DNA of 63,032 bases from an uncultured Lachnospiraceae bacterium. GTDB taxonomy: Bacteria > Bacillota > Clostridia > Lachnospirales > Lachnospiraceae. The DNA lies in NCBI GenBank assembly GCA_964422365.1, contig CAYRAV010000013.1, positions 1 through 63,032 on the forward strand, in the 5' to 3' direction. The translations under genes were made by a program, and so were the position numbers. A model generated the notes under the pieces. It was not told the DNA's origin. It did not search any database and saw only the letters and a program-made list of their open reading frames with translations. Positions 1 through 63,032 of this stretch are shown piece by piece. Every line of letters begins with the position of its first letter. Position 1 is the first letter of the stretch.

Positions 1-528
1 TTAAAATATAAATATGGAAAGAAGGAAGATATACCATTTATTCAAAAGATTGATGTAGATATTATTTCTAATCATGAGGTACAGGTTAATGTATACGAAA
101 AAAGCATGGTGGCATGCATTAAATATATGGGAGAATATTTATATTTTGATAAAGATGGAATCGTATTGGAGAGTACACAAAAGATGCAAAAAAAGATTCC
201 GGTTATTTCGGGGGTAAAATTTACATCTATGAATTTGAATCAGAAATTAGAAGTAGAAGATGATACAATATTCGACACAATACTAAATATTTCTCAGTTG
301 GTTGGCAGGTACAAACTGAATCTACAAAAAATTGTATTTAATCAAAAGGGGGAGGTGACTTTGGTTACAAAGAAAATTAGAATTTTATTGGGTAAGCAGG
401 ATTCTTATGATGCACAGATTGCGGAATTGTCAAAGATGCTACCCGAAGCAATCAATAGAAAACTAAAAGGAACTTTTGATATGAGGAGTTTTGTAGCGGG
501 ACAAAGACAAGTTATATTAAAGCAATAA
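1..528 (+). CDS. Cell division protein FtsQ/DivIB, C-terminal part; the reading frame is open to the window start
   Basis: The reading frame is open from nt 1 and sits immediately upstream of ftsZ. The C-terminal region is FtsQ/POTRA-like in composition. Confidence 0.5.
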   Translation, partial: LKYKYGKKEDIPFIQKIDVDIISNHEVQVNVYEKSMVACIKYMGEYLYFDKDGIVLESTQKMQKKIPVISGVKFTSMNLNQKLEVEDDTIFDTILNISQLVGRYKLNLQKIVFNQKGEVTLVTKKIRILLGKQDSYDAQIAELSKMLPEAINRKLKGTFDMRSFVAGQRQVILKQ

Positions 529-706
529 ACAAAAAATGAAAAAATACAAAAATAAATAAATAAAATACAATTTTTAGAAAATTCTACTTGATTATTTTGC
601 AGAAAAAATATATTATAGTAGGTAGGACTTATAACGGTCAGAGTAGGAGTATGGCAGTTATGCCGGGATAGAGAGATGAAAGTATTGATTTAAAGGAGGA
701 AGTACC

Positions 707-1948
707 TTGCTTGAAATAAGAACAAACGAAGCTGATTCTGCGGCTAAGATTTTAGTAATCGGAGTAGGTGGGGCAGGGAATAATGCTGTTAATAGAATGA
801 TAGAGGAAAATATTGTAGGTGTAGAATTTATTTGTGTAAATACAGATAAACAACATTTACAGAACTGTAAAGCACCTACATGTGTCCAGATTGGCGAGAA
901 ATTAACAAAAGGGCTAGGTGCAGGAGCACAGCCGGAAGTAGGAGAAAAGGCAGCTGAAGAAAATAGAGAAGAGTTAACAGAGATTATAAAAGGAGCGGAT
1001 ATGGTATTTGTAACCTGTGGTATGGGTGGCGGTACAGGAACCGGAGCCGCACCTGTAGTAGCAGAGATTTCAAAACAATTAGGGATTCTTACTGTTGGAA
1101 TAGTTACAAAACCATTTCGTTTTGAGGCAAAAGCACGTATGAATAATGCAATTAGTGGTATTGAGAAATTAAAAGAAAGAGTAGATACACTGATTGTGAT
1201 TCCAAATGATAAATTGTTAGAAATTGTTGATCGCAGAACAACAATGCCAGATGCGTTACGTAAAGCAGATGAAGTATTACAGCAAGGTGTACAGGGAATT
1301 ACAGATTTGATTAATGTGCCAGGGTTGATTAACCTTGATTTCGCTGATGTGCAGACTGTCATGAAAGATAAAGGAATTGCTCATATCGGTATTGGTGTAG
1401 GAAAAGGTGATGATAAATGTGTAGATGCAGTCAAAGAAGCCATTACCAGCCCATTGCTGGAAACTACAATTGAAGGTGCATCTCATGTTATTATTAATAT
1501 TTCAGGAGACATCAGTTTAATAGAAGCAAATGAAGCAGCTACATATGTTCAAGAACTGGCAGGTGAGACTGCGAATATTATCTTTGGTGCCATGTATGAC
1601 GAAGGAGCACCAGATTCAGCAGTTATTACAGTGATTGCAACTGGTTTGGACGAGCATGCTAAGGAAATGCCAAAATCTTCTTTACTAGGTGGAAAATTAA
1701 ATGCTAACATGAATGGAACAACAACACAGAAAAGGACAGAAGTACCTTTTCAGTCAATTGCAAAACCAGTGCAGACAGCCAGACCACAGCAAAGAGTGAT
1801 GCAGCCACAGGGGCAAGGTACGGTACAGCAGATGCATCCAATAGATCCGATCAATCCTAACCCAACAATTGAAACACCGATTGTTCGGAGAGAACACTCT
1901 GATGCAGGAGGAATAAAAATACCAACCTTTTTACAAAGGAAGAAATAA
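707..1948 (+). CDS. ftsZ: Cell division GTPase FtsZ
   Basis: Contains the tubulin signature [22 protein letters not shown] and the T7 loop. Has a Q/P-rich C-terminal tail. RBS AAGGAGG precedes a TTG start. Confidence 0.95.
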
Positions 1949-1972
1949 TAGTAATTGAATATATAACATAAT

Positions 1973-2017
1973 AAAAACTATCTTAATTGGTGAGGTAATC
2001 CAAGAGATAGTTTTTTG
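1973..2017 (+). terminator. Rho-independent terminator after ftsZ
   Basis: Imperfect hairpin aaactatctt...aagagatagttt followed by a T-run. Confidence 0.5.
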
Positions 2018-2080
2018 TATTTTAAAAAAATAAATTGCAACAATTCAGAAGATGTCATTTGCAAGATACCAGAATATATG

Positions 2081-2130
2081 TAACAGTTCAGCCGTGCAGA
2101 AACAATTGTATCCTATGCACATGGGATGTA
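2081..2130 (+). repeat. Motif-B repeat copy 1 (TAACAGTTCAGCCGTGCAGAAACAATTGT...ATGCACATGGGATG)
   Basis: Roughly 80% identical to 10183-10240 and, as reverse complement, to 45927-45985 and 52376-52407. Confidence 0.7.
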
Positions 2131-2182
2131 GGACGGATTTTGCAGACATTCAAAATAAAAAAGAATGTGGAGATAACAGACA

Positions 2183-2557
2183 ATGGCAGAATCATTATTT
2201 GAAGAACTGGGTGGCAGATATGAAAGGCAGGGTGATTACATAATTCCATGCTTAACTGTACCCACCGAAGAAGAAAAGACGATAGGAATATGGGGGCAGC
2301 GGCACTTGGATTATCTAAAGCAATGTTGTAAAGTTACATACACCAATTTTCTCACAAGCGGCGGGCTCAATGCCTATCTTGCCGACGTTGATAAACAAGC
2401 ACAGGAACGCTTTGAAAGGCTTATAGAGGGCATGAAACAGGTACAAGGCGTAAACGAACAGCTAAAGGCAGAAAATGCCTTAGAATGGACAGGACGGATC
2501 AATAACATAAGGGCTTGTGCTAGGGAGATTGTGGGGAGAGAAATTATTTTTGCCTAG
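2183..2557 (+). CDS. tnpV: TnpV-like protein (Tn4451-family small accessory protein); no cognate recombinase present
   Basis: 124 aa. Motifs LFEELGG-YERQGDY-IPCLT-EEE-IG-WGQRHL-YLK...NFLTSG-LN-YLADVD-QAQERF recall transposon TnpV proteins. Recognised from memory, not searched. Confidence 0.6.
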   Translation: MAESLFEELGGRYERQGDYIIPCLTVPTEEEKTIGIWGQRHLDYLKQCCKVTYTNFLTSGGLNAYLADVDKQAQERFERLIEGMKQVQGVNEQLKAENALEWTGRINNIRACAREIVGREIIFA

Positions 2558-2659
2558 TGGAAATAGTAGGGTGAAATGCTCTGTTATTTTCTCTCGAAAA
2601 CTTGTTGACACGGAAATAAGAATATGATAAACTTGTTTCCGAGGAAAAGAGGTGAAAGG

Positions 2660-3127
2660 ATGGATAACAACATATTAAAACTCTTTGCAGAGTATTTAGA
2701 AAAGCAGGATATGCTCTCAAAATTGACAGAACATGAAAAGCTGCATAGTTATAGTTATTCAGAAATCCACACGATTGTTGCGATTGGTGATTTAGAATTA
2801 CCGAATGTTACTGCTATTGCTGAATATATGCATATGACTAAAGGGGCAATCAGCAAAATTGTCAAAAGACTACAAGCGGCAAAGTTGGTTGAAACTTATC
2901 AAGTAGGTGAAAACAAACAAAAGGTGTTTTATGAATTAAATGCAGCAGGAAAATTCCTGTATAATGAACATGAAAAACGACACAGCCTTTGGATACAGCG
3001 TGACCGAGTATTTCTTGAAAAGTATACATCGGAGCAAATCGAATTTCTTGAAAATTTCATGACAGATTTTAATGGTTATTTAGAAGAGAAGATTATTGAA
3101 TTAGGAGGAAAAAATAATGATGATTGA
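2660..3127 (+). CDS. MarR family transcriptional regulator
   Basis: Winged-HTH pattern (TAIAEYMHMTKGAISKIVKRLQAAKLVE). Start moved to the ATG at 2660, which follows GAGGTGAAAGG. Confidence 0.75.
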   Translation: MDNNILKLFAEYLEKQDMLSKLTEHEKLHSYSYSEIHTIVAIGDLELPNVTAIAEYMHMTKGAISKIVKRLQAAKLVETYQVGENKQKVFYELNAAGKFLYNEHEKRHSLWIQRDRVFLEKYTSEQIEFLENFMTDFNGYLEEKIIELGGKNNDD

Positions 3128-3683
3128 CCTTACACTGAAAATTACGCCTAAGATGGTAGTAGATGCCCAAGGAAATGAAAAGAAAGCATTAGTTGGGCAT
3201 TTAGGTACACACTTTGATGTTATGGATAGGGAGTTCCCTCTTAGCTACATTCGCCGTAATGCTGTTGTATTTGATGTAAGTTCTGTTAAAGATAGGGATA
3301 TTGATGTTAACGATATAGATTTTACTATGATAGATAAAGGAATGTTTGTAGGTTTTTATACAGGTTTTATTGAGTTTTGTGCCTATGGTTCAAAAATGTA
3401 TTTTTCAGAACATCCGCAGCTTTCGCATGAATTGATAGACTTTCTTGTGCAAAAAGAAGTATCAATTATTGGAGTGGATTTTGCAGGAGTAAGGCGTGGC
3501 AAAGAGCATACTATTACAGACCAAAAGTGTGTAGAAAAGGGCGTATTCGTTGTTGAAAATTTATGCAATTTAGAACGAGTGGTAGGAGAAAAAAATTTAG
3601 TCATTAATACGTTTCCTATGAATTATGCGGAAATAACGGGTTTGCCTTGCAGGGTGGTTGCAGAAACAAAAAGTGATTTATAG
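3117..3683 (+). CDS. Cyclase family protein (kynurenine formamidase-like fold)
   Basis: HxGTHxD motif (GHLGTHFDVMD), typical of the cyclase family. Start overlaps the marR stop. Confidence 0.7.
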   Translation: MMIDLTLKITPKMVVDAQGNEKKALVGHLGTHFDVMDREFPLSYIRRNAVVFDVSSVKDRDIDVNDIDFTMIDKGMFVGFYTGFIEFCAYGSKMYFSEHPQLSHELIDFLVQKEVSIIGVDFAGVRRGKEHTITDQKCVEKGVFVVENLCNLERVVGEKNLVINTFPMNYAEITGLPCRVVAETKSDL

Positions 3684-3822
3684 ATGGTTGCAGCATTATA
3701 GAAAATAAGTATTAAAAACTTAAAACTAACAGGAATTAGAAGAACAAATTGAACATTTTTTTAGCCGATAGCGTTTTTGGTGATACTATCGGTTAAAGAA
3801 TTAGTGGATTGTCAACACTTTT

Positions 3823-4655
3823 TTAGACAATTTTTTTAAGGTTATTTTCCCGAAATTGTACTGGTGTTTGATAATTCAACGAAGAATGAATACGATGATG
3901 ATTATACCAGTTTACATAATCCCATAGCTTTAATTTCAATTCTTCCAAGGTATGAAATCTCTCATTCCATATAAATTCCGTCTTTATTATTTTGAATGTG
4001 GCCTCTGCTGCAGCATTATCATACGGACACCCTTTGCGGCTCAGTAAACGTTCCATATCAAATGCCTCCAGCAATTCATCTATTGTCTGATTTTTGAATT
4101 CATTTCCACGGTCCGTATGAAAAATATGGATATCTGATAACTTCCCTTTTATACTCATAAATGCCTGTTTTACAAGTCCTGCCGTTTTATGTTCCCCTGC
4201 ACTGTAGCCTATAATCTCTCTGTTAAAAAGGTCAACAGGTACACATATGTAATTCCATTGTTTCCCAACTCTTACATATGTCAGAACACTTACCACTACA
4301 TTACGATAAGATTGTTCGTTAAACTGGCGGTTAGAACATTTTCCGCCTTAGATTCATTGCATCGGTCTTTCTGTGGTTTAAATTGTGCAGTTGTGTAATT
4401 CGATACCAGTCCCTCCTGTTTCATAATTCGTCCAATTCTACGTCTGGACACCTGTTTTCCTTTCTTTTGCAACTCTTTTTTTATTTTGCGTGTACCGTAA
4501 TTGTTGCGGCTCGCTTTGAAGATGCCTGTGATATCAGATACCAAAGAGGATTCATCAGGTTTCTTTTTGGCTTCATAATAATAAGTGCTTCTGTTTACCT
4601 GCAGGACGCGGCACATTGCTGATACAGAGTATTTGTGGGCATTTGCCTTAATCAC
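3823..4655 (-). pseudogene. IS3-family transposase OrfB (integrase core) split by an internal frameshift near 4296-4330
   Basis: Two consecutive minus-strand ORFs (4296..4655 and 3823..4296) together encode an rve/DDE integrase (HTDRGNEF...YDNAAAE). The break lies inside orfB, not at the programmed orfA/orfB frameshift site. Confidence 0.6.
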
Positions 4656-4657
4656 AT

Positions 4658-4954
4658 TTACTTTCGTCCTAAGATCAGCGCCGCTTGTTTTAAAATGTCA
4701 TTTTCCATTTTGAGCTGCTGATTTTCTCTGCGAAGTTTTATGAGTTCTTCCTGTTCAGGAGTCCGGTTGTCTTTTTCATGAAAAGAACCGGAATTTGCCG
4801 CCTGCTTCACCCATTTATCAAAGACGGATGTGGAAATATCATATTCCCTGCAAATATCGCACCTGCGTTTACCAGAATGATATAAATCTACCAGTTGTTT
4901 TTTGAATTCATCTGTATATTTACGAGGTTTTCTTCTTTGTTTTTGTTCGGTCAT
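4658..4954 (-). CDS. IS3-family transposase OrfA (HTH)
   Basis: 98 aa with a leucine-zipper/HTH region typical of IS3 OrfA (KRRKPRKYTDEFKKQLVDLYHSG). Confidence 0.8.
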   Translation of the reverse strand: MTEQKQRRKPRKYTDEFKKQLVDLYHSGKRRCDICREYDISTSVFDKWVKQAANSGSFHEKDNRTPEQEELIKLRRENQQLKMENDILKQAALILGRK

Positions 4955-5357
4955 ATTTTGTTGCTCCTTTACTTACTTATTTATTTTATAATATATGACC
5001 TTAAAAAATCCGTCCAGTTTATTGTAACCTATCCAAAGGGCATAGGATACAATTGTTTCTATAAGCCGGATGTCCGATATCTTCTAATATAGTCCCATCA
5101 AATAGAAAGGAAAGTATTTTCACTTTGCCCAAGGCATACCAGACAGGTTTAATGCCAGCGGGAATCATCACTTCATGATTATCTAATTATCATTTACAGA
5201 TTGTAATATTCTGTCTAATTATGCAGCAAAATGCAAATCAAAATATAAAAAATCCATCCAAAAAGTGACAAAATAATCGCAAACGATTCAGTATAATATT
5301 AGCAGTTCAGATATAGAAGCTGAGAGTGAAGGAAAAAGGAAAGGCCGGGGGTGAAAG

Positions 5358-6296
5358 TTGCATGTAACTTTATATTTGGATACTTTTTTTGCCATTAATT
5401 TTTTTATGAACATATTAGTACTATTTGCACTGAAAAAAATTTTAAAGCTTTATACAGGATTGTTCAGGATCATGATAGGAAGTATGATAGGAACTATCAT
5501 AATGATAGCCGTTTTTTTTAATACAATGTTTTTGGAATGGCAAAAAGCGGTGGTGTATTATGTATTGCTTTCCATTGTTATGGTAAGGATAGCTTTTGGA
5601 AAAGCAAGTATTCAGGTAATAATAGCAAGGGTATGCTGTATGTATGCTTTAACCTTTGGTGTAGGGGGTTTGGGAAACTTCATCTGCTGCCAGATGTTAC
5701 AAAAAGGAAGAAGAAATTCTTATTTAGGGACAAATCCATTGAAAAGCTCTACAAGCAGGGAAATATGTGACAGTAACAGTAGTATAGGAATAGAAGAAAT
5801 ACTTATATTGGCAGGTGTTATTTTAATACTATTGCCAATAATTTTAAAAGTATCAGAGTACATAAAGCAGGAGTATCTCACAAAATGTAGAGTATCATTA
5901 TATTATGGAGAAAAAAGTATAACAGGGATGGCATTAATTGATACAGGAAATCAATTAAAAGATTGGCTCACCAGTCACCCGGTTACAATCGTGCAAGGAG
6001 ATTTTATTAATAAACTGTTAGAGGAGAATATAAAAAAACAGATAGAGGAATATCAGATAGCAGAATGGGGAAAGAATAAAGAGTTTTTCCACACAAAAGA
6101 GCGGTTAAAGTACATTCCATATCATTCACTTGGAAATGAAAATGGAATGTTGGTTGGAATGTATTTAGACAAAATGACATTATATATAAAAGGTAGAAAA
6201 AAGGAGATTAAGCATCCGTTAATTGGAATTTACGCAGGAAAATTATCAGAAAATCAGGAATATCAGATTATATTGCATCGGGAATTCATAGAATAA
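5358..6296 (+). CDS. spoIIGA: Sporulation sigma-E processing peptidase SpoIIGA
   Basis: Multi-pass membrane N-terminus. Aspartic-protease DTGN motif (ALIDTGNQL). Sits immediately upstream of sigE. Confidence 0.8.
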
Positions 6297-6310
6297 AGAG
6301 GAGGAAAAGC

Positions 6311-7051
6311 ATGTTGTTAAAAGTATCCATACCAAATAAATTTCAATTTAGAATGATACCAGATTTTAGAAGTATGTTCTCTGGTGGAAAAGGGAATATG
6401 CATTATATCGGAGGAGCAGATGTGCTGCCTGCACCATTAGAGGCGGATATTGAAAGTGAATTGATTGAACAGATCGGAACAGAACAGGAACAGGAAGCAA
6501 AGAGCCTGCTGGTAGAACACAATTTAAGATTAGTAGTGTACATAGCAAAGAAATTTGATAATACAGGAGTAGGGGTAGAAGATTTGATTTCAATTGGAAC
6601 TATAGGGCTAATCAAGGCAATTAACACATTTAATCCATGTAAAAATATCAAACTGGCAACCTACGCTTCTAGATGTATCGAAAATGAAATTTTAATGTAT
6701 CTTAGAAGGAATAATAAGACCAAAATGGAAGTATCTATTGATGAACCGTTAAATGTGGATTGGGATGGAAATGAATTATTATTATCGGATATTTTAGGCA
6801 CAGAAGAAGATGTGATTTATAAAAATATTGAAACAGAAGTAAATCGGAAAATGTTAAACAAAGCATTAGAGAAATTGTCAGAAAGAGAACGGATTATTGT
6901 ACAACTGCGTTTTGGATTAAATACAAAGGACGGAAATGAAAGGACACAGAAAGAAGTTGCGGACTTATTAGGCATTTCCCAGTCATATATTTCCAGATTA
7001 GAGAAAAAGATTATCGGACGTTTAAAAAAGGAAATGTTACGTTTAGAATAG
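6311..7051 (+). CDS. sigE: Pro-sigma-E (sporulation sigma factor E)
   Basis: Pro-sequence then YIGG-LP-PL. Sigma-70 regions 2 and 4. RBS AGAGGAGG. Conserved spoIIGA-sigE-sigG order. Confidence 0.9.
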
Positions 7052-7159
7052 AAAAAATAGTTATAATAATCTTTAGTAAGAAAAGTAAAGAGGAGAGTAT
7101 AATTAACAAGAAAAGCGTGAATCCTATTTATAAAGAACAGATAAGATGGAGGTCGAAGG

Positions 7160-7939
7160 ATGGCTCTTTATAAAGTAGAGATTTGTGGAGTGAATACAGC
7201 GAAATTACCATTATTGAAAAATGCGGAAAAAGAACTATTATTCGGTAAAATACTAAAAGGAGACAAAGAAGCAAGGGAAACTTATATTAAGGGAAATTTA
7301 AGACTTGTATTAAGTATTGTTCAGCGTTTTTCAAGCAGTAATGAAAATGTAGATGATTTGTTTCAGATTGGTTGTATAGGATTGATAAAAGCAATAGATA
7401 ATTTTGATGTTACACAAGGAGTAAAATTTTCTACCTATGCAGTACCGATGATTATAGGGGAAATCAGAAGATATTTAAGGGATAATTCAAGTATAAGGGT
7501 AAGCCGGTCTTTGCGGGATATTGCATATAAAGCCATTTATGCCAAAGAGAATTTGATGAAAAAAAACGATAGAGAACCTACTATAGAAGAAATTTCGAAA
7601 GAAGTTGATATTCCAAGTGAAGACATTATATTTGCATTAGATGCTATTCAAAGTCCTGTATCTTTGTATGAACCTGTATATGCAGAAGGAGGAGATACAC
7701 TGTATATTATGGATCAGATCAGTGATAAGAAGAATAAAGAGGAAAAATGGGTGGAAGATATTTCTATTCAGGAGGCATTAAAAAGACTGCCTGAAAGGGA
7801 ACACAATATTATTGAGCTTCGTTTTTTTGAAGGAAAGACACAAATGGAAGTGGCAGAAGAAATACACATTTCTCAGGCACAGGTTTCCAGATTAGAAAAA
7901 AATGCATTAAAGACAATGAAAAATTATTTGTCACAATAA
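7160..7939 (+). CDS. sigG: Sporulation sigma factor G
   Basis: Sigma-70 family regions 2-4. Sits directly after sigE, as in the Bacillus and Clostridium spoIIG-sigG locus. Confidence 0.85.
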   Translation: MALYKVEICGVNTAKLPLLKNAEKELLFGKILKGDKEARETYIKGNLRLVLSIVQRFSSSNENVDDLFQIGCIGLIKAIDNFDVTQGVKFSTYAVPMIIGEIRRYLRDNSSIRVSRSLRDIAYKAIYAKENLMKKNDREPTIEEISKEVDIPSEDIIFALDAIQSPVSLYEPVYAEGGDTLYIMDQISDKKNKEEKWVEDISIQEALKRLPEREHNIIELRFFEGKTQMEVAEEIHISQAQVSRLEKNALKTMKNYLSQ

Positions 7940-8020
7940 ATATAATAGCTGCTGCAGGAAATGGCAGCTGCAATATAGCCCAAACTGTCAGAACGAAAGG
8001 GAAAAGAGAAAACTGAAAAG

Positions 8021-8072
8021 AGGTTGTCAATCTAAAGTGACATAGTGTCATTTTTCGTTGACAACCTTTTTT
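8021..8072 (+). terminator. Rho-independent terminator of sigG
   Basis: 10-bp stem aggttgtcaa/ttgacaacct followed by TTTTTT. Confidence 0.6.
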
Positions 8073-8114
8073 CTGTTTGCTATAATACAAAATATAAAAA
8101 ATGACACTATGTCA
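8038..8114 (+). promoter_or_regulatory. Pair of TGACA-N3-TGTCA palindromes (putative TetR operators) bracketing the promoter
   Basis: tgacatagtgtca at 8038-8050 and tgacactatgtca at 8102-8114. Confidence 0.45.
8058..8086 (+). promoter_or_regulatory. Consensus sigma-A-type promoter (TTGACA-17-TATAAT) for the TetR operon
   Basis: TTGACA at 8058-8063, a 17-nt spacer, then TATAAT at 8081-8086. The -35 hexamer is the 3' arm of the sigG terminator stem. Confidence 0.55.
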
Positions 8115-8136
8115 TTATTTTATTAAGGAGGATAAG

Positions 8137-8766
8137 ATGCCAAAAGTAAATTCAGAGTATTATGAAGAACGTAAAAAATATATTATAGATTGTACCATGA
8201 AAGTTTTATCAAAGAAAACATTAGAACAGGTTAATATGCGGGATATCATAAGAGAGACAGGATTTAGTCAGGGAACAGTATATAATTATTATAAAAATGT
8301 AGATGAAATTATTTCCACTATAATCTGCCAGTATATGAGAGAGATGAAAGCTGCATTGCAAATATGTATAGAGCAGTCAGAAAATTTTCATGATTGTTAT
8401 CATAAGATATGTGATGGCATGATTGCTTTACATCAGCAGAATCCTCAGCTTTTCGAAGCAATGTTGGGAAAAATTTTATATCATGATACAGAGCAGGACA
8501 AGCAGGATATTTTATTTGAAATCTATCAGATAGGAGAAGAATTGAATAGTGCTGTCATTGGATTATTAAAGAACGGGATAAATGATGGTTTCGTCAGAGC
8601 GGATTTGAATCTTTATGTTGTAATCTTTCATCTGTGGTCAGGGATTGCACAGACAATTTTGTTTTCTTATCATAAGCAAAAGTATATTGAGAGTCAGTTT
8701 CATATGACTCGGTATGAATATATGGAACAGGCATTTCATCTTATTATTTGTTCCATTTTGAAATAG
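8137..8766 (+). CDS. TetR/AcrR family transcriptional regulator
   Basis: N-terminal TetR HTH (LEQVNMRDIIRETGFSQGTVYNYYKN). Start moved to the ATG at 8137, which follows AAGGAGG. Confidence 0.85.
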   Translation: MPKVNSEYYEERKKYIIDCTMKVLSKKTLEQVNMRDIIRETGFSQGTVYNYYKNVDEIISTIICQYMREMKAALQICIEQSENFHDCYHKICDGMIALHQQNPQLFEAMLGKILYHDTEQDKQDILFEIYQIGEELNSAVIGLLKNGINDGFVRADLNLYVVIFHLWSGIAQTILFSYHKQKYIESQFHMTRYEYMEQAFHLIICSILK

Positions 8767-8775
8767 GAGGAGAAT

Positions 8776-9528
8776 ATGTTATTTTTATATTTTAGCGGCA
8801 CAGGAAATACACAATTCTGTATGGAATATTTGGCAAAAAAAATGGACGCATCTGCTGCAGTTTATTCTATTGAGGAAGCAAAAGTTTTAGAAGCAATTAA
8901 AATGAATAATGAGATTGTGTTGGGATATCCAATTTATTATAGCAATTTACCTAAGATTTTAAGAGATTTTGTTGTTGAACATGCAGATTTGTGGGAGGGG
9001 AAGGATATTTTTCTTATTGCCACAATGGGGCTTTTTAGTGGAGATGGTGCTGGGGTTATGGCAAGGCTTATGAAGAAGTGTCATGCAAATGTGATTGGTG
9101 GACTGCATTTAAGAATGCCAGATTGTATTTTAGATGTAAAAGTATTAAAGAATACAGACCATCAAAAGCTGGTACAAAGGGCAAAAGAAAAGTTAGATGT
9201 AACAGCTGTATCGTATCAAAAAGGCAGGCTGCCACAGGAAGGACTTAGAATATGGAATCATATTGCTGGCTTATTTGGGCAGCGTCTCTATTTTTATAAT
9301 AAAACAAAGAAGTATACAGACAAATTGAAAATTGATACTGAAAAGTGTATAGGTTGTGGAAAATGTGTTTCTCTTTGCCCAATGCAGAATATTATAGTGG
9401 AACATAAAAAGGCTTTTGCCCATAATAAGTGTACAATGTGTTATCGTTGTATTAATAATTGTCCAAAGCAGGCAATTACACTGATTGGAAAAAAGGTTGT
9501 AGCGGAACCATTTGAAGAGTATTATTAG
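8776..9528 (+). CDS. Flavodoxin-like domain fused to a 4Fe-4S dicluster ferredoxin domain
   Basis: N-terminal flavodoxin-like region (YFSGTGNT). C-terminal CIGCGKCVSLCP and CTMCYRCINNCP cluster motifs. Confidence 0.7.
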   Translation: MLFLYFSGTGNTQFCMEYLAKKMDASAAVYSIEEAKVLEAIKMNNEIVLGYPIYYSNLPKILRDFVVEHADLWEGKDIFLIATMGLFSGDGAGVMARLMKKCHANVIGGLHLRMPDCILDVKVLKNTDHQKLVQRAKEKLDVTAVSYQKGRLPQEGLRIWNHIAGLFGQRLYFYNKTKKYTDKLKIDTEKCIGCGKCVSLCPMQNIIVEHKKAFAHNKCTMCYRCINNCPKQAITLIGKKVVAEPFEEYY

Positions 9529-9530
9529 TA

Positions 9531-9550
9531 GATATTCAAACACGCTCCAG
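9531..9550 (+). repeat. Solo MITE terminal repeat (right-end type)
   Basis: attcaaacacgctcca matches the MITE terminal repeat. Confidence 0.4.
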
Positions 9551-9676
9551 GGTGTATCTGAAAATCAGGCAAACAGCATTTGAATGAGATATGCTGTTTG
9601 CAGTAATAGCTATTCAGACACACACTAAAAATAAGACTGTAAAATGCAAATGTGTTTTAACGGAAAAGAAAAATTC

Positions 9677-10117
9677 TCACAGATAGCATCGAAGTTCTTT
9701 GCACAGTTGTTCCTCGATATCTGACAGCCGGCTGCAAATTTCTTTAGAAACATTATCAGCAGCCTTATATTGGTTTAAATATTTATGAAGAGATTTGATT
9801 CCCATATTGCATCCATCAGTAATTAAATCTGCAACAGCAGAATCACTTCCATCCATACTCATTTTCATGTTTGTTTTCAACCAGGACATTCCTTTTGCCA
9901 TAGGACTAGGGTCTTTTTCCTCGCTGTTATGCTGCAGTAACAGACTGTGGATTTCATTTCCTAATTTTTCGTGATGACTCTTACTTTCTGTTAATAATTT
10001 TTTCATGTTACAATCGCTGATTTTATCCAATACTTCATCAATGGAAGATACTGCCATTTTTGTACCAGCATCACATTCTTTTAGTAAATATACAGTATCA
10101 TTGTTATTATTTATCAT
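9677..10117 (-). CDS. Hypothetical protein (helical, about 146 aa)
   Basis: Start set at the ATG that follows GGAGG. No recognisable motif. Confidence 0.55.
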   Translation of the reverse strand: MINNNNDTVYLLKECDAGTKMAVSSIDEVLDKISDCNMKKLLTESKSHHEKLGNEIHSLLLQHNSEEKDPSPMAKGMSWLKTNMKMSMDGSDSAVADLITDGCNMGIKSLHKYLNQYKAADNVSKEICSRLSDIEEQLCKELRCYL

Positions 10118-10182
10118 AATTATTCCTCCATTTATTTTCATTTACTATTATCAAGTTTGTCCAAATTTAAAAATAATATGAG

Positions 10183-10240
10183 TAACAGTTCAGCCCTGCA
10201 GAAACAATTGTGCAATATGCATGTGGGAGCATGCTCACTA
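10183..10240 (+). repeat. Motif-B repeat copy 2
   Basis: TAACAGTTCAGCCCTGCAGAAACAATTGTGCAATATGCATGTGGGAGCATGCTCAC. Contains an internal imperfect inverted repeat with ccattgtttct at 10251-10265. Confidence 0.7.
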
Positions 10241-10524
10241 AGGGAATATTGTACCATTGTTTCTATAGGATGGACACCTGACTAGAGTATTGACATGGTA
10301 TGAGTGCGTAGTAAAATATAGGAAATGAAAGAAGAATGGATTCGTTTGAAAAACTTTAAGATAAATGATATTATAAATGTAGCAGTGTAGAGATACCATT
10401 TATATATGAATAATTTGTTCAGCCAAATTATAGATTTTTAGTGATAATCATACAGCCAGTAAATGATACTATTTGGGCATACTCGGTTGGATTTGGATAT
10501 ACTGCAATTTATGTTTATTTGGAC

Positions 10525-10700
10525 TAGAGTGTGTTTGAAAATTGCGTTCTATTCATTAATATGCTAAAATACAAAGTAAATTATGTGGAAATCCAACATG
10601 TTTTCATACAATAATCAGAAATTTCCTATAGTTACCATTTCATATAACCGTAGAGATTTTTTATATTTACTGTGCAGTTTTTAATTTACAAATACACTCT
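10525..10700 (+). mobile_element. MITE copy (divergent interior lacking the hairpin)
   Basis: Left terminus TAGAGTGTGTTTGAAAATT. Right terminus ACAAATACACTCTA. Flanked by TA on both sides. Confidence 0.55.
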
Positions 10701-10865
10701 AGCGGACTTTGCTTGTGATAAGTGGATACCATAATGGATGTGTTTTTTGCTGAAAAAATAAGGGTGAATGGTATGGATGAATATATATTTGATAATATAA
10801 CAAAAGAGTTTCTTTTATCCTTTAATGGGATTGTGTAATAGAGAAACAACAATACGGAGGAAGAT

Positions 10866-11678
10866 ATGGTTAAAAGAAGAATAAATAATTTTAGTCTGTC
10901 ACAAATCTGCCAGTCGGGACAGTGTTTTCGCATGATGAAAAAGAACGAGAATAGGTACAGTGTGATTGCGGGTGGATGGTATTTAGAACTTGAGCAGCAG
11001 GAAAAGGAGTGTATTTTTTATTGTGATGAGGATGAGTTTGAAAATTTCTGGAAAGAATATTTTGATTTAGAGGGAAATTATTCAGCTTATATTGAGCAGA
11101 TTAATCCCAAAGATACATATCTGCTCCATGCAGCAGCTTTTGGTTCCGGGATTCGAATTTTACGGCAGGATTTGTGGGAGATGATAGTTTCTTTTTTGAT
11201 TTCGCAACAAAATAATATTATACGGATTAGAAAATGTATCCAAAATATCTGTGAGCATTATGGCGAGCAAAAGGTAAATGTGTGGGGAGAGAAGTATTAT
11301 ACATTTCCAAGTGCGGAATCTTTGGCAGGGTTAGAGGAGGATGCTTTAAAGGAGTGTAATCTGGGTTACCGCAGTAAATATGTAGTCCGTACTTCCAGAA
11401 GCATCGTTTCAGGTGAATTAGATTTAGATGCGGTTCGGGGGATGTCCTATAAGAAAGCTAAGGAAGAGCTGCTGAAGTTATTTGGAGTTGGAGAGAAGGT
11501 AGCAGATTGTATCTGCCTTTTTGCCCTACACCACTTACAGGCGTTTCCTATTGATACCCATATTAGTCAGGCATTGGAAAATCATTATAAGAAAGGATTT
11601 CCGAATCGTAGATACAATGGTTATCAGGGAGTGATGCAGCAGTATATATTTTATTATGAATTGCTTGGAGAGAAGTAG
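10866..11678 (+). CDS. 8-oxoguanine DNA glycosylase / HhH-GPD base-excision repair enzyme (Ogg family)
   Basis: HhH-GPD motif (GVGEKVADCICLFAL-D-FPIDTH) with a catalytic Lys/Asp context. Confidence 0.75.
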   Translation: MVKRRINNFSLSQICQSGQCFRMMKKNENRYSVIAGGWYLELEQQEKECIFYCDEDEFENFWKEYFDLEGNYSAYIEQINPKDTYLLHAAAFGSGIRILRQDLWEMIVSFLISQQNNIIRIRKCIQNICEHYGEQKVNVWGEKYYTFPSAESLAGLEEDALKECNLGYRSKYVVRTSRSIVSGELDLDAVRGMSYKKAKEELLKLFGVGEKVADCICLFALHHLQAFPIDTHISQALENHYKKGFPNRRYNGYQGVMQQYIFYYELLGEK

Positions 11679-11803
11679 AGAATGTTTTCTGTTTGTAAAT
11701 GTCTGGATTTTTTTGGAATATTAAAAGAAGCCGATATTATCCTTATGAATTTATAGCATTTATTAAATAAAGGGGAATCTAAAAACTGCATAGAAATAAG
11801 AAT

Positions 11804-11966
11804 GAGAGGTTTAAGAAAATTCATTGCCCCAATCTGCACGTCCACTTTGCGTGTATATTTGCCCCAAATTCATTCAATGTAGCCCGCTATACCTCATGAA
11901 TTTGGAACAAATCCCCCACAAATTGTGACATACATCTTGTAACAAGCAATTTTCAAACACACTTTG
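11804..11966 (+). mobile_element. MITE copy (degenerate left terminus)
   Basis: Interior cattgccccaatctgcacg...ccaaattcattcaatgtagcccgctatacctcatgaatttgg...gcaattttcaaacacac matches the family consensus. Confidence 0.7.
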
Positions 11967-12012
11967 GTGTACATGAAAAATTTAAAAATCGAATGAAATT
12001 GGAGGAACGAAA

Positions 12013-12603
12013 ATGACTGAGAAAGAGAAAATGTTAAAACAGCTTATGTATGATGCAAATTATGATGAAGAATTAATAAATGATAGAGCAAACTGCAAGG
12101 ATATGTGTTACGACTATAATTTGCTGCGTCCTTCTGAAACTGAAAAGCAGACAGAAGTAATGAAGAAATTATTAGGAAAAACACATGGAGATTTCTGTAT
12201 TGTAGCTCCTTTTTGGTGTGATTATGGTTATAACATTGAAATTGGTGAGAATTTTTTTGCCAATCATAATCTGGTGATTTTAGATGGAGCAAAAGTTACC
12301 TTTGGAAACAATGTATTTGTGGCACCAAATTGTGGATTTCATACAGCTGGGCATCCAATTGATTATGAACGCAGAAATCAGGGATTGGAATATGCATATC
12401 CGATTACAGTTGGTGATAATGTTTGGATTGGTGCGGGGGTGCAGGTTATGCCAGGAGTTACAATAGGAAACAATGTAGTCATTGGCGGTGGAAGTGTTGT
12501 GGTAAAAGATATTCCAGACAATTCGGTAGCTGTTGGTAATCCATGTAAGGTAGTCAGAGTAATTACCGAAGAAGATAAGAAAAGAGATTATGATCGTGAA
12601 TGA
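12013..12603 (+). CDS. Maltose/galactoside O-acetyltransferase (hexapeptide-repeat transferase)
   Basis: Left-handed beta-helix hexapeptide repeats (VWIGAGVQVMPGVTIGNNVVIGGGSVV) and a Maa-like N-terminus. Confidence 0.85.
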   Translation: MTEKEKMLKQLMYDANYDEELINDRANCKDMCYDYNLLRPSETEKQTEVMKKLLGKTHGDFCIVAPFWCDYGYNIEIGENFFANHNLVILDGAKVTFGNNVFVAPNCGFHTAGHPIDYERRNQGLEYAYPITVGDNVWIGAGVQVMPGVTIGNNVVIGGGSVVVKDIPDNSVAVGNPCKVVRVITEEDKKRDYDRE

Positions 12604-12638
12604 AGTTTAAACAATGGATGATGCAGAAGTGGAGATGA

Positions 12639-14009
12639 ATGAAATTGAGTGGCAATGAGATCACAGCAAAGAAACGAAAACAGATGGATATGCTGCATGG
12701 AAAGTTAATGGATAAGCTGTTATTGTTTGCTTTGCCGTTGGCAGCAAGTAGTGTTTTACAGCAATTATTTAATTCTGTGGATGTAGCAGTAGTGGGACAT
12801 TATGCTGAAAGTCAGGCACAGGCTGCGGTAGGATGCAATGGTTCTGTTATCAATTTATTGTTGAATCTTTTTGTAGGAATATCAGTAGGTGCCAATGTAG
12901 TAATTGCTGGCTATATTGGACAGGAGCGAAAAGATAAAGTCAAAGAAACTGTTCACACTGCAATGGTGGTTGCCTTGTTCAGTGGAATTATGCTGTTGTT
13001 TTTGGGAATTTTGATTGCAAGGCCGATTCTCACATGGATGGATACACCAGAAGATGTGATAGAGCAGGCAGTATTATATCTTCAGATTTATTTTGTTGGA
13101 ATGCCTTTTATTATGATTTATAACTTTGGCGCTGCCATTCTTAGAAGTATTGGAGATACCAAAAGACCACTTTACTGTCTGATTATATCAGGAATGGTGA
13201 ATGCAGGATTAAATATGTTTCTTGTTATTGTATTTCACTTAGGAGTAGCAGGAGTTGGCATTGCTACAGTAATATCAAATATCATCAGTGCATCAATAGT
13301 GCTGTATTTTCTGACCCATGAACAGGGAATCATACATCTTTCATTAAAAGAACTTAGTGTCAAAAAAACGGAACTGATAAAGATTTTAAAAATTGGGGTA
13401 CCAGCAGGATTGCAGTCTATGGTATTTTCTGCTGCCAATGTTTTTATTCAAAAGGCATTAAATGGATATGGTTCGGATGCAGTAGCCGGTTCTGCAGTAG
13501 CCCTTAATTTTGAATACTATTCTTATTTTGTGGTGTCAGCATTTGGACAAGCAACCGTCACCTTTACCAGCCAGAACTTTGGTGCAAAACAATATGACCG
13601 CTGTAAAAAGATTTTTAAGCAGACATCATTTATGAGTGTCTTTGTCATAGGGTGTATGAGCATGATTTTCTTATTAGGACAAAGTTTTTTTATCAAATTA
13701 TTTACATCAAAACCAAAAGTGGCAGAATATGCATCTATCCGTATGGTATATCTGCTTACACTATATATTTTGCTTCCGATATACGAAATTGGCGGTGCTG
13801 CCCTTAGGGGAATTGGTTATTCAATGACTCCAGCTATATTGACTATATTTGGAACCTGTATTTTCCGCCTGACATGGGTTTATACAATATGCAAAAGGTA
13901 TACAGGTTTTAAGACTTTATTGTTGGTTTATCCTATTTCATGGGCAATTACGGGTGCAGCTGTGTTAACTGCTTATTTTATGATACGGCGAAAGGTGTTT
14001 GCAAAATGA
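12639..14009 (+). CDS. MATE family efflux transporter
   Basis: 12-TM composition with MATE N-terminal signature (LLFALPLAASSVLQQLFNSVD). The true start may be the ATG at 12687. Confidence 0.85.
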   Translation: MKLSGNEITAKKRKQMDMLHGKLMDKLLLFALPLAASSVLQQLFNSVDVAVVGHYAESQAQAAVGCNGSVINLLLNLFVGISVGANVVIAGYIGQERKDKVKETVHTAMVVALFSGIMLLFLGILIARPILTWMDTPEDVIEQAVLYLQIYFVGMPFIMIYNFGAAILRSIGDTKRPLYCLIISGMVNAGLNMFLVIVFHLGVAGVGIATVISNIISASIVLYFLTHEQGIIHLSLKELSVKKTELIKILKIGVPAGLQSMVFSAANVFIQKALNGYGSDAVAGSAVALNFEYYSYFVVSAFGQATVTFTSQNFGAKQYDRCKKIFKQTSFMSVFVIGCMSMIFLLGQSFFIKLFTSKPKVAEYASIRMVYLLTLYILLPIYEIGGAALRGIGYSMTPAILTIFGTCIFRLTWVYTICKRYTGFKTLLLVYPISWAITGAAVLTAYFMIRRKVFAK

Positions 14010-14039
14010 GAATTGTTTCATGTGAATTGAGAGGATATT

Positions 14040-14807
14040 ATGAATTTACAAATGGATCAGAGAATTGCTGAACAGTATAATAGCAATTCACAAAAAATAC
14101 GTGTTATTACAGAGCATTGGGTGCATAAGAATTTGTTTTGCCCATATTGTGGAAATCAGTATATTAGTCATTTTGAAAATAATAGACCAGTTGCAGACTT
14201 TTATTGCCCTCATTGTTTGGAAGAATATGAACTAAAAAGTAAAAATGGGCCTATTACTGCTAAAATAACTGCTGGTGCATATGCAACAATGATAGAGCGG
14301 ATTGAATCAATTAATCATCCTAATTTTTTCTTTATGCATTATAATAAGTCAGATTTAAGCGTGAAAAATTTTATTATGGTTCCAAAACACTTTTTCTCTA
14401 CAGAAATTATTGAGAAAAGAAAGCCCTTAGCAGATACTGCAAGAAGAGCAGGCTGGGTTGGATGCAATATTGTATTGAAGCAAATTCCAGAAGAAGGGAG
14501 AATCTATATTATTAAAAATGGGATAGAACAACCAATAAAGGATGTTATAGTGAAGGTAAATAAGACAAACTTCATTAGGGATTATAAATTGGATGCCAGA
14601 GGTTGGATTTTAGATGTCCTGAATTGTGTTAATAAAATAGATTCAAGAGATTTTACATTGAAACAGATATATGAATTTGAACAAATGCTTGCAGAAAAGC
14701 ATCCTAAAAATTATCATGTTAAAGATAAGATAAGGCAGCAGCTTCAGATTCTTAGGGATAAAGGAATTATTGAATTTAATGGAAGAGGATGCTATAAGAA
14801 GGTATAG
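14040..14807 (+). CDS. DpnI-type methyl-directed (Type IIM) restriction endonuclease homologue
   Basis: 255 aa. PD-(D/E)xK motif with D53, E64 and K66 (PVADFYCPHCLEEYELK), at the same positions as the DpnI catalytic residues. C-terminal winged-helix region (KIRQQLQILRDKGIIEF). Family identification is from memory. Confidence 0.75.
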   Translation: MNLQMDQRIAEQYNSNSQKIRVITEHWVHKNLFCPYCGNQYISHFENNRPVADFYCPHCLEEYELKSKNGPITAKITAGAYATMIERIESINHPNFFFMHYNKSDLSVKNFIMVPKHFFSTEIIEKRKPLADTARRAGWVGCNIVLKQIPEEGRIYIIKNGIEQPIKDVIVKVNKTNFIRDYKLDARGWILDVLNCVNKIDSRDFTLKQIYEFEQMLAEKHPKNYHVKDKIRQQLQILRDKGIIEFNGRGCYKKV

Positions 14808-14885
14808 TAGTTCTATGTGTTACAATAATTTTTAGTTATAAAAAACAATTCTTGTTGAACCATCAGAAAGTAAAAGGAGAAAAGG

Positions 14886-16208
14886 ATGTATACATTTCTA
14901 AATGTCATATTTGATATAAAGCAAAAATTTTCAACTGTTCTTCCAATTGTTTTGGATGTATTACAGGAAAAGAATTGGGAGAATGAAAGAGTTTTGTTTC
15001 ATTTTGCGGATGTTAATGATGCGGAAACAGAAAGGCGGACAGTACATGCAAAGTTATGTAAGGCATTTCCCCAGATGGTTCCTTATTGGAAAAGCGGATT
15101 AGAGGAACATAAGAGAGTTCATCTAAATTGTGATTGTTATCCGCATCAGTTTAGCTATTTTTCAAATTTTCCAAGTAGAGTGGGTGGAGAATGTGTTTTA
15201 AAAGCCGTGGATAAACAAATTAATAATAACTTGATATTGCAAATTAGCAAGAAGATTCCTAACCCCTATTCTTTGTATGGGGCAGTGATTGTCTTAGATG
15301 GAATTAACTGGAATACAGACAATGACCAGTTGCCAGTTTGGGATTGGCGTTATGATTTGAATGAATATGATACAAAAATAACAGATAATCAGGAACAGGA
15401 ATATGGCATGAACATGTCTTATTATCCAGCATGTTCTGAGTATCAAAATAATAGTATCATTTTATCAAAAGTTTTTGATACAAAACCAGAACTGGAACTT
15501 CGGATCAAATTAACACCATCACATAATCAGATAGAAGTTGAACGAATTGTCAGTGTATTTGCCCAACATTTTGGGACACCCGAAAAGAAATATGTAACTA
15601 TAGTTCCCTCAATTAAAGAGAAAAAAGAGTACTGCCTAAATCAAAATAAGATGAAAGAAATTTATAAAAAATGGAGAACGCAGATGGAAGAAGAATTAAA
15701 TTGTGTTGTACTTCAGATGAAGAATGATTTGGAGGGAATGAGTGAAACACAGAGAAGGAAAAACGTCAGCAGGAAAACAATACAAAAACATTTCCTTGAG
15801 AAAAATGGATTGAAACGTCATAAGATACATCGATGGGATGATCATGGATGGTATAAGATTCTGCCTCATAATTATTGGATGTATGTAGAGATGTATATAC
15901 AACCCAAGCCTCAGGATACAGGATATAAGAATGAAAGCTGGATTGAAGTGGTGTGTTATGGAATGAATTTTGACTTACATGACAGGATAGTAATAAATAA
16001 TTTTGCTAGTCAATTTGGAGATGTTGCTGCAATCATAACATTCGAAAAATTTCAGCGTTTTTTCAATAAGTTTGAGAAAGAGGTTATACCAAAACTGGCA
16101 GAGATTTTTGGGGATACACAATCAGAGTTTTATCAGGAATCATACGAAAGGACATTTCATTTTCATAAATATATGATTCATCTGGAAAAACACAATAATG
16201 TTCTTTGA
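14886..16208 (+). CDS. Hypothetical 440-aa protein with no recognisable domain, adjacent to the DpnI homologue
   Basis: Long ORF with RBS AAAGGAGAAAAGG, 78 bp downstream of the DpnI-like gene on the same strand. Confidence 0.65.
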   Translation: MYTFLNVIFDIKQKFSTVLPIVLDVLQEKNWENERVLFHFADVNDAETERRTVHAKLCKAFPQMVPYWKSGLEEHKRVHLNCDCYPHQFSYFSNFPSRVGGECVLKAVDKQINNNLILQISKKIPNPYSLYGAVIVLDGINWNTDNDQLPVWDWRYDLNEYDTKITDNQEQEYGMNMSYYPACSEYQNNSIILSKVFDTKPELELRIKLTPSHNQIEVERIVSVFAQHFGTPEKKYVTIVPSIKEKKEYCLNQNKMKEIYKKWRTQMEEELNCVVLQMKNDLEGMSETQRRKNVSRKTIQKHFLEKNGLKRHKIHRWDDHGWYKILPHNYWMYVEMYIQPKPQDTGYKNESWIEVVCYGMNFDLHDRIVINNFASQFGDVAAIITFEKFQRFFNKFEKEVIPKLAEIFGDTQSEFYQESYERTFHFHKYMIHLEKHNNVL

Positions 16209-16257
16209 ACGAAATAAGGGAGCATATTGATGTAAAAAAATTGATGGAGGAAAACAA

Positions 16258-16725
16258 ATGAAACTTAAAAATATGTTAGTTGTTGTCAATGACATAGAAA
16301 AATCAAAAGCTTTTTATAAGGAGCTATTTGGTTTAGAGGTAGTTTTAGATTTTGGTGAAAATGTCATTTTAACAGAAGGGCTTGTGTTACAGGAAAAACA
16401 ACTTTGGAAGAAATTTATTGAAAAGGATGTTCGCATTGGAGGAAATGATGCAGAATTGTATTTTGAGGAAAATGATATAGATGCATTTTTGAGAAAACTG
16501 GAGAAAAGCAGTTTTTCTGTAGAATACTTGAATAGATGTATGGAACATGACTGGGGGCAGCGTGTGATACGGATTTATGATTTGGATCAACATATCATTG
16601 AAATTGGTGAGACAATGGAGAGTGTAGCATGCAGGTTTTTAAAGATGGGAATGACAATAGAGCAGGTTGCAGAGAAAACACAGCTGCCATGTGATTTTAT
16701 ATTGTCATTAGAGGCTCACAAATAA
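16258..16725 (+). CDS. VOC (glyoxalase/bleomycin-resistance) family protein
   Basis: Small protein with a beta-alpha-beta-beta-beta module composition and a VVVNDIEKSKAFY start typical of the family. Confidence 0.7.
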   Translation: MKLKNMLVVVNDIEKSKAFYKELFGLEVVLDFGENVILTEGLVLQEKQLWKKFIEKDVRIGGNDAELYFEENDIDAFLRKLEKSSFSVEYLNRCMEHDWGQRVIRIYDLDQHIIEIGETMESVACRFLKMGMTIEQVAEKTQLPCDFILSLEAHK

Positions 16726-16828
16726 GAGTTTGTATTTTGATTAGTTTTTGGTTTTGCAATCAGATAAAAGGTATGATTTTGTGAGAGCAGATTGAAAGAT
16801 AAAATATTAATTTGAGGAGTGAAGGAAA

Positions 16829-17614
16829 ATGTATTTTGAAAAATTATGGCAGTTATTTGCAGGACTTTCGGAAATAACAGCAATTGCGCTTGGAGGTTCA
16901 AGAGCAGGAATGGAATATGATGAAAAATCGGATTATGATCTGTATTTATACTGCACAAGGTTACCAGATGAAAATGTTAGAAGGGCAATTCTTGAAGAAT
17001 CATGCAGTTACATAGAAATTGGAAATGCCTTTTGGGAGTTAGAGGATGACTGTACATTAAAGGATGGAATAGATATAGACATTCTGTATCGCAGTATGGA
17101 TAGCTTTAGAGATGGATTGATTGCTGTAGTAGAACAGGGAACAGCTTATAATGGGTATACAACCTGTATGTGGCATAATCTTTTGAACTGTAAGATTTTA
17201 TATGATAAAAATGGCGAATTGCAAGGTCTGAAGGACAGATTTGATGTTACCTATCCGGCACAGCTTAAGAAAAATATTATAAACCGTAATATGAAGCTTT
17301 TACATGGATATCTGCCTTCTTACGATGCACAGATTAGGAAGGCTGCTTCTCGTAATGATGTAGTGGCAGTGAACCATAGAGTAGCAGCATTTATGGAGTC
17401 CTATTTTGACATTATTTTTGCTTTGAACGAAATGACACATCCGGGAGAAAAAAGAATGGTGGAATTGGCATTGAAGAATGCAAGGAATTTGCCTTCTGGT
17501 TTTGAAAATCATATTGATAAACTATATCATTACTTGTTTATAAAATCAGATGAGGCGATGATAATTTTGGCAGAAATGATTGAAAATCTTGAAGCTGTCA
17601 TATCAATTGAGTGA
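16829..17614 (+). CDS. Nucleotidyltransferase-fold protein (Pol-beta superfamily; ANT(6)/Lnu-like N-terminal motif)
   Basis: GGSRAG-x9-SDYDLYLY (GS...DxD) nucleotidyltransferase signature. Confidence 0.65.
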   Translation: MYFEKLWQLFAGLSEITAIALGGSRAGMEYDEKSDYDLYLYCTRLPDENVRRAILEESCSYIEIGNAFWELEDDCTLKDGIDIDILYRSMDSFRDGLIAVVEQGTAYNGYTTCMWHNLLNCKILYDKNGELQGLKDRFDVTYPAQLKKNIINRNMKLLHGYLPSYDAQIRKAASRNDVVAVNHRVAAFMESYFDIIFALNEMTHPGEKRMVELALKNARNLPSGFENHIDKLYHYLFIKSDEAMIILAEMIENLEAVISIE

Positions 17615-17879
17615 AGAAAATCTGATATTCCACTCGACAATACTTCTCAAAAAAGAAACCTAAGATGGCATAAAGAAATTAGGTGTGCCTAAGGAGAAAA
17701 TTTAAATCTGAAAATATTCAAAAGTCAGGAATATTGTTGGTTCATGAATGGAATGAGTAAATGGAAAATACAAAAAATTACTTTTTATGCAATAAAGAAA
17801 GTGGAAGAAGAAAATGGATATAAAATATAGATAGTGACCTTAAGCTGCTTAAATTATAATTTTAGAAAGAAGTGTAAAC

Positions 17880-18563
17880 ATGCAATATACCATTTTGATT
17901 GTAGAAGATGAAACAGACATCAGTAAACTGTTGACTAAAATTTTGGAAACAGCAGGCTATAAAACAAATCAGGCATTTTCAGGAACAGAAGCAAAGCTCC
18001 TGTTGGAAAAAGAAATACCAGATTTAATTCTATTGGACCTTATGCTTCCAGGAATGGCAGGAGATAAACTGCTGTATGAAATCAGGGAAAACATGAACTG
18101 CAATGTTCCGATATTAGTTCTCTCAGCAAAGAGCTCATTAAATGATAAAGTAGCACTGCTTAATATGGGAGCTGACGATTATATTACAAAGCCCTTTGAA
18201 CCGGAGGAGGTGCTTGCAAGAATTCAGGCAGCTCTTAGACATATGGGCAAGACAGTGAATAACCGTCAAGCATTGTCATATAAAAGACTGAAGCTCTACC
18301 CAGAATCAAGAAAGGTAATCGTAAATGATACAGAGCTTGTATTAACGGCACATGAATATGAGATTCTCTATCTCCTTATGCAGACTCCTGAAAAAGTATA
18401 TTCAAGGGAAAATCTATATGAATTGGTATGGAAGGGTGGATATTATGGTGAAAATAACACGGTCAATGTTCATGTAAGCAATTTAAGGAAAAAGATAAAA
18501 GAAGCTGATCCAACAGAAGAATATATTCAGACTGTATATGGAATTGGATTTAAGCTTCCATGA
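17880..18563 (+). CDS. OmpR-family response regulator
   Basis: Receiver domain (D54 context LLDLMLPGM) plus a winged-helix output domain. Confidence 0.9.
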   Translation: MQYTILIVEDETDISKLLTKILETAGYKTNQAFSGTEAKLLLEKEIPDLILLDLMLPGMAGDKLLYEIRENMNCNVPILVLSAKSSLNDKVALLNMGADDYITKPFEPEEVLARIQAALRHMGKTVNNRQALSYKRLKLYPESRKVIVNDTELVLTAHEYEILYLLMQTPEKVYSRENLYELVWKGGYYGENNTVNVHVSNLRKKIKEADPTEEYIQTVYGIGFKLP

Positions 18564-18661
18564 AATCTTTATGACTTCTTTAAAAGTTTTTTATGACTTA
18601 TTAAAAATGAAAAGGATATAATATGTTTGTCAATAAAAAATTCTTAGAAAGGAAGAAAAAG

Positions 18662-19588
18662 ATGAATGAATATGTCATAGAAACAAAACAGGCCACAAAG
18701 GTTTATGGTCCGGTCCTTGCATTAGACCATGTGGATATCCATGTAAAAAGAGGAAGCATATACGGACTGATTGGAGATAATGGTGCGGGAAAATCCACTC
18801 TTTTAAAATTGCTGGCAGGGCATAGTTTTGCTACATCAGGAGAAATATGCCTGTTTGGCAGATGCAAAGAAAAGGAGTTGGAACGAAGCCGCAGACAGAT
18901 TGGTGCGAGCATTGAACAGCCGGGATTTTTCCCGAATATGACTGTGGAAAAGATGTTGGAATATTATCGTATCCAAAGAGGAATCCCAGAAAAGGGAAAG
19001 GTAGAAGAAATTCTAAAGCTGACGGGTATCTGGGATAAACGAAAAAGCAGATGCAAAGACCTGTCTCTTGGACAAAAACAGAGATTAGGGCTTTCGATTG
19101 CTATGATTGGAGAACCCCAGCTTTTAATATTAGATGAACCGATTAATGGATTAGATCCCAGCGGCATGATGGAACTTAGAAAACTGTTTCGTCGTTTGAA
19201 TGAAGAGAAAAATATCACGATCTTACTTTCTAGTCATATTCTATCAGAATTACAGCAGACAGCCAGTACATTTGGATTTTTAAGCAAGGGACGGCTGATG
19301 GAAGAAATCTCTGCAAAAAAATTATATGAAAAGTGTACAGATTATTTCAATATTACGGTTTCAGAACCAGAGGAATATATGGCACTGTTAGAAGGTAATT
19401 TTCCGGAAGAAGTCTATAAGGTACTTCCGGATAAGAGTATTCAGATTACCAATCCCAAAAGGGAGTCAGAAGTTTATAGCCGCCTTGCAGCAGAACATAA
19501 TATTTATATCAGGGGATTGGAGAAAAAACATGCTTCGTTAGAAGATTATTACATGAAATTGAAAACAGGAGGTCAGGGAATATGTTAA
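18662..19588 (+). CDS. ABC transporter ATP-binding protein
   Basis: Walker A GDNGAGKST, signature LSLGQKQRL, Walker B LLILDEP. Confidence 0.85.
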   Translation: MNEYVIETKQATKVYGPVLALDHVDIHVKRGSIYGLIGDNGAGKSTLLKLLAGHSFATSGEICLFGRCKEKELERSRRQIGASIEQPGFFPNMTVEKMLEYYRIQRGIPEKGKVEEILKLTGIWDKRKSRCKDLSLGQKQRLGLSIAMIGEPQLLILDEPINGLDPSGMMELRKLFRRLNEEKNITILLSSHILSELQQTASTFGFLSKGRLMEEISAKKLYEKCTDYFNITVSEPEEYMALLEGNFPEEVYKVLPDKSIQITNPKRESEVYSRLAAEHNIYIRGLEKKHASLEDYYMKLKTGGQGIC

Positions 19589-20355
19589 ACTATATAAAAA
19601 GCGAATTTTACAGGGTTTTTAATAACATGTGGGTTTATGCCACGGCGGGAATCCTTGCAATGCTCATTCTGTTTGCAAACTTGGTCTTATATTGGTTTCA
19701 AAAGTATACCATCAACTTTCCCTATGGAACAACCTCATATTCCTTTTCCAATATTGTTGCAGAGCCAATGTTATACTGTTACATAGCATTCGTCATTGTT
19801 GCAATTCTCTATGAAGGGGATAAACGTTACGGCAGTCAGAAAAACAGCATTGCCTATGGAATTCCCCGAACAAAAATTTTTGCAGGCAAGTGTATCGTCA
19901 GCTTGTTTACCGCCCTTGCAATCTTATTTGCTGTCATGACCGTTTATATTAGCAGTGCAATGTTATTATTAGAACACAAGGGGCCTGTAGATGTAAAAGA
20001 TATGCTGATGGAAGTTCCGGCAATATCTTTGATTGCAGTTTCGGCCGTAATTTTAAGTGTCATTGTTTTGGAATATTTTGATAAGAGCATTACAGGCATC
20101 ATTATATGTTTTTTTATATTCTCTGTAATACCAAAGGTTCTCTTTTATATGGGAATGAAGATTGATTTTCTTATGAATATTGCCATGTGGCTGCCACATA
20201 ATTTTTTTACTACAGAAATGAATGTTAATATGAGTCAATGCATAACCATATGGGATACGGCAGCAGGAATGGCAAAATGCCTGATTTCCGGTGCGGCAGG
20301 AATTGTTATCTTCAGTATTGCAGGGGTAACACTATTGAGAAAAAAAGATATTTAA
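19582..20355 (+). CDS. ABC-2 type permease (lantibiotic-immunity/Ecs-like)
   Basis: 6-TM hydrophobic protein translationally coupled to the ATPase. Confidence 0.65.
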   Translation: MLNYIKSEFYRVFNNMWVYATAGILAMLILFANLVLYWFQKYTINFPYGTTSYSFSNIVAEPMLYCYIAFVIVAILYEGDKRYGSQKNSIAYGIPRTKIFAGKCIVSLFTALAILFAVMTVYISSAMLLLEHKGPVDVKDMLMEVPAISLIAVSAVILSVIVLEYFDKSITGIIICFFIFSVIPKVLFYMGMKIDFLMNIAMWLPHNFFTTEMNVNMSQCITIWDTAAGMAKCLISGAAGIVIFSIAGVTLLRKKDI

Positions 20356-20377
20356 AAATTGCTTTGGAGGAAGGAAA

Positions 20378-21322
20378 ATGATGTATTGGTTTCTCGTTTC
20401 TGCCATTATAATAGGTGGATATTTTGCACTTCGTTACTTTTTGATAAAGCATGCACTTAGAGAAGTAAACGAGGAACTGCAGGATATATATAAAGACATG
20501 GCACAAAATCAGATTCTTCATTTGCCAATGCCTGACCGGGATTTGGAACGGCTTATGCTTTCTATGAATGCCGCTTTGGAAGAAGTGCGTAAGGAACGCC
20601 AAAGCTATGAGAAACGTGAGAAGGAATTTCAAGAACAGATAGAAAATATCAGCCATGATTTAAGGACACCTTTGACAGTCATCCTGGGTTATATAAGATT
20701 AATGAAGAAATCTAAAAGGGAAAGGGATTTAGGTCAAGATCAGATAGAGTCACTGGAGATCATAGAAAGAAAAGCAAGATCTATGGAAAAATTGGTAACA
20801 CAGTTTTATGCATATTCCCGTCTGAGGGCTCAAGATTGTCAGTTAATCATACATGAGGTGGATGTTTGCAGGATTTTAAGGGAAAGTATCATTGATAATT
20901 ATCAGATTCTGGAAAAGGCACAATTGAAAGTTGACAGCAGGCTGCCGGAGCACCCTGTAATGGTTCAGGCAGAAGCCAGTGCATTAGAGCGGATATTTTC
21001 TAATCTGTTTCAAAATGCTGGACGATATGCAGATAGCTTTCTGGATATTCAGATAAAAGAAAGCGGTGAAAAGACACTTATTACTTTAGTAAATGATACA
21101 GATAAGATTTCCGAAGAAGAAATTTCCCATTTGTTTGACCGCTTTTATGTGCAGGATGATGCCAGGAATCAAGATGGCACAGGATTGGGGCTGACAGTTG
21201 CAAGGTCTTTGGCAGAAGCTATGGATGGTACATTAACGGCTGAGATTGTAAAGGAGCAGCAAAGAAAGAATGGGGTAAAAAATGTTATAATTTGTTTTAA
21301 CTTGTCTTTAAAAAATGTTTAA
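20378..21322 (+). CDS. Sensor histidine kinase (intramembrane-sensing type)
   Basis: Short TM N-terminus. HisKA H-box ISHDLRTPLTVILGY. HATPase_c N/G boxes. Confidence 0.85.
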   Translation: MMYWFLVSAIIIGGYFALRYFLIKHALREVNEELQDIYKDMAQNQILHLPMPDRDLERLMLSMNAALEEVRKERQSYEKREKEFQEQIENISHDLRTPLTVILGYIRLMKKSKRERDLGQDQIESLEIIERKARSMEKLVTQFYAYSRLRAQDCQLIIHEVDVCRILRESIIDNYQILEKAQLKVDSRLPEHPVMVQAEASALERIFSNLFQNAGRYADSFLDIQIKESGEKTLITLVNDTDKISEEEISHLFDRFYVQDDARNQDGTGLGLTVARSLAEAMDGTLTAEIVKEQQRKNGVKNVIICFNLSLKNV

Positions 21323-21377
21323 ATGGAAAAACATTAAAATAATAAATGAAATAAATCAATGAAAAGGAGAAATTACA

Positions 21378-21782
21378 ATGAATGTGAATGAATTTAACCA
21401 AATATTCCCTTTGGGAGAAAAAAATGAAGCCTATGCAAAGTTCTTTGTCGGACAGAGTTATCTGAATATGCTGACAACAGAGAGGGTAGGCATTGCCAAT
21501 GTGACCTTTGAGCCGGGATGCCGGAATAACTGGCATATCCATCACAAGGGAGGCCAGATTCTTTTGTGCACTGCCGGACGCGGTTATTATCAGGAATGGG
21601 GAAAGCCGGCACAGGAGATGAAGCCGGGAGATGTAATCAACATACCACCTGAAGTCAAACATTGGCATGGTGCTGCCCCGGATAGCTGGTTTTCCCATCT
21701 GGCAGTTGAAGTTCCTGCAGAGGATGGTTCCAACGAATGGCTGGAGCCGGTGGATGATGAAACATATAAAACATTGAAATAA
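21378..21782 (+). CDS. Cupin domain protein
   Basis: Cupin motifs with conserved His (NWHIHHKGGQILLCTAG...PPEVKHWHGA). Confidence 0.8.
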   Translation: MNVNEFNQIFPLGEKNEAYAKFFVGQSYLNMLTTERVGIANVTFEPGCRNNWHIHHKGGQILLCTAGRGYYQEWGKPAQEMKPGDVINIPPEVKHWHGAAPDSWFSHLAVEVPAEDGSNEWLEPVDDETYKTLK

Positions 21783-21813
21783 TTCAGAATAGGAGAACAA
21801 GGAGGACAAACAA

Positions 21814-22983
21814 ATGTTAGGAAATTTTGCTTATTGTAATCCGACCAAATTATATTTTGGTGAGGATTCTTTGCAGTATTTGAATACAGAGCTGCCAAAG
21901 TATGGAAAGAATATTGTGTTAGTGTATGGTGGAGGCTCGATTAAGAAAAACGGCATCTATGATGAGGTGTTAGAAATACTTAGGTCAAATGGTAAAAATG
22001 TTGCAGAGATTTCCGGAGTTATGCCAAACCCTACCCTTGAAAAATTATATGAGGGTGTAGAGATTGCAAGAAATCATAAAGTGGATTTGCTTTTAGCGGT
22101 GGGTGGAGGTTCTGTCTGTGATTATGCAAAAGCAGTGTCTGTATCAGTTTATTGTGATGAGGATCCATGGGAAAAATATTATCTGAAATTTGAGGAACCA
22201 GACTGTGAAATCATTCCAGTGGGCTGTGTGCTTACCATGGTTGGAACTGGTTCAGAGATGAATGCAGGAGCTGTGATTACCAATCATGAGAGCAGGATGA
22301 AGATTGGCCATGTGTTTGCGGATGAGAACATTATGCCAAAGTTTTCTATCTTGAATCCGAAGTATACACTGACACTTCCTCATTATCAGATGATTTCAGG
22401 AATCTATGATATTTTCAATCATATTTGTGAACAGTACTTCTCTGGAGAGGACGATAATACAAGTGATTATATCAGCGAGGGACTGATGAAGTCTTTGATT
22501 TATTCCAGTAGGATTGCTAATAAAAATGACCAGGATTATGAGGCGAGAAGCAACATTATGTGGACTGCCACTTGGGCACTCAATACCCTTGTGGCAAAGG
22601 GAAAATCCACGGACTGGATGGTTCATATGCTTGGCCAGGCGGTAGGTGCCCATACAGATGCGACGCATGGCATGACACTGTCTGCGGTTTCCCTGCCGTA
22701 CTACCGATATATTATGCCTTATGGACTGGCAAAATTTAAGAGATTTGCAGTGAATGTCTGGGAAGTGGATGCAAATGGCAAGACCGATGAGCAGGCTGCA
22801 TTGGAAGGACTCGCAGCTATGGAAAGCTGGATGAAGGAACTTGGACTTGTAATGAATTTGACAGAGCTTGGAGCAACGGTGGACATGATAGAAGACATTG
22901 CTGATTCTACGATTGTTCTGGATGGAGGCTATAAGGTATTAGAGCGGGAGGAAATTACAGCTATTTTGAGAGAGAGTTTATAA
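21814..22983 (+). CDS. Iron-containing (group III) alcohol dehydrogenase
   Basis: Fe-ADH signatures (GGGSxxD, NAD-binding GGGS, metal-binding His). Confidence 0.9.
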   Translation: MLGNFAYCNPTKLYFGEDSLQYLNTELPKYGKNIVLVYGGGSIKKNGIYDEVLEILRSNGKNVAEISGVMPNPTLEKLYEGVEIARNHKVDLLLAVGGGSVCDYAKAVSVSVYCDEDPWEKYYLKFEEPDCEIIPVGCVLTMVGTGSEMNAGAVITNHESRMKIGHVFADENIMPKFSILNPKYTLTLPHYQMISGIYDIFNHICEQYFSGEDDNTSDYISEGLMKSLIYSSRIANKNDQDYEARSNIMWTATWALNTLVAKGKSTDWMVHMLGQAVGAHTDATHGMTLSAVSLPYYRYIMPYGLAKFKRFAVNVWEVDANGKTDEQAALEGLAAMESWMKELGLVMNLTELGATVDMIEDIADSTIVLDGGYKVLEREEITAILRESL

Positions 22984-23129
22984 TTTTGTCAAAAATTACA
23001 CTATTTTATAGCCAAAGTAATAAATATATATTATTAAGGGGCAATTTCTTTTGTGGGGATTGCTTCTTACTATGTTTATTCCCACAGAGGATTGATTTAG
23101 AGAAAAACTGTAATGATTTTATGATGTAT

Positions 23130-23292
23130 TAGAGCGTGTTTGAAAATTTGCTGCCACAGTCTGCCAGTTTCATTTTGTGGTATATTAGCCTCCAATTTAA
23201 TCAATACAGTCCGCTGTACCTCATAAATTTGCGATAAATTCCTGCAAATTGTGACATATATCTTTCGGAAGGCAATTTTCAAACACACTCTG
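23130..23292 (+). mobile_element. MITE copy
   Basis: TAGAGCGTGTTTGAAAATT...GGCAATTTTCAAACACACTC. Confidence 0.8.
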
Positions 23293-23334
23293 GCAGGAAT
23301 AAAATTTACAAAGGCAGAAAAATTTAGAAGGGAG

Positions 23335-24447
23335 ATGAAAGTTGTGGTTTCAAAAAAATTATTACAATTTTTAGGTTCTGGAACTGATTTTGCAGACTTA
23401 GGAAATGAAGAGTTTGTAATTAAAAACGAAATATATGGAAAAGAGATAGGGAAAGCAATTCATAATGGTGATATGCTTAACTTTTCATGTGAGTTAAGTA
23501 ATAACTTGGAAAACATGGATTTGTACAAGGCATGTGTAGTTTCTAATTTTATTGGTTTTGTGTGCGAAAAAACAGGAGATACATGTGCTGGTAAAAATCT
23601 AATAGTGTTGTTGGTAAAAGCATGCAGGCTGGTAGAAAAGTTCTTTAGTTATTTTACCAAAGAAGACGGAGAAGTAGATATGCCTGAAAATGCCAATTTT
23701 GAAGAGATTTTTAAAGAAAATAGAGAGTGTGTATGTGCGTACTATGGGTTTAATACACTGTGTGTATCAGCTATGGCATTTCTTGCCAGGGATAATGAAT
23801 GTCGGGAATATCTGAGAACGTTCGATATAGCCGAAACACTTTCTTTTCTTACTGAAGAAACACCTGTAACGGAATATATGAAGTCAGTATACTATGTAAA
23901 TAGAATTTATGTTACATGCAGCCGGCTTCCTTTGCTGGTGCTTGATACAGAGAAAAGGCAAGGTTTTATAGCAGAAGCAAATGATTTGGATAATTGTTTT
24001 CATATGATTTTTCTATTAGAAGAAGAATTGTATAAAAATTATGGCAGGGAATGTAGTATGCAAAATTACCAGAGTGATGAGGATTTATCTGCAGCAGCAC
24101 ATGGAGAATATCCTAAATGTGGTAATCAATCATATACCACATTTTTTACAGAATTTAATTATGGAGTATATATCTGGGAGCAGCAAAATAAACACAAGGA
24201 TGATGTTAATTTTAATGATAAGTTAAGTTTTCTGATATGGGGTGAGATGTCTCCTATTCATATTCCTAAGTTAGGGGAGTATCATGTAGTTATGCTTCAA
24301 AGGGGTGGACCGTCAAGAAGTTTTTCAGCAGGATTTTTATTTGTAGGTCACACTGCATTAAAACCATATGTGAAGATTGAGCGAAGTTTAAGTAAGCAGG
24401 AGTATGACGAGTGGGAAAGGAAATTGGATTCGCTGCAAGAGGAATAA
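23335..24447 (+). CDS. Hypothetical Cys-rich protein (about 371 aa)
   Basis: ORF with RBS AGAAGGGAG. Start moved out of the MITE to the ATG at 23335. Confidence 0.55.
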   Translation: MKVVVSKKLLQFLGSGTDFADLGNEEFVIKNEIYGKEIGKAIHNGDMLNFSCELSNNLENMDLYKACVVSNFIGFVCEKTGDTCAGKNLIVLLVKACRLVEKFFSYFTKEDGEVDMPENANFEEIFKENRECVCAYYGFNTLCVSAMAFLARDNECREYLRTFDIAETLSFLTEETPVTEYMKSVYYVNRIYVTCSRLPLLVLDTEKRQGFIAEANDLDNCFHMIFLLEEELYKNYGRECSMQNYQSDEDLSAAAHGEYPKCGNQSYTTFFTEFNYGVYIWEQQNKHKDDVNFNDKLSFLIWGEMSPIHIPKLGEYHVVMLQRGGPSRSFSAGFLFVGHTALKPYVKIERSLSKQEYDEWERKLDSLQEE

Positions 24448-24960
24448 ACTGATATATGTATTGTATTTAAAGAAACGAATGGAAGGAGTTGTTGTATTTA
24501 ATTTTAATGTAACAGCTTCTTTTTGGAGTGTAATAGAGAAAATTTTGTGGTGGAAAAAGAGAGATGATATAATTTAATTATAGAGAAAGGAAAACAAAGA
24601 CAATGCAGCAATTTGACTTATATTTTAGACAGCCGAGGTGTTCAAAAAGCACCATTTTGGAAATGTGCAGCATTTGGATTGGCATGTATTTTACAGGAAT
24701 ATGAAGTATATGAAAAACTGGCTTGTGAGAGAAGTTTTGACATGTCTAAATTTTTGAAGAAGACAATGGAAAGATTTTGGAGAACAGTTTCTACAGGTTA
24801 TTCCATAGAGGAGAAATACATACTTGCCATAGAGGAGAGTTTTTTTAAACCGCAAAATGTCTGGTAAGAGTGTACAAAAGAGGGATAGAGCCATTTTACT
24901 AGAAACAGTAAATGCAGTTTATCTTGAGGATTAGAGATTCTATTGATGAAATAAAAAGGA

Positions 24961-25674
24961 ATGAAAAGAGGGATGATTATGATAATTTTTTGGATAGTAG
25001 CAATTTTGTTTAGTATCATTGTTTTATTCTGGATATGCAGAAAGGCTTTTTTCTTAACTGATAGAAATGTGAATAAAACAGATAAAGAAGATATTGAAAT
25101 AAATAACGGTTTGATAAATAAAGAGGATAGGATCACTATTACAGAAGATGATTTTGAACGGATGAAGGTTCCGGATAAAATTGTAATAGATGATACAGTA
25201 ATTGAGAAAGTGGATATTAATTTTGAAACAATACAGAAACTACAACAGCATTTATATGTTGGAGATTATGAGCGTATTGAGATTACAAATTTTGGTTATA
25301 TGGTACATAAAAAGAAAAAATATCTGTCACATGAGAATTCTTTAGTATTTCAGTGTGAAGACGGAAAAGTGCTTATGCGTTATTTTGATGGGGAGAAACT
25401 GAATGTGAATACCTTTTTTGCAAACAGAAACAATGCAGGAAGTATGCCAAGCGAACAGATACCAATAGTAACATTTAGAGGAAGGGAAGAGTCGGAACAA
25501 TATATACTATATGACAGAAGGAAGTTAGTAAGTATTTTTCTGGAATTATTGTATACAGGAAATATAGTGTATGAAATAGATGTAAATACAATGGATAGCG
25601 GGTATTTTAGTACACGGTATTTTTCAAATAAGAATGCTTATTTGAAGATGAAAAATGAAGTCGGAGAATTTTAA
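24961..25674 (+). CDS. Hypothetical membrane-anchored protein
   Basis: N-terminal TM helix (IIFWIVAILFSIIVLFWI). Confidence 0.5.
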   Translation: MKRGMIMIIFWIVAILFSIIVLFWICRKAFFLTDRNVNKTDKEDIEINNGLINKEDRITITEDDFERMKVPDKIVIDDTVIEKVDINFETIQKLQQHLYVGDYERIEITNFGYMVHKKKKYLSHENSLVFQCEDGKVLMRYFDGEKLNVNTFFANRNNAGSMPSEQIPIVTFRGREESEQYILYDRRKLVSIFLELLYTGNIVYEIDVNTMDSGYFSTRYFSNKNAYLKMKNEVGEF

Positions 25675-25943
25675 CTGTAACAATAATTTAGTAGGTAATT
25701 GCAAAACTCCAGGTAACCTTAATTTTATTTGTATAAATATTTACAAAGTAAATAGAGTTTCCCAATTGCCTAAATAAATTAGAATAAAAAGGATGGGAAA
25801 CGACCAAAGGCAAATCAGCTTATGACAGAGTTGTTGACAGATGAATTTGCCGCCCAAAACCAACTTTAGTAAATTGTGAAGAGTAAGTTAGTTGTGAATG
25901 GTTATAATAATTACAAAAATATTAGAAAAGGAGAAGATTTATT

Positions 25944-26498
25944 ATGAAAAAATTTAAATTTTTGCCGTTGTTGGTTGCTGTATTATCTATATTTGCTCTT
26001 GCAGGCTGCAATAGTGGACATGGCAGTAGAGAAGCAGAACTGGAGGAAAAGATTGAAAAATTGGAGAAACAAATTGCTAATCTTGAGGAAAAGGCAGTAA
26101 CTCCTTCTGCTGGTAGTTCTAATGATGCAAGTTCTGCTGAACAAACAGCCGATGTAAATACAGCCGATGTAAATACAACTGTGCCAGATACTGGCACGAG
26201 TACTGATACTGTTGAAGCTCTTAGCAAAGATGTGGAGGAAATAACAGCAAAGATTGATTCTGCTGTACCATCCCAAAAAGAAGAGGAAAAGAAACAGGAA
26301 TTTTTCGAACTTAAAAGAGAGTTGGATTCAGTGGAAGAACGTGTTGATGCTTATGATGATTACATTGAATCCCAAAAAGAGAACGACAATCTGTCCTATG
26401 AAGACTATAAAAATCAAGAACAGTTACTAGAGAAACTAGAAGATAAGTTAGATAGATCAGAGGATATATTAGAGAGAACCTTTGAAATTTATGATTGA
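25944..26498 (+). CDS. Lipoprotein (coiled-coil, acidic)
   Basis: Signal peptide with lipobox LAGC. Contains a 15-bp tandem duplication at 26146-26175. Confidence 0.7.
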   Translation: MKKFKFLPLLVAVLSIFALAGCNSGHGSREAELEEKIEKLEKQIANLEEKAVTPSAGSSNDASSAEQTADVNTADVNTTVPDTGTSTDTVEALSKDVEEITAKIDSAVPSQKEEEKKQEFFELKRELDSVEERVDAYDDYIESQKENDNLSYEDYKNQEQLLEKLEDKLDRSEDILERTFEIYD

Positions 26499-26702
26499 TA
26501 AAACTGTAACATATATTGTAGCAGAACTGAATAGTAACAGGCTGTAATATAAATATAAAACAAGCCGATATATAATATGGACTGTTGTCATAAAAAATAT
26601 TATGGTGGCAAATAGTGTGGAAAGCCTGCTTTCTAAACAAATCGGGATGCTTGTAACAGCAAATGAAAGGAATTGTCGCAATATTCAGGGAGGCACAATT
26701 TT

Positions 26703-29600
26703 ATGACAGAAAGAAGAGAAGAATCAAAAAACGAAGTAGAAAGAGAATCGGATCATGAAATAAAAAAAGAAACCAAAAAGAGAGCAAAAAAACAACCTAA
26801 AAAAAAGAAAGGATTTTTTAGTATAGTATGGAAAATTTTTAGGGGAATATTCCGCTTTATAAGAAGAATTTTTCATATTCTATGTTTTTGTCTGCTTTTG
26901 CTGGTTATAGCCGGAGTTATATTATTTTCAAAAGTGAAACCTATATATGATGAGGTATGTTCAGAAGCATATGACAAGCTGGCACAAGTCAAAGACACAG
27001 ATTTTAGGATGTTGTCAAATACTGTAATTTATGATAAGAATAATAAAAAGATAGGTGAAATTAAAGTCGGGAATTATATTTATGATGACATATCAGATAT
27101 ATCCTTATATATTCAGAATGGGTATATTGCATCAGAAGATAAACGTTTTAAAACCCATTGTGGGATTGATATACAAGCACTTGCAAGAGCTGGGATTTCA
27201 TTAGTGAAAAACAAAGGGAAGATTACCCAGGGAGGAAGTACAATTACACAGCAGGTCGTAAAAAATTGTATGTTGACACAAGAAAGAACGTTTTCCCGAA
27301 AATTTGTGGAAATAGCAATTGCACCACAGATTGAAAAGAAATATAGCAAAACGAAAATTATGGAATATTATTGTAATACAAACTATTATGGTAATTCTCG
27401 TTATGGAGTTGAGTCTGCTTGCAGGTACTATTTCGGGAAAAAGGCAAAAGATGTAACAATTGCTGAAGCTGCAATGTTATGTGGAATAAGCAACAGTCCT
27501 AATAAGTACAATCCTGTAGTGGATATGGAATTGGCAACGCAGAAAAAAGAACAGGTTTTACAGCAAATGCATGAACAGGAATACATTACAGAGCAGGAAT
27601 ATCAAGAAGCATTGAAACAGAAGATAAAGATAGTACAAAATTCAGATGATGGTTTGAAAAATGAAAATTATCTTGTAAGTTATGCAATATCCTGTGCAGC
27701 ACAGGAGTTAATGAAAGAAGATGGTTTTCAGTTTCAATATGTTTTTGACACATATGAGGAAGAACAAAAATATTTGAAAAAATACAGCAAAAGTTACAAT
27801 GAAAAATGCAGTCTTATACGTGGAGGGGGATATTGCATATATACTTCATTTGATACATCTGTACAGAAGAAACTGCAGAAATCTGTTTCAGAATGTCTTA
27901 AGGTATATACAGAGAAAGATAAGAAAACAAAGAAATATAAATTACAGGGTGCATCAGTCTGCATCGATAATAAGACAGGCTATATCATTGCGATTGTGGG
28001 TGGAAGGAACAAAAATGATGAATTTAATAGAGCTTTTTTAAGTAAGAGACAGCCGGGTTCTACAATAAAACCGCTTCTCGATTATGGGCCGGCAGTTGAT
28101 ATAGGTGCCGTAAATCCATCTTCTATTGTATCGGATTCTAAAATTGAAGGTTCTTATTCTCCTACAAACTATGGCGGGGGATATAGAGGCGATGTTTTTG
28201 TTAGAGAAGCACTTGCAAGATCTCTTAATACAGTTGCATACCGCCTGTTCAAAATGACAGGCAACAAGAAGGCATTAGCTTATCTTGGAGCAATGCATTT
28301 TTCATCATTGTCATCTGTGGATTCTGACATTGATGCTGTGGCATTAGGCGGGTTTACAAATGGTGTTAAGGTAGTCGATATGGCAAAAGGATATTATACC
28401 ATTGAAAATGATGGAAAATATTCTGAGAGAACCTGTATACGAAAGATTGATTTTCAAGATAAAGGAACTGTATATAAGGATCAGGAATTTGAGGAAACAT
28501 TGCAGGAAGTTTATTCTGAGGATACAGCATTTATGCTTCGTGATATGATGCAGGGAGCATTTGAAGAACCATATGGAACTGCACATGGGAAAAATACAGA
28601 GAGTCAGATTTATGCGGGAAAGACCGGAACGACTAATGAATACAAAGATGCATGGTTTTGTGGATTTAGTGCTTATTATACTACAGCAGTATGGGTGGGA
28701 TGTGATACACCAGAAACTATGCAGGGAATGACCGGAAGTTCGAAGCCTTTAGAAATTTGGTATGACTTTATGGAAAAGATGCATGAAAAAAAGAAAAAGA
28801 AGGATTTCAATATTCCGGATACCATAGCTTTATGTAAAGTGAAAAAAGGTGTATATTCTAATACAAATAAGTTAAAACAGCTAGATAAAAATGAAAGAGC
28901 GTATACACAGAGAAGTTCAGGATATGAATATTATTCTAAAACACTATATATGGCAGAAAAGGAATACAATAAGGAAACAAAGTTAAAAGAAAAGATAAAT
29001 AAGGCAGAAACTGCTGTTGCTGCATTTATGGGTTATACAATTCTCACTGCGGAGAATGCTATTAATCTTGAGGATAATTATCAAACAGTCATTGATCTGA
29101 TAGATGCAGTAGGTGACAGCTATAGTACAGCAGAACTTTCACAAAAGGTAAAAAAACGTTATGACAAGCTGTCTGCAATCGTAGAGGAGAGTTGGAAAGA
29201 TGCGATTTCTGAATACTATAAAGATCAGGCAGAAAAAGAAACGAAACAGTCACAGATAGATGCAGATAATGGCAAGACAGCAGCATTAGAATATCTAAAG
29301 GCAAATAGAATAAATAAAGTGAATTGGTATATTACAGCACTAAATAATAGAAATTACTATAATGAAGTGTCAAAGGTACTGATAGAAGATGGAAAACATG
29401 CACTAGAAAGATGTTATGGATATGCAGAATATGATTCCCTGAAAACCAGTTTGGAATCTGCAGTGAAAAGAGTACAAAAGCTTCCAGAAGCACCAGAAAC
29501 AAATCAGATACCAAAAACAGAGGAAGATGATGACGATTCTTACCAGAATTCCTATGATACGGATGAAAATGGTAATGCATCAGATCATGATGTAGGGTAG
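26703..29600 (+). CDS. Class A penicillin-binding protein (PBP1A-type) with an approximately 250-aa C-terminal extension
   Basis: GT51 motifs (EDKRF, GGSTITQQ) and transpeptidase motifs (STIKP, SxN, KTG). Start moved to the ATG at 26703, which follows AGGGAGG. Confidence 0.9.
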   Translation: MTERREESKNEVERESDHEIKKETKKRAKKQPKKKKGFFSIVWKIFRGIFRFIRRIFHILCFCLLLLVIAGVILFSKVKPIYDEVCSEAYDKLAQVKDTDFRMLSNTVIYDKNNKKIGEIKVGNYIYDDISDISLYIQNGYIASEDKRFKTHCGIDIQALARAGISLVKNKGKITQGGSTITQQVVKNCMLTQERTFSRKFVEIAIAPQIEKKYSKTKIMEYYCNTNYYGNSRYGVESACRYYFGKKAKDVTIAEAAMLCGISNSPNKYNPVVDMELATQKKEQVLQQMHEQEYITEQEYQEALKQKIKIVQNSDDGLKNENYLVSYAISCAAQELMKEDGFQFQYVFDTYEEEQKYLKKYSKSYNEKCSLIRGGGYCIYTSFDTSVQKKLQKSVSECLKVYTEKDKKTKKYKLQGASVCIDNKTGYIIAIVGGRNKNDEFNRAFLSKRQPGSTIKPLLDYGPAVDIGAVNPSSIVSDSKIEGSYSPTNYGGGYRGDVFVREALARSLNTVAYRLFKMTGNKKALAYLGAMHFSSLSSVDSDIDAVALGGFTNGVKVVDMAKGYYTIENDGKYSERTCIRKIDFQDKGTVYKDQEFEETLQEVYSEDTAFMLRDMMQGAFEEPYGTAHGKNTESQIYAGKTGTTNEYKDAWFCGFSAYYTTAVWVGCDTPETMQGMTGSSKPLEIWYDFMEKMHEKKKKKDFNIPDTIALCKVKKGVYSNTNKLKQLDKNERAYTQRSSGYEYYSKTLYMAEKEYNKETKLKEKINKAETAVAAFMGYTILTAENAINLEDNYQTVIDLIDAVGDSYSTAELSQKVKKRYDKLSAIVEESWKDAISEYYKDQAEKETKQSQIDADNGKTAALEYLKANRINKVNWYITALNNRNYYNEVSKVLIEDGKHALERCYGYAEYDSLKTSLESAVKRVQKLPEAPETNQIPKTEEDDDDSYQNSYDTDENGNASDHDVG

Positions 29601-29838
29601 ATAATATTTTAAGAAAAAAATTGTAAAGAACACAAACAAAATAGCCAACTGATGCAGATATTTTTCATAAGTAGGTATATTTTGGTGTTTGGCGAGTATG
29701 TATCTTTTAAACAGTATGTGCATGAATAATAGCGTATCACTGTATCAATGGCAGATTGCCAAGGTGTCTGAAAAATGTTTTTAAAAGATGTGCGAAAAGA
29801 CATTATATTAGTAAAATATAGAAGTGAGGTATTCTATC

Positions 29839-31554
29839 ATGAGAGATAGATGGAATTCATTAATAACAGAAGGTTTAAAAATAATGTGGGTATCTTTTGC
29901 CTTTCTGAGTATTGTGATTTGGCTGCCACAAACGGACCGTTTGATTAGTAAGGACTATTCACTAGTGTCAAAACATATTACTCTTGATGAAAACTGGGAT
30001 ATTATGATTAACAATTCTGCTTATCACAATGTTTCATTAAATGATTTTTGTTTTGGAATATTGAATAAAGGTGATACGGTTTGCATGCAGAGAGTGCTGC
30101 CTGAGGATTGGGATATAACAGAGGGAGCATTGCGTTTTGGTATAAGGCAGACTGCTGTCAAAATGTATATTGATGATAAAATGATATATGAATATGGTTA
30201 TGACAGGCTATATCATAATAAAACAATTGGTTCAGGTCTTCAGTTCATTAACTTTCTTGATGAATATAAAGGAAAGACATTAAAGATTGAATTATCTTTG
30301 TCAGAAAATCGAGCTTTTACCAAGCTTGATTCTATTAGAATTTATGAATGGGAAAATGCATACAGGTCGTTGTTGACAGAAAATAGAATTCCTATGTTTC
30401 TAGGAAGCTTTTTAGTTATTTTTGGGCTTTCAACTATCATGATCACTATGTTTGCAATAGCATTTTCTCGAAAATTTGTGAGATTGTTTTGTATTTCAGC
30501 GTTTTCCGTATGTGTGGGATTGTGGACATTATGCTATCATAATGTTATTTTAGCCTATTCGATTCCGCTATATTCAAAATCACTGATTGAATATATGACT
30601 CTTTATCTGGCACCAGTACCACTTATCGTTTACATGCATGAAAATGTAAAGAATCTGAAAAGTAAGATTTTAAGAGTACTATATTGGGTACTTTTTGCAG
30701 TTCAGTTGATATTTGATATGATAATATTATCATTACATACAATGGATATTGTTCATTGTGCAGCGGCACTAAAATATATGCACATGATCATTATCTGTCA
30801 TTTAATATATTTTATGGTAGTGCTGGTCATAAACTTAAAATTCAGTCAATTAACTAACCGTCTTTATTTAATTGGGATGTTAATTGTTGCAGTCTGCATT
30901 GGATATGAGCTGGCTGCTTATCGTGGTAATAGGTATTTTGGCAATTCATTACTGGCATTAAAAGGAGTTTCTTCAATTGGTGTGATGATATTTATTTTTA
31001 TTCTGATTATCACATTTTATATTAATCTGACAGAGAAGATGATGCAGGAAGCGGAACGGAATTCGTTGATAAAAAGTGCATATACAGATGAATTGACGCA
31101 GTTATACAATCGCCGTTACTGTTCAGAATATATGAAAAAATTAAACAAAGAGAAGCATTCAAATTATACTGTTATTTGTTTTGACTTGAATAATTTAAAG
31201 ATAATAAATGATACATATGGACATGCTAAAGGAGATATTTTAATTAAGAGTGCTGCTAAGGTAATCTCAAAATCATTTGAAAAACAAGGTATTGTTGGAA
31301 GAATGGGAGGAGATGAATTTATTGCTATTTTAAAAACTTCGCATAAGAAAGAAATAGATCTCTTAATAACACAGTTTCTACACAATATAGTTAAAATGAA
31401 CAAGGAAGTGACTGAGTTGAATATATCGATTGCCTATGGCTATGCTGTAAGTAACGAAATAAATGAGAATAATATAGAAAAAATATACCAAATAGCGGAT
31501 GATCGCATGTATGAAAATAAGAAACAATTTAAAGCACAAAGAAATAATCAATAA
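29839..31554 (+). CDS. Membrane sensor diguanylate cyclase (GGDEF)
   Basis: Multi-TM N-terminus. C-terminal GGDEF domain with RMGGDEF. Confidence 0.85.
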   Translation: MRDRWNSLITEGLKIMWVSFAFLSIVIWLPQTDRLISKDYSLVSKHITLDENWDIMINNSAYHNVSLNDFCFGILNKGDTVCMQRVLPEDWDITEGALRFGIRQTAVKMYIDDKMIYEYGYDRLYHNKTIGSGLQFINFLDEYKGKTLKIELSLSENRAFTKLDSIRIYEWENAYRSLLTENRIPMFLGSFLVIFGLSTIMITMFAIAFSRKFVRLFCISAFSVCVGLWTLCYHNVILAYSIPLYSKSLIEYMTLYLAPVPLIVYMHENVKNLKSKILRVLYWVLFAVQLIFDMIILSLHTMDIVHCAAALKYMHMIIICHLIYFMVVLVINLKFSQLTNRLYLIGMLIVAVCIGYELAAYRGNRYFGNSLLALKGVSSIGVMIFIFILIITFYINLTEKMMQEAERNSLIKSAYTDELTQLYNRRYCSEYMKKLNKEKHSNYTVICFDLNNLKIINDTYGHAKGDILIKSAAKVISKSFEKQGIVGRMGGDEFIAILKTSHKKEIDLLITQFLHNIVKMNKEVTELNISIAYGYAVSNEINENNIEKIYQIADDRMYENKKQFKAQRNNQ

Positions 31555-31765
31555 ACAATGTGGTTGATACACATTTGATAAAAATATAAGAAAAAGCACC
31601 TACGGTTTTGATATGCCCCTTGTCAGGTAGACAAGATAAATAGCACTTCTGTAGATGCTTTTTTCTTATGAGCGGTTATGAAAATTTTTTACCCCATTTA
31701 AGGATTATTTAACATTTTCTCTGTTATTCTAAAAACACAAAATGGAAAGGAGAAAAAGAGATATG

Positions 31766-34120
31766 TATCTCAATATATTAAAAAAAGACCTAAAACGCAA
31801 GAAGACTATGAATGTCATATTATTGTTGTTTATTGTGCTTGCGGTAACCTTTATCGCAGGAGGTGTCAGCAATTTAACTTCCATTGCAACAGCAATAGAG
31901 AAATATGTTGAAGTGTCAGAACTTGCAGATTATGAAGTGTTTTTAGCAACAAAAGAAAATGCGGATAAAATGGAGCAGTTTATCACAGAGCATAATAATG
32001 TTACAGCTTCAAAGTTAAGCAAACAACTGATGTTTTCCAGACAAGAAGTGGAATTGAATAATATGGAAATTTCTTATGCTAATACTATTTTAGCAGTAAG
32101 TGTAGAAGAAGCTACAATTCAATTTTTTGATAAGAATAATCAAAAAATTGAATCCATACCAAAAGGAGAAGTTTATCTTTCGCCAATTTTCATGAGGGAA
32201 ATAGAAGGAAAAATAGGAGATAAAATTACGATACATAGTGGAGAATTTTCCATGGACTTTACCATCACAGGTGTTTCAAAGGACATTGCATGCGGTTCGG
32301 CAATGATTGGAATGACACGATTACTAGTAAATCAGGAAGATTTTCAGAAACTAATTGATAGTGAAGAAATGCCATATGTATACGAATATGGACTAATAGT
32401 AAATGATATAGAACAGTTTCAGAAAGATATAGATCAGGCATGTATTTCTACTTTGTTTAACTTTGATCAGAGTATGGCAAAAATGATGTATATAATGGAT
32501 ATGGTTATAGCAGCAGTGCTTATGCTGGTCAGTTTATGTCTTATCGTGATTTCCATACTTGTTTTAAAATTTACCATTAAATTTACCATTGATGAAGAAT
32601 TCAGAGAAATTGGTGTTATGAAGGCAATTGGAATAGGAACAAGTAATATTAGGAAAATTTATCTGATAAAATATTTGATAATTTCAGTTACAGGAAGCAC
32701 CATTGGTTTTTGGCTTAGCGTTCCGTTAAAAAAAATATTGCTGCAGCAAACAATGGAAAATATCGTAATGCAAACCAATGGTAGTTTAATATTAGAGTTA
32801 GTATGCAGTATTGCAGTGGCAGTTTTGATTGTATTAGAAAGCTGGAGAGCAACAGGAAAGATAAAAAGAATGAAACCAATTGAAGCAATCCGAAATGGTG
32901 CCACAGGTGAGAGATTTAAGAGAAAGGGACTATTTTCGTTAAGAAGGTTAAAGGTAAGACCAATTGTTTTTATGGCTGTTAATGATATTTCAAGTAAGTG
33001 GAAGCAGTTTTTGATTCTATTTTTTACATTTGTTGTGGGGATTCTATTAGTAATTATGCCAATCAATACCATCAATACATTACAGTCTGATGAATTGATT
33101 ACATGGTTTAGTATGACAAAAAGTGATGTCTGTATGACAAAGGAGCAGCTCTTTAATGGCGGGACAACTAAAAATGATATTACCAGACAGTTAGATGAAA
33201 TCAAAGATACATTACAAAAAAATAATATGGAGGCAGATGTTCATCAGGAAATCATGTTTCGTTTTACTGCTTCTTATAAGAAAAATATCTGTGCTTCCAT
33301 AGCATTTCAGGGATTAGGGGATATTAGTACTATTGATTATGTATATATGGATGGAAACGCACCGCAACAGAAAAATGAAGTGGCAGTTACACATATTATA
33401 GCCAAAAAGTTAGATGCAAATATTGGAGATACAATAAAAATTTATAATGGAAAGGAAGAAAGAGAATATATTATTACTGCAATTTATCAAAGTATGAACA
33501 ATTTAGGAGAGGGAATCCGCTTTTCTGAAAAAGAAGAACTTATTTATGAAATGGCAGTTGGAACATTTGCATTACAGATTGACTTTACAGAGCATATAGA
33601 GAAATCAGATTTGATAGAAAGAATAAAGCAAGTAGAAAGATTATTTCCAGAGTATAAGGTACAAACTGCAGGTAAATATCTAGATGAAATGATGGGCGGA
33701 ATTTCAAATCAGATTGAAGGTGTCAAGCAATTGATTCTTTTTATTGTAATTGTTGTTAATATTTTAGTTGTGGTTTTGACGGAGAAAACATTACTTACAA
33801 AGGAAAAAGGAGAAATTGGGTTGTTAAAAGCAGTTGGTTTTGGAAATTTTTCATTAATTGGATGGCAGGTGCTGCGAATTGGTTTTATCCTTTTGGGGGC
33901 TGTTATAGCAGGCACATTGTTGTCAACATCATTTTCAAAGGTAACTGTTGGATATGTATTTCAAATGATGGGGAGCGCCAGCATTACATTTAAGGTTCAT
34001 TTGCTGGAAGTATATGTATGTTATCCATTGTTTGTATTTATAGTAACCGTGATTGCAAGTTTGTTAGAAGCGTTGTCAATAAAAAAGATCTCGGCGTTAG
34101 AAACAAGTAATATTGAATAA
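31766..34120 (+). CDS. FtsX-family ABC permease with large extracytoplasmic domain (BceB/MacB-like)
   Basis: About 785 aa, roughly 10 TM helices with two FtsX modules. Followed by a MacB-type ATPase. Confidence 0.8.
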   Translation, partial: YLNILKKDLKRKKTMNVILLLFIVLAVTFIAGGVSNLTSIATAIEKYVEVSELADYEVFLATKENADKMEQFITEHNNVTASKLSKQLMFSRQEVELNNMEISYANTILAVSVEEATIQFFDKNNQKIESIPKGEVYLSPIFMREIEGKIGDKITIHSGEFSMDFTITGVSKDIACGSAMIGMTRLLVNQEDFQKLIDSEEMPYVYEYGLIVNDIEQFQKDIDQACISTLFNFDQSMAKMMYIMDMVIAAVLMLVSLCLIVISILVLKFTIKFTIDEEFREIGVMKAIGIGTSNIRKIYLIKYLIISVTGSTIGFWLSVPLKKILLQQTMENIVMQTNGSLILELVCSIAVAVLIVLESWRATGKIKRMKPIEAIRNGATGERFKRKGLFSLRRLKVRPIVFMAVNDISSKWKQFLILFFTFVVGILLVIMPINTINTLQSDELITWFSMTKSDVCMTKEQLFNGGTTKNDITRQLDEIKDTLQKNNMEADVHQEIMFRFTASYKKNICASIAFQGLGDISTIDYVYMDGNAPQQKNEVAVTHIIAKKLDANIGDTIKIYNGKEEREYIITAIYQSMNNLGEGIRFSEKEELIYEMAVGTFALQIDFTEHIEKSDLIERIKQVERLFPEYKVQTAGKYLDEMMGGISNQIEGVKQLILFIVIVVNILVVVLTEKTLLTKEKGEIGLLKAVGFGNFSLIGWQVLRIGFILLGAVIAGTLLSTSFSKVTVGYVFQMMGSASITFKVHLLEVYVCYPLFVFIVTVIASLLEALSIKKISALETSNIE

Positions 34121-34241
34121 AGGCAGATGAGTGTGTGAAAAGCATGTTAAGAAGTAGTTAAGCTAAAACCCCTGCATCGAGTATAGGGATTCAAACCATG
34201 TGAGGCTGACCGATAAAAAAGCAAAATTGGAGGAATAAAAA

Positions 34242-35006
34242 ATGGCAGAAGTATTAAAAATAGAAAATTTGTGTAAAACATATATTGTCAACAAACGTCA
34301 GAATAATGTATTAAAAAATGTAAATTTTACAGTAAATGAAGGAGATATGATTGCAATTATGGGGCCATCTGGTTCTGGAAAGTCTACATTATTATATTCT
34401 GTTTCAGGTATGGATACCATTACAACAGGAAAAGTTTCCTTTTTTGGAAAAAGTATAGAAAATATGTCAGAAAAAGAGCTTGCTATACTTCGGTTAGATG
34501 ATATGGGGTTTATTTTTCAGCAAATGTATATGATGAAAAATCTTACCATTCTTGATAATATTATTCTTCCGGCCTGCCAGTCAAAGAAACATAAAGAGAG
34601 CAGGAAAGAAACAGAAAAAAGAGGCTTAGAGCTGATGCATAAACTTGAAATTGAAACAATTGCGGATAATGACATTACAGAAGTTTCAGGAGGTCAGTTG
34701 CAGCGTGCTTGTATCTGCCGCAGTATGATTAACAAACCCAAAATTATTTTTGCAGATGAGCCAACAGGGGCACTCAATCATGTTGCATCAGAAGAAGTGA
34801 TGGAGGAACTTTGCAAAATTAACAAAGAAGGGACAACTATTATACTTGTTACCCATGATGTGAAGGTAGCAGCAAAATGCAAAAAAGTGTTATATATTGT
34901 TGATGGAAATATTAAAGGAGAGTATAATTTAGAAGAAAGTGCTGATAAGGATATTAAGAAAAAAGAACGTGAATTAAATAATTGGCTTGTAGATATGGGC
35001 TGGTAA
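34242..35006 (+). CDS. ABC transporter ATP-binding protein (MacB/BceA type)
   Basis: Walker A GPSGSGKST, signature SGGQLQR, Walker B IIFADEPTGALN. Confidence 0.9.
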   Translation: MAEVLKIENLCKTYIVNKRQNNVLKNVNFTVNEGDMIAIMGPSGSGKSTLLYSVSGMDTITTGKVSFFGKSIENMSEKELAILRLDDMGFIFQQMYMMKNLTILDNIILPACQSKKHKESRKETEKRGLELMHKLEIETIADNDITEVSGGQLQRACICRSMINKPKIIFADEPTGALNHVASEEVMEELCKINKEGTTIILVTHDVKVAAKCKKVLYIVDGNIKGEYNLEESADKDIKKKERELNNWLVDMGW

Positions 35007-35081
35007 AATGGTTTTTGATTTTCCATATAAAAGATGGCAAATGAGGTTTAATAATATGACAGACGGCAGGCAGGTGGTAAA

Positions 35082-35744
35082 ATGACAGATATTTTAATTG
35101 TGGAAGATAATAGAGAATTAGGAGAACTCCTTCATGATTTTCTTTGTGCAAAAGGTTATCAGACAGCCATTGCAAAAAGTGGTGAGGAAGCAGTCCGGCA
35201 GACGGCCAGGGAACAAATAAAATTAGTGATTTTAGACATTATGCTTCCAGGAATAGATGGTTTTGCTGTGTGCAAAAAACTGCGGGAACAAGGGAACTTT
35301 CCAATTATCATTGTAAGTGCAAAAACAGAAAAAGATGATAAACTAAACGGGCTGTTACTTGGGGCGGATGATTATATAGAAAAACCGTATGACATTGATC
35401 TTTTAATGGCAAAGATAGATGGTATATTCAAACGAAGATATCATACAAATTTCATTGTAACAGGAAAACTAAAAATAGACAAAGTAAAACGTCTGGTATA
35501 CAAACAGGATGTGCTGCTGGAACTTCGTGCAAAAGAATTTGATTTATTACTTTTATTAGTGGAGAACCAGGGAAAAGTACTACAAAAAGATGAAATTTTT
35601 AATACTATTTGGGGGTTTGACAGTGAGTCAGAACCCCAGACGGTAACAGTGCATATGAAATGGCTGCGGGAAAAAATTGAAGAAGACCCAAAACATCCAA
35701 AGCACATCCTTACAGTATGGGGAATTGGGTATCGGTTTGAGTAA
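35082..35744 (+). CDS. OmpR-family response regulator
   Basis: Receiver domain plus a winged-helix output domain. Confidence 0.9.
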   Translation: MTDILIVEDNRELGELLHDFLCAKGYQTAIAKSGEEAVRQTAREQIKLVILDIMLPGIDGFAVCKKLREQGNFPIIIVSAKTEKDDKLNGLLLGADDYIEKPYDIDLLMAKIDGIFKRRYHTNFIVTGKLKIDKVKRLVYKQDVLLELRAKEFDLLLLLVENQGKVLQKDEIFNTIWGFDSESEPQTVTVHMKWLREKIEEDPKHPKHILTVWGIGYRFE

Positions 35745-35791
35745 GTTGTTTTTGTTTAATGGCACTAAAAATTATATAAAGAGGATAATAA

Positions 35792-35995
35792 ATGAATATT
35801 GAAATTGAAAAAAGATTTGTGAAAGATTATATTATAAAAAGTAGAAGAGATAGAATTTATTATGAATTGTCCAATAAGAAGAAAAGGAAAAAGGCAATAG
35901 CAGGATTTTGTCATAATGCAGTTGATTATTTAGAGGAATGTAAGATAAAATCTCAAGGGACAAATATTAAACAAGATACACTTTGGTATCAGTGA
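35792..35995 (+). CDS. Small basic hypothetical protein (67 aa) between the response regulator and kinase genes
   Basis: RBS AAGAGGA. Conserved operon position. Confidence 0.35.
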   Translation: MNIEIEKRFVKDYIIKSRRDRIYYELSNKKKRKKAIAGFCHNAVDYLEECKIKSQGTNIKQDTLWYQ

Positions 35996-36008
35996 AAAGA
36001 GAGATGGT

Positions 36009-37334
36009 ATGAAATCTTTTAATAGAATTTTTATGGTTATATTTATAGGTATGGTGTTTTTTATATTAGGAATGAATTATTTGTTAATGCATTTATCTAA
36101 TGGTGATAGGGGAATCAGGGAATATAGAGTGGAAATTAACAGATTATGTGGTGATATTGCAGAACATGGATGGGAAAATATTGATCTTTCAAAATGTCGT
36201 TATGTCACAGCTGTAATAAAAGATATGTCAAAAACAGATATAAGTGAGGAAAAAGATATAAAAAAAAGGACAGTAGAGGGAAATGGCATAGAAAAAGAGA
36301 GGATAAGGGAACAGGATTTTATTGCAGCAGGAGATAGTGATTACCTTCTAAAGGAAATTGAGGGCACATATTATCGTTTTGAATATGAAATGGATACTGA
36401 AAAAGTTAATCAGGCAGTGTTCATTATAGTGAATTTTGTATTTGCGATGCTTCTTCTTTTCGTAATTGTGTTTATGTTATTTATAAAATTCAAAATAGTA
36501 AATCCATTTTTAAAATTACGAGAAGTTCCTTTTGAATTATCCAAAGGAAATCTTACCATGCCTGTTAAGGAAAATAAAAACCGTTTTTTTGGCCGTTTTG
36601 TGTGGGGAATGAATTTGCTTCGGGAAAACTTAGAACAGCAGAAACAGAGAGAACTGGCACTTCAAAAAGAGAAAAAGACAATGATTTTATCAATCTCCCA
36701 TGATATCAAAACACCTCTTTCAGCTATTAAACTTTATGCAAAGGCATTGTTAAAAGGGTTGTATCAGGACAAAGAAAAACAGTTACAAATTGCAGAAAGT
36801 ATCAATCAAAAGGCTGATGAGATAGAACGGTATGTTAGCGATATTATCAAAGCAGAAAGGGAAAACTTTTTGGAGCTGCCAGTGGATAATAGAGAATTTT
36901 ATTTGTCACAGGTTTTGAAACCAGTGAAAGAATTTTATGACGATAAGCTGGCATATTTAAATACAGATTTTTACATGGCAGATTATACAGATTGTTTTAT
37001 TAATGGGGATGTAGAACGCAGTATAGAAGTGTTACAGAATGTTATGGAAAATGCAATTAAGTATGGGGATGGCAATCATATTTGTATTGAAAATGAACAG
37101 GAGGAGGATTGTGTATTAATTACAATAAAAAATAGCGGCTGCACTTTAAATGAAACAGAAGAGCCACATATTTTTGATGCTTTCTGGAGAGGACAGAATG
37201 CGGAAAGGGCAGCAGGAAATGGATTGGGACTCTATATTTGCAAAGAACTTATGCATAAAATGGATGGGGAGATATTTTCAAAAATTGAGGGTGAAAATAT
37301 ATGTGTGACAGTGGTATTTCGAATGGTTTCATAA
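36009..37334 (+). CDS. Sensor histidine kinase
   Basis: Two TM helices. H-box ISHDIKTPLSAI. HATPase_c domain. Confidence 0.85.
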   Translation: MKSFNRIFMVIFIGMVFFILGMNYLLMHLSNGDRGIREYRVEINRLCGDIAEHGWENIDLSKCRYVTAVIKDMSKTDISEEKDIKKRTVEGNGIEKERIREQDFIAAGDSDYLLKEIEGTYYRFEYEMDTEKVNQAVFIIVNFVFAMLLLFVIVFMLFIKFKIVNPFLKLREVPFELSKGNLTMPVKENKNRFFGRFVWGMNLLRENLEQQKQRELALQKEKKTMILSISHDIKTPLSAIKLYAKALLKGLYQDKEKQLQIAESINQKADEIERYVSDIIKAERENFLELPVDNREFYLSQVLKPVKEFYDDKLAYLNTDFYMADYTDCFINGDVERSIEVLQNVMENAIKYGDGNHICIENEQEEDCVLITIKNSGCTLNETEEPHIFDAFWRGQNAERAAGNGLGLYICKELMHKMDGEIFSKIEGENICVTVVFRMVS

Positions 37335-38123
37335 TTGCTGTTTTTTATAAATAGAATAATATAATGAAAAACGTTTATCCGTCTGCTGAGGAAAATTTTT
37401 ACGATAATTTGTGACAATCTCTTTGTCAATATCACCAATAATCAGCTTTTCGATGCTGGTTTCTTTTGTAATCAGGGTTCCATAGGGATCATAAATACCA
37501 CTGCCTCCATTATAAATCAGACCGTTGCCCTCTCCAACACGATTTACGCCAACAACATAGCATTGATTTTCAATGGCTCTTGCTTTTAATAATGTCTGAA
37601 AATGTTCCATTCTTGGCTGCGGCCAGTTGGCAATGACAATGAGTAATTCACTTTTGGCAGAACATATCTGAAATAATTCCGGAAATCTTAAGTCATAACA
37701 AATAAAGGTACTAATATGATAATCTTTCAGGGTACATTGCCCTAATGTATCGCCGCCCTGATAATAGATGCTTTCTTCGCCAAAAGAAAAAGGGTGGATT
37801 TTAGCATAATGAATAAGAATTCTGCCATGATCTACTAAAACCAGCCGGTTGAAAGTTTTTGTATATTGGTTTTGAACATAACCAAAAACAATGGACATCT
37901 GGTATTTTACAGAATTTTCTTTAAAAAAGTCAATAGTATCAGAATGTTCCAATAGTTCACCTATTTTATCTGTATTCATAGAAAATCCAGTTAATGTCAT
38001 CTCAGGAAATATTAATAGGTCTACATTATGATTTCTAGCTTCTCTTAGCATTTGTTCGCATTTTTTCTGATTTTGTTTCTTTTCTTCCCAAATAATATCC
38101 AATTGTCCTAATCCAATTCTCAT
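37329..38123 (-). CDS. Carbon-nitrogen hydrolase family protein
   Basis: Nitrilase-superfamily E-K-C context (FPEMTLTGF...ICYDLRFPE). Confidence 0.8.
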   Translation of the reverse strand: MRIGLGQLDIIWEEKKQNQKKCEQMLREARNHNVDLLIFPEMTLTGFSMNTDKIGELLEHSDTIDFFKENSVKYQMSIVFGYVQNQYTKTFNRLVLVDHGRILIHYAKIHPFSFGEESIYYQGGDTLGQCTLKDYHISTFICYDLRFPELFQICSAKSELLIVIANWPQPRMEHFQTLLKARAIENQCYVVGVNRVGEGNGLIYNGGSGIYDPYGTLITKETSIEKLIIGDIDKEIVTNYRKNFPQQTDKRFSLYYSIYKKQQL

Positions 38124-38290
38124 ACAAAATCCTCCTTGTATTATAATAGAATTATTTTGAATTGTTTACATTTATAAGGCAAATACCTGACAATAGAGAG
38201 CTTGTTTTATTGCATGATTCAGAATAATTGTTAAATTATAACAAAAAATAAAACTTCTTCCAATTCCTTTATTTCCAAACACACAGATGG

Positions 38291-38316
38291 GGCAATGAAT
38301 TTCCAAACACACTCTA
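38291..38316 (-). repeat. Solo MITE terminal repeat
   Basis: ggcaatgaatttccaaacacactcta. Confidence 0.45.
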
Positions 38317-38555
38317 GTTCAGGATAGTTACAATTTTACGATAAAAACTCATAAATGGGAAGTATAAAATGACAAATTGTATAATTACACTTGTGTGCAG
38401 GCTGTGTTTTGTGGTATAATTGGTAATAGAAATATATCATTTCTTACCAGATACAGTTCCTAGTATAACGTTTTTGAAATAGTTGGACTGTATAGATACT
38501 GTATTTTCAAGCGTTTTCCGCAAAATAGAGTCCAGTTAATTAGTGAACGTTGTAC

Positions 38556-38906
38556 TAAAGCATGTTTGAAAATTAAAAATTGTACAAAAAATACCAAAAA
38601 TGTCTGTGATAATAGAGTGAGAATCATAGGAAATTCCCCATTATTGTATGAATGTAGGTTTGATTTTCACATAATTTATGCAATTTTTTGGCATATTGAT
38701 TGTTACAAGATGTATGTCACAATTTGTGGGGGATTTGTTCCAAATTCATGAGGTGTAGCAGGCTGCATTGAAGCAATTTGGAGCAAATATTCATCTTTAT
38801 CGGACGAAGTCCAGAGCATCCTGAATGGGCATGAATTGTGATATGCCTGGATAGGTACGCAAAGTGAGATATGCAGATTGGGCAATGAATGATCAAACAT
38901 GCTATT
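38556..38906 (-). mobile_element. MITE copy in reverse orientation carrying a roughly 120-bp internal insertion
   Basis: Reverse-complement consensus (ttgttacaagatgtatgtcacaatttgtggggga...ccaaattcatgagg...gcaatgaatgatcaaacatgc). Confidence 0.65.
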
Positions 38907-38968
38907 TTATAATTGTAAAAAAATTTTCCGTAGGTTTAAAAATAGAAGATGGAAAGGTCGCTGATACT

Positions 38969-39466
38969 ATGGAGGATAGAAAAAAAGTAGATAGCATTAA
39001 TGGTAATAAAAAAGGAAATGACAAGAAATTAATGCTCCTTAAAGACAAGCCGATAATTTGTGAAAAGTGTCATGACAAATTATATTTTATTGGTGGTGGA
39101 AGGTATAAGTGCAATTCTTGTGGTTATGAAGTATTAGATGATTTTGGCAAAGTGAAAGAGTTTCTGGAAGAAAACGGACCATCACCAAGTATAATAATAT
39201 CAGAAAAGACAGGGGTTAGAAGAGATGTGATAGAGTTATTTTTAGAGAAAGGAAGACTAGAAATACCTGAGGGTTCTGATTATTATATAAAATGTGCAAA
39301 ATGTGGATGTAGTATCCGGTATGGCAGATTTTGTCCGGATTGTACACAGAAACTTGCAGGTGGAATTAAAGTATTTTTTAATGAGGATATGGGAGAAAAA
39401 CCAAAGAGTGAAAAAAAATTAAATATGTCAGGAAAAATGTATTTTTTGGAACGAAATGATAAATAA
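38969..39466 (+). CDS. Zinc-ribbon protein (two CxxC...CxxC pairs), YvyF-like
   Basis: CEKCHDK...CNSCGYE and CAKCGC...CPDCTQK. Start is uncertain, either 38948 or 38969. Confidence 0.55.
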   Translation: MEDRKKVDSINGNKKGNDKKLMLLKDKPIICEKCHDKLYFIGGGRYKCNSCGYEVLDDFGKVKEFLEENGPSPSIIISEKTGVRRDVIELFLEKGRLEIPEGSDYYIKCAKCGCSIRYGRFCPDCTQKLAGGIKVFFNEDMGEKPKSEKKLNMSGKMYFLERNDK

Positions 39467-39486
39467 GAAATAAGTTGCAATAGAAT

Positions 39487-41130
39487 TTGAGAGGAAAAGG
39501 AGGAAAATATTTGACTACAAGCTTATTACTATTTTCAAGTATTATTATTGCCTGTATTGTCTGTAATAAAATTTTCAGCAAGCTGGGTATACCAATGTTA
39601 TTGGCATTTATATTATTAGGAATGTTTTTTGGTTCGGATGGGGTGGTAAAGATTGCCTTTGATGATTACAGTGCAGCAGAACAGATTAGTTCTGTTGCAT
39701 TGATTTTTATTATGTTTTATGGAGGCTTTGGAACCAAATGGAAATCGGCAAAAAAGGTTGCAGCGAAATCTATTTTATTATCTACAGCCGGGGTTGTGTT
39801 AACAGCAGGGCTTACAGGTCTGTTTTGTCATTATGTCTTACACATCACATTGTTGGAAAGTTTTCTGATTGGTGCAGTCATTAGTTCTACTGATGCTGCT
39901 TCTGTGTTTTCTATATTACGTTCAAAACACCTTAATTTAAAATATAATACGGCACCTATGCTGGAAGTGGAGAGTGGTAGTAATGATCCATGTGCCTATA
40001 TGCTGACCGTAATTATCCTTACAATTATGGGAGGAAATATTAGTGGTGTAGAAATTGTAAAGACGATTTTTTCACAAGTCTTTTTTGGAGTTCTTTTGGG
40101 AATAGGAATTGCCCTTGTTACAATAGAAATTTTGAAAAAATTCCGGTTTACTGGTGCCGGTTTTGATGATGTATTTGTGTTGGCAGTGGCTGTTCTATCT
40201 TATGCACTTCCAATGGCAATAGGAGGAAATGGATATTTAAGTACTTACATTTGCGGAGTTATTTTAGGAAATAGTAAAATTAAAAAGAAAATTTCTCTTG
40301 TACATTTTTTTGATGGGATAACAGGATTAATGCAGATGTTGTTGTTTTTTTTGCTGGGGCTGCTTTCATTCCCATCACAGTTTCCAAAAGTGGTATTGCC
40401 TGCACTGCTCATATCAATATTTTTAACATTTATAGCAAGACCGGCAGCAGTATTTTTAATTTTATCTCCATTTCGCAGTAAACTAAATCAACAAATTTTA
40501 GTGTCATGGTCAGGACTTAGAGGTGCAGCATCAATAGTGTTTGCTACAATGGCAATGATTAGTCCAATCAATGTGGAGATAGATATTTTTAATATTACAT
40601 TTATGATTGTGTTATTTTCTATTTTATTGCAAGGTTCACTGATACCTCTTGCAGCCAAAAAATTAGATATGATAGACAATGATGCAGATGTTATGAAAAC
40701 ATTTACGGATTATGTGGATGAAGTGCCGGTGCGTTTTATTCAGTTTAGGATAGTTGAGGAGCATCCTTGGAGTGAACAAGCAGTAAAAGATATTTTGCTG
40801 CCGCCAGATACAATACTTGTATTATTGCTACGAATGAAAGAGAAAATTGTACCAAATGGAAACACTGTACTTTTACCAGGAGATATTCTGATTTTAAGTG
40901 CAAAGGCACCAGGGAAAATAGAGGGGGTAAGCCTTACTGAAAAACAGATTGAAAAAGGAGATGGATGGGAGGGAAAGACCATTTCAAGGCTTCCAAAAGA
41001 AGAAACAGCAGATATGTTAATTATTATGATTAAGAGAGATGACAAAACGATTATACCAAATGGAGATACGATATTACGGGAAAATGATGTACTGGTAATT
41101 AATTATATAGGGGAAACAGAGGATGAATAA
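39487..41130 (+). CDS. K+/H+ (cation:proton) antiporter, NhaP2/CPA1 type, with C-terminal RCK/TrkA-C domains
   Basis: 12-13 TM core followed by two TrkA_C-like beta-rich domains. The true start may be the TTG at 39511, which follows AAGGAGG. Confidence 0.8.
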   Translation: MRGKGGKYLTTSLLLFSSIIIACIVCNKIFSKLGIPMLLAFILLGMFFGSDGVVKIAFDDYSAAEQISSVALIFIMFYGGFGTKWKSAKKVAAKSILLSTAGVVLTAGLTGLFCHYVLHITLLESFLIGAVISSTDAASVFSILRSKHLNLKYNTAPMLEVESGSNDPCAYMLTVIILTIMGGNISGVEIVKTIFSQVFFGVLLGIGIALVTIEILKKFRFTGAGFDDVFVLAVAVLSYALPMAIGGNGYLSTYICGVILGNSKIKKKISLVHFFDGITGLMQMLLFFLLGLLSFPSQFPKVVLPALLISIFLTFIARPAAVFLILSPFRSKLNQQILVSWSGLRGAASIVFATMAMISPINVEIDIFNITFMIVLFSILLQGSLIPLAAKKLDMIDNDADVMKTFTDYVDEVPVRFIQFRIVEEHPWSEQAVKDILLPPDTILVLLLRMKEKIVPNGNTVLLPGDILILSAKAPGKIEGVSLTEKQIEKGDGWEGKTISRLPKEETADMLIIMIKRDDKTIIPNGDTILRENDVLVINYIGETEDE

Positions 41131-41376
41131 TGTTCTATAAAATATTGTAACTATTCAGGAGATGATATTCACAAAGTGACAGAATATCCATGTTTACTAA
41201 AATATTATAGCTGTCATTTTGTTCATGATGCTGTTACCGGCTATGAAGCCATATGTGCAAATTATACTTTATGAGTCGGCTCCCATGTACCATTTGCACG
41301 TATGACTTTACACTTTCTAAACAATTACAAAATATTGAAAAATACAGAATAATAGATAACACGAAAAGGAGAATGT

Positions 41377-43686
41377 ATGAGGCCGCAAGAGATACTTAAG
41401 AAATATTATGGATATGATTCTTTTAGAGAGGGACAGGAAGAATTGATTTTCAGTGTACTAAAAGGAAGGGATGCATTTGGTATCATGCCTACAGGGGCAG
41501 GGAAATCGGTCTGTTATCAGGTACCTGCTCTTGCAATGGAGGGGATTACTATTGTGATTTCGCCATTGATTTCATTAATGAAGGATCAGGTAACATTTTT
41601 GAATCAGGCGGGAATTCATGCAGCATATATTAACAGTTCCCTTACCATAGGCCAGAGCAGAAAGGCATTAGAATATGCAAAGCAGGGAAGATATAAAATT
41701 ATCTATGTAGCACCAGAGCGGTTAGAAACAGAGTCATTTTGTGATTTTGCATTGAATGAAAACATAAAAATTTCTATGGTAGCAGTAGATGAAGCACATT
41801 GTATTTCACAATGGGGACAGGATTTTAGACCGAGTTATTTAAAAATTGTAGAGTTTATTGATAAATTTAGAAAAAGACCTGTTGTATGTGCATTTACAGC
41901 AACAGCAACAGAGGCGGTGAAAGAAGATGTTATGTGTATTTTGAAATTAAATCAGCCTAAAGTTGTCACAACAGGTTTTGACAGGAAAAATTTATATTAT
42001 GAGGTGCGCAGGACAAAACAAAAAGATGCAGAAATATTGGACTATGTGATGGAACACAAGGATATAAGCGGTATTATTTATTGTGCTACAAGAAAAAATG
42101 TAGAGGCAGTATATGAGATGTTGTTACAAAAAGGTCTGCCTGTTACAAAATATCATGCAGGATTGTCAGATGGAGAACGAAGGCAAAATCAAGAGGATTT
42201 TATTTATGATACATCACCCATTATGGTTGCCACCAATGCATTTGGAATGGGTATTGATAAATCAAATGTAAGATATGTGCTTCATTACAATATGCCCAAA
42301 AACATTGACAGTTTGTATCAGGAAATGGGAAGGTGTTCGAGAGATGGAGAGAGAGGGGAATGTATTCTTTTCTATTCTCCACAGGATGTCATGATACAAA
42401 AATATATGATTGAAAATGGAACAACAGATACAGCAGAAATTTCCTATGAGGACCAGCAGCTTATCAAAGAACGTGATTTAGAGCGGCTGCAGAAAGTGTC
42501 ATATTATTGTGTGACAAAAAACTGCCTGCATAATTATATTTTAAATTATTTTGGTGAGTATGATAATGACAATTGTGATAATTGCAGTAATTGTCTCAAT
42601 GAGTTTGAGGAAGTGGACATTACAGAAGAATGTAGAATTATTATCGAAAGTATTGCTTCCTGCCGTCAGAGATATGGAATGAATGTTTATATTAGTTTAT
42701 TACAAGGCAGAAAAAATGCAAAATTAGTTTATGGATTAGATAGTAATCCCTATTTTGGAAAATTAGCAGACAATAGTGAGGAACATTTAAAGCAGATGAT
42801 CAATCATTTATTAATTGAGAATTATCTGTATCTGACCAATGATAAATATACATTAGTAAAGATAAGCCGAAGTGCCGATGAAATTTTAAGAGGACAGTCT
42901 AAGGTAACATTGAAGTGTGCAAAAGAAGAACCAGAAAAAGCAGAAATACAATCAGATGCATCTGATACAAAAAGAAGTTCTCCAAATAGAAAAGTACCAC
43001 TATCGGAGATTCTCACAAGTAAAGGACTGGATTTATTTGATGAATTAAAATTGTTAAGAACTGAAATTGCACGAGAAGAAGCAGTACCTCCCTATATTGT
43101 ATTTAGTGATAAGACATTAATTGATATGTGTATAAGATTGCCATTTCACAAAGATGAAATGTTAAATGTTTCAGGGGTAGGTGAACATAAATTTGAAAAA
43201 TATGGACTTCGTTTTTTGGCAGCTATACATAAAAAAACTGGTGGAAAAAAAATAGAGACAGCTTATATGACAGTAGAAGAAAAAGATAGGTATACTGCAA
43301 TTGAAAAAAGGAAGAAAGCAGCAAAAACTGATTTTATTATGACAGAAGAAATCGAAACAAAGATACAATACACAGATAAAGCAACCATCAGCGAATTGGT
43401 AGAACAAATTAATGAATTAAGAAACAAAGATTCCATGAAGCGTCTTGTTATTAAAGATGTGACTGGTTTTCTCATAGAGGACGGGTATATAGAAGAAAAA
43501 ATCAAACCTGGTTTCCGTTATTATGAAAAAAGGGTGACAGAAAAAGGGATTGCACTTGGATTTTTGGAAGAAGTAAGAATAAGTGACAAGGGAAATGAAT
43601 ATGTCCAGTTATCTTGTAAGGAAGCTGCACAAAGGTTTATTGTAGAGTGTGTTATAAAGGAGAAGATATCAAAGCACTTAAAATAA
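41377..43686 (+). CDS. recQ: ATP-dependent DNA helicase RecQ (with C-terminal extension)
   Basis: DEAH helicase motifs (MPTGAGKS, DEAHCISQWG), a RecQ Zn-binding/RQC region and an HRDC-like region. Confidence 0.9.
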   Translation: MRPQEILKKYYGYDSFREGQEELIFSVLKGRDAFGIMPTGAGKSVCYQVPALAMEGITIVISPLISLMKDQVTFLNQAGIHAAYINSSLTIGQSRKALEYAKQGRYKIIYVAPERLETESFCDFALNENIKISMVAVDEAHCISQWGQDFRPSYLKIVEFIDKFRKRPVVCAFTATATEAVKEDVMCILKLNQPKVVTTGFDRKNLYYEVRRTKQKDAEILDYVMEHKDISGIIYCATRKNVEAVYEMLLQKGLPVTKYHAGLSDGERRQNQEDFIYDTSPIMVATNAFGMGIDKSNVRYVLHYNMPKNIDSLYQEMGRCSRDGERGECILFYSPQDVMIQKYMIENGTTDTAEISYEDQQLIKERDLERLQKVSYYCVTKNCLHNYILNYFGEYDNDNCDNCSNCLNEFEEVDITEECRIIIESIASCRQRYGMNVYISLLQGRKNAKLVYGLDSNPYFGKLADNSEEHLKQMINHLLIENYLYLTNDKYTLVKISRSADEILRGQSKVTLKCAKEEPEKAEIQSDASDTKRSSPNRKVPLSEILTSKGLDLFDELKLLRTEIAREEAVPPYIVFSDKTLIDMCIRLPFHKDEMLNVSGVGEHKFEKYGLRFLAAIHKKTGGKKIETAYMTVEEKDRYTAIEKRKKAAKTDFIMTEEIETKIQYTDKATISELVEQINELRNKDSMKRLVIKDVTGFLIEDGYIEEKIKPGFRYYEKRVTEKGIALGFLEEVRISDKGNEYVQLSCKEAAQRFIVECVIKEKISKHLK

Positions 43687-43905
43687 AAATGAAGAAACAA
43701 TAGAATTGTTGAGAAAGCTGCAGTTTTATTTGCAAAATGCTACATAAGACAAAAAATAGTCAATAGTAAAATTAGTCAAAATCTGTTGAAAATTGTCAAA
43801 TTGCATGATAGAATAAAAAGAGTCAGAGGAGTTCATTAAAATAATATGAGAATCAAGCAATTGCGAAACTCTATTTGCATTATGGATATTTGTGTAAATT
43901 GATAT

Positions 43906-43920
43906 TAGAGCGTGTTTGCA
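43906..43920 (+). repeat. Solo MITE terminal repeat (left-end type)
   Basis: tagagcgtgtttgca. Confidence 0.4.
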
Positions 43921-43989
43921 CAAATAAAAGTCAGGTTACTTAGAGTTTCGCAATTGTCTAAGTATAAGAATAAGAAGGAGGTATATCAA

Positions 43990-45696
43990 ATGAAAATGAA
44001 AGGGAAGATTGTATTAAGTATTGTGCTGCCGATTTTAATTTTGAGTATCATATTAAGTTCTTTATCCTATTATGAAATGTATAAAATTGCATTAGATGAG
44101 GTAAAAGCTTCATTGAAGACATCTGCACTTATGATAAAAGAAGCATATGAACTTAAAATTGAAGGTCCATATCATCAAAAAGAGGATGGTACTTATTGGA
44201 AAGGTGATACATTAAATATTTCTGAGAGTGCAAGTATTGTAGATAATATTGAACAGGATGGAGAGATGGCAGCATCGTTCATTTTTGGAAAAGTTCGTGT
44301 TATGACTAGTATTAAGGATGAGAAGGGAAACAGAATTGTAGGGACAGAGATAGATGAAAGTATTTATGAAAAACTGCAAAATGGTGAAAATGTTTTTGTA
44401 GAAAACTTAAAGATACAAGAGAATGTTTATGAGGCTTTTTATATGCCGGTTTATCAGGAAAATTCAGATACAGAGATTATTGGTTCTATATTTGTGGCAA
44501 AAAATTCAAAAAATCTGACTGCTGGTGTCAATAGGGCAATACTGATGCTGATAGCTGTTATTATATTGATAGTGTTAATAAGCATTTTTGTTGGCTGGGT
44601 TTTGGTTATGAAGATTATTAATGTATTACATAAAGGAATGGATATGGTTGAAAATGTATCTACAGGGAATCTAGTAACACAATTAGAAAATAAATATCTA
44701 GTGAGAAAAGATGAGGCAGGACAGATTTCTAGAGCAATTAACCGATTGAGAGAGAAACTTCAAAAAATTTTTGCTTCTATTTTTGAGAATGGCAATCAGT
44801 TATTAGAGAATTCTAGTGCTGTAAGTGAAGTAGCGAAACATACTTCAATAACAGTAGAACAAGTAGAAAAGGCGGTTCAAGAGATTGCAAAGAGTGCTGT
44901 TTCACAGGCAGAGAAAACACAAAAAGCATCAGAGCAGATAGCAATTATGGGTGAAAAGATTACAGAAACTGCACATGAGGTAGAGAGATTAAATAAAAAT
45001 GCAAAAGAGATGAAACATGCCAGTGATGAAGCGATGCAGACTATGGAAGATTTAAGTGATATTAATGAAAAGGCAAAAGAGGCAATTCATATTATCTATA
45101 ATCAAACCAATACAACAAATGATTCGGCAGTGAAGATTAAGGAAGCTACCAATCTGATTACATCAATTGCAGAGGAAACAAATCTGTTATCTCTAAATGC
45201 AAGCATTGAAGCAGCAAGGGCAGGAGAGCAAGGAAAAGGTTTTTCAGTGGTAGCAGCACAGATTCAAAATTTGGCAGAGCAGTCTAATGAATCAGCACAA
45301 AGAATTGAAAAAATCATTCTATCATTGTTAGAAGATTCCGGAAATGCGGTAAAAACAATGGATGAAGTAAAAATGATTATGGATAGTCAAAGTGCAAAAT
45401 TAACAAAAACTTCGGAAACTTTTGCCCAGGTAAAACAGGGAATTGACCATTCTATAAATGGAATTGCAAATATATCAGAACAAGCAGAAAGTTTAGAGCA
45501 GGTAACAGAAAGTGTAGTAGATATTGCTGAGAGTTTATCAGATATTGCACAGCGTAATGCATCAAATGCTGAGGAAACTTCTGCGGCAACAGCTGAAGTT
45601 TCAACAACAGTGGAAACATTGTCTGATACAGCAAAACAATTGAAGGAAATTGCACAACAATTAGAACAAAGCATTAGCATATTTGAAATTAGTTAG
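43990..45696 (+). CDS. Methyl-accepting chemotaxis protein
   Basis: TM, Cache-like ectodomain, HAMP domain and the conserved MCP signalling domain ([24 protein letters not shown]). Confidence 0.85.
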
Positions 45697-45926
45697 AAGC
45701 TGTAGAAAAATAATTGATGCAAATTGTGCAGCATATTTCTTTGAGGGGTAGGTCAAAAAACATAGGCGCAGCGGGTTGGGGTGAGGCTTTTTGAATTGTG
45801 CAATCAGAGAAATAGACAAGCCAAGATGTGTCAGTTATTTTCCTGCAGATTCTTAGAGTATATAACAGCATAAAAAATGGTATAGGCAGTAAAGATGCTT
45901 ATGTCATTTTTTTGATTCAGGTATGT

Positions 45927-45985
45927 GAGCAAGCTCCTATGTGCATATTGCATAATTGTTTCCATATGTCTGAACTGTTACTGAC
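45927..45985 (-). repeat. Motif-B repeat copy 3 (reverse orientation)
   Basis: gtgagcaagctcctatgtgcatattgcataattgtttccatatgtctgaactgtta is the reverse complement of the copy-2 consensus. Confidence 0.7.
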
Positions 45986-46066
45986 AGAATGGAAAATATT
46001 TCTACATATCTTGACGTATTATATATTATCCATTACAATAAAAAGAATAGAAAGGGGGGAAAATTT

Positions 46067-46651
46067 ATGAATAAAGGAAGAATGAAAATATCATTCAACT
46101 CACCTGTTATTTTGGGCTTTTCTGGAATATGTCTAGTGGCATTAGTCTTAAATTTTCTGACAAGGGGATTTGCCAATAACTTATTATTTAGTGTCTATCG
46201 TTCTTCGCTTTTAAGTCCATTTACTTATTTTAGATTGATAGGACATATTTTTGGACATGCTAGCTGGTCGCATTTTATCGGAAATATGACATTGATTTTA
46301 GTATTAGGACCATTATTAGAAGAAAAATATGGCTCAGCTAATACTGCCTGTGTGATTTTCTTTACAGGGCTTATTACAGGGTTTGTACATTTTATGTTTT
46401 TTCCACATATACAACTGCTAGGTGCCAGTGGCGTGGTATTTGCATTTATTCTGCTATCTTCCTTTACAAGTATGAAGGAGGGAGAGATACCATTAACTTT
46501 GATTCTTGTAACACTGATTTATATTGGTGGCGAAGTTTATGATGGAATTTTTGTCAGAGATAATATATCAAATTTGACTCATATTTTAGGAGGTGGAGTA
46601 GGTGCAGGATTTGGATATATGATGAATGTATATCAGAGAAAGGAAATTTAG
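46067..46651 (+). CDS. Rhomboid family intramembrane serine protease
   Basis: GASGVVFAF (GxSG) and a conserved His in the last TM helix. Confidence 0.8.
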   Translation: MNKGRMKISFNSPVILGFSGICLVALVLNFLTRGFANNLLFSVYRSSLLSPFTYFRLIGHIFGHASWSHFIGNMTLILVLGPLLEEKYGSANTACVIFFTGLITGFVHFMFFPHIQLLGASGVVFAFILLSSFTSMKEGEIPLTLILVTLIYIGGEVYDGIFVRDNISNLTHILGGGVGAGFGYMMNVYQRKEI

Positions 46652-46709
46652 AAAACAAGTTTTAATACAATTTTCATTTGTTTTAGAGTTGTTTTTGTTT
46701 TATAAGAAG

Positions 46710-47639
46710 TTATTTTAACAGATTCAGAAAATTTTGATTTCCAATCACACGAATCATAGGTCCAAAGGATAGTATCTCAATCAGTAATTCTGTTTCTGCA
46801 CCTTTATTATAATAGATGAAACATTCATAAGTGTTTTCATCTATTTTTTTTGTATTTTTTTCATAGTTGGAAAACTGCAGCATAGTACGCTCCAGGGCAT
46901 TTCGTTCGTTTTTGATAATAAGGTGTACTGGTTCTTTGTAGTAGGAATGTTTGATTAATCGGTTAATATTAGGACGCTTTTTCTCGTATTTATCCAGTAG
47001 AGTAACAGTTTCAATCCGGTCTAGATTAACAGTTTCGATTCTGGGTGACTTATTATGCCGGTTTTCTAAGGAGAGCAGGCGGAATTTATTATTTTTCATG
47101 GAATATTCTAATCTGCATGGAATATACCAGTGACGGATTCTGTTTCCCGCTCTGGAATGATATAAAATATCTACATGTTGTTTATTTTTAATTGCAGTAA
47201 CAAGTGTGCGGAAATTATGTATGTATGCAGGGTTAGAAAAATCATCTTTATCTGAAAAACGGTCATAGTAGTAAAAATTTTCTGGTGTCCATAGTGGTAT
47301 CACATCCACAAATAGTTCCATAAGAAACTGAACTTGCTCTTTATCAAGAAACAATTGTATTTTCTCATCGAAAAGAATTGATTTTAAAAAAGAAGTCTGC
47401 AAAGAAGTCAGTGGTACGTAAAAATCACTATTGATTTTAGAAAGAAAAACAGTATCTTCTTTCTTTAATAGATTCCATTCTCCGCTTATTAATTTTGGAA
47501 CAATAAACAATGCACTTTCTTCATACCCTAAGTTTTGCATATAGGTATATAAATCTTTTTGTGTGGCATATTTTCGTGTATCAAGTATAGATTTTAATAC
47601 TTGATAGTAGCAGTTGTATAGTTCTGAAAATAATTTCAT
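46710..47639 (-). CDS. WYL-domain transcriptional regulator (second gene of a tandem pair)
   Basis: WYL-type motif RIRHWYIPCRLEY...FRLLSLE...VNLDRIETV. Start set at the ATG after GGAGG. Confidence 0.55.
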   Translation of the reverse strand: MKLFSELYNCYYQVLKSILDTRKYATQKDLYTYMQNLGYEESALFIVPKLISGEWNLLKKEDTVFLSKINSDFYVPLTSLQTSFLKSILFDEKIQLFLDKEQVQFLMELFVDVIPLWTPENFYYYDRFSDKDDFSNPAYIHNFRTLVTAIKNKQHVDILYHSRAGNRIRHWYIPCRLEYSMKNNKFRLLSLENRHNKSPRIETVNLDRIETVTLLDKYEKKRPNINRLIKHSYYKEPVHLIIKNERNALERTMLQFSNYEKNTKKIDENTYECFIYYNKGAETELLIEILSFGPMIRVIGNQNFLNLLK

Positions 47640-47683
47640 ATGATTACCTCCTAGAATATGCATTTTTTGATAAAATGGAGTTG

Positions 47684-48916
47684 TTAAACATGATACATCT
47701 GATACATTGTTTCTAAATCATGTTCAATACGTGCTTTCAAATTAGAATGTTCTGTTTCAATATCAATGATTCGTCCAATAAAAGAACGAATCCACGGTGC
47801 CATTTCGATTGCATCGAATACATCTTTTTCATAGATAAACACATTTTCTGCAATTTTTGTAATTGTACCATTTTTTCCTTCCCGTTGTAAACGGTTCAAG
47901 ATGTATTGTTCTGATTCTTCGTTAATGGATAGGGTTAATTTCACATGTTGTATGTAACTGCGATTATCGCTTTGAAAAGAAACACCCCATGCCTTGTTGC
48001 GGTTACGGTTTAGTTTTTCTAAAATTGTATCAAAATCAGTACAGTGTTCTAGTAAATTTACTTCCTTAATATAATCTAACCGAATGCAGAAGAAACGTTT
48101 AGGCTGCTCATAATACAGACAAAGGAAACGGCGTCCGGTTTTTGTACTAATGAAAATTTGAAGAGGAATACAGCAAGTGACTTGTTTTCTGCTGTTTTTG
48201 CTGCTTTTGATTGTTATTTCAATCCGTTGCTTTTTTCGCAGGGCCGTTAAAATGGAGAGTAATATTTCGTCTTCTAATGTATGTACAAAAAAGCTGTGTT
48301 TCACACGAAAAAGTCTGTTTTCTTCTGATATGGTATCTAAAATAGTGTTTCCTAAAAAGCCTACTGGTGCAGATAACTGATAAAATTTTAGGGCATCTGC
48401 CAGGGCAGGGCATTTTGAAAGTGTTTCTTTAAAAGAAGAATTCTTATAATAAATGATTTTGTGTCCTTGTTTTTCCTTATGAAGTAATCCTTCGTTTTCA
48501 TATTCATTACATTTTCGCCTTACCATTTGTGTCTCAAAAAGAACACCATATTCATTTAAAATGCTGTCTGTAAGTTCTTCCACTGTTTTTCCTTCCGTTG
48601 TGTTTAGATAATCCAAAAGAAAAAAGTGGAGCATAATATCATTGTCTGTAAAACTTTTGGTTTTCCATACATTATAAAGCGGATTGGTATCTAAAAGGTT
48701 ACTGTCAATGGCAAGAGAAATATTTTTTCCATTACTTGTGTAATCTTTTTTAATAAATTTTGAAAGCCAGCTTTCAATCCGCCTCCGTTCATTATCATAA
48801 GTACGAGGACTTTTTTCTTTAAATTCGCCTCTGGTTTTAAAGCCATATACGAAAAAGTCACGAACATATTCGCGGCTTTTAGAGAAAGATTTGATCAGTT
48901 CTTTAAATTCAGACAT
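47684..48916 (-). CDS. WYL-domain transcriptional regulator (first gene of a tandem pair)
   Basis: WYL-type motif RRFLCLYYEQPKRFFCIRLDYIKEV. RBS AAGGAGG. Confidence 0.55.
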   Translation of the reverse strand: MSEFKELIKSFSKSREYVRDFFVYGFKTRGEFKEKSPRTYDNERRRIESWLSKFIKKDYTSNGKNISLAIDSNLLDTNPLYNVWKTKSFTDNDIMLHFFLLDYLNTTEGKTVEELTDSILNEYGVLFETQMVRRKCNEYENEGLLHKEKQGHKIIYYKNSSFKETLSKCPALADALKFYQLSAPVGFLGNTILDTISEENRLFRVKHSFFVHTLEDEILLSILTALRKKQRIEITIKSSKNSRKQVTCCIPLQIFISTKTGRRFLCLYYEQPKRFFCIRLDYIKEVNLLEHCTDFDTILEKLNRNRNKAWGVSFQSDNRSYIQHVKLTLSINEESEQYILNRLQREGKNGTITKIAENVFIYEKDVFDAIEMAPWIRSFIGRIIDIETEHSNLKARIEHDLETMYQMYHV

Positions 48917-49025
48917 GTGGATAAAAACCTCCTTTCAGGTGCAGAAATGGTTTGAAACTATATCTATCATAGCACATTTTAGAATTTTATAAAAGTATTG
49001 TAATTTTTTCATATTGTAACCAGAT

Positions 49026-49188
49026 TGGAGTGTGTTTGGAAATTCACTGCCATAATCTGCACCCTCTGCTTTGTGTGTATATTTGCCCAAATTCATTCAA
49101 TCCAGCCTGCTGCACATCATGAATCTAGAGTGAATCCCCACAAATTGTGACACACATTTTGTAACAAGCAATTTTTCAACACGCTTTA
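49026..49188 (+). mobile_element. MITE copy
   Basis: TGGAGTGTGTTTGGAAATTC...GCAATTTTTCAACACGCTTTA. Confidence 0.75.
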
Positions 49189-49296
49189 GAATTTATAGTT
49201 CGCAACTTTTTTGAAATGATAAATTTTCCATTTCAAGGTATGATAACAACATCACAGATCAACAGTTTCAGACATGAAAAATGTGTTATAGAAAGG

Positions 49297-50538
49297 ATGA
49301 GGGAGATGTTTGTAGTAGCAAATGAAAATACAAAGGTTCCAATGAAAATATGGCTAAGCGGGGCAGACAAAATAGAAGAAAGCTGTTTGGAACAGGCATA
49401 TCATTTAGCAAATCTTCCATTTGTACATAAGTGGGTGTGTTTAATGCCTGATACCCATACAGGAAAAGGAATGCCTATTGGAGGTGTTATTGCAGCAAAA
49501 GATGTGATTATTCCAAATGCAGTGGGTTCTGATATTGGATGCGGCATGGTATTTGCAGCAACTAACATAAAAGCAGCAGATATCAAAGAAATTCAGACAG
49601 GCAATGGAACCATGATACAATCAATGGTTGGCAATATCATGCGTTCTGTGCCAATTGGAGTAAATAAATTTAAAACGAAGCAGGAATCAGCAGTTTTAGC
49701 CAAAGCAGCAGAGGAGATGGAGAAATACAACGAAAATAAAGAGCTGATTCATTTAATAGAAGAAGCATATTATCAGGTAGGAACACTTGGAGGCGGAAAT
49801 CATTTTATTGAATTGCAGGAAGATGAGGAAGGATATTTGTGTGTTATGATTCATTCGGGAAGCCGTCACCTTGGAAAGGAAATCTGTGATTATTTTCACG
49901 ATAAGGCAAGAGCATTAAATATACAATGGCACAGCAGTGTGCTGGAAGAATACAGGCTTGCGTTTTTACCTGTAAACACAAAAGAAGGAAAGGAATATAT
50001 TAACTGGATGAATCTGGCACTTGATTACGCAGAAGAAAATAGAGCACATATGTTAGAAAGTGTTTGCAGGATTGTAAAGGAGCAGATTGAGAAACAGATA
50101 GATGTTACAGTAGAATTTACAGATCACATCAACTGTCATCACAATTATGCGGCATTAGAAAATCATTATGGAGAGAATGTATGGGTGCACCGAAAAGGGG
50201 CGACCAGAGCAAGGGAAGGGGAAAGAGCAGTTATTCCTGGTGCAATGGGTTCCTATAGTTATGTAGTGGAAGGCAAAGGTAATCCAATGACTTTTTGTTC
50301 CTCTTCTCATGGAGCAGGAAGAAATTATTCCAGAAGCGGGGCGAAGGCAAATTTTTCTGTAGAAAAAGTCATGGTAGATTTGAAAGAACAAGGTGTTGTT
50401 CTTGGAAAAAGAAATAAAAATGATGTAGCAGAAGAATGTAGATTTGCCTACAAAGATATTGATGAAGTAATGGAACAGCAAAAAGATCTGGTTACACCAA
50501 TCAGAAAATTAAAAACAGTTGGTGTGGTAAAAGGATAA
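49297..50538 (+). CDS. rtcB: RNA 3'-phosphate/2',3'-cyclic phosphate ligase RtcB
   Basis: RtcB signatures: DTHTGKGMPIGG, GSDIGCGM, GGGNHFIE, HSGSRHLG, NCHHNYA, HRKGAT, SSSHGAGR. Confidence 0.9.
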   Translation: MREMFVVANENTKVPMKIWLSGADKIEESCLEQAYHLANLPFVHKWVCLMPDTHTGKGMPIGGVIAAKDVIIPNAVGSDIGCGMVFAATNIKAADIKEIQTGNGTMIQSMVGNIMRSVPIGVNKFKTKQESAVLAKAAEEMEKYNENKELIHLIEEAYYQVGTLGGGNHFIELQEDEEGYLCVMIHSGSRHLGKEICDYFHDKARALNIQWHSSVLEEYRLAFLPVNTKEGKEYINWMNLALDYAEENRAHMLESVCRIVKEQIEKQIDVTVEFTDHINCHHNYAALENHYGENVWVHRKGATRAREGERAVIPGAMGSYSYVVEGKGNPMTFCSSSHGAGRNYSRSGAKANFSVEKVMVDLKEQGVVLGKRNKNDVAEECRFAYKDIDEVMEQQKDLVTPIRKLKTVGVVKG

Positions 50539-50702
50539 TGCTGGTAACCTGCAAAAGGCAGGATTATCATAGATGAAAGGTTATACTATACATGAGTATG
50601 ACAGAAAATCTGTTGCTCTGTGGTGCCGGCATAATTATGCATGGTATACCGTATAACGTTTCTTTGCACTATTTTGGATATAGCTGCAAAATATAACGTG
50701 GT

Positions 50703-50812
50703 GTCAGTGGTTCAAATCCACTACGGAATTTTCCGTTAGCTCAGCTGGGTAGAGCACCACTGGTAGCCGGAATACGGCAGATGGTTCGAATCCATCAATC
50801 AAAGTACCTGCC
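50703..50812 (+). ncRNA. tRNA-like element with tRNA modules in permuted order (not a canonical tRNA)
   Basis: A T-arm-like hairpin agtggttcaaatccact plus acggaa, then ttccgt plus D-arm gctcagctgggtagagc, a short hairpin gccggaatacggc and a second T-arm gatggttcgaatccatc. No foldable anticodon arm and no CCA. Confidence 0.3.
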
Positions 50813-51141
50813 ACGTACTTTAATCTCATAAATGTAGAATTATCTTTTTGTAGGTGCATGCAGCTGTCTTGCAGTTACATTGCAATTTATAATATTGCTT
50901 GTAAAAATGGGGATACCGTATTCAACTTATTGTATGACATAAAAGAAATCACAGGATTCTGTAAGAGTTTTATTGTTACAGAATCAAGTTGCCGCCAATG
51001 CAGATTTTATTTGTATAAGGCAGCAGGTTTCGGACGCCTTGTACATTAAGCAATCCTTAACCAATTTTCCGCAATATGATAAAAACAAAAGGATAATTCT
51101 ATATGAAACACAGAGCATATGAAAAATATGGGGGAATTTTA

Positions 51142-52251
51142 ATGAAAATGATAGTAATAAAAGAAAAACAGGCAGGATATGTAATAAAAAATGGCATATT
51201 TGTGAAAATGATTACAGCAGGAAAATATTTCTATCCAAAGGCACTAGGATATGAAGTTATAATAGAAGAAATGCTAGGAGAAACAGAGGGCATAGAGCTG
51301 CCATATGAAGTGCTGATAAAAGACAAAAAATATAAAGAATCTGTTATTCGTTTTCAAATACCAGATGGTTCGATTGGATTAATTTATGTAAATGGGATAT
51401 TGAGAACATTTGCAACAAGAAAAGAATACATATTTTGGAATGTATATGAAACTTATGACATAAAACTTATTTCTATGGAAGAAACAGAAATAAACAAGAC
51501 AATAACAAAACAGATGCTTTCTGTTATTCCAAGAACGTATTATACTCAAATATGTGTGGAAGAAGGGGAAACAGGATTATTGTATTACAACAATATTCTA
51601 CAGCGACAGTTAGAACCTGGTATTTATTACTTTTGGAATTACAAAGTAGCTGTTACTTATAGAATTGTAAGCCTTAAGTTGAATGAACTTAATATAATTG
51701 GACAGGAAATTTTAACAAAAGATAAGATAGGAATTAGAATGAATGTAGTATGCTCCTATAAAATCACAGATGCAGTGGGAGTGGCATGCCAGATTACAGA
51801 TCTGGCAAAACAATTGTATTCCTATATCCAGTTAGTAATCAGGGAGTTAGTTGGAAATTATAAATTAGATGAAATATTAGAGCAGAAAAGTAAAATTTCG
51901 GAAGAAATATATGAGAAGCTGAAGAAAAGAGAAACAGAACTTTATGTAGAATTTCTTTCATCAGGAATAAAGGACATTATCTTACCGGGAGAAATAAGAG
52001 ATATTATGAATACTGTACTAGTTGCAGAAAAAACTGCTCAGGCAAATGTTATTACAAGAAGAGAAGAGGTTGCATCTACCCGGTCTTTACTTAATACTGC
52101 AAAATTGATGGAGGAAAATAAAACATTATATAAATTAAAAGAATTAGAATATCTCGAAAAAATCTGCACGAAGGTAGGAGAAATATCTGTGAATGGAAAT
52201 GCAGGACTAATTGAACAATTAAGTATGTTAATAGGAGACAGACAACCATAA
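51142..52251 (+). CDS. SPFH/band-7 (slipin/flotillin-like) domain protein
   Basis: SPFH core followed by a coiled-coil (ILPGEIRDIMNTVLVAEKTAQANVITRREE). Confidence 0.7.
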   Translation: MKMIVIKEKQAGYVIKNGIFVKMITAGKYFYPKALGYEVIIEEMLGETEGIELPYEVLIKDKKYKESVIRFQIPDGSIGLIYVNGILRTFATRKEYIFWNVYETYDIKLISMEETEINKTITKQMLSVIPRTYYTQICVEEGETGLLYYNNILQRQLEPGIYYFWNYKVAVTYRIVSLKLNELNIIGQEILTKDKIGIRMNVVCSYKITDAVGVACQITDLAKQLYSYIQLVIRELVGNYKLDEILEQKSKISEEIYEKLKKRETELYVEFLSSGIKDIILPGEIRDIMNTVLVAEKTAQANVITRREEVASTRSLLNTAKLMEENKTLYKLKELEYLEKICTKVGEISVNGNAGLIEQLSMLIGDRQP

Positions 52252-52370
52252 AATGCTTGTTACAAGATGTGCATCACAATTTGTGGGGGGATTTGGTCCA
52301 AATTCATGAGGCATAACAGGTTATATTGAATGAATTTGAATCAAATATCTGCACAAAGTGGGGCATACAT
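52251..52370 (-). mobile_element. Truncated MITE copy in reverse orientation
   Basis: gcttgttacaagatgtgcatcacaatttgtgggggg...ccaaattcatgagg. Begins at the last base of the SPFH stop codon. Confidence 0.55.
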
Positions 52371-52375
52371 CTTGT

Positions 52376-52407
52376 ACAATTGTTTCTGCATGGCTGAATT
52401 GTTACAT
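52376..52407 (-). repeat. Motif-B repeat copy 4 (short, reverse orientation), fused to the truncated MITE
   Basis: acaattgtttctgcatggctgaattgttacat is the reverse complement of TGTAACAGTTCAGCCGTGCAGAAACAATTGT. Confidence 0.55.
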
Positions 52408-52433
52408 ACAGTTTGAAAAGAATCAAATAGTAC

Positions 52434-52462
52434 TTGACAATTTATATGAAATTATATAATAT
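52434..52462 (+). promoter_or_regulatory. Sigma-A-type promoter (TTGACA-17-TAATAT) for the GDSL hydrolase gene
   Basis: TTGACA at 52434-52439, a 17-nt spacer, then TAATAT. Confidence 0.45.
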
Positions 52463-52504
52463 ATAAAACATATAGAAATAATATGAATTAAAGGAGAGGG
52501 TGCT

Positions 52505-53173
52505 ATGGGTTCGGTGAAAAATATATTATGTTATGGAGATTCTAATACATATGGATATCGTCCTGATGGAATGGGCAGATATGGAATTGATATAAGATGG
52601 ACAGGAATTTTACAAAAAAAATTGGGAATAGGGTATAAGATTTTTGAAGCAGGATGCTGTGGACGAACTACAGTGCTGGATGATCCTTACAGACCATACA
52701 AAAATGGAAAAGATTTTTTACTGCCTACTTTAGAGATAGCAGGTCCGGTTGATTTACTTGTACTGATGCTGGGAACAAATGATTGTAAAAGTGTATATGG
52801 GCAGACAGCAGAGCAAATCGGTTCAGGTATCAGTGAGTTGTTAGAGCTTATAAAAAACAATCCAAAGTTTAATTTGGGAACTATACCAGAAATTTTATTA
52901 ATATCCCCGCTTCATTTGAAAGATTCTGTTTGGAAAGAAAAATTTGATTTGGACTTTAATGCAAATTCAGTACAAGTCTCTAAAAAGTTAAAAGAAGTTT
53001 ATCAAAATATTGCAAAAAAAGAAAAATGCTATTTTCTGGCAGCATCTGATATTGCAGAAGCAAGTATGACAGATGGAGAGCATTTGGATGAAACAGGGCA
53101 TAAAAAGATAGCAGAATCATTGGAAAGAAAAATAAGAATTATTTTTAAGGAAAAGCAGTATAAAGCAGCATAA
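52505..53173 (+). CDS. SGNH/GDSL family hydrolase
   Basis: Block I GDSNT (CYGDSNTYG), block III, and a DxxH C-terminal context. Confidence 0.85.
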   Translation: MGSVKNILCYGDSNTYGYRPDGMGRYGIDIRWTGILQKKLGIGYKIFEAGCCGRTTVLDDPYRPYKNGKDFLLPTLEIAGPVDLLVLMLGTNDCKSVYGQTAEQIGSGISELLELIKNNPKFNLGTIPEILLISPLHLKDSVWKEKFDLDFNANSVQVSKKLKEVYQNIAKKEKCYFLAASDIAEASMTDGEHLDETGHKKIAESLERKIRIIFKEKQYKAA

Positions 53174-53333
53174 AAAAGGATAGTTATGAAGCAAGCAAAC
53201 GGGTTGCTGATGGTTTGGATATATGTTATACTATTATAGCTATAAAATATAAAGGGTTTTCTTATTTAGCAGCAATCAGCAGAAAGATAGAAAAACATAT
53301 TATAATAATCAAGAGAAACAGGATATGATAAAA

Positions 53334-53370
53334 AGAAACTCTTAGCATATGAACTAAGGGTTTCTTTTTA
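53334..53370. terminator. Bidirectional rho-independent terminator between convergent genes
   Basis: 12-bp stem agaaactcttag/ctaagggtttct with an 8-nt loop, flanked by A/T runs. Confidence 0.55.
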
Positions 53371-53392
53371 TAGATAGAATGGAATTGTATTG

Positions 53393-53851
53393 TTATTTAC
53401 GAAAACGTTTGGAGCGTATTTTAAGAAATTCGATGATGTCTTCCTGATCAGCATTAGGCAGATTCTGAAAATAGAATATCAATTCTTTTTCTTTTTTGTT
53501 TAAAAATTTTAGTTTTTTATTGTTATCAGGATTGCTTGTATATGCTAAAAACTCTGTCAATTCATCATTAAGATAGGCAGAATTAGAATGTGTAATTTGA
53601 TAATATTCTTCTGCAACTACATTTGTTGTAATGATGTAGCAAAGCAATTCATCAGGAGGAATGGAATATAGTCTGGCAATTTTATATAAAATGGATGCAC
53701 TTGGTGAATTTCTCCCAGTTTCATAATGAGAATATGCCTGACGGGAAATATCAAGATAAGAAGCCAGGTACTCCTGATTGTATCCATGTAGATTTCGAAG
53801 TTTTCTTAAGCGTTGCTGTAATGTTTCCTTATTATTGGTATCCTTACTCAT
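53393..53851 (-). CDS. XRE-family HTH transcriptional regulator
   Basis: HTH (LRNLHGYNQEYLASYLDISRQAYSHYE). Start set at MSKDT, which follows GGAGG. The ORF track's 5' extension to 54232 is rejected. Confidence 0.75.
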   Translation of the reverse strand: MSKDTNNKETLQQRLRKLRNLHGYNQEYLASYLDISRQAYSHYETGRNSPSASILYKIARLYSIPPDELLCYIITTNVVAEEYYQITHSNSAYLNDELTEFLAYTSNPDNNKKLKFLNKKEKELIFYFQNLPNADQEDIIEFLKIRSKRFRK

Positions 53852-54091
53852 GATAGCCTCCTTATATTTGTTATTATAGGTAGAAAAGAAACCAGATAGG
53901 ATAGAAATGATAGCAATTGCAAAACGATTAAATATAACAGATAGCGGATAGAGGCATAAAGTGCTATGAATGATTGGAAGCAGATCGAAGAGTAGAACAT
54001 TGATTTTTCTGTCAGTTTTTTGAAAAAGAGTAGAGAAAAAGCGATAAGAAGGTTTTATAAGGTCAGAAGAAAAATAGAAGAAAGGGAAAAT

Positions 54092-54158
54092 TATGCAAAC
54101 ACATATCTTTTTTGTGTTTGTACCTATCAAAAATAAACAGGTTTGTGCTTGATAGGGT
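54092..54158 (+). repeat. About 67-bp sequence, direct-repeat partner of 54966-55035
   Basis: tatgcaaacacatatcttttttgtgtttgtacctatcaaaaataaacaggtttgtgcttgatagg. Contains the perfect inverted repeat caaacaca-N10-tgtgtttg and cctatcaa-N19-ttgatagg. Confidence 0.5.
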
Positions 54159-54169
54159 TGGTGCAAATA

Positions 54170-54952
54170 ATGACAGAATTGGAAAAATATTATAATAAAT
54201 TTAATGAGGAAAAACGTCTTAATAGTAGACATGGAAGAGTGGAATACTTAACTTCTATGAAATACATTCATCAATATTTAGATGATATGGAAGAGCCTAA
54301 AGTGCTCGATGTTGGTGCTGGAACCGGAAGGTACTCAGTTCAATTAGCGAATGAGGGATATGATGTAACAGCAATAGAATTGGTAAAGTATAACCTGGGT
54401 ATTTTAAAAGCAAAAAGTAGTTCAGTGAAAGCTTATCAGGGAACTGCTTTAAATTTAAAAAGATTTAGCAACAATTCTTTTGATATGGTATTAGTATTTG
54501 GTCCAATGTACCATTTGTATACATTTGAAGAAAAATTAAAAGCATTACAAGAGTCAAAGAGAGTTACAAAGACAGGGGGGATTATTCTGGTTGCGTACTG
54601 CATGAATGAGTATAGTATATTAACCTATGGCTTTAAAGAAAATAATATAAAAGATTGTATAGAGAAAAAGAAGGTTACAGAAGATTTTCATGTACTGGCA
54701 AAACCAGAAGATTTGTACGATTATGTAAGGCTGGAAGATATTGACAGATTAGATAAAGCGGTAAACTTACAGAGGTTGAAAATCATTTCAGCAGATGGTC
54801 CGGCAAATTATATGCGTCCTGCTTTAAAAGCTATGGATGAAGAAACTTTTGAATTGTTCATGAAATATCATTTATGTACTTGTGAAAGAATGGATATGAT
54901 GGGGGCAGGTGCACATACAGTTGATATTTTAAAGAAAATAGAAGAAGCGTGA
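54170..54952 (+). CDS. Class I SAM-dependent methyltransferase (small-molecule type)
   Basis: Motif I VLDVGAGTGRYS, and a post-I acidic residue context. Confidence 0.8.
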   Translation: MTELEKYYNKFNEEKRLNSRHGRVEYLTSMKYIHQYLDDMEEPKVLDVGAGTGRYSVQLANEGYDVTAIELVKYNLGILKAKSSSVKAYQGTALNLKRFSNNSFDMVLVFGPMYHLYTFEEKLKALQESKRVTKTGGIILVAYCMNEYSILTYGFKENNIKDCIEKKKVTEDFHVLAKPEDLYDYVRLEDIDRLDKAVNLQRLKIISADGPANYMRPALKAMDEETFELFMKYHLCTCERMDMMGAGAHTVDILKKIEEA

Positions 54953-54965
54953 AAGAAAATGAAAC

Positions 54966-55035
54966 AATATGCAAACATATATTTTTATCTTTTGTGTCTG
55001 CATCTGTCAAATTTAAACGGACTTGTATTTCTATC
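54966..55035 (+). repeat. Second copy of the 54092-54158 sequence (about 70% identity)
   Basis: tatgcaaacatatatttttatcttttgtgtctgcatctgtcaaatttaaacggacttgtatttctatc. Confidence 0.5.
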
Positions 55036-55103
55036 TTTGGAAACAGCAGTCAATCAATAGATACAAATAATGAATATCAAATAAGAAAGAGCATGGTATA
55101 TGT

Positions 55104-55329
55104 TAGAGCGTGTTTGAAAATTCATTGCCACAATCTGAACGCTCCAATTTGTGTACCCATCCGGACATACCGAAATCCATGCCTATTCAGGCTGGCGGAC
55201 TTTGTTCAATAAGGTATGGATATTTGTTCCAAAATCATTCAATGCAGCCCGCTGCATCTCATGAATTTGGAACAATCCCCACAAATTGTGACGCACATCT
55301 TTTAACAAGCAATTTTCAAACACGCTCTA
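55104..55329 (+). mobile_element. MITE copy (long variant with a roughly 65-bp internal module)
   Basis: Perfect 19-bp terminal inverted repeats TAGAGCGTGTTTGAAAATT/AATTTTCAAACACGCTCTA with TA flanks. Confidence 0.85.
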
Positions 55330-55354
55330 GGATACCATGCTCTTTATGGAATAA

Positions 55355-56131
55355 TTAACGTATAGAAACATAAACTGAATTCTGCAAAGAACCACATGTT
55401 GCTGTGACAAGTACTGAACCACGGGATTTTGCATGTAATTTTCCGGTCTTTTTAGTAATAGAAGCAACTTTGGAATTGTTAACAGACCAAGTAACAGCTT
55501 TATTAATATTGTATCGCTTTATTTTGAATTGATATGTTTGCCCTGGTCTCATCAAAACAGTAGCCTGACGGAAAACAAGATATGCATTGATTACAGTTAC
55601 TTTTGTTTTCTTTTTATATTTTTTGCCATTTACAGAAATTTTAGTAACGATTGTTGTAGTTCCGGCTTTTTTTGCAGCCATTTTTCCATTAGAATTAATT
55701 TTTACAATGGATGGTTTTTTGGATGTAAAAGTTTTTTTGACTTTAGTAGAGTTATTTTTAACTGTGACTTTGAGCAGTTTTTTTTCATTTGGATAGAGGG
55801 AAGCTTTTTTAGGAACAGAAATAGATAAAGCAGCAGGTGTTGTCGGAGTGATAGAGGAACCAGATGCAGGAGTAGTGCTAATAGAGGAACCAGAGGTGAC
55901 ATTCGTGTCAATTGCAGCACCAGATGTGGTATTGGTGTCGATTGCAGAAGAACTGCCCGATATAGAATAAACTATAGTATTTGGAAGTATGTCAATATTT
56001 GCAGAGGAACAAGTGGGCATGTCCTTATCATAAGTGGCAAGGACTGTAACAGTATTGTTAGGAATATAGGCAACCGTACACACAGAAACCATGGCGGCAG
56101 CTAATAATTTTTTGAATTTAAAATAAAACAT
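55355..56131 (-). CDS. Secreted bacterial Ig-like (Big_2) domain protein
   Basis: Signal peptide, a Ser/Thr-rich linker and a C-terminal Big_2-like domain. Start set at the ATG after AAGGAAGG. Confidence 0.65.
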   Translation of the reverse strand: MFYFKFKKLLAAAMVSVCTVAYIPNNTVTVLATYDKDMPTCSSANIDILPNTIVYSISGSSSAIDTNTTSGAAIDTNVTSGSSISTTPASGSSITPTTPAALSISVPKKASLYPNEKKLLKVTVKNNSTKVKKTFTSKKPSIVKINSNGKMAAKKAGTTTIVTKISVNGKKYKKKTKVTVINAYLVFRQATVLMRPGQTYQFKIKRYNINKAVTWSVNNSKVASITKKTGKLHAKSRGSVLVTATCGSLQNSVYVSIR

Positions 56132-56632
56132 ACTATCAACCTTCCTTTCATTAATTCTGGAAATATCGTGAAAAATAAAAATTTTCATGATTTTCACATA
56201 GTATCAATAATTGTAAGTTTTCATATAATAACGTGTAACATTATATCGATAAAAGGGGAGAAAGTCAAGAAAGTAGTGAAAAAGATTGAAAAACCGGCAG
56301 AATAGTAACCTAAAATATTACAATTTTTCTTTAATTTTCCAGAATATGTACTTTGAACAAAAAATCTGTTAATTAACAGTTAAATTACTTATTCTGGCTG
56401 TTTGATTTATAGAAAAAGTTGTGTAATCTGCCTTTAATAAACAAGATTGTATGTACAGAGTATTCAATTATTTGTATATGGTTAAACCATAACTAAAAAA
56501 TAAATAAAGCAGAAATATTTACAATGCTAAAAACTTGACGTATAATATATGTGGGACTCAATTTCGAAAGAAATAAGAAACCATGATAAAATTAAAATTT
56601 AGATTGAAAAACAAGGAAAGGTTGGAGAGCAT

Positions 56633-56860
56633 ATGAAAAGAATTGAATTATCACCATATGGAGTAAGAATTGTAAAAGAGGCATTTAGCGATTACAGTCT
56701 AACAGAACTGAAGTATATGTGTGTGGATCCAGATGGAGAAAACTATAAAGTGGGTTTTTCTGTAGTTGCGGGAAATCGTCTGAAATTAAATGATGGAACA
56801 GATACAGTTGTTATTTCAGGGAATAAGATGGCAGAGATTTTATTTCAACTGCTAGATTAG
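56633..56860 (+). CDS. Small hypothetical protein (75 aa)
   Basis: RBS AAGGAAAGG. Confidence 0.45.
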   Translation: MKRIELSPYGVRIVKEAFSDYSLTELKYMCVDPDGENYKVGFSVVAGNRLKLNDGTDTVVISGNKMAEILFQLLD

Positions 56861-56877
56861 AAGTTACATAATACTCC

Positions 56878-57056
56878 TGTCAAATGCTGCCACAATTTAT
56901 GTCATTTGGGCTGGCAGACTTTGTTCAATAAAGTATGGTGTTGGCCTAAATTCATTTCGTGCAGTCCGTTGCACCTCATGAATTTGGAACAAATTTTTCA
57001 CAAATTGTCATACTCATCTTGTAACAAGTAATTTTCAAACATGTCAGGTGTATATG
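56878..57056 (+). mobile_element. MITE copy (5'-degenerate; contains the same internal module as 55104)
   Basis: tgccacaatttatg...ctggcagactttgttcaataaagtatgg...ccgttgcacctcatgaatttgg...gtaattttcaaacatgtc. Confidence 0.65.
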
Positions 57057-57514
57057 GAACTGTAATAAATTTAAAGAAGATATTGTAATAAAATGCTGTA
57101 GTATTAACAATCAAAATTGCGAATACCATAGCATTTTATTATTTCTATAAGAAAGTCCGATGTCTGACATGAACAATTCTTGATAATATAGAAAGATTGC
57201 TTTCTATATGTATGTTTCGGTCAATCCATAACTTTTTTGTTAAAAATATATCTTTTGGTAAATAATACTTATTTGGTATACCTGGTTGGGCATACCATGG
57301 TTCATGTTCATTTGGGATGACAGACTTTATCTAATAATGGATACCATAATAGGTATACTCATACTGGAAAATAAGGTTGAATGACAAGAATGAACTGTAA
57401 TTTTTTGTTTAAAAAAACTAAAATGGGGGGTAGTGTTTTTAATCATTCTTTGATATAATAAGTAATGTTACGTAAAAATGTGTTAAGAGTATATAGATGC
57501 AAGGAGAATCGGTC

Positions 57515-58672
57515 ATGAAAGAAAAACAAAAGAAATCTGTTTTGAGCTATGATATAGAAGAATTAATAAAAAAAGGAGAGGATTTGGCGGAAAATACAGA
57601 AAAATCTGAAGATTCGGTAATATATGCATTAAGCTGCTATTCGGTGGAAGATTTAAAAGACATTGCAAAACAACATGGGCTGAAGGGGTATTCAAAGTTA
57701 AAGAAAAAGGAACTTATGAGTGCAGTGGTTGGCTGTATTTTGGATGAGAATATTGCAAAAGAGTATTTTATGAATGCTAAAGAAAGAGAATATGATTTTT
57801 TTGATAGATTGTACAGTGGGAAATTAGAAAATGAGACAATTGGTGCAGCACAGTATTTGTACTGGATAGATGGAGGTTATCTTTTTATTCAGGATGATGT
57901 GAATATCACGATATTAAAAGAGACAAAAGCACTATATAAAAAAATTAATACAAAAGCTTTTCAAAAAAAGAGAAAGAATTTTAGAATGGTTTCAGATTAT
58001 TTGCTGGCATGTAAAAATTTATATGGCATCTTTTCTATAGAGAAATTTTTAGAGATTTATAATGGACAGAATGAAGATAAGATAAATAAGAGAACTGTAT
58101 TTGATGTGTTTCAGTCAATGTCAGAGGGTAATGATGGTTTGATATTGCAAGATGATATTTTTATTGAAAGTTCCTTGATTGAGTATAAAGAATATGAGAC
58201 ACTGAAAAATCAACAAGGCGACAAACCTTTTTATATTCCAGAGCAAAAAGTGTTTCTACAATATGCAGATGATGCATATATGGAACATAATCCACAATTT
58301 GAAGTTTTAAAGAGATATCTTATAAGGAAGAAAAAAGTAGAGGAGAAATTTGCAGTTCAATTGTGCACAGTTATCCGGGAAGATTTTATTGTAGGTATTC
58401 CGTTGCAAGATGTGGTTGCACATTTTGATGAGGCAGAAATTACATGGACTAGTGAAAAGCAGTTTGATGAAATGCTGGAAATTTTGGTAAAATGCTATAA
58501 TAATACAAGAATGATAGGTAATCGTGGATACACCCCAAATGAAATCGCTGCGTTTCATCAAAGTGAGCCTGCAATGCAGCGCAATACATTACAGGGAGGC
58601 AGTAAAATATATCCAAATGACAAATGTCCATGTGGAAGCGGGAAAAAGTATAAACATTGTTGTGGAAAATAA
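57515..58672 (+). CDS. SEC-C metal-binding motif protein (YecA-like C-terminus)
   Basis: C-terminal CPCGSGKKYKHCCG. Start set at the ATG after AAGGAGAA. Confidence 0.65.
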   Translation: MKEKQKKSVLSYDIEELIKKGEDLAENTEKSEDSVIYALSCYSVEDLKDIAKQHGLKGYSKLKKKELMSAVVGCILDENIAKEYFMNAKEREYDFFDRLYSGKLENETIGAAQYLYWIDGGYLFIQDDVNITILKETKALYKKINTKAFQKKRKNFRMVSDYLLACKNLYGIFSIEKFLEIYNGQNEDKINKRTVFDVFQSMSEGNDGLILQDDIFIESSLIEYKEYETLKNQQGDKPFYIPEQKVFLQYADDAYMEHNPQFEVLKRYLIRKKKVEEKFAVQLCTVIREDFIVGIPLQDVVAHFDEAEITWTSEKQFDEMLEILVKCYNNTRMIGNRGYTPNEIAAFHQSEPAMQRNTLQGGSKIYPNDKCPCGSGKKYKHCCGK

Positions 58673-59054
58673 GACTGTTGCAGAAGGCAGATGGTGCAAT
58701 ATATCATTATGGTTTATTGCACCTTTGTCTGATGTACAGTCTTTTTGTATAAAATGCATGTTTTGGAAAATATATCCAGTTGTGCCATACTTTTATTTCC
58801 TATGAGAAAACAAATTGCTTTGTATGTGGCTGGCAAAGCAGAAATGCTTGTATTTCTATTGATAACTACCACAAGGGTTAAAAGGGGCTGCCACATTAAA
58901 ATCAAATGATACCATATATCGTTTATAGATAAAATATCAATAACTATATATAGTACCATTTTGACTTAATGCGACAGTCCCATTTGACTTTTAAAGAAAG
59001 TATGGTAGAATTATTGAAAAGCGCATAAGATTTCACAAAGAAAAGGGGATGGGT

Positions 59055-59324
59055 ATGGCAGAAAAAGATTTTGAGGAAGCATTTGAGGAAGTGTATCGGA
59101 TCAATGCAGTTGGCAGAGGTGGCAGCACAGCACATCAAATATATGAAGATATTAGAACAATAAAAATGTTTTATTTAAAAAAAGTTATAGAAGAGTATTG
59201 TTTAGAGGAAAAGGAATATGACAGAGTTGAAATTGTTGAAGATTCAGAAAAATTAAAATATCAGGTTCTGTTGGATGGAAAAGAAGTATGGCAGTTTCGC
59301 ATAAAAATTAGAAATCAAAGATAA
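59055..59324 (+). CDS. Small hypothetical protein
   Basis: ORF with RBS AAAGGGGATGGG. Confidence 0.4.
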   Translation: MAEKDFEEAFEEVYRINAVGRGGSTAHQIYEDIRTIKMFYLKKVIEEYCLEEKEYDRVEIVEDSEKLKYQVLLDGKEVWQFRIKIRNQR

Positions 59325-59346
59325 GAAAGCAGCAGGTAGAAATAGT

Positions 59347-59778
59347 ATGAAAATAGTTTATCAAAAAGCAAGGAAAGAAGATGCACAAGTTCTTGCTAAA
59401 ATGACAGAAGAATTAGTAGGAAATAATTCCGATTTAAAAAAGCTGGAAGATACTTTAGAAATGCTTTTTGAAAAAGAAGAATATTATATAGTAACAGCGC
59501 ATTGTAATGGAAAAGTAGTTGGCATGAGTCAGGGAATCATCTGCCATGATATTTGCGAAGATTGTAGAAATTTTCTTGTAATTGAGAATGTATATGTTCA
59601 AGAAGAATACAGAGGACAGCATGTTGCAGAAGGAATTTTTGAAGAATTGGAAAATTGGGGCAGGACACATAATTGTTACTATGCAATTTTGGTTTCTGAA
59701 AATAAGAGGGAACGGGCACATAGCTTTTATCAAAAGATAGGATATAAAAAAGAAGGTGGATTTAGAAAATATTTATGA
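59347..59778 (+). CDS. GNAT family N-acetyltransferase
   Basis: Acetyl-CoA-binding motif A-like region (RGQHVAEGIFEELENW). Confidence 0.75.
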   Translation: MKIVYQKARKEDAQVLAKMTEELVGNNSDLKKLEDTLEMLFEKEEYYIVTAHCNGKVVGMSQGIICHDICEDCRNFLVIENVYVQEEYRGQHVAEGIFEELENWGRTHNCYYAILVSENKRERAHSFYQKIGYKKEGGFRKYL

Positions 59779-60542
59779 ATACAGTATTTATTAGTGGAGC
59801 ATCTTCGGGAATCGGAGAGGCATTAGCAGAAGAATTTGCAAAACATAACTACCGATTGGTATTAACAGCAAGAAATAAGGACAAGTTGATACGGATAAAA
59901 AGGAATTTGGAAATAAAATACCAAGTCAGGGTAATTGTATTTGCCGCTGATATTTCAAAAAAAGAAGAGAGAATAGTATTGTGTGAAGAAATGAAGAAAA
60001 GAAGGCTTGTAATTGATGTGGCAGTAAACAATGCTGGAATTGGATTAAGTGGAAGTTTTTTAGAGCAATCGGAAGAAAAATTACAAGAAATGATGAGATT
60101 GAATATGGAAACACTTACAATGCTTACAAAATTTTTTTGGAAGGATATGAAAAAAAGAAGAAAAGGAAAAATCATTAATATAGCTTCTACAGGTGCTTAT
60201 CATCCAGGACCATATACAGCTGTATATTATGCAACAAAGGCATATGTACTTTCTTTTACAGAGGCGGCTGCAAGAGAGGGAAAACGTGACAATGTACAGA
60301 TAACAGCGGTCTGTCCTGGAGCTGTGAAGACACAGTTTGCAAAATGTGCAGGACGCAGAAATAATGCTTTAGCAGATACACCTCAAAAGGTAGCAGAACA
60401 CATCTATAAAAAAGCAGTAATCGGACAACAAAAAACTGTTTTCATTGGTCTAAAATATTGCATATGGATAAGATTCCCAAGAAGGATTGCATCGTTCTTA
60501 ATAGAGAGACAACAAAGAAGGTTATTGATAAATGATAACTAG
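59775..60542 (+). CDS. SDR family oxidoreductase; its TAG stop codon is supplied by the MITE terminus
   Basis: TGxxxGIG (SGASSGIGEAL), NNAG, YxxxK (YYATK). Stop TAG at 60540-60542 is the first 3 nt of a MITE terminal repeat. Confidence 0.85.
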   Translation: MNTVFISGASSGIGEALAEEFAKHNYRLVLTARNKDKLIRIKRNLEIKYQVRVIVFAADISKKEERIVLCEEMKKRRLVIDVAVNNAGIGLSGSFLEQSEEKLQEMMRLNMETLTMLTKFFWKDMKKRRKGKIINIASTGAYHPGPYTAVYYATKAYVLSFTEAAAREGKRDNVQITAVCPGAVKTQFAKCAGRRNNALADTPQKVAEHIYKKAVIGQQKTVFIGLKYCIWIRFPRRIASFLIERQQRRLLINDN

Positions 60543-60650
60543 AGCGTGTTTGAAAATTCATTGCTACAATCTGCATGTCCTGCTTTGCGTGTATATTTAC
60601 CCCAAATTCTCCACAGATTATGATGTACATCTTGTAAAAAGCAATTTCAG
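60540..60650 (+). mobile_element. Truncated MITE copy (left terminal repeat intact, hairpin and right end missing)
   Basis: TAGAGCGTGTTTGAAAATTCATTGCTACAATCTGCA...gtacatcttgtaaaaagcaattt. Confidence 0.7.
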
Positions 60651-60742
60651 TTATGTTCTATGTGGGAAGAAAACTACAGTGATTTGAGTTTTTTGAATGT
60701 TCTGGGAAATCGTTTCAGATAACAATTAAAGCAGGATAAGAG

Positions 60743-60931
60743 GTGGTTTTGGTGGAAAATAGTTTAGTAGAGGACAAAATAAGCGAAATATTTGACGAAA
60801 AAGCAAAAGAAAAAATTTTGGAAAGAAAAGTGACACCACAAAAAATAGTATGTCCTGAATGTGGAGGAATCACCATCGAAGGGTTAGATTTCTGCCATAA
60901 GTGCGGAGGTGTGGAGGTTACAGGAATATAA
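60743..60931 (+). CDS. Small zinc-ribbon protein (62 aa)
   Basis: CPECGG...CHKCGG. GTG start after AGGATAAGAGG. Confidence 0.4.
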   Translation: MVLVENSLVEDKISEIFDEKAKEKILERKVTPQKIVCPECGGITIEGLDFCHKCGGVEVTGI

Positions 60932-61090
60932 GAGTAAAATAAAAATAGAAAAAAGGAAAATAAGCAAACACATAGTATTACTTTTGATATCTGTACCTAC
61001 CAAATATAAGTGAGTTTATAATTAAATAGACTGATTAGCAGGCCTAAGTTTGAGTGAGTATGGAATAAAGATGAACTAGGAGGAGATAAA

Positions 61091-62281
61091 ATGATTGCAA
61101 GAGGAATGTTGAAATATGTAGAAAATAGTTCTGTTATTAGAGCTATGTTTGAAGAAGGAAAGAAAATGGCTGCAATATATGGTGCAGAAAATGTTTATGA
61201 TTTTAGTTTGGGAAATCCCAGTGTAGAGCCGCCAAAAGCAGTAAAAGAAACAATTGTTTCTCTATTAGAAGAAGAAAAGCCTAATGTGTTACATGGATAT
61301 ATGAATAACTCAGGTTACGAAGAAGTAAGAACGGCTATTGCAGAATCTATTAATAAAAAGCATGATACTAATCTTAATGAAGATAATATTTTAATGACTG
61401 TTGGTGCAGCAGGAGGATTGAATGTAATTTTAAAAACGTTATTAGATCCAGAGGATGAAGTGATTGTATTTGCCCCCTTCTTTGGGGAATACGTGAATTA
61501 TGTAGCAAATTTTTCAGGAAAAGTGGTGATTGTACCAGCAAATACAGAAGATTTCCAGATTAATCTGGCCGCTTTTGCCAATTCCATTACATCAAAAACA
61601 AAAGCTGTAATTATAAATAATCCAAATAACCCTACAGGAGTAGTGTATTCTGAATATACCATTATGGCTTTGTCAGAAATTTTATATAAAAAACAGCATG
61701 AATATGGAACTTCTATTTACCTAATTTCAGATGAACCATATAGGGAATTGGTGTATGATGGAGTAGAAGTTCCATATCTTGTAAAGTATTATGACAATAC
61801 GATTATCGGTTATTCATATAGTAAGTCATTGTCCCTGCCAGGAGAGAGAATTGGCTATCTTGTGATGCCATCTTCGTTAGATGATTATAAAAATATTATT
61901 GCAGCTGCTAATGTGGCGAATCGGATTCTGGGTTTTGTCAATGCACCTTCTCTCATGCAGAAAGTTGTCGCACAATGCTTAAATGAAGAAGTGGATATAG
62001 AAGCCTATAATAAAAACAGAGAGTTATTGTATACAGAACTCACAAAATATGGATATGAATGTGTCAAGCCGCAAGGAGCATTTTACTTGTTTGTAAAAGC
62101 ATTAGAAGAAGATGACCATATTTTTGCAGAAAAGGCGAAAAAACATAATCTGCTTCTTGTTCCAGGAAGCTCATTCTATTGTAGTGGATATGTAAGAATT
62201 TCATATTGTGTGGATTATGATATGATGAAACGTTCCCTGCCAGCATTCAAGGCACTGGCACAGGAATATAAGAAAAATTAG
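61091..62281 (+). CDS. Pyridoxal-phosphate-dependent aminotransferase (class I/II, aspartate aminotransferase fold)
   Basis: PLP-lysine context YSYSKSLSLPGERIGY. RBS AGGAGG. Confidence 0.85.
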   Translation: MIARGMLKYVENSSVIRAMFEEGKKMAAIYGAENVYDFSLGNPSVEPPKAVKETIVSLLEEEKPNVLHGYMNNSGYEEVRTAIAESINKKHDTNLNEDNILMTVGAAGGLNVILKTLLDPEDEVIVFAPFFGEYVNYVANFSGKVVIVPANTEDFQINLAAFANSITSKTKAVIINNPNNPTGVVYSEYTIMALSEILYKKQHEYGTSIYLISDEPYRELVYDGVEVPYLVKYYDNTIIGYSYSKSLSLPGERIGYLVMPSSLDDYKNIIAAANVANRILGFVNAPSLMQKVVAQCLNEEVDIEAYNKNRELLYTELTKYGYECVKPQGAFYLFVKALEEDDHIFAEKAKKHNLLLVPGSSFYCSGYVRISYCVDYDMMKRSLPAFKALAQEYKKN

Positions 62282-62322
62282 CTTAATATTGACAAAATTT
62301 TTTAGGTTGTTTAGAGATGCTT

Positions 62323-62487
62323 TAGAGCGTGTTTGAAAATTTATTATCACAATCTGCACACCTTCATTTTGCACGGATATTAGGTCCAAATTCATTCAAT
62401 GCAGCCCGCTGCACCTCATGAAATTGGACCTAATATCCCACAAATTGTAACACACATCTTGAACAAGCAATTTTCAAACACGATCAA
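62323..62487 (+). mobile_element. MITE copy
   Basis: TAGAGCGTGTTTGAAAATT...hairpin ccaaattcattcaatgcagcccgctgcacctcatgaaattgg...GCAATTTTCAAACACGATCA. Confidence 0.8.
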
Positions 62488-62646
62488 GGACGTTTCAGTA
62501 CAATATGTCTTGTGGGGATAAGTAAATTGAATGAGGAGCTGTCACAGAATAGCTTTTTATTTTAATTTATCTTTTGTCAAAATTCAAAGTTATTTCATGA
62601 CAACTTCTAAGTGGAAAAACAACAGAAAAGAGAGGAAAGAGGAAAG

Positions 62647-63032
62647 ATGAGAGCTTGGGAAAAAAATATACGTAAAGTAGTACCATATGTTCCAGGAGAG
62701 CAGCCTAACCTGCCAAATATGATTAAGTTGAACACAAATGAAAATCCATATCCGCCCGCACCTGCTGTGAAAAAAGCACAGATGGACTTTGAAACAGAGC
62801 AGTTAAGATTATATCCAGATCCAACATCACATGTTTTGACAGATACATTAGCAAATTATTATAGAGTGAACAAAAATCAGATATTTGTTGGTGTAGGTTC
62901 AGATGATGTTCTGGCAGTGGCATTTATGACATTTTTTAATTCAAATAATCCAATTTTATTTCCAGATATTACATACTCATTTTATGATGTTTGGGCAAAT
63001 TTATTTCATATTCCATTTGAAAGACCAAAACT
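62647..63032 (+). CDS. Histidinol-phosphate/class II PLP aminotransferase (HisC-like); the reading frame is open to the window end
   Basis: N-terminus IKLNTNENPYPP is typical of the HisC/CobD family. The ORF is open to the end of the window. RBS AGAGGAAAGAGG. Confidence 0.7.
   Translation, partial: MRAWEKNIRKVVPYVPGEQPNLPNMIKLNTNENPYPPAPAVKKAQMDFETEQLRLYPDPTSHVLTDTLANYYRVNKNQIFVGVGSDDVLAVAFMTFFNSNNPILFPDITYSFYDVWANLFHIPFERPK

What the first reader, a model, noticed from the sequence alone, without database searches (positions are those of the whole stretch)
50703..50812. Permuted or duplicated tRNA-like module downstream of rtcB (pseudo-tRNA, att remnant or Y-RNA-like RNA?)
The sequence contains, in order: a T-arm-like hairpin (agtgg-ttcaaat-ccact), then acggaa; ttccgt followed by a canonical D-arm (gctc-agctgggta-gagc); a short hairpin gccggaatacggc; and a second T-arm (gatgg-ttcgaat-ccatc). 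The 3' acceptor half (acggaa) precedes its complementary 5' acceptor half (ttccgt). No anticodon stem can be formed and there is no CCA. It is therefore not a functional tRNA gene. Two alternatives fit. It could be a relic of tRNA-targeted integration (tandem att fragments). Or it could be a structured tRNA-mimicking ncRNA. Bacterial Y RNAs (YrlA) contain tRNA-like domains and are typically encoded near rsr and rtcB. No rsr/Ro60 gene is present here, but the rtcB linkage is notable.
Basis: partly seen in the sequence, partly recalled or inferred. Interest (0 to 1): 0.6.

Follow-up and report, generated by a model that had tools for sequence, protein, structure and literature searches.

The report
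tRNA-mimic domain of rtcB–SPFH RNA
The odd "scrambled tRNA" after the RNA-ligase gene rtcB is a conserved tRNA-shaped domain inside a roughly 540-base structured non-coding RNA that always sits in front of an SPFH (Band-7) gene; such an RNA partner of bacterial RNA-repair operons was predicted in 2016 but has never been tested.

Summary

It is neither a tRNA gene nor an integration scar. It is a circularly permuted, YrlA-type tRNA-like domain, in this order:
- anticodon-stem 3' strand and variable loop
- T arm
- capped acceptor hairpin, then U8-A9
- D arm
- anticodon-stem 5' strand

Across 35 distinct relatives, 97.5% of base-pair cells pair, 14 of 18 pairs show compensatory changes, and the tRNA tertiary nucleotides are near-invariant.

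A covariance model finds one such module about 270-600 nt upstream of an SPFH/Band-7 gene in about 55 of 66 loci, usually with rtcB and two WYL-WCX regulator genes. In the window it lies inside a conserved structured RNA spanning almost the whole rtcB-SPFH gap (about 50542-51083). No Rfam family reaches threshold. The second T arm is a covarying, clade-specific addition.

There is no Ro60 gene and no Rsr-binding motif, so this is not YrlA proper. It best fits the RtcB/Band-7-associated tRNA-like RNA predicted by Burroughs and Aravind (2016).

The likely role is the RNA subunit of an RtcB-SPFH repair particle. That mechanism is inferred, not shown.

The parts
46710..47663 (-). WYL-WCX domain protein (317 aa), second gene of a divergently transcribed pair; probable regulator or sensor
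   Evidence: The PADLOC WYL model matches at E 9e-8. The Pfam WYL match for this protein alone is weak (E 0.018). Among 12 family members, 10 hit WYL and 4 hit WCX. The gene is syntenic with the locus in most relatives.
47684..48916 (-). WYL-WCX domain protein (410 aa), first gene of the divergent pair
   Evidence: The PADLOC WYL model matches at E 2e-8. Among 14 family members, 9 hit Pfam WYL (best E 1.6e-8), 3 hit WCX and 3 hit the PaaX winged-helix family. hhalign aligns its residues 220-292 with the WYL region of the 317-aa protein.
49216..50538 (+). rtcB RNA ligase gene (440 aa)
   Evidence: Pfam RtcB, E 3.9e-113, full-length match.
50542..50569 (+). Conserved hairpin directly after the rtcB stop codon (UAACCUGC-AAAAG-GCAGGAUUA). 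No U tract follows it.
   Evidence: Predicted in the fold of the whole gap. The block is conserved in the window clade and in L221/L223. It is not scored as a terminator.
50575..50661 (+). 5' domain: three-helix structure containing the near-invariant CUGYGGUGCC...GGUAU motif
   Evidence: RNAalifold on 20 distinct sequences gives P1 50575-50586/50651-50661 (11 bp, 7 compensatory pairs), P2 50590-50598/50614-50621 and P3 50622-50631/50638-50650. nhmmer finds it in all two-T-arm loci with enough sequence. A GGTGCC...GGTAT-like motif is also visible in L069 and L100.
50668..50684 (+). Small conserved hairpin between the 5' domain and the tRNA-like domain
   Evidence: 5 pairs, 86% of cells paired, 3 compensatory pairs.
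50695..50763 (+). Permuted tRNA-like domain (the whole module)
   Evidence: Covariance model R1 matches at 59.2 bits, E 1e-19 to 1e-22, the only full match in the window. Structure on 35 distinct sequences: 97.5% of cells paired, against 68% in shuffles and 35-55% with slid partners; 14 of 18 pairs compensatory.
50698..50705 (+). Anticodon-stem-like 3' strand GUGG (50698-50701), pairing with CCAC 50757-50760, followed by the variable loop UGUC (50702-50705, ending in C48)
   Evidence: In relatives the helix is 5 bp and all 5 pairs are compensatory. In the window there is a 4-nt deletion relative to L221/L223 and the register is shifted. The Levitt pair 15:48 is G:C in 28 sequences and A:U in 3, out of 35.
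50706..50722 (+). T arm 1 (AGUGG-UUCAAAU-CCACU)
   Evidence: T54, T55, C56, A58 and C61 are each 35/35. The stem is 99.4% paired and 3 pairs are compensatory.
50723..50736 (+). Closed acceptor-like hairpin (ACGGA-AUUU-UCCGU)
   Evidence: All 4 modelled pairs are compensatory and 98.6% of cells pair. Length varies from 12 to 26 nt or more among relatives.
50737..50755 (+). U8-A9 equivalents followed by the D arm (GCUC-AGCUGGGUA-GAGC)
   Evidence: U8 33/35, A14 35/35, G18 35/35, G19 33/35, A21 35/35. The D stem is 100% paired.
50756..50760 (+). Position-26 equivalent (A) and the anticodon-stem-like 5' strand CCAC
50766..50778 (+). Short hairpin GCCG-GAAUA-CGGC immediately before T arm 2
   Evidence: Conserved as a hairpin with changing sequence in the two-T-arm clade: GACUU/AAGUC, GGAC/GUCC, AGGC/GCCU.
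50780..50796 (+). T arm 2 (GAUGG-UUCGAAU-CCAUC), a clade-specific extra T-loop arm
   Evidence: 19 sequences: 4 solid pairs, of which 2 covary (GC/AU and CG/UA); the fifth pair is unpaired in 9 of 19. It is present in 21 distinct loci whose SPFH proteins are 56-85% identical to the window's, and absent from L033 (58%), L013 and all more distant loci.
50801..50821 (+). Hairpin AAAGUAC-CUGCCAC-GUACUUU with a 7-nt anticodon-loop-like loop
   Evidence: Conserved in L221 (loop CUGUCAA) and in L223 (GCAC/GUGC compensatory change, loop CUGUUAA). Similar 5-bp hairpins with CUGUNAA-type 7-nt loops follow the module in many single-T-arm relatives.
50886..51083 (+). 3' domain: outer helix 50886-50902/51068-51083, inner helix 50945-50955/51035-51045, and conserved unpaired GCUUG-N9-GGAUACCG (GGAUACCG at 50911-50918)
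   Evidence: RNAalifold on A8: 31 pairs, 23 with compensatory changes. In one search the helices have 6+5 and 8 compensatory pairs. The motif GCCWG-N8-10-GGATACCG is seen 110-260 nt after the T loop across the whole family.
51142..52251 (+). SPFH/Band-7 ('slipin') gene. The probable start is M14 at 51142, preceded by GGGGGA. The first in-frame ATG of the open reading frame is at 51103.
   Evidence: Pfam Band_7, E 1.3e-24. Homologues are 363-369 aa long. The AlphaFold2 model (pLDDT 81) has a beta-rich N-terminal region of about 170 aa, an SPFH domain and an 80-residue helix, with no N-terminal helix. Foldseek matches stomatin, HflK/C and erlin, and also major vault protein over more than 420 alignment columns.

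Best explanation
Bases 50695-50763 are the tRNA-like domain of a conserved structured non-coding RNA, about 540 nt long (roughly 50542-51083), that fills the gap between rtcB and an SPFH/Band-7 gene.

The domain is a tRNA circularly permuted at the anticodon loop. The acceptor end is capped by a loop. The 'anticodon stem' is made by the strands that enter and leave the domain. All nucleotides that build the tRNA elbow are kept, so it should fold into the L-shaped tRNA body, as the YrlA tRNA-like domain does.

A clade-specific second T arm and short hairpins follow it. A 5' domain and a 3' domain flank it.

No promoter-like site on the + strand and no terminator-like site was found in the gap, so the RNA is most likely transcribed with rtcB and the SPFH gene. 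That operon probably starts at the promoter region shared with a divergent pair of WYL-WCX regulator genes.

Inferred mechanism (not shown):
- The RNA is the RNA subunit of an RtcB/SPFH RNA-repair particle, analogous to Y RNA with Ro60.
- The flanking domains bind the oligomeric, soluble SPFH protein, which has a vault-protein-like layout.
- The tRNA-shaped domain looks like a tRNA nicked in its anticodon loop, the expected RtcB substrate. It either docks RtcB or other tRNA-recognising factors, or competes with real tRNAs for anticodon nucleases.
For: Shown:
1. Elements present and non-random.
2. YrlA-type topology recognised by Rfam RF02553 over model positions 27-81.
3. Structure supported by covariation: 97.5% of cells paired, 14 of 18 pairs compensatory, covariation score 0.73 against 0.18 in shuffles and at most 0.21 with slid partners.
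4. tRNA tertiary nucleotides near-invariant, and the Levitt pair covaries.
5. Model R1 finds one strong hit (40-83 bits) upstream of the SPFH gene in about 55 of 66 loci that have at least 500 nt upstream. These include about 19 loci not used to build the model.
6. Synteny: WYL pair / rtcB / RNA / SPFH. Loci that have an rtcB homologue but no such RNA also lack the SPFH and WYL genes.
7. The whole gap is structured: z = -6.8; 84 pairs with 52 compensatory; domain helices; 3' domain 23 of 31 pairs compensatory; family-wide GGATACCG motif.
8. No + strand promoter-like or terminator-like site in the gap. The E. coli relative has a sigma-54-like promoter directly upstream of its RNA.
9. WYL identity of both upstream proteins.
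10. The SPFH protein model has no N-terminal helix and has a vault-like domain order.

Literature:
- A Band-7-associated tRNA-like RNA next to RtcB was predicted by Burroughs and Aravind 2016, as summarised in bioRxiv 10.1101/312249.
- Features and tRNA-enzyme recognition of YrlA: PMC4201824.
- The proposal that the YrlA tRNA-like domain is a competitive inhibitor of an anticodon nuclease: PMC7790460.
Against: - No expression data exist. The RNA ends are unknown, so it could remain part of the mRNA.
- In this particular window the closing helix is the weakest in the family. There is a 4-nt deletion relative to the closest relatives, leaving 4 bp in a shifted register. R1 marks three non-canonical pairs in the family register.
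- Nothing tested here shows binding to SPFH or RtcB.
- rtcB is absent from the 9-kb neighbourhood in several loci that have the RNA and the SPFH gene, so a direct RtcB role is not required by the data.
- No partner was found for T arm 2 or for the conserved UGGC linker.
- The vault-protein similarity rests on low TM scores (0.38-0.47).
- Model R1 also scores junctions of closely spaced tRNA genes (L016, 42.6 bits). The module alone, without the covarying closing helix and the gene context, would therefore not be diagnostic.
Confidence: 0.78

Rival explanations
1. Cis-acting 5' leader of the SPFH mRNA. The structured region, including the tRNA mimic, is a regulatory element rather than a trans-acting RNA. 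For example, it might bind a tRNA-recognising protein or RtcB, or be cut by an anticodon nuclease, and in that way control translation or stability of the SPFH message.
For: - The RNA is always immediately upstream of the SPFH gene, on the same strand, 270-600 nt from it.
- In loci without rtcB it lies between the promoter region and the SPFH gene.
- In E. coli it follows a sigma-54-like promoter and precedes the slipin gene.
- No terminator separates the RNA from the SPFH gene.
Against: - No terminator/antiterminator pair was found, and the ribosome-binding site is not sequestered in the consensus structure. The 3' domain closes at 51083, about 45 nt before the GGGGGA site.
- 540 nt with three independently covarying domains is very large for a leader.
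- The closest analogues, the yrlA and yrlB RNAs in the rsr-yrlBA-rtcBA operon, are also intercistronic yet act as free RNAs (PMC4201824).
Confidence: 0.15
2. A bona fide YrlA Y RNA that works with a Ro60 (Rsr) protein encoded elsewhere in the genome.
For: Same permuted tRNA-like topology, a partial Rfam YrlA match, and proximity to rtcB as in Salmonella.
Against: - The score of 33.8 bits is well below the gathering score of 69, and only the tRNA-like core aligns.
- No GNCGAAN0-1G motif anywhere in the gap.
- No TROVE protein among the window ORFs that were scanned.
- None of 29 related loci reaches the YrlA threshold.
- The flanks are different conserved domains rather than a Ro-binding stem.
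- The conserved neighbour is an SPFH gene, not rsr.
Confidence: 0.04
3. Decayed tRNA genes or attachment-site remnants left by integration into a tRNA gene, with no function.
For: The order 'T arm, 3' acceptor half, 5' acceptor half, D arm' is also what the junction of two adjacent tRNA genes looks like. Model R1 does score such junctions (L016; 92 of 123 pattern hits in viral contigs).
Against: - Compensatory changes keep the capped acceptor hairpin and the closing helix.
- The position relative to the SPFH gene is the same in about 55 loci.
- There is no tRNA gene, integrase or repeat in the window locus.
- The 'normal-order' reading that uses T arm 2 has no acceptor pairing.
Confidence: 0.01
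4. A permuted tRNA gene, as in the red alga Cyanidioschyzon, that matures into a real tRNA. RtcB would ligate the ends, and RNase P and RNase Z would then open the capped acceptor end.
For: The 3' half precedes the 5' half and an RNA ligase gene is adjacent. Mycobacterium smegmatis YrlA is cut by RNase P and receives CCA (PMC4201824).
Against: - There is no anticodon loop or anticodon in the module. The closing-helix strands run on into conserved flanking domains.
- The acceptor hairpin is only 4-5 bp in most members, including the window. In M. smegmatis YrlA, a 7-bp stem was the feature linked to RNase P cleavage.
- No bulge-helix-bulge motif was noticed on inspection; I ran no dedicated search for one.
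Confidence: 0.02

Closest known systems
Band-7-associated tRNA-like RNA ('b7a-tRNA') of the RtcB/Band-7 RNA-repair system (Burroughs and Aravind, Nucleic Acids Res 2016). I know it through its summary in bioRxiv 10.1101/312249 and from my memory of the abstract; the paper itself was not readable here.
   Same: A predicted tRNA-like ncRNA encoded next to a Band-7/SPFH gene and RtcB, proposed as the cognate RNA of an SPFH scaffold in RNA repair. The gene context matches here: rtcB, then the RNA, then the SPFH gene. In E. coli the context is RNA, slipin gene, then an RlaP nucleotidyltransferase.
   Different: b7a-tRNA is described as 'strongly resembling an authentic tRNA'. The same source says YrlA is only 'occasionally' found next to Band-7.

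Here ARAGORN and the Rfam tRNA model do not call a tRNA. The topology is the permuted YrlA one, and it is the rule, not the exception, among relatives of this SPFH protein.

The tRNA-like part is also only about 70 of roughly 540 conserved structured nucleotides, and one clade carries a second T arm. I could not check whether the original paper described these features.
YrlA, the bacterial Y RNA with a tRNA-like domain (Rfam RF02553; Chen et al. 2014, PMC4201824; Wang et al. 2018)
   Same: Same permuted order: variable region, T arm, capped acceptor stem-loop, D arm, closed by a helix formed from the entering and leaving strands. The same conserved tRNA tertiary nucleotides are kept, including G15:C48 / A15:U48 covariation. 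Both are linked to rtcB.
   Different: No rsr/Ro60 gene, no GNCGAAN0-1G Rsr-binding motif and no Ro-binding stem. The Rfam score is half the gathering score. The domain is embedded in much larger, different flanking domains, and the conserved partner gene is an SPFH gene.
Vault particle (major vault protein + vault RNA + TEP1)
   Same: The SPFH protein model has beta-rich N-terminal repeats, an SPFH 'shoulder' and a long C-terminal helix. This is the domain order of major vault protein, which Foldseek aligns over more than 420 columns. Both are associated with a small or medium structured RNA.
   Different: The TM scores are low (0.38-0.47). The protein is half the size of major vault protein. 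No assembly or RNA binding was tested, and the best statistical matches are stomatin and HflK/C. This is a resemblance, not an established relationship.
PafBC / BrxR / CapW-type WYL-WCX regulators, and RtcR, the CARF regulator of rtcBA that senses tRNA fragments (PMC7790460)
   Same: Two adjacent paralogous WYL-WCX genes lie divergent from the operon, like PafB/PafC. They occupy the position that RtcR holds at proteobacterial rtc operons.
   Different: No ligand, DNA-binding site or regulatory effect was tested. The N-terminal helix-turn-helix domain is detected only weakly (PaaX-like in 3 of 14 members).

Membership tests
YrlA (Rfam RF02553; Chen et al. 2014) | tRNA-like domain in the order V region, T arm, closed acceptor stem-loop, D arm, closed by a terminal helix | tested here: met
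   The Rfam alignment covers exactly these elements. They are supported by covariation in 35 sequences, and the tertiary nucleotides are conserved.
YrlA (Rfam RF02553; Chen et al. 2014) | Reaches the Rfam gathering score (69 bits) over the full 114-position model | tested here: not met
   33.8 bits, model positions 27-81 only. There is no YrlA hit at gathering score in the window or in 29 related loci.
YrlA (Rfam RF02553; Chen et al. 2014) | GNCGAAN0-1G motif (Rsr/Ro60-binding) near the 5' end, in a helix formed by the RNA's 5' and 3' ends | tested here: not met
   The motif does not occur in 50539-51141. The only CGAA in that stretch is in T loop 2. The flanks form different conserved domains.
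YrlA (Rfam RF02553; Chen et al. 2014) | Encoded next to an rsr (Ro60/TROVE) gene | tested here: not met
   No TROVE domain among the 10 ORFs flanking the locus or the 10 other ORFs of 380 aa or more that were scanned; four ORFs of 389-413 aa far from the locus were not scanned. The conserved neighbours are the SPFH gene, rtcB and the WYL genes. An rsr gene elsewhere in the genome cannot be excluded.
YrlA (Rfam RF02553; Chen et al. 2014) | Bound by Rsr; modified by tRNA enzymes (pseudouridine 55, dihydrouridine) | not testable with these tools
   Requires immunoprecipitation and modification mapping.
Band-7-associated tRNA-like RNA (b7a-tRNA; Burroughs and Aravind 2016) | Conserved tRNA-like RNA encoded adjacent to a Band-7/SPFH gene | tested here: met
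   An R1 hit lies 270-600 nt upstream of the SPFH gene in about 55 of 66 loci. In the window, 50695-50763 lies 379 nt before the probable SPFH start at 51142.
Band-7-associated tRNA-like RNA (b7a-tRNA; Burroughs and Aravind 2016) | Association with RtcB or another RNA-repair enzyme | tested here: met
   rtcB lies directly upstream in the window and in most loci. In E. coli an RlaP nucleotidyltransferase lies downstream. The association is not universal: L034, L069 and L086 have none within the fetched locus (about 8.4-9.1 kb).
Band-7-associated tRNA-like RNA (b7a-tRNA; Burroughs and Aravind 2016) | 'Strongly resembles an authentic tRNA' (wording of bioRxiv 10.1101/312249) | tested here: inconclusive
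   The sequence and tertiary signature are tRNA-like, but the order is permuted. ARAGORN calls nothing and the Rfam tRNA model gives 22.9 bits against a threshold of 29, with an unpaired acceptor. The original description could not be read.
Canonical tRNA gene | Cloverleaf with an acceptor stem formed by the 5' and 3' ends, and an anticodon arm with a 7-nt loop | tested here: not met
   ARAGORN finds 0 genes. The Rfam tRNA score is below threshold and the acceptor is mismatched. The acceptor is a capped hairpin.
Permuted tRNA gene (Cyanidioschyzon type) | 3' half upstream of 5' half, with a complete anticodon arm after the ends are joined | tested here: not met
   The order of the halves is met. 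No anticodon loop is encoded, and the closing-helix strands continue into conserved flanking domains. I saw no bulge-helix-bulge motif but ran no dedicated search.
tmRNA, including two-piece (permuted) forms | tRNA-like domain with an aminoacylatable acceptor end, plus a tag reading frame | tested here: not met
   ARAGORN's tmRNA search finds nothing, and there is no Rfam tmRNA hit.
Riboswitch or T-box-like transcriptional leader | Expression platform: a terminator/antiterminator pair or sequestration of the ribosome-binding site | tested here: not met
   No terminator-like site on the + strand in 50500-51300. The consensus structure ends about 45 nt before the ribosome-binding site. Other regulatory modes are not excluded.

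The most novel reading that the evidence does not exclude
The rtcB-SPFH gap encodes a previously uncatalogued large structured RNA of about 540 nt with three covarying domains and no Rfam family. It would be the RNA core of a soluble, vault-like SPFH cage.

In this reading, the central domain imitates a tRNA that has been nicked in its anticodon loop. The neighbouring hairpins, with 7-nt CUGUNAA-type loops, imitate anticodon loops of the GUN (queuosine-family) tRNAs. Together they would act as bait or sensor for anticodon nucleases, coupling tRNA damage to RtcB-mediated repair. The WYL-WCX pair would detect the resulting RNA fragments.
Probability: 0.15. Interest if true: 0.8.

Novelty: new variant of a known kind. 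Interest (0 to 1): 0.55.

Why it matters
Bacterial RtcB operons are known to respond to tRNA damage, but what the associated tRNA-like RNAs do is an open question. For YrlA it is unresolved. For the Band-7-associated RNA there is not yet any experimental evidence that the RNA exists.

This locus gives a well-defined, covariation-supported model of that RNA in gut and rumen Clostridia (mostly Lachnospiraceae). It also shows four things:
- The tRNA mimic is only one domain of a much larger conserved RNA.
- The RNA travels with the SPFH gene rather than with rtcB.
- In these Clostridia loci a pair of WYL-WCX genes occupies the regulator's position, where RtcR sits in Proteobacteria.
- The SPFH partner appears to lack the N-terminal membrane anchor of typical stomatin/HflK-type proteins and has a vault-like layout.

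Together these define concrete experiments in cultured organisms: Eubacterium ruminantium ATCC 17233, E. coli STEC639, and possibly Pseudomonas aeruginosa PA14, whose rtc locus contains an SPFH gene (PMC13086221). They would test the long-standing idea that tRNA-shaped RNAs act as cofactors or decoys in RNA repair. The family would also merit a covariance model in Rfam, since current annotation leaves these 500-700-nt gaps blank.

Tried and rejected
1. **Standard detectors.** ARAGORN and Rfam at gathering thresholds found nothing. Only the E-value mode of Rfam gave the lead.

2. **Normal-order tRNA reading.** This reading runs from the 3' half of the hairpin through the D arm and short hairpin to T arm 2 (Rfam tRNA, 22.9 bits). 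I rejected it because the sequence after T arm 2 is not complementary to the would-be 5' acceptor strand in any relative. The capped hairpin, by contrast, covaries.

3. **RNAfold's 7-bp outer stem.** The stem 50696-50702 / 50810-50816 would enclose both T arms. I rejected it because its 3' strand is the loop and 3' side of a hairpin (50801-50821) that is itself conserved with a compensatory change. In the closest relatives the sequence there (GTCAAGT, GTTAAGT) cannot pair with the upstream strand.

4. **A partner for T arm 2 or the UGGC linker.** An all-against-all column covariation scan of the clade alignment found nothing convincing.

5. **Finding the 5' and 3' domains in the single-T-arm clade.**
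   - Sequence profiles (nhmmer) found nothing.
   - MAFFT plus RNAalifold on those sequences failed because the alignment was too divergent.
   - Only the short GCCWG-N8-10-GGATACCG motif and GGTGCC...GGTAT support homology there.

6. **Phage or plasmid origin.** blastn of the gap against phage genomes found no match. A T-arm / D-arm pattern scan of viral contigs returned mostly tRNA-tRNA junctions and some YrlA-like modules, none next to SPFH or RtcB homologues.

7. **Reading the source papers.** Burroughs and Aravind 2016 and the 2020 Annual Review on Ro60 and Y RNAs are not held in the library.

8. **The WYL proteins.** PDB sequence searches for the two WYL proteins were uninformative. Pfam on single sequences was below threshold. 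Family-wide scanning and PADLOC settled their identity.

9. **The 63-aa ORF at 50858-51049.** It lies inside the 3' domain. I treated it as spurious because the region evolves by paired compensatory changes and by insertions and deletions of variable length.
Full report
**1. Observation**

- T arm AGTGG-TTCAAAT-CCACT, 50706-50722.
- ACGGA-ATTT-TCCGT, 50723-50736.
- TA, then the D arm GCTC-AGCTGGGTA-GAGC, 50739-50755.
- Hairpin GCCG-GAATA-CGGC, 50766-50778.
- A second T arm GATGG-TTCGAAT-CCATC, 50780-50796.

The T-loop consensus GGTTCRAWTCC occurs only at these two places in the 63-kb window, against 0.05 expected. The D-arm consensus occurs only here.

ARAGORN finds no tRNA or tmRNA in the whole window, and Rfam finds nothing at gathering score. 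With permissive thresholds the best Rfam match is YrlA (RF02553): 33.8 bits, E 2e-5, against a gathering score of 69. It covers model positions 27-81, which are the T arm, a closed hairpin and the D arm. The tRNA model gives 22.9 bits for a 'normal-order' reading that uses T arm 2, but with a mismatched acceptor stem.

**2. Gene context**

The upstream ORF 49216-50538 is RtcB (Pfam E 4e-113). The next ORF downstream is an SPFH/Band-7 protein. Two divergently oriented ORFs upstream (410 and 317 aa) had no Pfam hit on their own.

No TROVE/Ro60 domain was found among the ORFs scanned: the 10 flanking the locus and 10 of the other ORFs of 380 aa or more. Four ORFs of 389-413 aa far from the locus were not scanned.

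The window is an AT-rich (about 33% G+C) bacterial chromosome. Its relatives are Lachnospiraceae and other Clostridia, from gut and rumen metagenomes among others.

**3. Conservation**

A scan of one genome per species with the RtcB protein gave 18 loci.
- Twelve have two T loops 67-83 nt apart, 170-350 nt after rtcB. L013 (Eubacterium ruminantium) has one T loop.
- In all 13 the stems change by compensatory substitutions.
- All 13 share the SPFH gene, and nearly all have at least one of the two upstream genes within the fetched flank.
- The five loci without the RNA also lack those genes.

A metagenome scan with an alignment of the SPFH protein gave 80 more loci, 38-74% identical. In nearly all that have enough upstream DNA, a T loop lies 270-600 nt before the SPFH gene. 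The order is always the same:
- a 5-nt strand
- a 4-5-nt variable loop ending in C
- T arm
- a closed hairpin of 12-26 nt or more
- UA
- D arm
- one nucleotide
- a 5-nt strand complementary to the first

**4. Structure test**

On 35 distinct sequences (alignment A5) the four helices pair in 97.5% of cells. The controls give 68% in column shuffles and 35-55% when partners are slid. Fourteen of 18 pairs show changes on both sides. The covariation score is 0.73, against 0.18 and at most 0.21 in the controls.

The nucleotides that build the tRNA elbow are kept:
- U8 33/35, A14 35/35, G18 35/35, G19 33/35, A21 35/35
- T54, T55, C56, A58 and C61 each 35/35
- the Levitt pair is G15:C48 in 28 sequences and A15:U48 in 3

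This is the pattern reported for YrlA (PMC4201824).

A covariance model built from A5 (R1) finds exactly one full match in the window, 50695-50763 at 59.2 bits. It finds one strong match upstream of the SPFH gene in about 55 of 66 loci that have at least 500 nt of upstream sequence, including about 19 loci not used to build it. The 11 loci without a match all have SPFH proteins at most 47% identical to the window's.

One caveat: R1 also scores junctions between tightly spaced tRNA genes (L016). The covarying closing helix and the gene context are therefore what distinguish this RNA.

**5. The window copy in detail**

The two closest relatives (SPFH 84-85% identical) show that the window has lost 4 nt in the 3' strand of the closing helix: GAGCAC----CAC in the window, GAGCACATATC in L223. 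L223 keeps a perfect ATATG/CATAT helix. The window is left with GUGG/CCAC (50698-50701 with 50757-50760) in a shifted register, and R1 flags three non-canonical pairs in the family register. The rest of the module is intact.

RNAfold's alternative 7-bp outer stem is not conserved and conflicts with a conserved hairpin, so I reject it.

**6. The second T arm**

T arm 2 occurs in 21 distinct loci whose SPFH proteins are 56-85% identical to the window's, and is absent from L033 (58%), L013 and all more distant loci. Its stem has four solid pairs, two of them covarying, and an invariant T-loop sequence. It is preceded by a short covarying hairpin.

It does not form a second tRNA, because no acceptor pairing exists. 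I found no partner for it.

A few distant loci (L069, L071, L097) carry two complete permuted modules in tandem. T arm 2 may therefore be what remains of, or a step towards, such a duplication. That is inference.

**7. It is part of a much larger RNA**

- The whole 564-nt gap folds far better than shuffled sequence (z = -6.8).
- RNAalifold on 12 loci predicts 84 pairs, 52 of them with compensatory changes.
- With 20 distinct sequences of the window clade the supported elements are:
  - a 5' domain, 50575-50661
  - a hairpin, 50668-50684
  - the tRNA-like domain
  - T arm 2
  - a 3' domain whose outer helix (50886-50902 with 51068-51083) and inner helix (50945-50955 with 51035-51045) are rich in compensatory changes
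- A separate alignment of the 3' domain gives 23 compensatory pairs out of 31.
- The unpaired motif GCCWG-N8-10-GGATACCG (GGATACCG at 50911-50918) is found 110-260 nt after the T loop across the whole family, including distant members.
- A GGTGCC...GGTAT motif of the 5' domain is visible in distant loci.
- No Rfam family matches any of this in 29 loci.

**8. Hairpins with anticodon-like loops**

In many single-T-arm relatives the module is followed by a 5-bp hairpin with a 7-nt loop such as CUGUCAA, CUGUCAC, CUGAUAA or CUACCAA. In one subclade of the two-T-arm group, the hairpin before T arm 2 has CUGUAAA or CUGUCAA.

In the window and its closest relatives, the hairpin after T arm 2 (50801-50821) has CUGCCAC, CUGUCAA or CUGUUAA, with a compensatory stem change in L223.

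The pattern Y-U-N-N-N-R-A is that of an anticodon loop, and GUN anticodons recur. This is suggestive only. The loops are not uniform and I did not test the pattern statistically.

**9. Transcription**

No sigma-70-like promoter on the + strand and no intrinsic terminator lies in the gap. Where rtcB is absent, the RNA lies between the divergent WYL genes and the SPFH gene. In an E. coli relative a sigma-54-like TGGCAC-N5-TCGCA precedes the RNA. Co-transcription with the SPFH gene, and with rtcB when it is present, is therefore the most economical reading. Whether the RNA is then cut out is unknown.

**10. The proteins**

*The two upstream proteins.* Both are WYL-WCX proteins.
- The PADLOC WYL model matches at E 2e-8 and 9e-8 on the window's own sequences.
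- Pfam WYL hits 9 of 14 and 10 of 12 family members; WCX hits 3 and 4.
- They are a PafB/PafC-like pair, sitting where RtcR sits at proteobacterial rtc operons. RtcR senses tRNA fragments (PMC7790460).

*The SPFH protein.*
- It probably starts at M14 (51142), after GGGGGA. Homologues are 363-369 aa.
- An AlphaFold2 model (pLDDT 81) shows about 170 residues of beta structure, an SPFH domain and an 80-residue helix, with no N-terminal helix that could be a membrane anchor.
- Foldseek matches stomatin, HflK/C, erlin and prohibitin over the C-terminal 210-270 columns. It aligns major vault protein over more than 420 columns, with the best query TM score of 0.47.
- The vault-like layout is a lead, not a result.

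*Linkage.* The RNA plus the SPFH gene also occur alone among unrelated genes (L034, L069, L086). In E. coli they occur with an RlaP nucleotidyltransferase (PF10127, E 1e-96). The obligate pair is therefore the RNA and the SPFH gene.

**11. Comparison with what is known**

Wang et al. (bioRxiv 10.1101/312249) summarise Burroughs and Aravind 2016 as follows. In some bacteria RtcB is encoded next to a Band-7 protein and a predicted 'band 7-associated tRNA' that strongly resembles a tRNA. YrlA is occasionally found next to Band-7. None of this has been validated experimentally. I recall from the abstract of the 2016 paper that SPFH/Band-7 modules and a 'novel tRNA-like molecule' were proposed as scaffold and cognate RNA in RNA repair. 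I could not read the paper itself.

The locus here is therefore a member of a predicted kind. It works like YrlA in topology but fails the YrlA membership tests: no rsr, no Rsr-binding motif, and a sub-threshold score. Several features may or may not have been described before:
- the permuted topology as the rule next to this SPFH family
- the roughly 540-nt three-domain RNA
- the clade-specific second T arm
- the anticodon-like loops
- the WYL pair

No later paper in the searchable library mentions the RNA.

**12. Mechanism**

What is shown is a conserved tRNA-shaped domain within a conserved structured RNA, fixed in position before an SPFH gene and usually after rtcB.

What is inferred is this. 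The RNA is the RNA subunit of an SPFH/RtcB repair particle. Its tRNA-like domain is topologically a tRNA opened at the anticodon loop with a sealed acceptor end, which is the shape of RtcB's expected substrate. It would either dock RtcB or other tRNA-binding factors, or act as a decoy for anticodon nucleases, as was suggested for YrlA. The flanking domains would hold the SPFH oligomer.

The main rival is a cis-acting leader of the SPFH mRNA, to which I give about 0.15. The att-remnant, true-YrlA and maturing permuted-tRNA readings are each unlikely, for the reasons given under rival explanations.

**13. Verdict**

The relic half is refuted.

Novelty: a new variant, or at least a newly characterised member, of a computationally predicted and experimentally untested kind.

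Interest is moderate to good (0.55). It is not a new category, but it gives a sharp, testable model for an open question in bacterial RNA repair.

Noticed in passing
L223:1271-2800 (closest relative of the window locus; Logan SRR25400508): A 509-aa ORF with no Pfam, PDB-sequence or PADLOC match is inserted between the structured RNA and the SPFH gene. Otherwise this locus is 85% identical to the window at the SPFH protein level. It could be an extra component of the system or a mobile insertion.
   Followed up: partly
L016:6198-6740 (uncultured Clostridia MAG): A distant rtcB (43% identical) is followed directly by an array of at least five tRNA genes instead of the structured RNA. This is another form of rtcB-tRNA linkage.
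   Followed up: no
L097:88-1463 and 3437-3563: An 11-gene tRNA array lies about 2 kb upstream of two tandem permuted tRNA-like modules that precede an SPFH gene. Rfam scores the junction of the two modules (3475-3535) as a 'tRNA' at 41.6 bits. The array may indicate how the tandem modules arose.
   Followed up: partly
L069:3620-3775, L071:322-470, L068: Two complete permuted modules lie in tandem. The second is followed directly by a full 5-bp anticodon-like stem-loop (CAGGA-CUUUUAU-CCUG).
   Followed up: partly
L099:5690-6004 (E. coli STEC639, record CP061233.1): A sigma-54-like promoter (TGGCAC-N5-TCGCA) is followed by a T arm and a 7-bp capped hairpin, about 180 nt upstream of a 'slipin family' gene. 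That gene is followed by an RlaP nucleotidyltransferase. This is a proteobacterial version of the module in a cultivable strain. No D arm was recognisable by eye.
   Followed up: partly
L039:3337-3578 and L040:5245-5486: tRNA-Tyr(GTA) and tRNA-Ser(GCT) genes lie immediately downstream of the SPFH gene in one subgroup. GUA is also the 'anticodon' seen in several of the anticodon-like hairpin loops of the RNA.
   Followed up: no
Viral contigs, e.g. L111:1125-1173, L114:4119-4166, L150:6186-6237, L212:6347-6396: About 17 phage contigs carry 'T arm, capped hairpin, D arm' modules that ARAGORN does not call as tRNAs. No SPFH or RtcB homologue of the window proteins lies nearby. These are probably phage YrlA-like RNAs.
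   Followed up: partly
window 50858-51049 (+): A 63-aa ATG ORF lies entirely inside the 3' domain of the RNA. A matching 63-residue gene call exists in L223. It is probably spurious, given the paired compensatory substitutions and variable-length insertions in this region.
   Followed up: partly
window 50822-50885 compared with L221/L223 (alignment A11, columns 337-397): The closest relatives carry an insertion of about 60 nt between the post-T-arm-2 hairpin and the 3' domain, which the window lacks. This linker is the most variable part of the RNA.
   Followed up: no
window 53393-54232 (-) and 54143-54952 (+): An HTH_3 (Cro/C1-type) protein ORF and a class I methyltransferase ORF on opposite strands overlap by about 90 nt at their starts as listed. 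The start codons are probably over-extended.
   Followed up: no
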